From Carcharhinus longimanus (lineage: Eukaryota): DNA of 64,000 nucleotides. Positions 1-64,000 of the stretch are shown in pieces (positions within the stretch are counted from its first letter, which is position 1; each line of letters begins with the position of its first letter). The stretch spans positions 71,194,740 to 71,258,739 of the forward strand of contig JASCQW010000043.1 in NCBI GenBank assembly GCA_030264375.1, written 5' to 3'. The notes beneath the pieces are model-generated. The model ran no database searches and had not been told where the DNA came from. It worked only from the letters and a program-made list of their open reading frames with translations. A program made the translations under genes and the position numbers.

Positions 1-250
1 GCAGGCAAGCCAGTTCTGGATCCACAAGGCAACAGCCCCTTGGATCCCATGCCCTCTCACTTTCTCAAGAAGTCTTGCACGGGGGACCTTATCAAATGCC
101 TTGCTGAAGTCCATATAAACCACAGCCACCGCTCTTCCTTCATCAATGTGTTTAGTCACATTTTCAAAGAACTCAACCAGGCTTGTAAGGCACGACCTGC
201 CCTTGACAAAGTCATGCTGACTACTTTTGATCATACTAAACTTCTCTAAA
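1..250 (-). mobile_element. CR1 LINE reverse transcriptase fragment
   Basis: Minus strand reads SQHDFVKGRSCLTSLVEFFENVTKHIDEGRAVAVVYMDFSKAFDKVP. Confidence 0.92.
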
Positions 251-294
251 TGTTATCTTAACTTTTGTTGGATTATTGGACTAAAGAACTCTAA

Positions 295-1140
295 TAGCAA
301 TTGCACAAGATACTGGTGAGGCCACATTTGAAATACTGTATATAGTTTTGGTCTCTTTGCCTAAGGAAGGACATGCTTGCCCTAGACATGCGCAACTTAG
401 GTTCACTTGACAACCTCCTGATATGAGGAGGTGGTTCTCTGAGGAGAGATTGAGTAGACCGGCTGTTTATTTCCTAGAGTTTAGAAGAATGAGATGATTT
501 AATTGAAACACACAAGGAGAGCAATGGGGTTGAGAGTGGGAGTTCTCAGTGGCCAGTTAGTGCCATTGCTACAAGGTGGCCATTGCTTTTAATGCCCCCC
601 TCGCTGGATCAAAAGAATGCCCAAAAGGACCCCCACCACCACCACCCCACCCAGTGACCACTGAGGAGCTGCTAGGTTCTCTGGATGATCTTCCTACATG
701 CCCCCAGGAAAAATGCAATGTAGGTTATTCAGCTTAGCTCCGGGCAAATGACTCATCTGCTATCTTTCTGCCACTGGCAAAATGGCATGGCAACAGGAAA
801 AGGTCAGGCACACCACTTGATGCCATCCTGTGCTAAGTTGTAAGCCTTCTTGTTTCCCAGCCCATCTCCAAAGGCCTGATATAAAATCAACCCTGGGTCA
901 CGGTCTTAAAATAAGAGTTTGGTCATTATTAGACTTGAGATGAGAAGAAATTTCTTCACTCTGAATCTTTGGAATTTCAGCCCCAAAGGGCCATGGATGC
1001 TCACATGGTGAGTATAGCCAAGAATCAAGTTAGTATTTTAGCTATGAAGGGATTTAAGGAATCTGGAGACTGTGTGAAATTAGTCATGATCTTGTTGAAT
1101 GTTGAAGAAGCTCCGATAACACCTGCTCTTATTTCATCTT
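295..1140 (+). mobile_element. CR1 LINE 3' fragment interrupted by a ~380 bp GC-richer insertion (~512-895)
   Basis: LVRPHLKYCI*FWS...EERLSR motifs to ~510; resumes at gggtcacggtcttaaaataag (~895) through the 3' tail. Confidence 0.75.
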
Positions 1141-1593
1141 TCTTCTCTTGTTTCTGATTCTTCTCAACATTAAAGACTGTGTGATTGTGATATAAAGCTT
1201 TCTGCTTTTCTCATGGCACAGCTGTAGCTATGTTTTTTTAAGGAAGGACTAGTGATTAAGCAGCTTGTTAACTGCTTCAAGTGTGAAAATGAGAATTAAT
1301 GCAGGTACGCAGTGATCAGGTGGTGTCAGTTTCTGAGAACACATTTTTAAAACATAGCTCTGACAAGGAAAACCGCGATGCACCAACAGGTTTAGTGTAC
1401 AGGAACAGGTACACTTTAATAATTATTCCTGAAGGAGAGAAGTATGACCAAATATTTACAGGGAAGTTGTTTGCAGTGTATGCTGGGGAACAGACTTGTA
1501 CAGGACATGTTTGCCAGTGCTGACTTAAAAGTTTTTAAAATGTTTGCCCCAATTTTTTTGAGGTAACTGTGCACCAAAAGAAAAGTATCTGAC

Positions 1594-1657
1594 CTCCTTC
1601 TGAACACCATGGACATAAAATGTCTTCCCATCAAATTTCAATTTACTGACATCAAAC
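1594..1657 (-). CDS. FRMD3: FRMD3 coding exon (exon 9 equivalent, 64 nt)
   Basis: tttccag|...|gtcaga; FDVSKLKFDGKTFYVHGVQKE; phase 2/0; the gene continues beyond the left edge of the window. Confidence 0.94.
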
Positions 1658-1964
1658 CTGGAAAAGAAAAGAGCAATGAGAAGCCTGACAACACTAAAAT
1701 TAATCAAAAATTTATTACTCCCTACACATATAAAATGTGAAAAATATAATCAGTTCATTGGAAATTCAGATATTTCACAACACACAAGAATATAGAAACA
1801 AGAACCATTCATCCCCTTGAACCTGCTCAGCCATTCAGTTAAATTATGCCTGATCAGTTATGCCTGATCATGCTGCCACAGGGAGAATGAGCAAACTCCA
1901 CACAGAGTCACCCACAGTGCCATCGTGCCACCCTGTAGATCCATAGGTCTGAATACCAGTATGA

Positions 1965-2265
1965 TGTCACAGTGGTTAGCATTGCTACCTCACAGTGCCA
2001 GGGACCTGGGTTCAATTCTAGCCTCTGGTCATTGTCTGTATGGAGTTTGCACATTCTTGCCTTGTCTGTTCTAGGTGCTCCTGTTTCCACCCACAGTCCA
2101 AAGATATGTGGAGAGGTTGATTGGCCATGCTAAATTGCCCCTTAGTGTCAGGGAATTAGCACGGTAAATATGTGAGGTTACAGGAATAGGGCCTGGGTGG
2201 GACTGTGGTTGGTGCAGACTTGATGGGCCAAATTGACTCCTTCTGCATTTAGGTTTCTATAATCT
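1965..2265 (+). mobile_element. HE1-type tRNA-derived SINE
   Basis: A/B-box head cacagtggttagcattgctacctcacagtgccagggacctgggttcaattc; body and CR1-like tail (gcagacttgatgggccaa). Confidence 0.88.
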
Positions 2266-3496
2266 CACAAAATCTATCAGTCTCAGTTTAGAAACTTTCA
2301 ACCAACCTGAAATAAATAAGAATGAAACATTTATATTTATGTAGTTTTTTTTACATCACCAGCTTTTTGAAGGTCTGAGTTCCATCCTCTGATATCACTC
2401 TTGAACTATAATTTTAAGTTCATGCCCATTTGTCACCCACTAGAAAAAAATCATTTTTTCTCCCTACTCTGATCAAAACCTTTAATCAACTAAACTCCAG
2501 CTGTAACACCACTTAACCTTCCATATTCAAGAGAATGCAAGCCTTGGTATTGCAACCTATGATCACCATTTAACCCCAGCATAATTCTTTGCTAGAGATA
2601 ATTTCCTTTGGTTCCCTAGTGGTAACCTCATCCTGTCTGATTCTTACAGCCAGAAAATCACTTAATGCCAGCTTTCCAGCCTTTTTGGTCTGGGAGCAAG
2701 CAGTTTAATGAGGACTGGCTGTTAAAATTGTCCTTCTCAGATGGGCACACTGCTTTGATATTCAGAACACCACATTTCGAAAGTACCTCATTAGCTGCAA
2801 AATGTTTCAGGAAATTATAACGATGTTAAAAAAACACCACGTAAATATAAACATTTCATATTTATTTCAGATATGAATAGGACATTTTTGAAAACATTCT
2901 GTTTGTCCTGCTTTTCCTATGACATGTGAAATAGGTATTTAATAGGATTGCCAAAATCTTGTTCTCATACTTATGCTAATACTACTCTTGAAACAGTTTT
3001 AAGAAGATGAGTAAGCATGGCTTCACGATTAATATCGTTATATTTTGCTTCCTTCTGCAAAACAACAATGTTGACATCAGAAGCTCCACAGAATGGGAGG
3101 TTCAAACTGCTCCTTCAGCTTTCTGTGGTAATAGGTTACAGTTAGCTAGAACACTTGATAACATTTGGGAGCAGCTAGAAAAATGAAATTAAACCAGATG
3201 GCTGACAGTAAGATCAGCAGTGAAGTGATTAAAGACCTTGTGTAACATTCGATGATTCTGTAAAGATAACTAATCTGGTTGTTTTAAAAGCAGCAGCAAC
3301 AACTGAAGTAAATATCTCATAACACATACCTAATTTCTCTAATCTAAAACACCAGCTCCTTTCAACATTGATAACAATCTCTCCAATATTAGCTGTACAA
3401 TGTGCAAACATCGAATGTTCCTCAACAGAGGTTCTGTAGAGAGTGCTTAAAAACAAATAATTTGGGAGGAATGGCGGGAGGACGAGGACGAGGAGT

Positions 3497-6125
3497 TCAG
3501 TTGGTCCTCTTACTTCAGGAGGGATGTTGTTGCATTGGAGGTGGTTCAGAAGAGGTTCACTAGATTGATTCTGGAGATGAGGTGTATGTCTTATAAATTG
3601 AGATTGAGCAGTTTAGGCCAATGCTCTCTCGAGTTTAGAAAAATGAGCAGAAAATTTTTATTACAGAAGAAACTTAAAAGCTTTGCATCTGAATGCAAAA
3701 AGCAATCAGAATGCAAATAATTTAGGCACTGGAGTCCAAGACGTAGTCTGGGTAGAAATAAGTAATAGCAGGGGAAAGAAGTCCCCAGTGGGGGAAATCT
3801 ATTGGTCCCCAAATAGTAATTCTGCAGAGGGGCACAGTATAAACAAAGAAATACTGGGGCTGTAAGAAAGCTACAGCAATAATCATGGGTGATTTTAACG
3901 TGTATGTTGACTGGATTAATCAAATTAGCAAGATAGCTTGAGGGAGAGATCATTGAATATGTTAAAGATTGTTTCTTGGAGCAATATGTTGTGGAACCAA
4001 CCAGGGGTAGGTTATTATGAATCTGATATTGTGTAATAAGAAGGGATTAATTACTGATTCATAGTTAGGGAACTTCTCAGGAAGAGTAAGCATAGCATGC
4101 TACAATTTCAAAATTAGTTCAAAGGCAAGAAACTGGGGTCTTACACTAGCATTCTGAACTTAAATAAAGGTACATAGGCATAGGAACAAATTTGGCCCTG
4201 CTGGACTGGGCAGGAAGACTAAAAGGTAGTACAGTTGATCAACAGTGACAGATAGTTTAAGGAGATATTCAATTCCTCTCAACTAAAATACATATCAAAG
4301 AAAAAGAAAGATTGGAAGAGGAGGAAAAAACATCCAATGCTAAGCAAGGAAGTTAAAAACTTAACAAAGACAAAAACTAAGGGATATCATATTGCAAAGG
4401 CCAGTGACAGGCCGGAAGATTGGGAAAGTTTTAAAGATCAACAAAGGGTTACTTAAAAAAGTAATAAAAAGAGCAAAGGTACATTATGAAAGAAAACCAG
4501 CACAAAATATAAAAAAAGTTAGCAAAAGCCTATACAAGTATATAAAAGGGAAGAGCGTAGCTAAAGTGAGTGGAGTATGAAACTATGGAATTAATAATAG
4601 GGAACACAAATGGTGGAGACACTGAATCAGTGCTTTGCCTCAGTTTTTAAAGGTGGAGGACAGGAGCACCATGCCAATAGTAACAGATAATGGAGAAGTA
4701 ATGGAAAAGGGGGAAATGAGAACAATTAATAGGGCAAACCTACTGAACAAACCATTAGCACTGAAGGCTGACAGTCCCTGGGGCCTGATGGCCTATATCC
4801 TCGGGTCTTAAGGGAAATGACAGCAGAGATAGTGGATTCATTGGTTACAATATTCCAAAATTCCCTGGATGTAAGAAAGGTGCCAATGGATTGGAAAAAT
4901 GCCAATATTATGACTTTATTCAAAAGAGGGAGCCAAAAAAATAGGAAACTATACACCAGCCAGTTTAACATCTGTCATTGGAAAATCGTTAGAATTTAGA
5001 TTAACACACAAGTTAATACACAAGGTAAGGTTACATAGGTTTAGGAGTAATTTAATAGCTTTGATAGAGGATTGGTTAACCAACAGAAAGCAGAGAGTCA
5101 GGATAAATTAACCTTTTTCTGTTTGGTAAGATGTAACTAGTGGGGTGCCACAAGGTCAGTCCTCAGGCCACTGCCATTTACAACCTATGTTAATGATTTG
5201 GATGCAGGGGTAATAAGTACCATAGCCAAATTTGCAGATGACACTAAAATAGGTGGTATAGTAAGTTACAATAAAGAAATGACAAATTTACAAATGGATA
5301 TATAGGTTAGGTGAATGAGCCAAAATTTGGCAGGTGGATAAGTGTGAGGTTATCCATTTTGGTTGGAAAATTAGAAAGACAACTTATTATTTAAATAGAG
5401 AGAAACTTGAGAGTGTTTCGGTGTAGAGGCATGCGTCTCCCCTCAGGCACGAATCACAGAAAATTAGTATGGAAGTACAGCAGGTGAAAAGGAAGGCAAA
5501 TGAGATCTTAGCATTTATTACTAAAGGAATAGAGTATGAAGTAGGGAAGTACTGCTACAACTATACAAGGTATTAGTGAGACTGCACCTGGAGTATAGTG
5601 TACAGCTTTGGCCCCCTTACTTCAGGAGGGATATAGTTGCATTAGAGGCGGTTCAGAAAAGGTTCACCAGATTGATTCTGGAGATGAGGCACTTGTCTTA
5701 TAAAGAGAGATTGAGCAGTTTAAGCCTATACTCTCTAGAGTTTAGAAAAATGAGCAGAGATCCATTTGAGGTGTATGAGATGATAAAGGCAGAGTAGATT
5801 TAAAGAGGATGTTTCCTCTTGTGCAGTAATCTAGAATGAGGGGTCAGTTTTGGATAAGGGGTAGCAGGTTTCAAACAGAGATGAGGAGAAATTACTGCTC
5901 AAAGGGTTGTGAATTTGTGGACTATTCCAGAGTGTGTGGATGGCCGGATATTTAAGGAGGAGATACAGAGATATATAGATTTTTAATTAGTAATGGGTTA
6001 AAGAGTTATGGAGAACAGATATTAAAGTGGAACTGAGGGTGAGATTAGACCAACTATGACCATATTGAATGGTGGAGCAGGCTTGAGGGGCTGAACTGCC
6101 TTCTGCTCCAAGTTCTTATGTTTGT
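3497..6125 (+). mobile_element. Long decayed CR1 (HER1-like) LINE ORF2: endonuclease-RT-3' tail
   Basis: IIMGDFN, SPGPDGLYPRVL, DWKNAN, KFADDTKIGG and RLHLEYSVQLWPPY motifs with many stops and frameshifts; ends in ttcttatgtttgttct. Confidence 0.92.
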
Positions 6126-6760
6126 TCTGCCCCTTTGATTTCCTCAAAACTATTGCTTCACTATCTTTCTTCAGTTTTGACAGATGGTCCTCTCATTCTC
6201 AAATGTCAACTGTATTACTCACAGATGCTGCCTGACTTGCATTTAAAGAATCATGCCATCCAGTGAAAGCCCTGCAATTTATATAAATGATACCTTCTTT
6301 CCACAAGGAAAATGACAAAGGTGATATTGCTTGCAAATGTAGCATTGCTACTTTCTTGATGCGTTGTAGACTATCTACTTCTTTACCAAGTCAAAGGTAA
6401 ATGTCACCTGTGGTGACTCGGAAAAAACTGAGGACATGACTGCTTTATGATGCAATAAGTTTATTTTCAATGGGAGAGTCATTTTTGTTGAGCTTTTCAA
6501 TGCATTTTTTTGTTTTTATTTGTGGTTTTTGTTATCTGAACTCCTTGGTTATATAACCATTTATGGCGTCATGATCTTTTATGCTTCAATCTACCACAGA
6601 TAAAAACCCTGTAAAGAAGCAGTTGGCAGCAGGGATGATTTTAATGCATCTCATCAATACCAAATACTAACACAATCTAACAATAAAATGTTAAATATTC
6701 AGACACATCGTTGTTGAACTAAAATGTACATCAACGTAAGATGAACGTGAGCACTGTTTA

Positions 6761-6973
<213 letters not shown>

Positions 6974-7169
6974 TCATGGTCAAGGAACTTTTGCATGGTC
7001 TTCCCCCACCCATTACAATTTCCATGGCAAGCAGGATGGGAAAATTCTGCTCAACATTTTCATAGCACATTTTCTGTCCTCAAGATAGGGTATTTGTTTT
7101 TGTCTTAAATGGGTTAGATTGTCTATCCTTTATAGGAAAGTCATTCTTCAAAATGTATTTAAAAAGTAT

Positions 7170-7600
7170 GGGCAAAATTTAATGACGGTGACATGGGGGC
7201 CTGATGTCCATCACCAAAACTAGTGACACCCCCTCTAAACTGAACTCCAGGAGCCCCAAAGGAACTAAATACCAAACTGGCAGTGAAAATACAACTCCAC
7301 AGGGGCCATTTAATTACTGCATTTCAGCCAATAGGGTGGAAATTCTGCCCCCAAAAGCTGGTGGCCAAATCAAATGCCAGCACCCCACCTGGAGCAGTGG
7401 ATGTTGCTGGCAATTTGCAACAACCCTGATCAAGGCTCATTGTGGGCTGAATGGAGATCAAAGCCAAAGGAATCGTAAGCAAAAGAGAATGGAGGGGTTG
7501 AAGGAAAGGTCAGGGGGTTGCTCTCTGGGTCCTCTGCTCAAGAACTTCACCCCAGAAATTTGCAAGCAAACAGACAGAGCTGAGCCCCCCACCCATAAGA
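7170..7600. mobile_element. Non-autonomous DNA transposon/MITE-like relic
   Basis: Begins gggcaaaatttta like other MITE termini in this window; GC-richer; cut off by a CR1 tail and a gap. Confidence 0.45.
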
Positions 7601-7969
7601 GCATAAGAAATAGGAGCAGGAGTAGGCCATCTAGCCCTTTGAGCCTGCCCTGCCATTCAATAAGATCATGNNNNNNNNNNNNNNNNNNNNNNNNNNNNNN
7701 NNNNNNNNNNNNNNNNNNNNNNNNNNNNNNNNNNNNNNNNNNNNNNNNNNNNNNNNNNNNNNNNNNNNNNAAAGATGTGCTCTTAGGCTGATTGGTGTAC
7801 CAAATTGACACTATTCTCCCCTGAATCTGGCTACATTAGGGGTTCCATTCATATACACACGGGGCAGGGTAGGTGTAGGAAAATGCTTTGTTGAAATGGC
7901 GGTGCGGGCTTGTTGGGCGGAAGGGCCTGTTTCCCGTGCTGGGTTGTTCTTTGTTCTTTGAGAGAGAAT

Positions 7970-8985
7970 GAAGATATTTGAAAAAAAAATCAGTATAAAG
8001 AATTGTACTGAAGAATTTAATGGTACTAAAAGTAAACAAATCTCTTGAACCCAGTGGCTTGCATCTTTAGGGTTTTAAAAGAAGTATCTGCGTAGAAATT
8101 GGATACACAAGTTTTAATCTTTCAATATCGCCTGGACCCTAGAGCAGTTCCCATGGATTAGAAGGTAGCAAGTGTAACCCTGCTATTCAAGAAAGGAAAA
8201 CACTAACCAGTGAGCCTGACATCCATTACAAGGAAATCGCTATAATCTACTAGAGATATGCAACAGGGCACAGAAAATCAACACATGATTTGACAGCTGA
8301 CCCATTCATGTCTGAAAAATCTGTTACTGTTTTTGAGGTTGTAACTAGCAGAGTAGATAGGGGAAACCAGTAGATGTACTGTATTTAGATTTTCAAGGAA
8401 CAGATAAGGTGTCACACAAGATTGTTGTACAAATTAAGCGACCATTAAATTGGGAATAATACATTAACAAGGATTGAGGATTGATTATTGAACAGAAAAC
8501 AAATATTAGGAATAAACAGGTCATTTTTGCATTGTCAGGCTGTGACTAGTAGGTATGACAAAAATCAGTGTTTGAACCCTCAGTTATTTTCAAGCTATAT
8601 CAATGACTTAAATGAGCAAACTCACTATAACATATCCAAGTTTGTTGATGATGCAAAGTTAAGAGGAATAGTACAATGTGAGAAGGACATTTAGCAGCTC
8701 CAAAAAGATATAGATAGATGGACTGGGTAAGGACATGGGAGATGGAACATAATGTGGAAAAGTGTGAAGTTATCCACCTTGGTAAATTGTTTTAATGATC
8801 GGAGACTAGAAAATGTTGATATTCAGAGGGACCTGGACATTCTTATGCATGAACCACACAGAGTTCTTTGTAAACCCAGCCTGGAGTACTGTGTACAATT
8901 TTATTTTCTTTACCTAAGGAAGTAAATACCTGCCTTTGAAGTAGTGCAATGAAGTATCATTAGATTGATTCTTGGAATGAAGGGT
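7970..8985 (+). mobile_element. CR1 LINE fragment, 5' part; continues at ~11097-11415
   Basis: YINDL, ISKFVDDAKL and KCEVIHLG motifs; breaks at ggaatgaaggg and resumes at ttgtcctgtgaggagagattg. Confidence 0.85.
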
Positions 8986-8989
8986 TTTT

Positions 8990-11096
8990 TTAAAAAAAAT
9001 CATTCATGGAATGTGGGTGTCACTGGCTAGGCCATATTTATTGCCTAATCCTAATTGCTCGGGATGATGGTGGTGGGATGCTGCCTTCTTGAACCATTGC
9101 AATCCATGTGGTGTAGGTACACCCACAGTGCTACTAGGGAGGGAGTTGCAATAATTTGAGCCAGTGACATCAAAGGAACGGTGGTATATGTCTAAATCAG
9201 GATGGTGTGGCATTGAGAGAACTTGCAGGCACAAACGTTCCCAAGAATCTGCAACCCTTATCCCAAATATTAGAGGTTATGGACTTGGAAAGGTGTCTGA
9301 GCAGCTTTGGTGAGTTCCTGCAGAGTATTTTGTAGATGATATGCAGTGCTGCCACAATGCATCGGTGGTGGAGGGAGTCGATCTTAAAGATGGTGGATAG
9401 AATGCAAATCAAGTGGGTTGCTTTATCTTGGATGGCCAAGCATCATGAGTGCTGTTGGAGCTGTAGTCAGTGATAAATATTCCATCACATCCTAACTTAT
9501 ACCTTGCAGATGGTGGACAGCCTTTGGGGAATCAGGAGGTGCATTATTGAATTGAATTACGATTGAGTGGCGGAGCAGACTTGATGGGCCGAATGACCTA
9601 ATTCCGCTCCTATGTCTTATGATCTATTACGCACTGCAGGATTCTTAGCCTCTGATCTGCTCTTGTAACCACAGTATTTATATGGATGGTCCAGTTTAAT
9701 TTCTGGTCAATGGTAACCACCAGGATTTGATGGAGGGGAATCAGCGATGGTAATGCCATTGAATGTCAAGGGGCGATGGTTAGATTCTCTCTTATTGGAA
9801 ATGATCATTGCCTGGCATCTGTATAGCACAAGCGTTACTTGTCACCTGTCAGCCCAAGATTGGATATTGTCCAGGCCATGCTTCATTTGGACATGAACAA
9901 CTTCAGTATCTAAGGAGTCATGAATTGTGCTGAACGTTGTGCAGTTATCAGTGAACTTCCCCACTTCCGACTTTATGATGAAAGGAAGGTCATTGATGAA
10001 GCAACCGAACATTGTTGAGCAAGGACATGACTCTGAGAAATTCCTGCAGTGATGTCCTGAAACAGAGACAATTGACCTCCAACAACCACAATCATCTTTT
10101 TTTCTGCTGGGTATGACTCCAAACAACAAAGATCGCCCTCTGATTCTTACTGACTCCAGTTTTGCTAGGGTTTATTGATGTTACATTCAGTCAAATACTG
10201 CATCTCACCTCTGGAGTGCAGCTCTTTTGTCCATGTTTGAATCAAGGCTGCAATGAGGTCAGAAGCTGTGTGGCCCTGTTGGAACCCAAACAGAGCATCA
10301 GTGAGCAGGTTCTTGCTAAGCAACTGCCTCTTGATAGCACTGCGGACCCCTTCCATCACACTATTGCTGAATAGACTAATGGGGTAGTAATTGGCCAGGT
10401 TGGATTTGACATAACTTTGTGTACAGGACATACTTGGGCAGTTTTCCACCTTGCCAGGTAGATGCTAGTGTTGTAACTGTAGTGGAACTACTTGGCTAGG
10501 GGAGCAACAAGTTCGGGAGCAGAAATCTTTATTACTTCTGCCAGAATATTGTCAAGCCCCTTAGCCATTGCAATATCCAGCATCTTCAGCGATTTATTGA
10601 CATAGAAGCCACAAACGCTACATTGCAGAAAAGAGTCAATTTGACCCATCAAATCTGCACTGACTTTGCCATCCTATCCCTGTAACCCCGTTCATTTGCC
10701 ACAGTTAATCCACCTAACCTACACACCTTTGGACTGTGGGAGGAAACCGGAGCACCCACACAGACATGGGGAGAACATGCAAAATCACACAGTCACCTCA
10801 GGCTGGAATTAAATCCGGATCCCTGGCACTATGAGACAGTGCTAACCACTGTGCCACCCTGAAGTGAAACTAATTGGCCAAAGACTGGCATCAGTGACAC
10901 AAGGGATCTCCAGAGGAGGCCGAGATTAATCATCAACTCGGCATTTTTGGCTGGAGATTATTGCAAATGTTTCAGCCTTATCCTTTGCACTGATGTGCTA
11001 TGCTCTCCCATCATTGAGGATGGAGAAATTTGTGGAGCCGCCTCCTTTCAGCAAGTTATTTAATTGACTACAACCATTCACGACTGGATGTGGCAG
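8990..11096 (-). mobile_element. LINE of a second CR1/L2-group family, nested antisense in the CR1
   Basis: RT motifs KSNLANYYPISL, FGFQQGHTASDL and FINDLP...FTDNCT; 3' end attcatggaatgtgggtgtcactggc, also present at ~20115. Confidence 0.85.
10603..10860 (-). mobile_element. HE1-type SINE nested in the LINE
   Basis: Reverse-complement head gtgctaaccactgtgccacc; body ggactgtgggaggaaaccggagcacc. Confidence 0.85.
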
Positions 11097-11620
11097 GTAT
11101 TGTCCTGTGAGGAGAGATTGAGTAGACCAAGTCTAAATTCTCTAGAATCTAAACAAATTGAGAATAATCTCATTTAACCATGGAAATTCTTAAGGGGATT
11201 GACAGGGAAATGATAAGAGGATATTTTCCCTGACAGGGAATTTCGAACCAGGGTTCATGGTCTCAGAATAAACAGCCTTCCAGATTAAAAGATAAAAAGG
11301 ATTGTGCAGGAAGATGGAGGTGAGATAGAAGATCAGACATAGCCTTACTGTATGGTGCAGTAGGCACAAAGAGTGAAATGACTTACTCTTGCTCTTTTTA
11401 GTTATGTTCTTATGAATTTTCCACCTGAGAAAGCTGAGTGCAGAATTGTTGAGTATATTTTAGATTGAGATTGATAGCTTATTGTGCACTAAGGGAATCT
11501 AGGAATACAGAGATAAGGCAAGAAAGTGGTGTTCTTATAGGAGATCAGTCATGATCTTGCTGAAGGTAGAGCAGGCTCAAAGGCTGAATGGCTTATTGCT
11601 GCTTCTATTTCTAATGTTTT
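11097..11620 (+). mobile_element. CR1 3' fragments (two successive tails)
   Basis: EERLSR...; tails ttatgttcttatg and tctatttctaatgtt. Confidence 0.75.
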
Positions 11621-11854
11621 ACTACAAGGCTAAGGAAGTTGGACTTATTTTCTATGGCAAGCTGAACTTTTTAAACGGTCCAATCAAACTTCATTGCACT
11701 GATTTATTATTCTGAAGAATGGAAACAGAAATTTAAAAAAATAGGAATATGATGCAAAGTAAGACATGAGGTAATTGAAACAGATGAGTTCAGAAGGGAA
11801 TGGGCATTTCTCAATAGAAATATATGCAGCATGGTAGCATAATGTTTACAACCA

Positions 11855-12401
11855 GAATCTTGTGCCCTCTCCCACATGGCTATTTAAGGGCCTCTTCCTG
11901 GTGCTGCTGGTATGACCTAGTATAGAGAACACAACATGCAAACAAGTCCAGGGTTGCTTGCAGACTCCTGGGAGGAGTTTCCTTGTTCAAAGTTATTCAG
12001 TGCCCAATCAAGGAACCTAGCATCAAGAAGGGGGGACTTGCTGAGACTCATGCCCTTGCTGCCAACACCCCTCCCCATGACTACCATTCTGCAAACCCCT
12101 TGCCTGCCATCATTCACCTCTGGCCTGGGATCCAGTAATGCCCCTGGGCCTTGAGTTGCTGTCATACAGGCAACAGCCACCACTGCCATTCAAAGAGCTG
12201 CTGACTTCCTATTGGCCAGCAGCTCTCAGCAGGTGGGGCTTCCATTCCTGAAGTCCTTGATCCTACAGGAAGGCCCACTCCTGACCTATCAAGCACCTCA
12301 GTGTAACACAATGTGACAGTCCTTCTCAAATAGAGGCAAGCACAGAGCTCTCTGTGACTCACCAGCCAGCGGCCAAGACTCCCGCTGCCTCCACAAGATT
12401 C
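11855..12401. mobile_element. MITE with 10-bp terminal inverted repeats
   Basis: gaatcttgtg (11855-11864) and cacaagattc (12392-12401); GC-rich interior with no recognisable protein. Confidence 0.65.
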
Positions 12402-14959
12402 CATTCTATGTTACTGAGTTCATAATTGAGAGCCTCAACTAATAATTTAATAGAACACAGGCTTGAATCCAATAGCAGTTTGAGAATTTGAATTCAATTT
12501 ATATGTAAAAAGATGGTTCATTAATTTCCTTCAAGTAAACTAGCTCCACAGACTCTTATCTGGAAATGGTCAGTTTTATCAAACTAGGTCAATACCGTCA
12601 AAGCTCATATTCTGAGAATGAAAAAGAACCAAGTTATCTGAGGGGGCAGGAAGATAATAGTAGATCAATGCTCTACAAAGCAATGAACTGACTATATATA
12701 TTGGCCTTAAACTGCTGATAGAAATTTTTGTGTTTGCAGTGTAACCAAGGAAACAGCGCGAGTGAATTCTCATGTTCTGAAAATATGATGCATGTTTGAT
12801 AAAATGTGCAACCTAAATTTTAAAGAGTAACTTACAGAGTGTTGGAAACATTGGCTGGGAATTTCCTCGGAGCTGCTCCCTCTCCGCCGCACTTCTGGTG
12901 AAGTTACGGCAGCCTGTTTGCACGTAAACACTGGCTGAGATTAGGAGTAAAGGGAAAGAGGGTTACGGATGGGAGATTACATTGGGTTTTAGTACTGTAT
13001 TTATTGACACTGAGTGACCAGGTTAGTCATTAATTAAACAGTGTTAGCTATTTACTTTTGGTATTTGTCTATTTTTTAAACTTCAGGGTGAGAGAATTTA
13101 AAGATGTAAACAAGTTACTAATTGTTATGATGAGACCTAAGTGTTATATGTAATAATCCCAAGGATTCACTCAGAAAATGTTGTGGAAATCGAGACTTAA
13201 AACAGTAGGAAGGGTGTGACATAAAAATCTGAACAAAAGGGATAAAAGATTCAGAGAAATGTATGCCAAAACAAAGCTGCTTGGGGAAAGAAACCGTAAA
13301 ATTAGCTGGTAAAGGTTTTAAGATGGTGTCATGTAAATTGACAAGACTCATCAAGTGTTTGCATGGAAAGTAAGAAAAAAATTGGGGTTCCAAAAACATT
13401 TTTAAAGAAGAGATTTGGATCCTTTATGGGAATGACTGGCAGAAATCTCTTTAAGGATCTTTAGTCACATAATTCATCACCTGGTAAAATAGTCACAAAA
13501 CTTCCATTTGTATATTTAAATAACCTCCAGCACTAAATAGGCAGGCATAGGTGGTGCTCCCTACAGATGTACTTGAAATTTGCAAAAAGATGGGATTTGA
13601 ACATTCATGGGGGAGCTCAATTTCTCCATCCCACCCCCATCAATTTTTCTGTTTGCTACTAGTTTCTTTAGGTTGGATAAGGTCAGGAAGCTGTTGAAAA
13701 TTGGCCCTTATCTAGTATTGTGACTTGGTAGTTAAAATTATAGGGTAAGCATGATAATTAGCTTTACTTTGGAAAGAATCTTTAATACAGGACACATAAA
13801 TGTAGTGAATGATAGACTCTGTAATTAACAAGAAAGACTAAGCTTAGGCAAAATGCTTATTGGATTTATGAGAAATGCCTCGGGATCACAATGGAATTAA
13901 GATAATGCTGTTTGTAAGGATGATTTTCTTTCTCATTCAGACATGAATGACATGAGATGTAAATCAATAGATTTTGATAAACAATAAATACAATAGCATT
14001 AAATGTTCAACCAAACAATATAAACTGGAACATTTCAATAAAAATACCCACTTATCTTTACTTTACCATTAGCCAAGTATTACCAGTATTATAAAAACCA
14101 CTGAGCTTCTCTAATACTGTACATTAAAACTACATGCTGTATTCTCAAAATGATCTGACAACCTGAGCATTTGATGTAAAAGTAGATTTTAAAATCAATT
14201 AGCAATACAAATGATCTTATTGAAGATTAAAGATCTTTTGAACACAATTAAACACTATGATTAATTGTCTACAATTTTCTTCATAATGTGGTAACATCTA
14301 AAAGGACTTGTAAGTACATTTATGACTTATTCCCTTTTATGGACCACGTTATTTATGTGGCTCACTAATATTGACATATGAACCAATATGTAGTTAGATT
14401 AACTGTCTTAGGGATTTATAAGACTAGTAATTGGCTCATGATTCGTAACTATTAATGTTTAGCAAAATGTTACTTATGACATGTACTTTATTTATATCTT
14501 ACCTTAGCTTTATTTTCTTTGTTCATATATTAAAACTACTTATTTTCAGTACGTCTTACAAGTTAGATTTATTTCCTAATAATATTTTCACCAAAGGAAC
14601 TGCTTGGCTGGAATTTTCCCATCATGTATTGGAACAAAACAGAGTGGAGCAAAAACAATGGCAGTGTCGGTCTGCCAGTTCCATTCACAACTTAAACGAT
14701 TTTCCAGAGGACGGGGGCGATACTGGAAGTTGACCAGCTTGAGGCCGTTAGGCAACTCATCAAGAGGTCACTTTTTGACCTGCCAGTATTTTCATGGGTG
14801 TAGGCAGCCATTCAAACCTCATTGTTATCACTAAGTAAAAAGTAATGCTGCTGCCAAAAGGACAATCAAAAATAAGCCACCACTCCATTTAATATTGTGG
14901 TTTCAAACATTCATAAGGATAAACATTCAACCTAAAGTACTACACATGCTGGAATTATT

Positions 14960-15150
14960 AAAAAAAGACAAACATGCTCAAAATTTTTACCAGAAGCAGC
15001 AGCATTTGTGCAGGGAGAAACAGAGTTAACAATTCAGGTCTTTCACCATTCACTGAAATGACAAGTTCTGAGAAAAGCTAATTGATCTGTTTCTTTCTCC
15101 ACAGATTCTGCCTGACCTGATGAATGTTTGCAGCTTTCTCAGCTTTTTAA
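14960..15150. repeat. Short palindromic Penelope-derived repeat
   Basis: Left arm gcagcatttgtgcagggagaaacagagttaac pairs with right arm ctgtttctttctccacagattctgcctgacctg; related fragments at ~6170-6240, ~40210-40350, ~52825-52885 and ~60380-60480. Confidence 0.65.
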
Positions 15151-15593
15151 AATAAATGTTAATTTATCTATTCTATTGGTGTCTGTGTGATTTGACTGCA
15201 GCTGTTATTGTCAATGGTTCAATGAGTCAGTTTGTTTAAGTGCAACACCAAAAGCATTTAAAACATATAGAAGACCTTCCAAATGGCCTGACCAAAGACG
15301 AATTTGTAGAAATACAATGGAACTTTTCAGCAATATTTGATTTAACAGCGGAAATTATAAGCTGTACTAATTCAGAGAAAAAATGTAAAATATTTCATTA
15401 AATACTGGTCAGTCACATTCAAAAGAGACAGACAACTGAATTTTTAAGTCAGAGACATTATCATGGATAAATTAATCTATCCTTGACTTTTAGGTGCCTT
15501 GTGTTTACAGCATTTTCTTTCCATTTCAGATTTACAGCATTTGTACATTTCCTTTTATTCCTCACTTTTTATAACATTATGATTTTCAGTCTA

Positions 15594-15776
<183 letters not shown>

Positions 15777-16429
15777 TCATGTAGATGAATTGAAAAAGAA
15801 TCAAGGATCACATACTGTAATATAATGAATTAAAATCTCATCTGGAGAGAAGAAGCAAACAAAGAAAAATCTGGCATTTATACAGTACATTTTACAACCT
15901 TCGGAAGTGCTTTACCGCCAATTAAGTATTTTCTAAATATAGCTGCTGTTTCAATAATAAAGACGTGCATTTATATAGCACCTTTCACAGCTAGTCTCAC
16001 TCCCCCACCTGAATCCTGCAGATATTTTCCTTTCAGATAATTTTTATTTGAAAATCTCAATCAAATCTACCTCCATCACACTGTTACGCTATGCATTTCA
16101 GATCTTAAATTTGTTCTTAAATCTTTTTTTTTCACTCTCACTCTGTAATCCTATTTCTATTTCCCAGTCTATATTTTACATTCTCTATATCATGAAAATA
16201 TAATTCCCACTTTGAACTTCCCTGTTTGATTCCTTGGTATCTCAGTGAGCATTCTTCAATCTGATTGGTTGAAGAATGGTACTGGTGTTTGCCTTATTCA
16301 CAGATTCCTTGTCGAGAGTGATGCACTACTAAATATGCCAGATGTGTGAACATGTCTATTGACCATCCCATGAGAAGTCTGTAGACAGTTATCAGCAACG
16401 TGAATAGCCAAAACCAGTGCTTCATTAAC

Positions 16430-16545
16430 AAGAGCAATAATCTGGCCAGTGAACTTTCCGAATGACAATAGGACTGAAAATGCAGTGTATCTCAGTACTG
16501 CATTGAAGTTTAGCCAAACACTTATGCTCAAGTGTGTGGAGGCAT
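16430..16545 (-). repeat. Ancient Deu-domain SINE (SacSINE1/AmnSINE1-like) remnant
   Basis: aatgcagtgtatctcagtactgcattgaagt...ttatgctcaagt; related tails at ~15865-15990 and ~2760-2855. Confidence 0.5.
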
Positions 16546-16958
16546 ACAAATCACTGGCTGGAAAAAGTATAGTGTAGTATTAATGTAACTGTATCTATAA
16601 TGCTTAAATACAACATTGTTTAGCATAGATATTATGAAAAAATACTCTTCTCAAGGAATTACAGTATCAAATCTGTTGTATAGACACAAATTGTAAAAAT
16701 GCTAGCTATTCGCTTGTGATGCTCTGCTGAGAGTAAGATTCTTTGCATGCACATGGCAGATCCATTAGTGAAAAAGCTACTTAAGAAATGTTTTTTGTTC
16801 AGTATCCTGGACATACAGCCAAAACCATATCACGGTCAATAAAGGTACTCAATTAAAATATGCCATAAAATGCTACAAATTCCCCATTCAGGATAATCCA
16901 GAACACAGAAACTGAGTTATCTGGGAAATGACCAAGACCCAAACGCATTATGAAATAC

Positions 16959-17082
16959 CTTAGTTCATTTTTATGAATCTGCTCCATTTTTCTTTCCAGT
17001 TTTTGTGTTTGCTTGGGAAACAACTTGATTTCACTCACATAACCCTCTGGGTGTTCATGTGGCTCATAATCACCCAACTCAG
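16959..17082 (-). CDS. FRMD3: FRMD3 coding exon (exon 6 equivalent, 124 nt)
   Basis: cttggcag|...|gtattt; (A)ELGDYEPHEHPEGYVSEIKLFPKQTQKLERKMEQIHKNEL(R); phase 1/2. Confidence 0.95.
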
Positions 17083-18529
17083 CTGCCAAGAGAGAAACAT
17101 CTTTAAAAACATGAAGGACTATTCTGCAAATGAAATAATTGGAATGTTAATTATTAAATATTTCCAAGTGAAACTTATTTTCCAAAAAAAAAGTACCATT
17201 TGTTAACTGAAAATTCATAAAACAATGAATTTCAGAATGCTGTTGAACCAATTATTTATGAACAGTCCATTTACTTCATTTTTTTTGCAAACTACACTGA
17301 CACTCCAGCAATAAACTTTACAATGCATTTATGAGCACTGTTTATAAATTCTGCTAATTACTGGAATCAATTTTATTAGGCAATTGAAAACAAATGATCT
17401 GTTGCACAAAGTTTCTAGTATCAGCTATTAAACAACCCTGAGGCAGAATTCATCCCACCAATAACACCGAAATACATGCCAAATCAATTCTCTCATGAGG
17501 GTTTCTAAATTGTAGTAGCCAGGAGAGTTAAGTTAAACTGCCTGCTATATCAAACGATAGTCATCATAGGTCTGGCCTCATACTCTGCTATTTGTTGTTT
17601 ATTTGGCAAATAATAAGAATTATTATCTAGACACAGCATATAATTTATTTCCATCTGTTCTCCATTTGATCTACAAAAGAGTCATTCAAAAGCATCCAAA
17701 AGAAATGTATAACTTTTTTATACTTCACAAAAGCACATCCCAGTCAAATTACTTCTTTTCACCCTGCTGCCATCTCACTCTATTCCCTTCTCCCACAAAT
17801 AATCATGAAATATGTTGAAACTTTGTATTAAACCATTCTATATGGCTGTACATTCCACACTCTCAGCACTTGCTGTGTAAAGAAATTCCTCCTAATTTCT
17901 TTGCTTGGTCTATTACTGGCTCTTATATCCCATTTCCACCCCCACAATTATTCTGCACACACCCACAAATGGAAACATTTTCTCCATAGCCATTCTGACA
18001 TGTGAGGTGGGCGAGGGTTATGGTTTTAAATGTCTCAAAGGCAAATTAATCAATTACAGGCTGACTGGTTCAACTCCCCAGTGTTCAAAATTTAATGATT
18101 CCTCATTAACTGCCCTAGAGGCCAGTAACCCGTTAAACTGCATGAGAATCGGAAAATCAGACAGCAACCTCAGTCACTTTCTCTTTCTCACTTGGTGAGC
18201 TCTCCTCAGAAGGAGGTGAAAATTTCAATAGGAATCTGTTAAGGGCACAACAGAAGTCTTAATCAATGAGGTTACATTTCTGTTCCACACAAAAAACCTA
18301 CCTCCACGTCTCCAACAAAACGTGCAGAGCAAAATATATTCCATAGCAATGTCTTTTTTTTGTTGTATGCAGTCAACTTAGAGGGAGCAATGCTCAAGAA
18401 AAATGTTTCACCATAAAAAATTCCAATCCGAAGAAAAATAAAGCAAGCAGCATCTACTCACCTCAATGCATAATTTCTAGTTCAGTCAGATCATACCACA
18501 GATCATTGTAAGTTTATAATCAGAGGTTT

Positions 18530-19060
18530 AAGAGGTTATAATGAACTTTATAAAACCCTGGTTTGACCACAACTGGAGTAACGTATCCAATTCTGGGCGC
18601 CGCACTTTAGAAAGCGAAGGCTTTAGAGAGGCTGTGACAAAGATTTACGAGAATGGTTTCAGGAAGCGGGGGAGGACTTCAGTTTTGTATTTAGGCTGGA
18701 AAAGCTGGGGCTGTTCTCTTGAGAGAAAATGGAAAGGAAATTTGATAAAGGTGTTCAAAATCTTGAAAGATCTGGATAGAGAAAATGTTCTCAGTAACAG
18801 AAGATTCAAGGGTCAGAGATGACAGATTTAATGTGATTGACAAAAAAACCAAAGGTAATACGAGGAAAAACATTTTGATGCAGTGAGTGGTTGTGATCTG
18901 AAAGTGCAATGCATACCAATTTAATCGTGGCTTTCAAAATGGAACTGGATAAGCATCTCAAGGGAAAAAGAATACATGGAATGGCAAAAGATAAGGACAT
19001 TATAGTGGCAAGAACTCAATGGACCAAATGGATTTCTTCTATGCTGAAACTATTTTATGA
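18530..19060 (+). mobile_element. CR1 LINE 3' fragment
   Basis: ctttataaaaccctggtttgaccacaactggagta...LEKLGLFS...; 3' tail. Confidence 0.85.
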
Positions 19061-19409
19061 GTTTAATTGACTGGAGTACAATATTTATGTAATCTAAGTC
19101 CTTATGTTGACAATTTCTCTCTTTTTTTTTTATACAGCTACATGTTGTACCTTCCTTGTAACAGTGGTAGCAGGTAGTGGTCAATCTGTAGTTCATTTGC
19201 TATTTCAGTGCTCAGCCTGTGCAAAATTCTATAAAGCTATGCTCAGTGTGTAAAAATGCTAACCATTGTTACATTAGAAAATAATGTAAAACAATAAGCT
19301 GATCCATTTCATTTTAGAACAAGGATTAACCTTATCAGTTGGATGATATTTGGTTTGCGAACAACTTTTTCAAGATAAATTAATCCTAATAATGTGCTGA
19401 ACCGGATCA

Positions 19410-19990
<581 letters not shown>

Positions 19991-20109
19991 CTGAATGTTC
20001 TTCAGCACTATTACAACAAAGGTCCTTTTCTTAGATAACTAAGAATATGAAGATCAGATACAATGCAAATAAAAACAAGATCAAGAAGTTTAATAACTTC
20101 TCCAGTTTT

Positions 20110-20645
20110 AAATCCTTTCGTGGAGTGTTGTAGTCACTGGCAAGGCCACCATTTAGTGCCCTTGGGAAGATGGTGGTGAACTGCTACAGTCTATCTTATG
20201 TAGTTTCACCTATGTTGCTGTTAGGAAGATATTTTCAGGACTTGATCCAGTGACAGTGAAGGGACAATCATATAGCTCCAAGTCTGGATGGTGTGAGACT
20301 TGGAGGGGAATTTGCACATTCCCATACATTTGCTGTCCTTGTCCTTAAAGGTGATAGAGGTCGCAAGATTTCATGTTGCTACAGAGGAAGCCAGGAGAAT
20401 TACTGCAGTGCATCTTATAGATGGTACACACTGGAAGTGGATGGAGTGCTGATCAAGCGAACTACTTTGTCCTGGAGAGTATCAAGCTTTTTGATTATTG
20501 TTGGAGCTACACTCATCCAGGCAAGTGGAAATTATTCCATCACATTCCTGATTTGTATCTTGTGGAGGGTAGGCAGAATTCAGAGAGACAGAAGGTGAGT
20601 TACTCACCACAGAACTCCCAGCCTCTGGCCTGTTCTTGTAGCCAT
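20110..20645 (-). mobile_element. 3' fragment of the second LINE family
   Basis: Colinear with 9003-9670 (gtcactgg...gatggtggtg...ccagtgaca...cctctggcctgttcttgtagcca). Confidence 0.8.
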
Positions 20646-22020
20646 TTTAAGAAACGCTGGCTACCATTGAATAGTACCAGGACACCCAATATTCATGCCC
20701 CTGATAAGGGGAGCTGCCAATTAATGTTGTGATTAATGCTGGCAGTCTACCTACTTCAGACCAATGAGATTCCTTGACTAGTTTCACCACTTACTTGCAT
20801 CCAAATGATTGTGTGCACACTGTGTTGATTCTGGGCTCAAAAGTAGGTCCAGATGAACTTATACCAATATATCTTTCTGAATTCTATAAGTGTCCTTATC
20901 ACTGTTTGCCAAATCCTCCACTTACATTAAAGATTTCACATGTTCATGAAACCATTGATCTTTTGGTCCCTGTGTGAGAGATTATAACATTTAAGGTACA
21001 GGATGTTCCATTGTTTCTTACATTGGTTCCTGCCTAGTAACAAGGGAGGGACTCTCTGTGATTGTTTTGATAGATCACTTCAACTGTCAGTGCCTAGCTC
21101 TTCTTCAGACCGTCAGCTTCAGGGGTCTGCCAGCCAACAAGTTCCATACAACGAGGCTTCAACCTAAAGAAAGAGCTGCGGGAAGCAGATATTGAGTAAA
21201 GGTGCCCCTTTGGAGTGGCAGTGTTTTGATTGGTATGGTATAGGTTTGAAAGTGTGCTTATACACTACTGTACTTGGGAATCCTGGAAGACAAGATCAAA
21301 ACCCTATGAGATGGACTATTTTTAAAGCTAATCAAGTGAGAGCAACTTTTAGAGAGATCTTCAAGTGGGATTAGGAACACTCATTAAAAAGACAAAGTTT
21401 CAGTGAGATTGGTTGACTCACAGTTGAACTAATATCTGGATGATTTGTTGAGAAGCCATGGAATCCAATTTGGTTGCATCCATCATTTACTCTGTGGTCT
21501 GGTGTGTCTGACCACAGTTTGTCTGCCAATTCACATGCAACTCATACTTACCCTGAATGTTAAAGTTCAAGACAGATTTGGAAATCGTTTTATCTTTCTG
21601 GACCTGTATAGAACAGATTGTTTTTGTTTGTTCAAAACCCATGGAATCCTGTGGCTTTATTCCAAAAGCAGGCGTTTTGAATTTCAAACGTAACCTACTT
21701 TAAACAAAGTACCATTGTTTCCTGGATCTCCCCCAATGTCCCAGGGTCTGGCCAAGGATTGTAACTATATCTGTGTTTCATATCATTTCTAAATCATTTT
21801 TTTCAAAATCAAGATGCGAAAAAGACCCAAGATGTACCACTCTTCAAAATGTTGCAGTCCAAGCAACAGTTTGACCCATTATTTTATATCCAAAAAACAA
21901 ACAACTTTCTGTTCATGCTACTACATTTCTCTATTTTGTATCATGTAAACAGAGTGGATTTTCCACACAAAGAACATCCTAAGCTTCTTCTAATATCCAG
22001 CAATCCTCAGTGAAAAGTGG

Positions 22021-22022
22021 AG

Positions 22023-22062
<40 letters not shown>

Positions 22063-22072
22063 TTTGTTTGTG
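22021..22072 (+). repeat. (TG)n microsatellite grading into (TTTG)n
   Basis: Directly visible in the sequence. Confidence 0.97.
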
Positions 22073-23784
22073 GGGGTTGTGGGACACTGACCACAGATTC
22101 ATGCTCTACTGTAAATAGCCCATTAGCATTCACTACTTAGCTTCAGACATTGAAAGTGGTCACTTAGACAAAGTCGTAAATAGTAGAATACTGTTGACCA
22201 AAGCAAATTTGTTACATAGATTATTTCATTTGAATTTTAAGTCCTTCATTCCAACTCATGGCTGTACAGTACAAGCAAAATACATGTGCTGTCATTAACC
22301 CTGTGGTTTGTATACACTTAAGTTTTATATCCATTAAAATATTGGAAGTCAAATATTTCCACAATTTTTTTCAGCTCTCTTGCATTCCGTATTTTGATTC
22401 AGATTAGTTGACAGTTTGTTTGCTACGATTATGAAAATATCAATTACACAAAAATTCTCTGAAAAATGTGAATCAAGACACTTTGTAGACAATGATGAAT
22501 AAGAGCAAACTATCTAATATCGTTATCATGGATCATGCCATTATTCATCATCTACACACAGCTACCTTGCCTAAGGTTCCAGTAATTTCAATATACCATG
22601 ATTTGATCTATCCAAATATTACTCATCATCATAAAGTTATTTTCTCCGGAGTATTGTTTTGCTCCCTTATTTCAAGGAAATAGTGAGATTGCATAGTGGA
22701 ACGTTATTACATTATTGTTATGCCATAACAGAGAACCATCTAGTTCAAAGTTGAGAAATTGTAATTATATTAAAAGTGTGTAGGGCTAGATATACAGTTA
22801 AATGAGTATATGTACATTAAAGAGATGGAAATATTTCATTTGTCTCAGCTACCTACAGAAATTTGAACTTCGGCTGTTTTGTGCCAATGCGTTCGTGTTA
22901 AATGGACAAAATAATTTTCCATTTACTTCAGTCATAGAGTCAGTCATACAGTGATAAATCCCAATCTACTTCATATTCAATTCAATTATAATATGTGTTC
23001 AACATTTGTATGTGTGCAGAATGTAAGTTAATTGAATCATTGCTTTAATAGTGCAGCATCAAGCAAGAAGGGAAAACCATCACAAAGCAAAGCAAGGATA
23101 TATAAAATCAATACCAAAAAGACAAGAAAATAAATAGAGCCTCTATAAACTTATTTTCTTTTTCTTTCTGGTCTCCAGTATCTGCTTCTCATTCTCTGGG
23201 ATCATTTGCACTTTTTTCCTTAATGCTATTTATTCTAGATCCCCACTTTTTTATTTGCTCCCCATCTGTTTATCTTTCTTAATATGTGCTTCTCTCTGGC
23301 CTGCTTGGCATTCTACTTTTCCATCAGTTTATTCCCACAACAACCAATGCTGCTGCCTGGATCCAAGAATCCACAACAACTTTACCACATTACCCAAGTG
23401 ACATAGTAAGTAAGCACTTCAAAATCGACCTGACTAATCTTTATTAAAATATATATCTGACCAGAAATGACTTCATTTAGCAGAGTCTGCAGCCAAAAAA
23501 GCACTGCATGCACTTCAAGTAAATAGCTAACCTCAGCATTTTGTCTCTGCATTTACTCAGCACAGAGAACATCTATTGTTCTGTTAGATGCCGCTAACAA
23601 ATGAGAATTATCTCTTAAATGGGCAGTCCAATTCTATAAGTTATCAGTGAATGCGAGAAATGGAAGGACACAGTACATTTTAAATACTGAAATGTTTTGT
23701 AAGCTGAAAAATGTTGTATCTCTCAGGATAATCAAAGCAATATCAGAGTAGAGCCACAGCAATAATGCAACATATGCATTTGCT

Positions 23785-25060
23785 TTGGTGAAATGGGCTA
23801 AGATCTGGCAGGTGGTGTTTCATACTGAGAAGTGTGAAGTGATAACTTTTTGGGAAGAAGAATAAAAACATGGCAGACATTATAAACTAAATGGTACAAT
23901 TTTAAAGAAGGTGCAGGAACTCAGAGGCCCGAGAATTCACATACACAAATCTCTTGACCATGATTGAACAAATTTATTGGCTTATTAAAAAAAACTTGTG
24001 GGACACTTCACTTGACTTTGGGCCCTATTTTAACATTTTGATTCTAAGTGCTGGGCGGATTTGAAACTAGGAGTGTTTCAGATCCGACTTTTGGACCCAT
24101 TCTCAGGTGCCCTCATATGCTCTCTGCCTGCAAAAATATCAGCAAGTCTAAATTGTGTTGCACAAGCCTATGGGTGAGACTGATTGCGTCCAAAATCCTG
24201 CAGCTCCAATCGGCACCTCCAACTGCACATGTGCAGAGAAAAAAAGAATGCCATATCTCCTGCCATATCACTTTGGGGCTGATGCCTCCCCCAGCCCCCA
24301 GAGACATTGCCCCACCTCCCCTNNNNNNNNNNNNNNNNNNNNNNNNNNNNNNNNNNNNNNNNNNNNNNNNNNNNNNNNNNNNNNNNNNNNNNNNNNNNNN
24401 NNNNNNNNNNNNNNNNNNNNCTTGCCCCCATCCCCCTCAACTGATCTCAAACAGAGAGCTGTCAGACGCTAGGCACCTATCTCCCCACTGACAGAACGCT
24501 TGAATCAGACTTAAATGGTGCATGTCTGTTTCACGCCAATTCTGGATGGGTGAAAGCAGTGGTAAAGGAGCAAGTACCGGTAAAGGTGGGTGTCCAGCCC
24601 ATTAAATCAAATTAAATGCATGCAAATGCATTTGCTTTGAGCGCTGTCCCAATCACAGCCATTTTTGGGCCTTGGTAAAGGGGGAATTGGCACTGAGGTG
24701 GATGCGGATTGCACTACTCGCCTCATGACCAAATTTACCAAGTTTCTGCGCCCAAAAATGAGCACAACATGATGGTAAAATCGGGCCCATAGCGTATAAA
24801 AGCAAGGAAATTATGCCAGACACTTAGCAAACCAGATGGGAGATTTTTTTTCTTACACAAATAGTTATGATCTGGAATGCACTCCCTGAAAGGGTAACGG
24901 AGGCAGATGCAATAGTAAATTACAAAATGGAATTGGATATATACTTAAAAAATAAAAATTTGGATGGAAGAGCAGAAATGGCAACTGGATAACTCTTCTA
25001 AAGACCAGGTTCAGGTATGTTGGGCCAGTTGCCTTCTGAGCTATGAGATTCTATCATTCC
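23785..25060 (+). mobile_element. CR1 3' fragment split by a MITE
   Basis: EKCEVITF...YKLNGTIL before 24019; resumes at atagcgtataaaagcaaggaa after 24789. Confidence 0.75.
24019..24789. mobile_element. MITE (probably Harbinger-type) with ~19-bp imperfect TIRs, containing an assembly gap
   Basis: tgggccctattttaacatt on the left versus the reverse complement of the right end, tgggcccgattttaccatc. Confidence 0.8.
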
Positions 25061-25229
25061 ATGCATTCAAGACAAGAGTTCCACCTAGATGTAAGTTTCT
25101 AACTATATGCATTATCATTTATTTTTGGAATTAGGGAGCGAGTGATGTCATGAATTAAATTGCATAAACAGCAATTTCTAAAGAAAGACAAAGTACCTAA
25201 AGAAGGGAACTTAAATAAGGGAACTTAAA

Positions 25230-26120
25230 TAAGGGAAATTAGTAGTTAATCTTTGAAGAGGCATATAAATTGGCCAGAAAAACAAACAGATGTGAGGACT
25301 AGGAGTAGTTCAGAATTCAGCAAAGGAAAATAAAGGGGAAAATATGAGTACAAGAGTAAGCTTGCAGGGAACATAAAAACTAACTGTAAAAGCTTCTACA
25401 GGTATGTGAAAAGAAAAAGATTGGTGAAGATAAATGTAGGTCCATTACAGTCAGAAACAGGGAAATTTATAATGGAAAGAAAGAAATAGCTGACCAGCTA
25501 AATATATTCTTTGGTTCTGTCTTCACAAAGGAGGAACGTATCAGAACTGTTCAGGAACACAAGGTTTAGTGAGAGAGAGGAACTGAAGGAAATCGGTATT
25601 AATAGGGAAATGGCATTGGGAAAATTGATGGGGTTGAAGGCCGATAATTCCCCAGGGTCTGATAATCTACATCCCAGCATATGTAAGGAGGTAACCCTAG
25701 AAATAATGGATACCTCGTGGTGGTCATCTTCAAGGTTCTACAGACTCTGGGACAGCTCCTATTCATTAGAAATAGCTAATGTAACTTGACTTTTTAAAAA
25801 GGGAGATAGAGAGAAAACAAGTAATTATAGACCATACAGTCTGTCATCAGTTGTGGAGACAATGCTAGAGATCATGCTAGAGAAAATAATGGCAGTATTG
25901 GATAGAGCCAGCATTGATTTATGAAAGGTAAATCATGTTTGACAAAGTTATTGGAATTCTTTGAAGATGCAGCTTGTAGAGTTGATGAAGGGGAGCCAGT
26001 GGATGTGGTTTATTTGGACTTTCATAAGGCTTTTGATAAGGTCCCACGTAAGAGATCAGTATGTAAAATTAAAGCACATGGGATTGGGATAGTTTTTTGA
26101 GATGATTGGAATACCGGTTG
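25230..26120 (+). mobile_element. CR1 LINE ORF2 fragment
   Basis: LKADNSPGSDNLHP, KSCLTKLLEFFE and VYLDFHKAFDKVP motifs. Confidence 0.9.
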
Positions 26121-26879
26121 GCTTTGACTATGTCAACTGACCTCTTTAATCTTTTCATTTAATTTCACCTTGTCCACCTGTTTCACTACTTCAAAGTTTT
26201 AATAATTGGATGAGCTCTTTGAATGTCTTCATTCAAAGACATTGAATGAATGTCTTTGAATTTATTAATATTCAGCTGGTGACACAGGTTTTGTTGACAC
26301 AGTTATGTCACAGAACTCCATTATGAATGTTTGGTTGATTTCCAAACCCACAATTCAATACAGGTTATTTATACAGGTATCAAAGGGACTGAGAGTTTTG
26401 TTATTTTACAGTTTTATGACCTCTTAATCAGAAATATTATTAAAAGTGCTTTTTGAATGACTGTTTATTTTGAGAGTTTTATGAGGTTCTACCAGGATTA
26501 TATTTTAAGTGTTTTTGAATGACTGTTTATCATGATGGTTTTTTGAGGTTCTAATATGCTTATGTTTGTGGAACTGTTTGTTTGACAGTTTTATAAGCAG
26601 TTCAAGGATTTCCAGATGCTATTTTAAGGCTTGTGAGCTCTGTACATAGTAGGAAAGGGGTGAGTGGATATGTAGCATGTATGAATAGGGCATGGAAGAG
26701 TTGAGGACATGGGGGTGAGAGCTAGAGGGTCTCACACTTATCTACCAAACTAGAGCAAATGGAAGCACGCTTTTTGATCAGCTTTCATCACCCTTTCCTA
26801 GCTCCATTTTCACTTTGGATCTGCTTTCCAATTCCCACACATTCCACATTGAAAATCTTGCCCTATGCCTTATGAATGC

Positions 26880-27660
26880 AGTCAGAAATTCTGAATAGCT
26901 TTTATAAGAGCTTTGTTAACTTATTCTGCCACCTTCAGAGGTTTGTACGTACATCTTAGTCCTACTGCTCCTAGGACCCCCGTAAAATTGTACCTTTTAG
27001 CTAATGTTGTCTCTCCTCATTCTTTGTATCAAAATGTATTACTTCATATTTTTCTGTGTTGAAATGCATCTGTTATGTCCTCCTGATGTCTATTATGAGT
27101 CTCCAGATTGTTTACTACATGGCCAAGTTTTGCGCCATCTGCAAACATTGTAATTATGCCCTGTATACTTGATTCCAGCCATTACTATACATCAAAAATA
27201 GCAGTGATCCTCAGGGGTGGTATGCTGGCACAACAGTTAGCACTACTGCCTCACCCGGATTTGATTCCCGGCTTGGGTCACTGTCTGTGTGGGTGCTCCA
27301 GTTTCCTCCCACAATCTGAAAGACCTGCTGGTTAGGAGCATTGACCCAAACAGGTGCTGGAGTGTGGCGACGAGGGGAATTTCATAGTAACTTCATTGCA
27401 GTGTTAATGTAAGCCTTACTTGTAACTAATAAATAAATGTTACCAACTGCTGACTAACACCACTGCATATTTCTCTCTGGTCTGGAAAACAACTATGCAG
27501 CACTGTTCTCTACCTTCTCTCCCTTAACCAATTGTGTGGCCACGCTGCTACTACCTGTTTAACGCCATGGGCTTTCATTTTGTTGACAAAACTACTATGT
27601 GGTAGACGATCGAATGCCGTTTGGAAGTCCACATGCATGACATCAACAGCAACTTTACTT
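26880..27660 (-). mobile_element. CR1 fragment containing a SINE at ~27212-27440 (+)
   Basis: Reverse complement reads MFADGAKLG and DFQTAFDR; SINE tail ttcattgcagtgttaatgtaagccttacttgtaactaataaataa. Confidence 0.75.
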
Positions 27661-27728
27661 CATCACTGACATTTCTTCCAAGTTCTGGTAGTTAATTTAT
27701 AAATAAACACATGCTTTTTCAAACTCTA

Positions 27729-27923
<195 letters not shown>

Positions 27924-28672
27924 TTATTCAAAATGGTCTTAGCCAAACATTACCCCATGCGATTATGAGCTCTGTAATTTCATATCATTGCTGTGGACAA
28001 GAAAGCTCATTGATAAAAATGGGATAAAGATGCATGAAAAGGCAGCTTCAAAGCAGGGTGCATGTCAGAAAAGAAAATATACATAACATGTTACTTCTCA
28101 TGATACCAAGTAGCTGCATTACATATCATTTGTAAATGTTAAGCTACATTTTTCAATGAAAATTTTAGTTTTATGTTTCTCCCCTTGACTAACAGTATGT
28201 TCAATTCTGATAACCTGCTGTAAATCATTGATACCTTATACATCTGTCTATAGAAGGTCAGCCACACATTGGACAACCTTCCATCAAAAAAGGCCCAGAA
28301 AGAAATCTCTAATCCATTGATCAGACACATCCACCAACACAGTACAGAAGTGAAGCAGAGCACAGTGAGCTGCTGGACACTGGAAGACAGAATTGAGAGA
28401 TCTGGAGCCCAGAAGAGAAAATCTACAGAGTAAGCCCCACCAAAAGATCAGCTGGAGACAAAGAAGCTGAATATGGTGCAACAACACTGTGCCTTTAAGA
28501 AGTGTACTTGTGGCAAGTTTCTTGTGAAATGAATGTTTTAAACTTTAACTATGTTTAAACAGAGGCAAATAGTCTACAACTGACAACCCACATGCTGAGC
28601 CTGCAAAACAATAATTGCTCCTATTTACTGGAGTGTTTGTTTTAATCTGAGTTAATGCAGTTTTGTTATTAT

Positions 28673-29339
28673 TGCGTAATCCCCTGGGTTTTCAGACTTG
28701 GCTTAATTAGGGTGACTGGCGAGAAGAGCATCATGTGAATGGGAGGAGCTAGGTTTACAGAGAGACAAGTAGGCATCTCCTGTTTGGATTTGTACAGAAC
28801 AGTAGTTATTTTTGAAGTCTGAGACCTGCTAGAAGAGGTATCTGTCACCAGAGATCTGCAAAAAGCAAGAGGCATTTTTTCCCTCTCTCTCTTTCTATAT
28901 AGAGTTCTGCTGTGTGAAGACCGGTCTTTCTCTGGAGGCTGCAGTTTGAGAGTCAGATGACGGGTGTCTCTCTGTGTCCACAGATGTTAAAAGGTTGGAG
29001 GACTAGCATCTCACGTAAGCCTGTTTGTTTTGCTAACTGATTCTGAAGAGGAATTTACATCTATAGGGATATTGCTTAAATTGGAGCTAGTAGAGAAAGC
29101 TAGCAGTTAAGAATTATATCTTGTCCTGTTTAAGTATTTCAACTGATAAATGTTATGTTAGTTCTTTTTGTTATAATTATTTTTAAGTGACGTTTGTTTT
29201 AATAAAGACTTTCAAGTGGGTCAATAGAATCACACCTGGAGCAAAAGACTTTATGTTCACAAAAATGCTAAAATCAAAAGTGGTTGTGGTCTAGACTAAC
29301 TTCATAATATACCTTGAGTTTCTGATCCGACCCCCCACA
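28673..29339 (+). mobile_element. Probable solo LTR
   Basis: TG...CA ends and an internal aataaa at ~29201 followed by a U5-like segment; no clean TSD seen. Confidence 0.5.
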
Positions 29340-29659
29340 ATGGGACATGGTACGCCCAGAATATAAGAAAATGGAAATTAGTCAGACAGAAAAAGTGAAA
29401 TGTGCATCTGAAAGAGCTACTGGAAGATTGAGTACAAAGTAATCTGGACAGCTATCTCAGAGTAGACCTGGGGTATCCACTCACCACAATGAGCTACGTG
29501 CCATCCACAAACTAGACGGTCTCCATAATTTCAACTCCCAAACAGTGGCCTAAAATCTCTGACTTTGAATGCAAAATTATGCAATAATAATGCAAGGCAC
29601 TGAATATGTAAATGAAATACCATTATTATGGCAATTAAAACATTTGAAGATTTTTAGCA

Positions 29660-29985
29660 ATTGTCTGAAGTATCAGTGGTGATTAAATGTAAATAATTGA
29701 TGTTACAGAGCAGCGGTCAATACTGAAGAGGACTGCAATAAATTATAGGAGGACATTGGGAAACTGGCTGAATGGGCAAATAGTTAGCAAATGAAGTTCA
29801 ACATAAATAAATGTGCAGTAGTATTTTAGTTAGGAAAATAAGGGGCCAATTAATACTCGGAATGTTCTGGTCTATGTGAAGTAGAGGAACAAAAAGTTCT
29901 CAAGAATACAAAGATGATAATCATTAAAAGTTGCACCAAGGCCATGAAAATTTACAAACCAAACACTAGGTTTTATTTCTTGTCA
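29660..29985 (+). mobile_element. CR1 LINE fragment
   Basis: DIGKLAEWANS*QMKFNINKCAV motif. Confidence 0.8.
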
Positions 29986-30460
29986 ATACAAGTGTCCTCC
30001 ACACTCCCACCCACAGGCCATGTTGGAGTGAATACTGGAACAATGCCTACATCTGAAATTAGAGCTCAGAATGCAGTCCAGTGCACAAACCATGTGGGAC
30101 AAGGGTGGTGTAGGGTCTTCTCCAGCCAGCATGCAAATGAAAGACTAGGTGTAAAAGTGGCAGCCACATTGGGCTTTGAGAAGCAGCTTGAGACGATGAA
30201 TGGCCAGTGGTCCTTAAGGTACAGAAGCTAACCATCAAGTCTCTCTCTTTGATATGCAGTGAGGAGAACATCAGAAACATGAAGTCTGGTGAACTCATAT
30301 CATTCTTCTCCCTCATAGGCAGGAGAGGCGATGTCAACAGAGGCACCTGGCGTGCCAAAGNNNNNNNNNNNNNNNNNNNNNNNNNNNNNNNNNNNNNNNN
30401 NNNNNNNNNNNNNNNNNNNNNNNNNNNNNNNNNNNNNNNNNNNNNNNNNNNNNNNNNNNN

Positions 30461-30623
30461 AACGTCCTGAACGATCTTCTCAACTAGGCCGGTCTGTTGT
30501 GCTCGATAAATCACGTTACTGAAAGCCTCCGTGTAAACCGATTTACGTGGCAGCACGAAAGTCACGCCGAATCTCATGAAACATTCGTGACTGATGTGCA
30601 TAAGAGATCTCTTGGTTATCCAG
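30461..30623 (-). CDS. Partial exon of an arthropod ionotropic receptor (IR21a-like, S2 ligand-binding segment); probably foreign or contaminant sequence
   Basis: ttctcgttcag|C then WITKRSLMHISHECFMRFGVTFVLPRKSVYTEAFSNVIYRAQQTGLVEKIVQDV, running into a 100-N gap; resembles the recalled IR21a motif KRSALHxSxECF...LFPRESVY...AQQSGLIAKI; about 12 CpG in the first 140 bp. Confidence 0.75.
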
Positions 30624-32864
30624 CTGAACGAGAAGTTTTTGATAAAACGGGTCTGATGAACAGCTGTTGCCTATTCGACAGATAGAAAACTATTCAAACT
30701 TTAATGAAAATAAGTCAAGAGTTGGCAATCGGGTTGGCGACACGGTTAGAGGCAGCAGATTATATCCCGGGGCAGCATGTCAAAGACAAATTCTCCACTG
30801 CACGTCCATTGTCTGCTACTGAGACTGATGCCCTTCCGCAGTATGTCTACAGGAGGTGAACAGGGTACCTGGAAAGCACTCGAACCCTAAACAGAACCAT
30901 ATAACCACCCCTGCTGTCCCCAGTTCTGTTATCATGCTAAAAAATGTAGAAGCTTTGTAGCTTGCATCCATCAGAACACTGTGTAATACCAGTATTAATA
31001 GGCAGCATGGTGGCACAGTGGTTAGCATTGGTGCCTCACAGCGCCAGGGCCTCATTTGTGACACTGATGAAAAATCTTTAAAACTTGAGAGAACAATAAT
31101 TATACTGCATCAGAAGAGAATGCTGATTGGTTGGCAAGTGGACTCAGAGTCAAGCTGCCTGGTTTAAATTTCAAACCATGCTCAGTGGTTAACTGTCAGT
31201 CATCAACAACTGGTGCATTCTTCATGGCAACATCTCGACTGATCAAAGTTAATTTCAATGAGACTGCCTCTCTCTCTCTCTCAACTGATGAAATGGATAG
31301 GGTGTCAACTCTGGTTTAAGGATTCATCACACGATCTCCCCCTCATCAGTCAGTATCTGGCTAACACATCTATTCCAGTGATGCACTGCCTTCCCACGCC
31401 AACTGGAAAGCAAGACAACTCATTACCCAATTGGATGACTAATGGCCATTTTTTTTTAAAAAAAACACAATTTCAGTATTATTATAGCTGGCAAAAGAGA
31501 AATGTTCAAAGAAAACGACTGATCTGATAGGCAGCACGTGGAAGTGTGGAGACTGATCTTCAATTCCTGAAGACTCCAGGCCATTCCTGGAGGGTTGGCA
31601 ACCCTGGACCACAGCCAAGTTCGACAGAGTAATTTTTCAACATATGAATCACGATGTGATAGCACTGAATCAGCTCCTTTTCCTTAACGGGCCACAGGAG
31701 GAGACAGCTAATAAAACTGACAGACAATTATGGCCTGCCTTGCTGTTGGCTTCTAAGGAATCCAAAGTATTGCATCGGGGAGTGTGCTGGTCAGCACGGA
31801 AAGATGGCCACAGTTACTGGCATTTCCCATGGGGGTTACATGACCCTGGAGTTGTCACTGACTATTACCGACTTTCACACAGTTTGTCTTGGATTAGGAA
31901 TTGGAAATCAAGATTCTTTAATCAGTTGTTGCTTTGACTGGAATGGGACTGATTGCGTTCCTCACTAGAAGACCCTTCTTTTGTGCTGTGGTAACTAACT
32001 CCAGGGACAACATTTTTGCATTGACAGGATCCCCTCCGCCATCCACCCCACCACAACACAAACTCAATTTCACAGTAGGGAGCACAGTGCCTTGGATGGG
32101 AAGTCCAGTTAAGCCCTTATTAGGGCATCTTAAAGGCCCTTTCCCACCCAGTCTCAATGTTTAGGCAAGTGGATGCTGGTTGTGGATCAGAGTGCTGAAC
32201 AGCTCTCTGAGGCTGGACTTCCACCCAAGAGTAGACGGATATACCTGCTTACTGCCAATCGAAGCTCAATTGAGCACAAAATGCCAGTAGGCCAGTCAAA
32301 GTCGGCAGCATGCATTCCTCGCCAACTCGGAGGATAGTGGACGTCAAGCTTTTGNNNNNNNNNNTTTGCCATCCTGAGAATTCAGACCAAGGTATCATTT
32401 GTCCCGTTCTTGAGCCATGCAACGTTCTGAGACTGGGCGGCCTGCAGAACACCCAACCTGCAGTCAGAGGCAATATTAGACAGTGCCCATTCCCTCTGAC
32501 CCTGTCACCTCACCCACTTCAGTACAAGGATCAACATCAAAGCAATCTTGTAGAACAATGAATTTATTGTGGGGAATTCCCTGCTTTCTACCACACACAG
32601 TGATTCAGACATACCAAATTCTCAGTGAGAAACTTCCAGCTCTTTTTCCTCCCCCTTCTCATAAAAGGGAAAGTCACCATAATCCCAAATGACCAATGCT
32701 GCTCTCCTCTTTGAAGTGGTGGTGATTTAACCTGAGGATCAACACAGCTGAGGCAGCCACGGATAACCCCTCTGCATCACAAACCAGCCACCCAGCCAAC
32801 TTAGCTAGACCTTCTCATACAAGTCCTGGGAATAACTCCTGCTCTGCCCAAGACCGCAAGAAAC

Positions 32865-33252
32865 TACATGAATGAAGCCCAGTCCATCAGGCAAACCAGC
32901 CTCCCAACAACTGACCCTGTCTACACTTCCCACTGCCTCGGGAAAGCAGCCAGCATAATCAAGGACCCCCACGCACCCGGACATTCTCTGTTGTACCTTC
33001 TTCCATCGGGAGAAAGATACAGAAGTCTGAGATCACGTATCAACTGATTCGAGAACAGCTTCTTCCCTGCTCTCAGACATTTGAATGGACCTCCCTCGCA
33101 CTGAGTTGATTTTTCTCTCCACGCTGGCTATGACTGTAACACTACATTCTGCACTCTCTCCTTTCCTTTTCCATGTACAGTGTCTGTGCAGCGCGCAAGA
33201 AACAATACTGTACACTAATACATGTGGCAATAATGAATCAGATCAAATCAAC
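32865..33252 (+). mobile_element. Rex1/Babar-type LINE 3' end
   Basis: AQSIRQTSLP...KAASIIKDP...LLPSGERYRSLRSR..FENSFFPA; tail aatcagatcaaatcaa. Confidence 0.8.
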
Positions 33253-34685
33253 TAAAGTTGTTTCTGTAACTATCCACTGATTGATTGAGTGAAGGGCTTT
33301 GTCCAGTTTCAAGGTGACCAGATGCATTTTAAACGCGGGATAGTTACATTTATATATCACTTCACTGAGCCCTGTTACTTCGAAAGAAATTGCCGGCTCA
33401 GTATCCACCACCCCCCTCACTCAAATTCAGAAGCTAGCAATGCTGTGCGAGGTGTGACAAGAAGCTGTGTTACAATTTGTACTTGGCAACTTGTTCTGTG
33501 CTAATGAAAAATTCTAAAACAGTTCTTGACAATGAGGCTGCAGTACTCTGCGCTGTAAATATTCTAATAAGCCAGGCGACAGCAAGCTCGCCCTCAGTTA
33601 ACCACAGTTTCAGCCTTTGTGGCGCATCTTGGGCACATGCAATGTACAGTTAATGTGACTTTGTGGCCATTACTGGGTGGAACTTAAGTGAACAGTAATA
33701 GTTAAAAGCTAATATGAAAGAATACTGCAGTGTCAATAGGGCAGCAGAGTAGCAGCGCGGATAGTCATCATCCAGAGTTGGCTCCAAGCCCAGACATTAT
33801 TTTCAAAGACTTCCGATCTCCTTGGGGTCCCTTTCTGCCAGATAGCATTGGCAAGCTGAGAAGACAGGTCACCCACTACAAGCAGCGGACACTTTCCTGT
33901 GCCAATACTCTCCTCGCCTCCAAGGCAGCGACTCGCACAAGGCTGCGGTTCCACGGCAGCGAACCGAGAGCCCTCTCGTACAGCTCTCCACGCAGGTGTG
34001 ATGCGAGAATTGTCAGCAGGCTTTATGAGTGCAAGAGCATCACTGCCGACACCAGCCCTGCTCCCAGTCAAAAGTCTACCCACATGTCCGGGGGGGTGAA
34101 CTGTAATAAGCCAGAGTGGACTCAAAACTGGGACCTTTCAATAGCATGGCACAGTCACATCATATTGAGGTGGGAGTTGTGNNNNNNNNNNCGGTGTGTG
34201 TGGGGGTGGTGGTGGTGTTGCGGATAACTACCACGTCTGTTTCTCTTGCACCATTTACTGAGCGATATGCAGGTTTTAGTTGGATTGATTTGCCCTCCAA
34301 GCTTTGAGTGCATCATCCACATATGTCACAGCAGATGGTAAAGCAATTTCTCTCTCTCTCTTCAGGTACCGTGCCCCAAGACAGCGTTGGTGACCGTGTG
34401 TTGGTCCAGGTTCTGCTCGGCACGGAGTGTGCAGTGGTTTGCCAATGCCTTCTGCAGGTTCTGGCTGAGTAGGAGAATTTCTCGCCTGCCATCAGGCACA
34501 TTGGAAAGATTAGCGGGTTGGCGGTCACCCTATTTGGCCACATTGTGAACAGGCCTTTATTGGCCATTATAGTGGGCAAGTTGGCTACTGGCTCAGGAGA
34601 CAGGATTGGCACATACTGCCCCACAAGGCACCCCATGGTGAACATCACAGCACTCAATCTATTTGGGTGCACATGCACATACACC

Positions 34686-34950
34686 TATAGTCAAGAAAAA
34701 GGCCATTCTCCCCATCGAGTCTGTACCAACTGCAATCCCACCCAGGCCTTACCCCTGTAATCCCATGTATTTATCCTGCTAATTCCCCTGACAATAAGGG
34801 GCAAATTAGCATGGCCAAACCGCCTAATCCGTGCAGACACAGGGAGAATGTGCAAACTCCACACAGGCAGTGACCCAAGGCCGGAATTGAACCTGGGTCC
34901 CTGGAGCTATGAGACAGCAGTGCTAATCACTGAGCCACCATGCCGCCCCA
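34686..34950 (-). mobile_element. HE1-type SINE
   Basis: Reverse-complement head gaacctgggtccctggagctatgagacagcagtgctaatcactgagccacc. Confidence 0.85.
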
Positions 34951-35254
34951 ATGTAAGTAGGAGGACAAATGCAATCTTTGCAAAGGCACGCAACTTTGTC
35001 CATTTCAACCGGGATCAGACAAGCCAGGGTACTTTGTGTAAATCTGTGGTTTTCCACAGGTGCAGGGGACCACCGACAGCATCTATATGACACTGAGATC
35101 TTCACAGCATCAAGAAGTAAACTACGTATTCTGCTTCTACTTGCTCAATATTCAGCTGGTCTGTGGCCTCATGAAAAGTACCCTCCAGATGTATGCTTGA
35201 TTCCCAGGAATTGTGCTCAACTCCTACATTCTGAGCTGCTCTCCAATCCCTAAC

Positions 35255-35700
35255 ATGTTTCAGGGTCACAGAGGCTGCAGGGTTGGCTCCTTGGGGACTA
35301 AAGCTACCCAGTGAGGATGTGGTTGATGACCCTTGTGTGGAGATCAGAGTGCAGCTGAGACAAAATTCAATGAGGCTCATGCTTCAACTCGCAGTTTAGC
35401 GGAACAGACCATAGTGACGCTGAAGATGGGGTTCTGGTGCCTGGGCTGCTCTGCTGGAGCCATGGAATGCAATCTGAAGAGGACGTCACACATTGTGATT
35501 GTTGGCTGTAATTTGCACAACCTGGCACTGCATCGGGAGGAAGAATTGCCTGAGGAGACGGAGGACAGGCATATTTTCTCTGATAAAGAGGACATTGAAG
35601 ACTGAGGTTGAGGAGGTGTTTGATGTTGACCATGAGGCAATGCTGATGCCCAGATAAGGCAGATGAGATTGGGATTCAGTCACTGCCACTAGATTTATGG
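35255..35700 (+). pseudogene. Harbinger transposase, C-terminal half (DDE_Tnp_4-like), decayed
   Basis: LQGWLLGD*SYPVRMWLMT then AETKFNEAHASTRSLAEQTIVTLKMGFWCLGCSAGAM...GCNLHNLAL and an acidic tail. Confidence 0.88.
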
Positions 35701-36299
35701 ACGGTGATGAGATGACATCCCACTATCTTCACATGGCTTCTGTAAACATTGCTCTCCTGTCGGACTGATGGCAGCAGACACTCTGTGATAAGGCTCCTGT
35801 CATGGGGTCTCAGCAATTGGCCATACGTTGCAGGAGGATGATGTTGAATTACACTGGAATAGGGGCATATATCCTCACAGAGCTTCTGTATTTGCCTCCT
35901 GTCTGGCTGATGGCAACTTGCTTGCTCCCAATAGGGGGCCATCCACAGCTCAAAGGTGCAGAGAGCACACACTGACAATGACCGGAATGAATGACACTCA
36001 CCCTTTACACCATGGGAGACATCCTAATTCTCGATGAGAAACAGGCATGACTGATACATTCAGTCACTGTGAAGGGACACCACCAATGTGCTAGAAACAA
36101 AACACATGGAGGAAGCCCTGGACTGAGCACCTGCCTTTTTCTGGTGCAGGAATCCAGTTTTCAGGCTGGGACTCCAGGAACAAAGCTGATCAGAATAAGG
36201 AGCTACAGAAAGGGTGTAATTAATGAGAGTTTGTTTTTTTTAAGGTGAATGTTATGTACAAGTGCTTAATGTCCATGCCCACACTGTTCAACTGGAGCT

Positions 36300-38170
36300 T
36301 CTTAACATTTCTAACCATGCTGTTATGTCTTGCTGCACCCCCAACATCCACAGTGGAGGTGGAGGCAGTCTGCTCTCTGGCATACCCTGATGGCCTTGGC
36401 AGACATGCTCTGCAGGGTTGAGACATGGGGGAGGCCTTCCTTTCTGGATCCTTCTGTGCAGCAGTTGAAGTGGTCACAGGATGAGGGGATTCAGATGGGT
36501 AAGACACTCCTAGAGTCATCTGGGTGGATGGTCCTCGGGTGTGCACCAGCTGATCCTCCTCCCAATGGGTGCCTGAGGGCCCCTGGCTTCCTCCTTGAGA
36601 TAAAGGGGCAGCTGGAGTGAGCTCGAAAAGCCCCACCGTGTTCTGGCGTTGATACTGATGGATCACAGCAACTGCCTGCACTAGGGAGTGCAAGTCCTGC
36701 ACCATGGAGAGCAGGATTAAAGTTTTGCACCAAGGTCTCCAGGTGGCCACCACCCTGGCTGTGTTGATCGCATTGCACTGGAGTGTCGGCACAATCACCT
36801 CAGACATAAGGTGGATGGACTCTTCCATGCAGCCTTTCAATACAGGCATCCTTTCCTGATTTTCATCACCTGACTTGGATTCAGCATATTCCTGGCCTCC
36901 AGCAATCTGCCAAGCGCTAGCACCATGGGACATCCCTGCCTTCATCTGTCGTGGATCAGATAGTGCAATGTGCTCACCAGATTGTGACTCTGAGGTTGCT
37001 CTAAAGTCAAGTCCCAATGAGATGAGTCTTTGCGATGGTGGAGGGTGTGGGTGAGCATTGTGGCATGTCTGTAAATTCCTCTCTTGCACTGCTCTTGGAA
37101 CTTGAGGGCAGCACAGTGACACAGTGGTGACTACTGCTGCCTCACAGTGCCAGGGACCCGTGTTCGATTCCCGGCTTTGGTCACTGTCTGTGCGGAGTCT
37201 GTATGTTCTCCCCATGTCAGCGAGGGTTTCCTCCAGGTGCTCCAATTTCCTCCCACAGTCCGAAAGATGTGTTGGTTAGGTGCACTGGCAATGCTAAATT
37301 TTCCCTCAGTGTACTCAAACAAGCATCAGAGTGTGGCAACTAGGGCATTGTGACACTAATAAATAAATTTTAAATTTTAAAAAGGTAAAACTTTAAACTG
37401 AAGATTTGGCTAGAGGACTGCCTGGGCTGCTTCCTAGATGTGCCTGTAACAGAAAGGAGAAGTCATTAGAGCAGGACAGGGGCCTTTTAAAACAGGAGAG
37501 AGGGCTGTTGTCTGATGGATGTTGCAGTGCTGGATCCTCATTTGGCTTATCAGCACCGACCTCATCAGCACAGGAGCAGTCAACTTCCTGCCCGGCCAAC
37601 TGGATATCTATGACTTCAAGAGTCCATGTGGACCTTCAGCTCTAGCATCCCTCCGCCAGTCTCTGATCTCTCTCCCTCTTATGGTGAGCCAACTTTTCCT
37701 GCATGAAAACAGATGGCACGAGTGTAAGCCGGACGGGTGTCACGGCAAATGATAAGGATGTCTGGCATGAGTAGATGGTGAATGGAAGCAGCAACGTGAT
37801 GAGGACAGAACCTGTAGGGGAGATGAAGGCGTGTGTGAGAGAGTGAGTGGTGGAGTCCCTTGAGCTGGCAGGAAGTGGGATCGCTGTGAACCTGTAACAG
37901 ATCTTCAACGTGTGAGCTGAGAGTGATGAGAAGTGTGACTTACTTTGGCAAAACAGAGATCATTCATCCTCGTTCTACACTGGATAGCTGCCCTCTTCAG
38001 CAAGGCATTAGTGCTGACCGCCTCCGCCACTGCCTCCCATATTGGGTTGATGACCTTGTTGGCTGGTTTTCTTTCTGTGTGCATGTAGAGGACATCAGGC
38101 CGGGCTTCTACCGCATCCAGGAATCTCTCCTGCTAAGTGCCCGTGAACTTGGGACTGGATTTCTCAGCAG
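36300..38170 (-). pseudogene. Harbinger Myb/SANT-like partner gene, intron-containing and decayed
   Basis: PKFTGT*QERFLDAVEARPDVLY...WEAVAEAVS...IQCRTRMNDL followed by a gtaagt donor (~37940); next exon cag|EKLAHHKRER..TGGG (~37700); convergent with the transposase. Confidence 0.8.
37107..37370 (+). mobile_element. tRNA-derived SINE inserted in the Harbinger element
   Basis: ggcagcacagtgacacagtggtgactactgctgcctcacagtgccagggacccgtgttcgattccc; A-rich tail. Confidence 0.9.
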
Positions 38171-38442
38171 CCATCACTTCCTGGTGACCTGCAAAATGTT
38201 GCTGGTGTGTGCTGGGTTGTCTTTAGATAACATGTCCTGATGAATGCAGCACCAAGGTGAAGACAAGGTGGGCAAATTAAAGGCTGCTCCACCAACAACA
38301 CATCATGGAACCTTTGCATGAAAGATTTTGGCACTAACTGCCACACTATATGGCAGGAAAACCCGCCATTGCCGATGGTGAGCTCAATGCCCCTTTTCCT
38401 GCCCACCATCAGCCTTTGCCAAATTCCAGCAACGTCTCGCCC

Positions 38443-38805
38443 TGGGTGCCTTTTGCTTGAAAGAAGACTGAGGCATTACCTAAATAGAGGTCTTTAAGAT
38501 TGTGAAAGGTTTTGAGAGAAGTGGATACAAAGAGAATACTTCCTATTGTGGGAAGAGCATAAAAGCATAATATAAGATAGTCATCAAAAAATCCACTACG
38601 AATTCAGAAGAAACGTCTTTATCCAAAGAGTGGTAAGAATGTGAATTTACACCACAGTGATTGAAATGAATAGCATAGATGAATTTAAGGAAAAGCTCGA
38701 AAAACTTTTGAGGAAGGAGGGAATCGGCGGTTACAATGTTAGATTTTGAGTAGAGTACAAGAAACACCATGGACTGGTTGGGCCAAATAGTCTGTTTCTA
38801 TGCCA
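38443..38805 (+). mobile_element. CR1 3' end
   Basis: gaaagaagactgagg...ctaaatagaggtctttaagattgtgaaaggttttg and tail ggactggttgggccaaatagtctgtttct. Confidence 0.8.
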
Positions 38806-39046
38806 AATTCCTTTGTTAAAATCACCATTTAGGCCACATACAACAGGACTGCCAAAAAAAACGGAACCATATCCCTGTTGGATTTTATATTATTCTCAGA
38901 CCAACTAGTCAAATTACCTTTCCTTATCCTTCAATGATTAATAAATTTGAGCAGCCATGAAAAGATAAGCAACCTGGTCTAATATGTTAGTTGTACAGCC
39001 TCCTCAACATCCAATACCATAGAGAACCAAAATAAGCTGCCTGTCG

Positions 39047-39370
39047 TCATAGAATCATAGAAACCCTACAGAGCAGAAAGAGGCCATTTGGCCCATCAAG
39101 TCTGCACCAACCACAATCCCACCAGGCCCTGCCCCCATTTCCCTACATATTTACCCGCTAATCCCTCTAACCTATGCATCTCAGGACACTAATGGGCAAT
39201 TTTAACATGGCCAATCAACCTAACCTGCACATCTTTGGACTTTGGGAGGAAACCGACGCAGACACGAGGAGAAAGTGCAAATTCCATTCAGACAGTGACC
39301 CAAGCCAGGAATCGAACCCAGGTCCCTGGTGCTGTGAAGCAGCAGTGCTAACCACTGTGCTACCATGCCA
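39047..39370 (-). mobile_element. Near full-length HE1-type SINE
   Basis: catagaatcatagaa tail repeats, body and reverse-complement tRNA head. Confidence 0.92.
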
Positions 39371-41071
39371 TGTCATGTTGGCATAGACAAAAATAAAGGC
39401 ATACAGAGCCCAAACCTGAAGTAGAGATGATTGAGCCTATGTTAAGAAGGAACTGTAAAATTGCCAGAGAAGATTCTGTTCATAATCTATGTTTAATTTC
39501 AGTATTAATGCTCATGAGAAGTAAATATTATATATAATTTATTTTTATTTTAAAATGGTAATGCCTAGATTACTTATAAGAGCACAATGATTAAATTTTA
39601 ACTGAAAATAATCTGGTCTAAGGCTACTGTATCTGATGTATAATAAATTACTTCTTTAATTAACTGAGTGCAATTTTTCATTAAACAGGCTGCTAACAGT
39701 GCAAGACCAAGTAAAACGGTAATGCTTTAAATTATCATGCTAGCGTCCAAAATACAAGGAAATAACACGGTGCAGATTTCACTAGCACACCCACCTGACA
39801 AAAGGCAATTCTGGTCTCATTTCTTGGTTCTTGTAGAGCACACAAATGGTGAAGAAGCAAGTTCAAGATAACATTAATTATTAAAATGACAACACAAATA
39901 ACCTACTTGCTGTTTAGTGCTTCCCGTATCTTTGTACTTCTTCCATGTTTAGAATTTTACGATCAATTTGAAATTAGGCTTTTTCCTACTAACAGTTGTA
40001 AACTAGACATTACCATTTCATTGAAACAACTTGTCCTTAGCACATCCACACTTCTGAAAAAGAAAATACTAAACCATAGTCCATCTAAACAAGTCCCAAA
40101 ATGCATACCCAACACTAACTGTAAAAGGAAATGTAGAGTTGCACATTTGGGCACTTTTCATATTCTCTTAAGTGATCACTAGGGATGAGAAGAAAAAGAA
40201 TCTAATGCTGTAAATCTGAAAAGTCAACAGAAAATGCTAGAACGCTATTACATCAGTTGATAAGATTGTTTTATGCATGACATTCATTAGGTCTCCAATG
40301 AAAGATGAAATCTGAAACACTGACTTGTCTTTTTCTTTCACAACCCATTACATTTTGATAATACCTGATTCCTTTGTTTTTGAATTGAATCTGGTTATGC
40401 ATAGTGTATTTATCAATTATTAATTGACATGTGTATAATAGTTGCCCATGTGCAGTTATTTTAATAATCTTACTTGAATCTTCTCCAAGGTCAGAAGAAG
40501 ATCAAATGAGCTTTAACTGTGGAGTTCATTTCTGTTAGCATTTGCTTTTCCCCAAGTCACTTTAACAGCCTGCATACTTCAACAGCAAAGAGGCAAGCCA
40601 TTTTGTGATCTGGGCCTCATTTAAATAAAACCAGTGGAATGCCAATGCTAAAAAGGTGCCTCGCCCCAGCTCACTAGGTTCAGAGTGGTGTATTATTAAG
40701 GCAGCAAGAAAGTAGGTTGGCTGGGGGAGAGAGAATAGCCACAGACATGTGGGGCACTGGGGGAGCTGAAGCACTCGGACAAGTCAATCCACCATTTAAT
40801 AGATCAAAAGACAAGCATACAAAAAAACAGATTTGGCATGAATTATGACTTGCTATTTATTTCAAATATGGATTGACTATTAAACCTCCAAGTGGCTTAT
40901 TTAAACTCAATCAGGTCAGAGATCTTCCCAAAAAAAACTACTGTATCTGAAAATGCTACTCAAAATACTTCTTAAAAATCCTACTTGTTATCAGTTATCC
41001 ATTCTCTTTCAATAGACAGAGGATCATGTTTGCCAGCCTAGTAACAATGGTTTATGGAGTTGGTAAATGAA

Positions 41072-42327
41072 TAAGAAGTCTCACAACACCAGGTTAAAGT
41101 CCAACAGGTTTATGTGGTAGCACAAACCACAAGCTTTCTGAGCACTGCCCCTTTGTCAGGTGATTGGGAGTTCTGTTCACAAACAGGGCATATAAGGACA
41201 CAAATTCAATTTACAAAATAATGGTTGGAATGCAAGTCTTTACATCAAGTCTTATAGGTACAGACAATATGAATGGAAAGAGGGTTAAGCTCAGGTTAAA
41301 GAGATGTGTATTGTCTCCAGCCAGGACAATTAATGAGATTTTGCAAGCCCGGGCAAGTTGTGGGGGTTACAGATAGTGTGACATGAACCCAAGATCCCAG
41401 TTGAGGCCGTCCTCATGTGTGCTGATAACCAAGNNNNNNNNNNNNNNNNNNNNNNNNNNNNNNNNNNNNNNNNNNNNNNNNNNNNNNNNNNNNNNNNNNN
41501 NNNNNNNNNNNNNNNNNNNNNNNNNNNNNNNNNGCAAACTACCCAGCCTTCAGGAGGACAGTGACCACGACACCACACAACCCTGCCACAGCAACCTCTG
41601 CAAGACATGCCAGAGTATCAACGTGAATACCATCATCTCACATGAAAACATCATCCACTAGGTACACATACATACTCTTGCATCTCGGCCAATGTTGTCT
41701 ACCTGATACACTGCAGGAAAGGATGTCCCGAATTATGGTACATTTGGGGGCCATGCAGACGCAATGACAACAGATGAATGAACACCGCTCGACAATCGCC
41801 AGGCAAGAGTGTTCTCTTCCTGTTGGCGAACACTTCAGCGGTCACGGGCATTCAGCCTCTGATCTTCGGGTAAGCGTTCTCCAAGGAGGCCTTCAAATAC
41901 ATGACAATGCAGAATCGCTGAGCAGAAACTGATAGCCAAGTTCTGCACACATGAGGATGGCCTCAATCGGGATCTTGGGTTCATGTCACACTATCTGTAA
42001 CACTCACAACTTGCTTGGGCTAAGTCTCACTAACTGTCCTGGCTGGAGACAATACACGCCTCTTTAACCTGTGCTTAACACACTCTCCACTCACACTGTC
42101 CGTATCTTTAAGACTTGATTGCCTGTAAAGAATCGCATTCCAACCATTATTTTGTAAATTGAGTTTATGTCTATATATGCCCAGTTTGTGAACAGAACTC
42201 CCATTCACCTGATGAAGGAGCAGCACTCCAAAAGCTTGTGGCTTGTGCTACCAAATAAACCTGTTGGACTTTAACCTGAGACTTCTTACTGTGCTTACCC
42301 CAGTCCAATGCTGGCATCTCTAATTCA
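41072..42327 (+). mobile_element. Penelope-like retroelement: GIY-YIG C-terminus with an inverted pseudo-LTR and a 12-bp TSD
   Basis: SANVVYLIHCRKGCP..WYI...MNEHRSTI...PVGEHFSGHGHS...EQKLIAKF..HEDGLNRDLGFMSHY; 41072-41430 is the reverse complement of ~41935-42290; ttggtaaatgaa at 41060-41071 and 42328-42339. Confidence 0.92.
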
Positions 42328-43719
42328 TTGGTAAATGAAATAGGTTTCACAAAGGTATCCACTTTGATGAATAGTTCTATAACCAAAGACTTCCTAAAAC
42401 TGGGTGGCGTGAGTGTGAGTTGCAACTTGCATGTGCGCCTGTTTCACATGCAAGCTGTGCACACTCATCGGTTGTATGTAGGCATGTGCCGAGACTTTAG
42501 GGAGCAGACTGCAGAGGAAATGAAGGCTGGGGCCTGTCACAAAGCACATTGTTCAGCCTCAAGTCTGAATCATCCCAATGTCTGCCTGTCTTTCCTGAAG
42601 CCTGAAAATTGCCTAGTTGGAGCCTAAATCACAGCAGTGCATCTGAAGCCACAAATCACTACTGAGATTAAAGCAGCAATCAATCCACATTCAGCTCATG
42701 TATAACACTGCAAATCGCAAGCAAACAACTCAGCAGTTGCACTAATGACGAATATGGATTACTGTTGGGTTTAACCTGCAAGTACTAAAACACACAAAAT
42801 ATTAAAGCAGCAAAAAAATCCACAATTTAAGCACAAAAATTGATTTCCAGCAACATTACGCAACTTCAGAGACCAACAAAACCACAGCAACTTCAGGCTC
42901 ACGGTAATGCACAGACAAAGCAGGTAGCAATGACCTCAGGAGGTCACTCCCAGTGTGGGAGAAGGATGCAGTACACAGTCTCTCAGACAGGTGCTCATAC
43001 TTCAGCAACAAGCAGGGAGGTCCAGGCACAACTAACAATACCAGACAAGCTGCCTGTCTGTGGATTTCTCTCATGGGCACCCAGTCGAGGACAGCAGCTG
43101 CTCCACGTCCTTGCCAATCTCTGCATCAACTGAAGAGTACCAAGCCATGTCTCTGAGTGCACCCTCTCAGGCAAAGCCTACTCAGACCCTGCAAGCCTGT
43201 CAGTGAAGGGGGGTGGGGGGGCAACCAAAACATAGCACCCGCAGACACAAGCTTAACACGCAGTGAGCACCACAATAGGTTTACACAGATGGCATTTGCT
43301 CTTTTGCAATTTCATATGTTCAAATCAGTTCTTATTTTAAATTCTTTCCACTTAAATATCAAGAAGAGAATTGAGTTCTTTGCTCACAAGCCCCAAGTGT
43401 CCTGTGTATTTGATAGGTGTTTGCCCCATGAATGCCTGGTAAAAGACATTGAGGAAGAAAACTCCATAATTAAGGTAGTAATGCGACACTGGGCTCATGG
43501 CATGGTCAATTATGCCTGAAATGTTTGTGAAGGAGGCAGTGTCTTTGAACTCAAATGGAAGACAAGTCTTTGCAGCAGTCTAGCTGAAGGAGCGCTGAAT
43601 CAAGGCTTCCCTGAGCATTCCTCATTTCAGCCTCTTCATCCTTGTCATTTGCCTGTTTGAGCTTCACATCTGAGTCTTCATTGGATTCCTCTTCTGAGGC
43701 CTACTGCTCCAATGGTTAC

Positions 43720-44190
43720 CTCTTAAGAGTCAGCAAGATTATGCAGAGCACTGCAGACAACAACAAATGAGTGACACTCGCTCTGGCAGATATTGCAGGG
43801 TGTGCCTGGGACTGGTCCAGGCATTGGAACCTAATTTTTAGCAGACCTACTGTCCTCTCCACCACTATCTTGTGGATTCATGGCAATGATTGTTTCTCTC
43901 CTCCACTTGTGTCCTCAGGTACCTGAGAGGTATCATCATCAGCCACTTTTCAAGGGATGCCCCTTGTCACCCATTAACCATCCATTAAGGTAAGCCGGAA
44001 CCACAAACATCCTTGACACCTGCAAATGTCTCAGTATGTAGGCATCATGGGAGCTGATAGGGTACCTCACATAAACCTGTAGAATCTGGGTCCTGTGGTC
44101 AAAACTATCTGAACATCATAGAGTGAAACCCCTCCTATTGACAAAAGTGCCCAGCTGACACTTTGATGGCCATTTGGGTGCAGAGTGCCA
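43720..44190 (-). pseudogene. Harbinger transposase relic
   Basis: FVNRRGFHS...RYPISSHDAYILR...NGWLMGDKG...VERTVGLLKIRFQCLD...LQYLPERVS...CSALHNLA, with frameshifts. Confidence 0.85.
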
Positions 44191-47004
44191 GGCGGGAAGG
44201 GTAGACAGCGTGTACCTGACAGGAGAGAATGAGTACCATGTGGAAGGGTGGAGGCAGCAAGTGCTTGGCAAGAGTAAATGGCAATGGCAGAAAACAGGCA
44301 ATAGCTGATCAGACATCCATTATTCGCTCTATTTCATATGTGAGATGATAATGGGAAGCCAATCTACTATATATTGTTTTCTACCCTGGACGTAAATTAA
44401 AAGCTATCCCCTCAGTTCTAATCCTACTTCTTTCCCTGAATTCAGAAAATTGGGAAACCAGGCATGGACAGTAATAAGGCAGAGCTTCAACAACCTCATT
44501 GCTTCCCAGGTTTGCTTCACACAATCATGTTGGTCATCATCACCTCAATTTCCACACCCCAATTAACTCCCACACCATCTTTCCCCCACAAACTACACCG
44601 CCCAATCATCCCCCCATAAGGTCCTGCATCCAAAATGCCCAGAAGCAGGGGATTAGTTAGGAGTTGGTACAAATGATGGTGATCATCTTTCAAAGCAATT
44701 CTACATCTCACCCTTTATATTGCTCCACTCAAATGATCACAGTTATATCACAAAACTGGCCAAAGCAGCCACTTCAACAACAGTCATGGTGCCAACACAC
44801 ACAGGGCCATGTTCATAACCAGGAGTCAGAAGGACTGGATCACCCCCATCTCTACCAAGTAATCATCCACAATACTTCCTCCTCCCCATGAAGGGTGACA
44901 CTTAAAAAGCAGCACAAGTTTGTCCAGTACAAGATTCACCCATACACTTTAACTACACTGATAAGCAACGAGACAAAACACAATGAACATAGCAACAGAT
45001 ATTCTAAGACATATAAAAGTTGCATTGACAGAAATAACAATATGTAACTTTTGGTACAAGGACAATTCAGATGATTGAGGAGACATGGAGTTGGTCTCAC
45101 AGATTCTGATGTATACCATTGGGCATACTGGAGCTTTAGTTGACATGGAGATTGTGCCCATGTAAAGAGCACTATTATGCATTGGGAAAGAAAAGATATT
45201 AATGAAGGGTTTGGCAGTTAAGATTAAATACTTTATAATTAGAAAACATCTCAACACACCCTTAGCATAACAACTTCGCTATCTATGCATTAGACCTTAA
45301 GTTCAGTGACAGGCAGTACGCTTCCCTTCAAAGAATGCTATATTTTTATCTACTTCGTGCATGGCTTCAGTATGTTAGTTATTGACGTAGCAGCATCAGC
45401 ATGCTTAAAAGCACAGGGTCTCTTAAAATGCAGTGCATGGTCAACCCACCACCTTCCCAAATGNNNNNNNNNNNNNNNNNNNNNNNNNNNNNNNNNNNNN
45501 NNNNNNNNNNNNNNNNNNNNNNNNNNNNNNNNNNNNNNNNNNNNNNNNNNNNNNNNNNNNNNNTGCTCTTGGCCGATCTCCCTTTTTATAGTAAGCGATG
45601 GAGGCATCACGCTTGGATCTCAAGCTACCATTAAGCGACTCAATGAGTCCCTGCCACTAGGTTACATTTGGCAGAGAAAGGCACAGGCCAAGGAGGCAAC
45701 CTAGCAGCTTTGACTAGCCAATCTGATATTGGTGTTGTGTAAGAATGGGGTGGTACCTCCTCTGGAACATCCGCTGTGCTCATTAGAGACATTCCCCTTC
45801 TTTTCCTCAATAAGTTATATCCTCTCCTCTAACTCTCCCCCAAGTCTCTCATAACTGATCACCCAACTCCTCACCCACTCACTCACTGGCCCATTAACGC
45901 ACCAGGCTTACCTGAAGTCCAACTTACGCAACCTTCTCTTCCACAGTTCCAGCAATGGCCATTACTCAAAGCTGGCACTGCTGGATCCGCAGAATTGCTG
46001 GCCATTTGGATTGACCAGCAGCTCCCTAAGGTGGGACATTCTCCCCAAGTGATGGTACCTGGAGTCAATTAATGTTCTGCAGAGTGTAATGTAGCTGTGG
46101 GACAGTAGGCTCCTTACAAGGATGGGCTCTGATTTTTTAGTGGTGGGTGTGTGCAGGGGGGTGGGGAGAACACAGCATCTCATAAAATCCAACTGAATGA
46201 GTTGCTTCGAGCACGGGTATTCTAGGAGTTGCTGACACAGCCATTAACAACCTGAAGTGCAAAGCACCATGCGTACAGTTTCAGAATATGCAACATCCTA
46301 ACAGTTACCAAAGTGACCACTTGAGGTCTCTGAAGAGCAGCCAAGTTGAGTAACCAGGAATAAACCAGGAATACTGACAGCGCTATTCCCAGCCTTCATG
46401 CTCAATTACTGTTCCCCTCCCCCACCTCTCTTAAACTGCCCAGATCCACCTCTGGACTGGCTCTTTCTCTTAACCTTCCAATTCTGAGAAAGCACAGACC
46501 AGAATGTCCGATGAGAACCAAGACAATTTCCAACAAGCCTCAGATTTCGTTTTTGGGCAAGGACTGCAGCTATATTAACTACTTTTTGCAATAAACCAAT
46601 TGCCCAACCAAAATGTGATTACTAACCCATGGGTGATATTTTAAGATATTCCCATGATAGATATACAAAGCACTAGCAATTACAGATGTAATTAAAGTAC
46701 CTTCAAATGTTCTATTGAATAAAATCATTTCAAGGTGCTACAAATCAATAACTAACAACGACACAGCACACAAGCATAGAAGATGTAAAAATAGAAGTAG
46801 CCAGCTCAGAGAGGCAGTGGGTATTTAAATGATCCATTATAATCAGTAATACAATTGGATTACAGAATATAAATTTGTCCAAATGTGTCAGAATTTCTCT
46901 CAATTGGTTGATAATGCCAGAGTATAGTGCAATGCCTGGTGTACACAGGACTGTCCACATTTTTAACCTGCATTTACACTGAAAACCAATCTGTCAAAAC
47001 TTAC

Positions 47005-47047
47005 ATTTCATTTGCTTCACGACTGACTTGTTGGGTTCCAGCCAATG
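47005..47047 (-). CDS. FRMD3: FRMD3 coding exon (exon 3 equivalent, 43 nt)
   Basis: tttcctag|CATTGG...ATGAAAT|gtaagt; HWLEPNKSVVKQMK plus 1 nt; too short to appear in the ORF track; phase 0/1. Confidence 0.93.
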
Positions 47048-50000
47048 CTAGGAAATACAAATTGGAGATCAAAAATTAGACAATATTACAGCTTTTTCTA
47101 TCTTTGTCATTCTGTCTCATAAAACAATGATTACTTTGTGTTGTACAACATAGTTACTAATGAATCTCAAAGGTCTCATTGCTATATTAGGAATGTGAAC
47201 CTACGAAACAAGAAATTATTCAGTCAGCATTTACTCAGTACATACCAAACAAATGCCAAAATTCAAATGAAATTGTGACAAAAGAATCTCGTGTGTTTCT
47301 GGAGAAATTAGAAAGAACAACATTAAGTAACCACAGTAGCCTCCTAGTTACAGTACTGATTTTCAAAATTTAAGTCTTTAATGTTAACATGTCATACTAG
47401 TCTCGAGTTCCATCAGCACTCAGCTGAATAATATAAAATGTGACATCTTGCAGGATGGTTGGAATCAGGATATGCAATTCAGATGAAAATGGAATGCCGA
47501 TACAATATTTGTAACTATACTTGAATATCCTTCAATAACAATCTGTAGTCTGATCACATAACTCAGCCTGGCTGGGAGGAAAGGTCACACAAAGCAGCAT
47601 AATAAAAGGATGCACTGTCACTTAGATATTTATTTTTTAAGTATTCAGAAACAATTTTTTGAAACTTGCAAGTAGAAAAATTAAAGTTTTATTTTTTCAA
47701 AATTGGTTTGTTCTGTGTTATAGAAAACAAACAAACATAATAGGGGCTGAAATATTTGATAACTCTGTGCAATAGACAGGTAGGTGACGGATTCATTTCC
47801 ATGTGAGGCCCTCATTTAATGCACACAGGAAGCTTTCAATGTTGCATGAGCACTAACAGGCAACTCGGCAATCTAGGAGGGCAGGAAAACTAGTGTTTGT
47901 CCATGAAGAGGAGTTAGAAATTTGTCATTAAAAATAGATAACAATCCCAGCAAGGCACGGAGAGACTGCAGCACGCAGAAAGAATTTTGCGCAGCCTGGA
48001 AGAACATTTTTAACTTGCACCTAAAGAAAAGCGCCTTATCTGTTCACTGGAAATGTCAAGGCCTGGAACATAACTATAAATCGATGTAATCTTACTTGTA
48101 ATATTTTCCTTGCCCTGAAGAAATGGGAGTGAATTTAAGTCTCAGGTCAAAACGTGGCCCTGTGAGAAACTGGCCAGTCCAAGAATTCTAGCAGATTAAG
48201 GAGGCCTGGCTAGTTTTAACAGCTGGACTTCATTACGGTGCCACTGGGCAACTGCCAGGAATTATAAAGAATTGTTCCCAGCACGATAGTAAATGATCGG
48301 GAGTGGGATCTGACTGGGATCGCAGTAGGTGAAAGGACGCTCTTTATCCCTTGGGCATCAAAATATGCTCAAGATATCCCGATGGTACCCAAAGGGAACT
48401 TCTGCAAGAAAACTGAAAAAAAAACTTACTTTTCTAGTCCTCTTCTGGTCCTAAACCATTCCTGACAAATTAATCTAGCAGTCAGACCCCAGTGAGGTCA
48501 CTGGAATACAATCTGTATATTTAAAGAAGGATCCTGCCAGGTTAGACCCTTTGCTGTCTGCAATTTTAAAATACCATCAGCCAGGTCAGTGCAGAAGGAT
48601 ATATTGTCTCCTCCATTTTAACTGTATTCATGTTCCCCCAACCCTCCCAGAAAGACAGGCAGATTTCCAGTTGGGGATTCCTTTCCTGAGCACTGCCTCT
48701 AGCATCCTAGGAGATCAGCAATTTAAGCTTCCCATCGCAGTTTATGACCTATCCTCTCTAAAACCATGACGTCCTCCACAGGAATGCAACTAGGAGGAGG
48801 CTGGAGAGTCAGAAATTGGGAGGGGTAATCAACATTTGGGGTCTTAACAATCATGAGATCAGCAAAATAATAGGGGAGATCCCTAAAATGAGATTGGTTT
48901 CTAAAAGAGGACAGTTTTCTTCAGTTTCCTCTCTTCCCTTCTTACCCTGCTAATGGGTGACTATCTAAGTCTTAGAATTTGCCCAAAAGCCCAAGCAAAT
49001 ATTCTACAGGGTACCCAACCTTTATATAGCAAATGCAATAACACTAACATTTGCGAAAGTTGCATGATTAGATATCATGTGGCTAGATGTCACATGGATA
49101 CATATCATGTGATCAGGTTTCTCATGGTCAAACATGATGGGGGTCAGGATGTCACATAATCAAACATCCAGGAATGCCTTCAAACAGAACTGGCAACCCT
49201 AAACAGTACTTGAATTAGTTCCCACAAGGTGTAGGATTTAGCCCCTAGTGTGACTTAAAAGTTAAACTAAAGCTTTTTTAAAAGTTTATTTATTAGTCAC
49301 AAATAAGGCTTACATTAACACTGCAATAAAGTTACTGTGAAATTCCCTTCACAACCACCTTGAATGTTTAGCTCTCTGTAAGCAAATTTTCCGGGAGCTT
49401 CTTTCTGGTGCCATGTATTAAGCTGAACTCAGCTAATACAAAGACTTGCAAAAGACAGTATACAGTTAAAGGCGTTTTTTATTGACCAACACGCATTGGG
49501 AGAGAGATGGCCGGGAGATTCCAACTTCTCTCTGATGTTATGGTACCTGTGTAAAACAGACATACTTTTTCCAAAGATCTGTTTCTCCTGCCCAACCTAT
49601 CGTCCAAACTGGATAATCCAATTACATTAATACACATTATTTACCTTGGCTAATAGCATATTATCTTCTAGTAGAATTGAGAATTCATTGGTCAACTGGA
49701 CCCTGAAGTTCTTCTCCCCCCCACCCTCCCCCCCGTTGCGTAGCAACCTTACCACTGGTCAGATATGGGGACAAATCTCTGGCCTTACCTACTCAAATCT
49801 GACAGGTTCAAGGATCACCCTCACCACCTGCAAACCACAGGAATTGGGAGGGAGTCATTTCCCGCTGCTTGCTAGTTATCCCTTATCAGTAAAACTGAAT
49901 ACTTCTATTCACTGCAACAGGAAACTAAATATCTCCATTCATTTTAAATCTTGGTAGCTTGCAGCTGCATTGTGTCCTACTGATAATAGAGAATATATTC

Positions 50001-50736
50001 TATACCTTATTGTTTCCAAAGAATGTGGCTTGCCTACTTCTGCTCATTTCCCATTATGCTGTGGAGCAAACTGCATCTTGGCCAAAGCTTACAAGACATT
50101 TGAAAATACAATACTTATTCAAAATTCTCTACCAATGATTATATACGTTTCTATGCAGACAATACTTTCGTATTGTATATATATTTTAGGCACTTTGTGA
50201 TTCCTTAAGTCACACTGTGATCCCTACACTAAAGGGGTCTATCTTGTTTTAATAACCTTCAAAACCCCAAGCATTCCTGCGCTCCCTTCTACCCTCTCCT
50301 TGAAAACTAAATGAATAACATGGAAAAAGGCACACGGCCAGAGAACAACACGATATGCAGCAGCAAAAGTTAATCATGGGCAGTCACATAAAACAAGTAA
50401 TATGGCAATCTGGGCCCAAGTAATTGGCAGATCATTTCTTTGGGGTAAACGCCTCACTGACTGTCCCATCAGCTGTAGGAGATTTCAATCAGCATTTAGA
50501 TACTGAAACCTGACAAAGATATCACTGACATACGACGAGAATCAAAATTACTAAGGAATTGGGCCACCACCAGAGAACAATGAAAATGATGCCCAACAAT
50601 GCAAAGACTGCAATGGGAGGAGGAAATTAGATAAAATCTGGCCTCACACTCAGCAAATCGCATATTGCATCACCAAGAGGAAAAAACAAAAGAATCTAAT
50701 GATTACTATTCTAAATTTAAATTGCACTGACCAGGC

Positions 50737-50950
50737 AAAGGGGGGCATTCTCTGGCCCCCCAGCCACATTTTTCTCAGCAGTGGGAGGAGCTGTACTGTT
50801 CACTGGCAGCGGGATTCTCTGATCCTACCACTATCATTCAGATTCCCAATGATGTCACCTCATGCCACTATGAAACCTGCAAGAGGGGGTGTGCTGCCAG
50901 TGGGGCCAGAGAATCCCTCTGGCGTGAATGGCCTGAGAAATCCCCCCATG
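50737..50950. mobile_element. Short MITE-like element
   Basis: ggggggcattctctggcc at the left and ggcctgagaaatcccccc at the right form imperfect inverted termini. Confidence 0.55.
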
Positions 50951-52195
50951 TACATCGATTTTGAGGCTTTCCTGTGTCTAATGACACAGGAGGCAGACAA
51001 AGCATTTGCTTACATCTGTTTCCATAGCTAGATTTCCTTGCCTGTTGTGAGTGGCTACAGCTTGAGGGGTGCAACTTGATGGCTGGCCAGGAGTCTCTCC
51101 TGCTCTTATTGTCAGCCATAAATGTCTTAGAAGGATTTACACACTTAATTAACACACCTTCCTTAGCAATCAAGTCCCGGAGAGGGACTTAAACCCAGAG
51201 CTTCCAGTCCAAAAGCAGGGTACTACACACTGGGACACAAGACCTCCCAACCAGACATGAGGGGAATCATACCTTTTTTTAAAAGAGCTTACGCCCATTT
51301 CACTACTGCCGTGATTCCCGAATAAACGTATCAGTAGCAGGACAAAACTCTTCTTTTTAAATTAAATGGCTGTCTTACCGTCCATTCTGATTTTTGGGTA
51401 GGCCTTAAATTATACAGTCAGTGATCCTGCTGCCAACAGAGTTTAGGTGGAAAGTAGTTGGGAAGCACAGAGTGGCAGAAAAAAAATTCATGGATAGGTT
51501 GCTACAGGGAATAAACAGCACAGCTAGGACAACAGTGGACTGTCACGTCAGACAATATTATCAATGCTGCTTCTTTAACATGCCCAGAAATACATGGGCA
51601 GTTAATATCAGGAGGCAGCCACTGACAGCACAACTTTCAGGCATCATAAATTATGGTCAGGCATTTTTTTCTCCATTCATTTTGGTATTTTCAACCCTTA
51701 AAAGCTTCCTTACATTTAACTCCTTGCTGCAGTGTGTGCAGTTTACATGTCCTAACCACGTTAATCTACTGCTGCAATGACCCTGTAATATTTTCAGCAT
51801 TTCTCCTTAAGGTGCTGATGCAGGCACACATCCATCTATAATGGAAGTCATCTAGCTTCTGCTGAGTTAGCTGACCTTAGTCAAGGCAATAATTGAGAGA
51901 CTAATGCTCATTTCAGCTTCACTATGTTCTGGTGAATGGAAATATCAGCTCTGAACCCTGATGGTCTGCCAGTGACTTTATTCGGAGTGCTTATATGAGT
52001 GCCTCAAGCAAGGACTGAAATAGATTCAATGACAATATAATGGCTAGCTGATGTTCACTGTTTATGTTTGCAAGTAAAGATGAGACCGAGATATGGTACC
52101 AGATGGTTGGCAGTGTCCATAACATAGTACCACGGTACCAGTCCATGTGCTCAGAAGAGAAAGGGGAAATGAGAAAGCAAAGGAGCTTTTTTCTA

Positions 52196-52366
<171 letters not shown>

Positions 52367-54669
52367 TCAGTGTGGTGCTTTTATGGTCAACATATTTTAT
52401 TCATTTATTAAGTTTCAAATCAGATCTTTCTGGTATCCTGTAGGCTATGAAGTTATTTTCTGTCAAATAGAAATTCAAAAATTGTTTGATACAACTAACA
52501 AACTGTTAACAGATTAAATAACATGCTGAAGTTCCAAATAAAGTTATTTTTCACTCAATGTCTGAAAAAAGAGCTTCAGTCTATTCTCACCTGGGTTAAA
52601 ATTGAATAATTTGCACATTGAATGAGGCTATGAATGAGAGCATAATTTAACAACAGTTCACATGACAAAAATGTTGTTTAAGTGACCCATTCAACACTTT
52701 GAGGATTCGTGTTTGCCATTCATCATCTGTTTATTGGCCAAGCAGCAACATCAGGCACACTTCTTTATGAATTGCAAGATATTTCTCCAAACACATGAGC
52801 GGAACACTATGGAAACGGAAATCTAAAATAAAAGTAGAACTTGCTGGAAATACTCATCAGGACTGGCAGCATTTGTGGAGTGATAAAAGTAGCTTAGGGA
52901 GGAGTATTATCTGCTGCAGTTTTTGGCAGGTTTGAAGGCCAAAGAGGGCAGAGAATCCGATGGGAGTCCCAAAATGGCCTTTACACAAGTGGGATTTCTA
53001 CCCCCACCAGCCAATGATGTAATTGGGTTCCTGCCATGAATGATCAGTAATCCCAATTAAATTCACTAACATCCACTTGGGAATTTAGGGTATTCTATTC
53101 ACCAACATAATGTCACACTGGTGGGTCCTATGTCCATGGAGGGAGGGAGGAGGAATCTGTGGGGTTTTGCTGATTTTATTTTTATTATTTTCAGCTCTCC
53201 AGTCTGTCAGGAACCAGCGCTCCTGGCAGGGCAAGCTCTGACATCGTGGGACCCATTCCTTCCATTTTTTTCTAAGTGTTTAAAAATATGGCAGGCAAAC
53301 CAGGCAAGGCAACTGATGGGTTGCCCACTGCTTTTCCCGCCTAAAACACAGAAAACAAAATCAAAAATTTTCACCCAAAATTTCAGGTCAATGGCCATCT
53401 CAAAAGATCACATTAGAGATGCAATAAATTTTGGGCAAGTACAGAGCAAGGAAAGGGAGAAGTGGAGGAAAATCTGTGAAAGGCAGGAGAGATTGTCCAA
53501 AACTTCATACAGGTGGTGGAGGCTCTGTAGACCTCCCAAAATGGTGAATAGGACACAGATTCAGAAATCCCACCCCTATTTCCAAAAAATCCAATTTTCC
53601 CTGGTAGGGATAGAAGTGGTGGGGCATGATTCACACATGAAAGAAAGTGAAATTCAGCAAAGTCATTTGAACTCAATGATGAATTCAAATAGATTCCATT
53701 TTCACTGCAGCAAGAGTCTTAGCCCAGTGTGCAAGTTACAATTTTTAGATGAGACATAAATGCTCCTGAAGGGCAAAAAAACTTATAAAACTATTGTGAT
53801 TCTAAGTTATTTAAATCCAGCCATTTAAACATTTAAAAAAGCTTTCCTATGCAGGTGAGAGTTAAAGAAAAAGCGTATTCTAACAGAATAGTGATTTGAA
53901 GATAGTACCTTAAGAATGCTATGAATGCTTGATTGTCTTCCAAAACCTAAAATTACCTCAGCAGGGAGGCTCTAAGTTCATATTTTGATATACTGCTCAA
54001 AGAGGTTTTAAATAATTAGCTGACTTTGAGATGACATTATGTATAGGAGATTGTTTTTACAAGGGATTAATAACTTGACAAGATGTAAACATTTTGAATT
54101 GTCTTTCATGACCACAAGTGCTTTTTTAAAAATTTTGTATCAAAATATTCCTGTGGGCTGCCCTTAATGAATGCTGGGTGAGTTGGCATGAAGTTTGTAA
54201 GGGCAAGTGTGATAGGGGTTGGAATGGGTTGGCATGAGCTGTCATTAAATTGGCAAGGAGGTACGAGTGACCATCAGGGTGGATAAAAGGGCACGGGTTT
54301 GCATGGATGCGATATTGAGAAAGATTGGGGTGTGAGGAGTAAGAACTAGAGGGCCTTAAACATGAGCAAATAACTGGAATGAACTTCCAGAGAACCAAAA
54401 TAAGCAGTGGTACTCCCAGTGGTCACCCCCAACCTGCATCTGGGGGCAGTGGGCCCCACTCCATCCAACACTCCCCCTGGGAATGAAGATCCTGTCATTC
54501 AGGGGAATTTCTCCCATGTGGGTCCAGGAAGCCTAGAAATTTTTCAATTCAAACTACCTGTTTCAGGAGAGAAAATCTGGGCCCAAGTAACAAAAGGAAT
54601 GATATTACTAAGGCAAAAGGGAATAGCAATGGGACAGATAAAGATGGGTCAAGAGGTGGTGTAATTGGG

Positions 54670-55340
54670 AATAACAGAACCATTACCAATATCCCCAATT
54701 CTGTGGCTTGAAATTGTTGAACTTAATGCTGAGTCCAAAAAGCTGTGGAGGGCCTAATTAAATGATGGGGTGACACTCCTTGAGTTTATCATGAGTTTGA
54801 CTAAACAATGTAGGAGGCTGAGAACAAAATAATCAGAACTAGAGTAGGTGGAGCACTAAAATGGCAGAAGCTCGGACACTTGGGGTCATGCTCATGAACG
54901 GATCAGGGATGTTCTCCAAAACAGTCAACTAATGTGTGTTTGTTCTGGCCAGTGCAGTGGAGACAGCATTGCCAGCAGCAAAAAAAAGTATATTAGATGA
55001 AAGGTTTTCAAATAAATTGCTGTTTATCAGGGATTCTGAACAGTGGGAAGGAAAGAGGTAAAAGGGCAAGTGTGGCATCTCCTGCACTTGGATGCAGAGA
55101 TGCTTTAGGAAGGGGAAGGGATATTGGGGGCGAGTAAAGCATGAACCAGAGTTTCACAGAGAAAATGGTCCCTTTGAAATGCTGAGGTAAGAGATAGGTT
55201 TGATGGAGCATCACTGTGGAGGTGAAGCAAATGGCAGAGGATAAATAGAGTGTATAAGCTGAGGTGGTAGAAGATGAGGACAAGGAAAAGCCAATGCTGG
55301 CTCTGGAAGGGACGGAATGAAAGTGGAACTGTGGGAAATG
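54670..55340 (-). mobile_element. Decayed Penelope-like GIY-YIG region
   Basis: Reverse complement ends KLKECHPII*LGPPQLFGLSIKFNNF, compared with the PLE C-terminal pattern RKLEEQHLIFRLGTLQP.GLNIEFNNF. Confidence 0.7.
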
Positions 55341-55899
55341 GAAAGAAAGCTATCTATGTATATGGTTTTTGTTTGCTGTTGATACGTGAGTGTTATTACA
55401 TTTAAACATCACAGCCAAAGTATAAGCATATTAGAAATCAATGCAAGAGGAAAAGCAAAAGGAGTTTCAATTACATTTGAAAAAAGATTGAAAAAGAAAA
55501 AATTGCTTTAAACATCTAATCCACTTACAATCCAGCCACAACTCCATCCTAACAATCCATTTGAGTCATATGCTTACGTGGTCTGTCCTTGACTCTTATC
55601 TCATCCTCTCATAGAGGATGTCTTTCAATCAATAGTGATGCTAATTAAGTGGAGTGATCATTGCATTCTGAATTAAAATCTATTTTATTGCAGAAACTAA
55701 AACAAAATATGAACAAAACTCAATAAGAACACAAAAGTTTTACCATATGCTATGGTGGAACGTAAAAGCACATTGCATTATATCCGATTCTGCACACTAC
55801 ATACTACAAAGCTGTGAAAGTTTACTAAGAGATTTACTAAAATAACTTCAGGAATGAGAGATTACAATTAACACGGATAAACTGTAGAATCTGAGCACA

Positions 55900-57450
55900 A
55901 AACTTGACCTCCTGTTAGGAATTAAGGAAGGGCAGGTGACAGAAGTGTTAGTGAGGGATCACTTTGGGGCCAGTAACCATAATTCTATTGGTTTTAAGAT
56001 AGCTATGGAGAATGATAGGTCTGGCCCAAAAGCTAAAATTCTAAATTGGGGCAAGGGCACTTTTGATGATATCAGGCAGGAACTTCCAAAAGTTAATTGG
56101 GGGAGTCTGTGGGAAGGCAAAGGGATGTCTGATAAGTGGTACGCTTTCAAAAGTGTGTTAACCAGGGTTCAGGGTAAATACATTCCTCTTAGAGTGAAGG
56201 GCAAGGCTGGCAGAAGTAGGGAACCCTGGATGACTCGGGATATTGAGGCCCTAGGTCAAGAAAAAGAAGGAGGCATATGACATGCATAGATAGCTGAGAT
56301 CAAGTGAAGCTCTTGAAGAGTATAGGGAGTGTAGGAGTAGAGTTGAGAGAAATCAGGAGGGCAAAAAGGGGACATGAGATTGTTTTGGCAGATGAGGCAA
56401 AGGAGAATCCAAAGAGCTTACTACAAAAATAGTAACAAGGGAGACAGTAGGGCCTCTTAAGGATCAACAAGATCATCTTTGTGCAGATCCACAAGAGATG
56501 GGCAAGATCCTAAATAAATATTTCTCATCAGTATTTACTATTGAGAAAAGCATGGATGTTAGGGAACTTGGGGAAATAAATATTGATGTCTTGAAGAATG
56601 TACATATTACAGAGGAAGAGGTGCTGGAAGTCTTAATGGTGGATAAATCCCCGGGACCTGATGAAGTGTATCCCAGGACACTGTGGGAGGCTAAGGGGGA
56701 AATTGCAGGTCTCCTAGCTAAGATATTTGAATCATCGATAGTCACAGGTGAGGTGCCTGAAGATTGGAGAGTAGCAAATGTTGTGCCTTTGTTTAAAAAG
56801 GGCTGCAGGGAAAAGCCTGGGAATTACAGGCCGAGGAACTTCACATCTGTGGTAGATAAATTGTTGGAAGGTATTTTGAGAGACAGGATTTACAGATATT
56901 TAGAGAAACAACTACTGATTAGGGACAGTCAGCATAGCTTTGAGTGTGGAAAATCGTGTCTCAAATTTGATTGAGTTTTTAAGGGTAACCAAGGTGGTAG
57001 ATGAGGGCAGTACAGTTGATATTATCTACATGGACTTTAGCAAGACCTTTGACAAGGTACCACAAAGGTAGATTGTTGCCAAAGGTTAAATCTCTCAGGA
57101 TCCAGGGTGAGGTATCTAAATGGATACAAAATTGGCTTCTTGACTGTAGCCAGGTGGTTGTAGAGAATGGTTTTTCAAACTGGAGGCCTGTGACTACTGG
57201 TGTGCCTCAAGAATCAGTGCTGGGTCCACTGTTATTTGTCATTTATGAATGATTTGGAGGAGAATATGGGGCATCGTTAGTAAGCTTGTCTTTTAAAAAG
57301 CATTAGGTAGTTTCATGGGTACGATGGGTATAGAGGGATAAGGGCCAAATGCAGACAATTGGGATTAGCTTAGGGGTTTTAAAAAAAGGGTGGCATGGAC
57401 AAGTTGAGCTGAAGGGCCTGTTTCCATTCTGTAAACCTCTGACTCTAAGT
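55900..57450 (+). mobile_element. CR1 LINE ORF2 fragment with internal deletion and 3' tail
   Basis: DKSPGPDEVYPR, DWRVANVVPLFKKG, PGNYRP and GVPQESVLGPLLFVIY motifs. Confidence 0.93.
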
Positions 57451-57457
57451 TCTAAGA

Positions 57458-57760
57458 TCATAGAATCCCTACAGTGCAGGAGGCCATTCAGCCCATTGAG
57501 CCTGTGCTGACAATCCCACCTAAGCCCTATTCTCATAATCCCACATATTTCCTCTGCTCAATCCCCTGACGCTAAGAGGCAATTTAGCATAGCCAATCAA
57601 CCTTAACCCAGCCATGTTTGGGACTATGGGAGGAAACCAAAGTATCTGGAAGAAATCCACGCAGACACGAGAAGAATGTGCAGACTCTAGTCACCCGAGG
57701 ATGAAATTGAACCTAGGTCCCCGGTGCTGAGAGGCAGAAGGTCTAACCACTGTCACCCTA
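57458..57760 (-). mobile_element. HE1-type SINE
   Basis: Same family as 39047-39370. Confidence 0.85.
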
Positions 57761-58084
57761 TTGTATGTTATACCATATTTCAATGTTCTTTTGTATTTAA
57801 AGCAGTTTGAATTTAACACATTCAACCACCTTGGTTATGTTTAAGACTAGTTTTAACTGAATAATTAGTGAGATGACGTTTAGGACTAATGCGAGTTTGC
57901 TGACAAGAACAGGGACTGTACTGAATGTGGAAAGGTTAGAAATGGAATTGTAGATGAGGCTAAAAAGCACTCAATTCTTGTGAGCACATGTGCACACCTG
58001 TTAGCTGCACCACAGAAACCAGGGGACATTCCATTTGTCGATTTGGTATGAGTGCAGAATTACCACAATGCTAATAATTAAATA

Positions 58085-59115
58085 GTTAAATGCGAGGTGG
58101 TCCACTTTGGTAGGAATAATGGTAGGAAGGACTATTACTTACATGGCGAAAAACTGCAGCAGGCGACNNNNNNNNNNNNNNNNNNNNNNNNNNNNNNNNN
58201 NNNNNNNNNNNNNNNNNNNNNNNNNNNNNNNNNNNNNNNNNNNNNNNNNNNNNNNNNNNNNNNNNNNATTTACTAGGATGCTACCGGGACTTGATGGATT
58301 GAATTATAAGGAGAGGCTGGATAGACTGGGACTTTTTTCTCTGGAGCGTAGGAGGCTGAGGGGTGATCTTAGAGGTCTATAAAATAATGAGGGGTACAAT
58401 CAGCTAAATAGTCAATATCTTTTCCCAAAGGTAGGGGAGTCTAAAACTAGAGGGCATAGGTTTAAGGTTGAGAGGAGAGAGATACAAAAGTGTCCAGAGG
58501 GGCAATTTCTTCATACAAAGGGTGGTGAGTATCTGGAACAAGCTGCCGGAGATAGTAGTAGAGGTGGGTACAATTTTGTCTTTTAAAAAGCATGTAGATA
58601 GTTACATGGGTATGATGGTATAGAGGCATATGGACCAAATGCAGGCAATTGGGATTAGCTAGGGGTTTTAAAAGAGAAAGGGCAGCATGGACAAGTTGGA
58701 CTGAAGAGCCTGTTTCCATGCTGTAAACCTCTATGACTAAGCTGGGTTGTCATTCTTAGAGCAATGAAAGTTGTAGATTTGATAAATTGTTCAAGATCAT
58801 TGGATAGAGCAAATAAAGAGAAACTGTTTCCCATGGCTAAAGGGTCAATAACCACAGGGCATAGATTTATGATTGGTCAAAGAGCCAGAGGGGACATGGG
58901 GAAATATGTTTTAATACAGGCAGTTAGAATTAAGAATGCATTGCCTGATAGATTGGAGAAACAGATCAAATAAGAGCTTTCATAAGGGAATTGGATTCAT
59001 ATTTGAAGGAGAAAATAATGTAGAGATATATGGAAACAGCAGGACAGTGGGATGAATAGTTCTTCAGAAGATCCAGTGCAGAATTACTAGGCTGTACTAT
59101 TACATGATTCTATGA
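58085..59115 (+). mobile_element. CR1 3' fragments (two elements, with a gap)
   Basis: KCEVVHFGRNN and FTRMLPGLDGLNYKERLDRLGLFSLERRRLRGDL; the tail at 58590-58740 is nearly identical to 57290-57450. Confidence 0.9.
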
Positions 59116-62100
59116 GAAGTTCTGGGAGCTACTGGCTCATCAACTCGTCTTTTTAGGTAATAAAGCTGGTTCAGCTTCAGCAGCTTTTAAACATTTGCAC
59201 TTAATGTGCTCTGCTTGATTTCACAAGGAGAATCACTGTCTGTTTTACAGCAATGATCCCTTTTAAAAACAGTTTTATTTGTCAGCGCTAAATCATAAAG
59301 TGTATGAATTCCCAATTAGATTCTTGTATCATTTGCATGATATACATGACTATCTAGAATAGATTCTGAAATGCCTAAAATGGATGAAAGACTGCAAAAT
59401 TTGCAATAATACTATTGTATGAAAATAAATAGGTATTAACCTTCAATAGTGATCAATTGAATTTCATAACAATGCTTTAATATGAATATCACTAATATTA
59501 CACAACTTAATTTTAAGCCAATATGTTCCTGCAGTTTAGTATAAAATGTAGTTAAAAGTAACAGTGCGCAACTCCATAAATGTCACCAAACTATCTTGCA
59601 GGCATCTAGATAGTTTTTGAACATATATTTTGCATGTTTGAGTGTCTTCTCAAGAATCAAGTCATGCTAGGAAAAGCACATTTATCCCTAGTTGCAAAGA
59701 TGGGGTTCTTCTTAAAATACTATAATTTTTGTGGTGTTTGTAGTTCTGCAGTTGTATTTAGGGAATTAATCCAGTGACAACGTGATGGTAAAGAATATGA
59801 CCACCCACAGGGTTCTAGCATCTAGTACATAGTAAGTACATGGCTTGGAGGAAAACAAAAGTGATGATGTTCCTGCAACGGTGGTTGTTTTGGTAGTGGA
59901 GGTCGCAAAGGGGGCTGGAATATTGTTGAATTGCTGCACTACACCTTGCACATCTCTAGAGCCATAGGAAGCATATTTTTGCTCCCAGGTTGAGTGTGTA
60001 GTGTTAGGGGAATTCCTAGCTCAAGTGAACGTCAAAGCTGTAAATGTTGTCCAACTGTTAACTGACCCTGGAATGGACGGCCCATTGTCAGGCTTTCCCA
60101 TGGGAAAATTTTCTTTGTTGTTGCCTAATCAAAATTGTACTGAACTACACCCCTTAATGGTATCTTAAGACACAGCCATGGAGGTGGCATGTGTGATCCC
60201 TGACCTGATCACATTTCCAGCCCAGTGAAAATAGAAAGTGCTGTGTTCAAGGGCAGCGACTTGGGAGTCCATACTCATCCGTCATTTTCAGCATCATGCA
60301 AAAATTTAGGCCATAGTGTGAAATGAGTGATAGGGTATTGATCAACTGATCAAGCAGACTGATCTGTCCCGATTAAGTTATGTTCTTGTTGAATCATCTC
60401 CACAGGTGCTGCCAGACACGCTGAGTTTTTCCAGCATTTTTGTTTTTATTTCCGATCTCCAACATTTACAGTGTTTTGCCTGGTAATTGTTGATTTAAGC
60501 AACGTAACACTTCCTTGAGGATTACACAACGTACACTTCTCTGAATGAGCTCAGGCAGCTTTACAATGAAATGGGAATAGTTTCACCATCAGACCTCAGG
60601 AAGGCATATGAAGGAGAATGAAAAATGTCAGGCAAAGTAATCATGATTGTTTGTCAGCTGCTATTGTGCTGAGAAGAGTGTCAAATGTAGAGAAACAACA
60701 TCGGGAAAACTAACAAGGCAACTAAAGGAGTTGCTGTCTAAAATGAACAAGGGCATCAATTGCCAACAGCTTAGTAAGTTGTTTTTAATCATTCAAATAA
60801 ATTGTTCAGACTGCCCATTCAGCCAGAGATAACATCGATGAGATCATAAACAACCCAGGTCATTATTGTCTCCAATGTCCCATAGTATGAAATACCTACC
60901 TGCTTCACTGGCAACATAACAGAGGAAAAAGTAAGGAATCCAGCAATGGGTAAATTATCTTGTGGGTGACCAAGAAATAACAGATTATACCAACATCTGT
61001 CTTATTATTCAATTACACACAGTCAATATGCCCACTACCTCAGCAATTGGGTCTTCTGACTATTAGTCAGACTCCCTCGACAAACAAACCAGACTAAACA
61101 ACCACTTTTTAGCATCAAGTCTATTGGTTAACTAAAGAGTGCCACATTCAACTACCTCCACCTTCTGTCCGTCAGCCACGCATCTTACCAGGTGGCACCT
61201 GGGCTGAGGAGACCAATCACATTCAGAATCAGCAAAGCTGTGGCTACACCTCTACTGGAAATGTATGGTGCTACCTTGTCACACTAGATTTTCAGCTGTG
61301 AAGTTTCTGATTTTGTCATGGCACTGCTACAGTGTTTCAGTTCTGATCCTCTCAAGGTCACCTGAAATATTGAAGCTGAAATTGGTTAATGCTGGTTGGC
61401 ACAGTGGGGCAGGCGAGGCCTAGGATGGCCTTCCTACGCTCACCCCAATTGAGACAGTTGAGCAGCCAAATTTTAGCCTTTTAAAAGCCATTTTCCACCC
61501 AAGCCTCAGTTTTGAGTCTTGCTGGAGGAGTTCAGGTTGAGGGGGATGCCCATGAGGGCATTCAGCTCAGACCTCAGGCATGAAAGAGGCAGCACTTCCT
61601 CATGGGCCCCCTTACTAGACTGGGCTCCATCCCCCTCCACCCCCACTGTCTTCCTTCTGTGGGATGGTCCTTCCCTCCCCTCCACCACTTTGGCTTCTCA
61701 ATCAAGACCCCCATCCTCCTGCAGATGTCAAGCTGCTGCGTTTGGTGAGCCTGTGACCACCACGGACACTTCAGATAGTGGACGAAACACATCAGCCAAA
61801 TTCTGCCCTTTGAATGAACTATCGTTCACAGAGGCCCTTTGAGGACAGATCATAAATAAAAAGACTTGTAGTTGCAACTTTAAGGAACCATGCTCATCTA
61901 ATATCTGCCTTCAACTTGTGCACAACCAACAATGGCAATCAAATGGTTGTACTAGGTTTCAATGCTGCACTTAACCAGCCTGACTGAATTTGACAGCCTC
62001 CTGATATTGTGTTTTCATACTGATCTGATAGATAGTTTTGCACTAGCAAACTCAATTTTTCTATTTCAAAAAAGTGATTATTTTCATTTATGAAACACTG

Positions 62101-63039
62101 AAAAGCTGACTGTCAAGTTACACAGTTGATAATACACAATGTATATCTTCAGTAGAAATCCACTCGCACCTCCTCACACTGCCTGTAAAACTCAGCATGT
62201 AAGGAATTGAGGGTGTGAAAGTCAAAGAATGCTGGCTATTCTCAGTTAGAAAATGCTAGCATTGTTCTATAATACATCAACAGAATGTAACTAAACACTA
62301 ACCAACAAAAGCACTAAAAACTTCAGATCAGAAAATACGCCTGTTCTCTGTCAATCCATGAAAGAAGAACTGAATAGAAGAATAAAAGATCCTTTATGGT
62401 ATAAATTAAGTATGCAAGGTGTCAAATCAGATGAACTTAGCCAGGCATTTGACAAGCTATTAAATATGCACCATGGGCACAGAGCTACGATCAGTGCAGC
62501 AGCAGATTAATATTACACAGTTCTTAGCAACAACCTTCTCTGACACAGGTCACAATGATATGGAAGTCAGAATATGGTTTACCATAGCTCATTCATTTTA
62601 TAATTCTTCACTTGGTTAGGAAGAAAAATGATTTTGTTTTTTGGATTTCTTTTACGTCATCTAACCACTGTAGAATGTCCATTTTGAAAACCAGAATTCC
62701 TCAATGCTTTCATTAAAATTCACAAAATATAAATAATGGATAACCATACATTCCTGCTCACATCTTGAATTATTGAATAACCCAACTGGAGACAAGAAAT
62801 CAGGAGTTAATCCTGCAGGATTTTAGAGACAAGAGCAAGACTTTTCCCAAGGGATAACAGAAAATGATCAAAATAAATGTAGCATTGAGCGCTGATTGAT
62901 AAATGTGGATATATGGAACCAACTCTCATTGCAACTATAGTGAAAGGCAGAAATTAAAAATTAACGCAGCTAGCAACATATAATGTGGAAGAGAGGCTTG
63001 TTAGAGTGTATTCCTTCCATATATATTATATATACACAT

Positions 63040-64000
63040 TAGAATTGGAATCAGGTGAAATCATAATGGGCAACAAAGAAATGGCAGACCAACTGAACAA
63101 ATACTTTGGATCTGTCTTCATTAAGGAGGACACAAATAACCTTTCAGAAATACTAGGGGACAGAGGATCTAGCATGAAGAAGGAACTGAACAAAATCCNN
63201 NNNNNNNNNNNNNNNNNNNNNNNNNNNNNNNNNNNNNNNNNNNNNNNNNNNNNNNNNNNNNNNNNNNNNNNNNNNNNNNNNNNNNNNNNNNNNNNNNNNN
63301 NNNNNNNNNNNNNNNNNNNNNNNNNNNNNNNNNNNNNNNNNNNNNNNNNNNNNNNNNNNNNNNNNNNNNNNNNGTTATCCCAACATTGGTGGTGGGGAAA
63401 ATGCTGGAGTCAATTATTAAGGAAACAACAACTAAGCATTTGGAAAGCAGTGACAGGATGGGTCCAAGTAAGCATGGATTCACTGAAGAGAAATCACGCT
63501 TGACAAATCTTCTGGAATTTTTTTTTTGACCAGTAGAGTGGACAAGGGTGATCCAGTGGATTTTGGGTATCTGGGCTTTCAAATGGCTTTTGACAAGGTC
63601 CCACACAGGAGATTAATGAGCAAAATTAAAGCTGTTGGTATTGGGGGTAATGTAATGATGTGTATAGAGAACTGGTTGGCATGCAAGAAGTAGACAATGG
63701 GAATAAACAGGTCCATTTCAGAGTGGCAGGCAATGATCAGTGGGGTACCACAGGGACCCCAGCTATTCACAATATACATTAATGATTTGGATGAAGGAAT
63801 TGAATGCAGTATCTCCAAATTTGCAGGTGACAATAAGCTGGGCGGCAGTGTGTGCTATGAGGAGGGTGCTACAAGGCTGGCTGAGTGGGCAAATACTTGA
63901 CAAATGCAATATAATGTAGATAAATGTGAGGTTATTCACTTCGGTGGCAAAAACAGAAAGGAAGATTATCTGAATGGTGGCACTTTAGGAAAAAGGGGAA
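63040..64000 (+). mobile_element. CR1 LINE ORF2 fragment
   Basis: EMADQLNKYFGSVF, GVPQG, FTIYINDLDEGIECSISKFAGDNKLGG and KCEVIHFG motifs. Confidence 0.92.

Follow-up and report, generated by a model that had tools for sequence, protein, structure and literature searches.

Sawfly-like IR21a DNA beside an assembly gap in a shark FRMD3 intron: probable contamination joined to host sequence at a shared 21-mer

How does part of an exon of insect type come to lie within an intron of a shark gene? The question arises from a window of 64,000 nucleotides (the whole stretch of DNA that was analysed) in an assembly of Carcharhinus longimanus, here called G000. The original prediction for this window described an exon of the insect ionotropic receptor IR21a inside a shark FRMD3 intron, and preferred contamination or a chimeric contig to horizontal transfer. 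If the insertion were true, it would represent the transfer of a non-mobile gene piece from an insect to a vertebrate. The results presented here indicate that the shark almost certainly has no insect ionotropic receptor gene and that the insertion is not a real feature of its genome.

The host intron and the encoded peptide

The host gene was correctly recognised as FRMD3. By tblastn with shark FRMD3, eight exons were located in order on the minus strand, from 52333 to 1594, and the FERM-M exon that names the gene (16958-17083, minus strand) agrees at 100% with the FRMD3 proteins of Carcharodon carcharias and Mustelus asterias. Sharks and rays fill the top 19 of the 120 places in the match list for this exon, at 86-100%, and bony fish follow at 68-78%. 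The intron that holds the foreign piece spans about 19 kb, from 47006 down to about 27840. The upstream exon (47006-47047, minus strand) matches residues 71-84 of shark FRMD3 (P0052) at 100% by tblastn and ends in a GT donor of phase 1; the coding core of the downstream exon lies at 27759-27833 (minus strand; tblastn with shark FRMD3). To the left of the gap that adjoins the piece is an old host repeat (30000-30360), for which 40 of 144 candidates in G000 were matches, 39 of them elsewhere at 68-80% identity. The right flank, 30680-31010, was found once in G000 and is unique. It runs into the head of a very abundant host repeat at 31001-31049 (plus strand), which we take to be a tRNA-derived shark SINE; its summed depth reaches millions in the sequencing runs X20 and X1, described below, and it also occurs at the host loci L004 and L005. 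No host repeat spanning the gap, from which the missing DNA could have been sized, was found: in five other copies, the left-flank repeat is not followed by sequence of the right flank. Elsewhere in the window, 33701-34200 and 41601-42000 hold 12-14 CpG per 300 bp (CpG o/e 0.57-0.69, 48-57% GC) and are likely to be young host repeats.

On the minus strand, the piece carries 54 stop-free codons (30461-30622), cut by a gap of 100 N at 30361-30460, with an AG acceptor ahead of the frame at plus-strand coordinates 30625-30624; both features are real, as originally read. A search of 5.8 billion proteins with the 54-residue peptide returned one hit from one candidate, IR21a of the sawfly Cephus cinctus, at 96% over the whole query (E 2e-25). 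The two agree at 52 of 54 residues over positions 434-487 of the Cephus protein (XP_024936966.1, XP_015587011.1), the same stretch of the S2 lobe, and differ by two substitutions, K to R and S to N. We therefore describe 30461-30623 (minus strand) as the 5' part of an IR21a coding exon, corresponding to residues 434-487 of P0003 and cut short by the gap. The adjoining 30624-30662 (minus strand) is likely to be the 3' end of an insect intron, since the protein match fades upstream of W434. With HMMER, 44 representatives were obtained within an E limit of 0.001, with 37-64% identity. Ten of these were looked up and eight had names, all of insect proteins; six of the eight clusters include a member called IR21a, and a Fopius representative auto-named 'glutamate receptor delta-2' is still an insect protein. 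The ligand-gated channel family PF00060 (Lig_chan) is present in the full-length matching proteins P0003, P0004, P0006-P0008 and P0014, whereas the 54-mer alone matched none of 24,736 Pfam families at E up to 1. In the PDB, the 54-mer found weak chance matches only (best E 0.056, to part of a cerebellin) and no significant iGluR match. As judged by protein similarity, the peptide belongs to insect IR21a and not to a vertebrate iGluR, and the identity that had been proposed from the sequence is borne out: the best match is the Cephus receptor, and no vertebrate iGluR came out ahead of it. In flies, IR21a is reported to mediate the sensing of cool temperatures (PMC4851551).

The full Cephus IR21a protein has Lig_chan, whereas the shark assembly holds part of one exon only. 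A search of G000 with the 598-aa protein scored 1 match out of 15 candidates and found no other IR21a exon, an absence limited by short contigs and gaps. By these searches, G000 appears to hold no promoter, no other exon and no complete multi-exon IR21a gene able to make a channel.

Extent of the foreign piece and its boundary with host DNA

The composition of the piece sets it apart from its surroundings. The original prediction counted about 19 CpG in some 310 bp against depleted surroundings, and we find exactly 19 in 30461-30780, with a CpG o/e of 1.20 against 0.22 for the whole window. Within 30461-30662 there are 14 CpG and the o/e rises to 1.37; elsewhere in the window, none of 6,086 overlapping 202-bp windows has 14 CpG or an o/e of 1.0. 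None of the 200-bp edges at the window's other eight gaps is CpG-rich (top o/e 0.50), and no mobile-element features were seen in the 202-bp piece. The piece sits at a contig end, with the gap on its left and host DNA contiguous on its right; the gap-free join to host sequence on that side was verified in the window sequence.

To place the boundary, the window was compared with five of 21 runs (X21, X20, X1, X6 and X3), all kept as contigs; contigs drop rare variants, and data of this kind are compatible with a rare allele or one carried by a single animal. In the insect-type run X21 (180 Mb of contigs), a contig of 5,797 bp at depth 45 carries the whole piece: its record positions 3074-3275 equal 30461-30662 at 202 of 202 letters, with 0 gaps and loose ends on both sides. 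The likely intron segment is therefore part of the DNA shared with X21. Beyond 30662 the X21 contig is unlike the window. On the other side it extends into the gap, where the 30 letters left of 30461 translate by hand to the next ten IR21a residues (488-497 of P0003), and X21 does not match the left flank of the gap. The foreign insect DNA (30461-30662, minus strand) thus measures 202 bp.

The protein similarity makes a cephid stem sawfly the likely donor. C. cinctus has a 162-Mb assembly with one Ir21a (PMC6250288), and both the assembly size and the single gene fit a cephid donor. The two amino-acid differences make a close cephid or a variant, and not the reference strain, the likely source. 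About 25 short contigs of X21 fit abundant repeats of the host (31001-31049, 31565-31608) at <95% identity, with depths of 2-28 in the rows shown; they may be traces of host DNA carried over into the insect run, or tRNA-like sequence that has nothing to do with the host.

The host-type runs place the same boundary from the opposite side. X20 has 0 differences from the window over 29700-30360, 30642-31024 and 31153-31900. It is therefore of the same species as the assembly and possibly its source, and cannot be counted as independent. X1 and X6, which stem from other studies, differ in the right flank by 9 of 338 and 18 of 344 letters, respectively; at this sequence distance (~2-5%) they appear to be relatives or other populations. 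Each of these three runs, from three studies, has a contig whose match to the window starts exactly at 30642 and is preceded on its left by 26 (X20), 168 (X1) and 166 (X6) letters that are unlike the window; the 26 loose letters of X20 fall below the 31-letter rule of the comparison tool. The orientation of the minus-strand X1 record was read from two X21 records with known loose-end lengths. The fourth host-type run, X3 (166 Mb), is shallow (depth 2-4), covers 30840 onward only and does not reach the junction; its size had suggested an insect run, but its host-type matches from 30840 onward rule this out, and the size of a run does not by itself identify a donor. The host data therefore leave the assembled path at the junction in three of the four host-type runs, the fourth being too shallow. 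The zero depth of X20, X3, X1 and X6 over 30461-30604 was given no weight by itself.

Taken from both sides, the foreign DNA ends at 30662 and the junction lies at 30642-30662. The original prediction had carried the foreign DNA on to 30780, which overshoots by 118 bp, and had looked for the junction at about 30700-31050, too far to the right. The 118 bp in question, 30663-30780, are host shark intron DNA: X21 diverges after 30662, and contigs of X20, X1 and X6 cover this segment with 0 differences in X20 and a few in X1 and X6. The earlier boundary was drawn too far right because this host segment has a locally high CpG o/e (0.91, with 5 of the 19 CpG of 30461-30780). Several of the X6 differences in the segment are C>T or G>A.

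Host-type contigs also extend into the gap with DNA that is absent from the assembly. Past 30360, the X1 contig continues for 434 letters and the X6 contig for 84. Since X1 and X6 contigs extend in from both sides, host DNA missing from the assembly belongs at 30361-30641, and the true gap is likely to be longer than 100 N (in X1, the left side gives 434 letters and the right side 168). No contig joining the left flank to the right flank, which would present the empty site in one piece, was found in the runs compared.

Origin of the join and competing explanations

The join itself is an exact overlap of 21 bp between insect and host contigs at 30642-30662. X21 matches the window up to 30662 and X20 from 30642 onward, with 0 differences each, and the 21-mer occurs once in the window. 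For any one 21-mer, the chance of occurrence in a genome of 170 Mb is about 8e-5. With the whole donor genome present, some 750,000 contig ends would yield up to about 58 matches, an upper bound that assumes uniform composition and extrapolates the contig ends from the nine gaps in the window. Because contamination is sparse, as judged by four insect-type families that gave no match in the assembly (described below), the chance of such joins lies below this bound. So long a match at the junction suggests that a program looked for it, and an exact 21-mer overlap is what a k-mer join during assembly would be expected to leave. The assemblers SPAdes and MEGAHIT have 21 as their smallest default k; our literature search on a default k of 21 found no paper.

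We propose the following course of events. Trace sawfly DNA, or reads from it, would have got into the shark sequencing data. Host coverage would break at this point of the FRMD3 intron, where the shark intron and a sawfly intron happen to share one 21-mer. The assembler, working with a k-mer graph or by overlap extension at a word length of at most 21, would then have switched from the shark path to the sawfly path and added a further 181 bases along it, until the sawfly reads ended, and scaffolding would have filled the remainder with 100 N. We give a probability of about 0.86 to the reading that the 202 bases were joined to the shark contig in silico, during assembly, and not in the animal. 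That the piece is sawfly contamination, by whichever route it was joined, is almost certain. The 202-bp piece is without function in the shark.

The join might instead have been made at the bench, if, while the library was being amplified, a sawfly fragment primed on a shark fragment through the 21 bases common to both and the chimera was then assembled. Chimeric reads are known to arise by template switching where two molecules share a short stretch, and such an event is consistent with every contig result. It would, however, need an exact 21-mer partner in a mixture of two genomes with one at trace level, where the chance of about 8e-5 applies, and a single chimeric molecule would rarely be deep enough to assemble. 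We regard a bench join as improbable, and well behind a join made in silico. A far more doubtful proposal is a real and very recent insertion, in which homology-guided repair, acting on the 21-bp match, would have placed sawfly DNA in the germ line or somatic cells of the sequenced shark. The junction in the assembly is gap-free, contigs may miss a rare or single-animal allele, and no contig crosses the empty site, all of which would be compatible with an insertion. The piece, however, has 0 differences from the genome of a living insect and no CpG decay, three host-type runs depart from the window exactly at the 21-mer, only one junction is seen, the opposite side being the 100-N gap, no mobile-element features are present, and free insect DNA occurs elsewhere in the assembly. 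We also know of no evident contact between a land-living stem borer and a shark. Even if the insertion were real, an IR fusion would not be made, because the upstream FRMD3 donor is of phase 1 while the insect exon opens in phase 2, and splicing meets a stop at the third codon (hand reading). A native shark origin, as a diverged exon of a glutamate receptor or as an open frame that arose by chance, is extremely improbable. Such a reading could draw on the lack of a Pfam family for the 54-mer and on its weak PDB matches, but it is refuted by the 96% match to Cephus IR21a, by the insect origin of all eight named representatives and by the identity of the DNA to the insect-type run X21. The early preference for contamination or a chimeric contig over transfer was well placed, given the X21 identity and the host contigs that diverge at 30642.

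Horizontal transfer into vertebrate genomes involves mostly transposons and viruses. The present case resembles such transfer in that foreign-looking DNA is contiguous with host DNA on one side, and differs from it in that no element ends or target-site duplication were seen, the donor shows no divergence and there is no second junction. A transferred piece should have both junctions in host DNA, whereas here one side is the 100-N gap and X21 is not found on the left flank. Independent samples or relatives should also carry it at this site, but X20, X1 and X6 diverge at 30642. Divergence from the donor, or drift towards host composition, is likewise lacking (0 differences; o/e 1.37 vs 0.22), bearing in mind that a very recent event would show no drift yet. 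Among the titles and opening lines of abstracts covered by our literature search, there was no report of the transfer of a non-mobile gene piece from an insect to a vertebrate. The piece is closer to known contamination. Steinegger and Salzberg 2020 (PMC7218494) describe contaminant spans at contig flanks and N gaps, the same pattern of short, near-identical foreign DNA beside Ns. Foreign DNA on short free contigs, as is found in G000, is likewise a feature of the known cases, which include the chimeric calls of FCS-GX (PMC10898089). In contrast to them, the piece in G000 is animal DNA in an animal assembly, is only 202 bp long and has a join resolved to one shared 21-mer. FCS-GX is stated to under-report chimeras for the sake of specificity (PMC10898089), and this would account for the passage of a 202-bp piece through a screen.

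Further foreign DNA in the assembly

The piece in the FRMD3 intron is accompanied by other insect DNA. A free contig of 600 bp (G000:C58703; L010:1-600) carries two exons of an insect odorant receptor with the intron between them (PF02949). Cephus cinctus was the sole hit out of five candidates for this receptor, with 68% and 88% for the two exons. By these matches, the contig appears to be a second insect contaminant in the assembly, from the same, cephid-like, kind of donor. The odorant receptor was the one family to match out of five insect-type families searched in G000; PF00379, PF01395, PF00372 and PF02958 gave no match, although these are weak blanks, as the prokaryote control was uninformative for three of them.

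When 40 short contigs were sampled by number, 16 matched host repeats, and five had a CpG o/e of at least 0.9 and no host-repeat hit, compared with none of 97 tiles of the window. These five, L011, L018, L019, L042 and L045, have a CpG o/e of 1.00-1.25 at 33-43% GC and are likely to be foreign DNA. Ten of the 43 open frames of at least 35 aa, taken from five CpG-rich short contigs that included L011, L018 and L019, were compared with Pfam and matched no family. By eye, the short contigs L016, L019 and L020 look like bony-fish DNA, and L020 contains at 349-600 a frame without a Pfam match that we take to be LINE endonuclease-like; the assembly may thus contain DNA of more than one foreign species.

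For quality control, the case is of modest use: it shows a chimera in which 202 bp of animal DNA are fused to the DNA of another animal within a chromosome-scale scaffold, in an assembly that carries foreign short contigs, one of them proven to be of insect origin. Odd non-vertebrate genes reported from G000, chiefly those beside gaps, deserve suspicion of the same cause.
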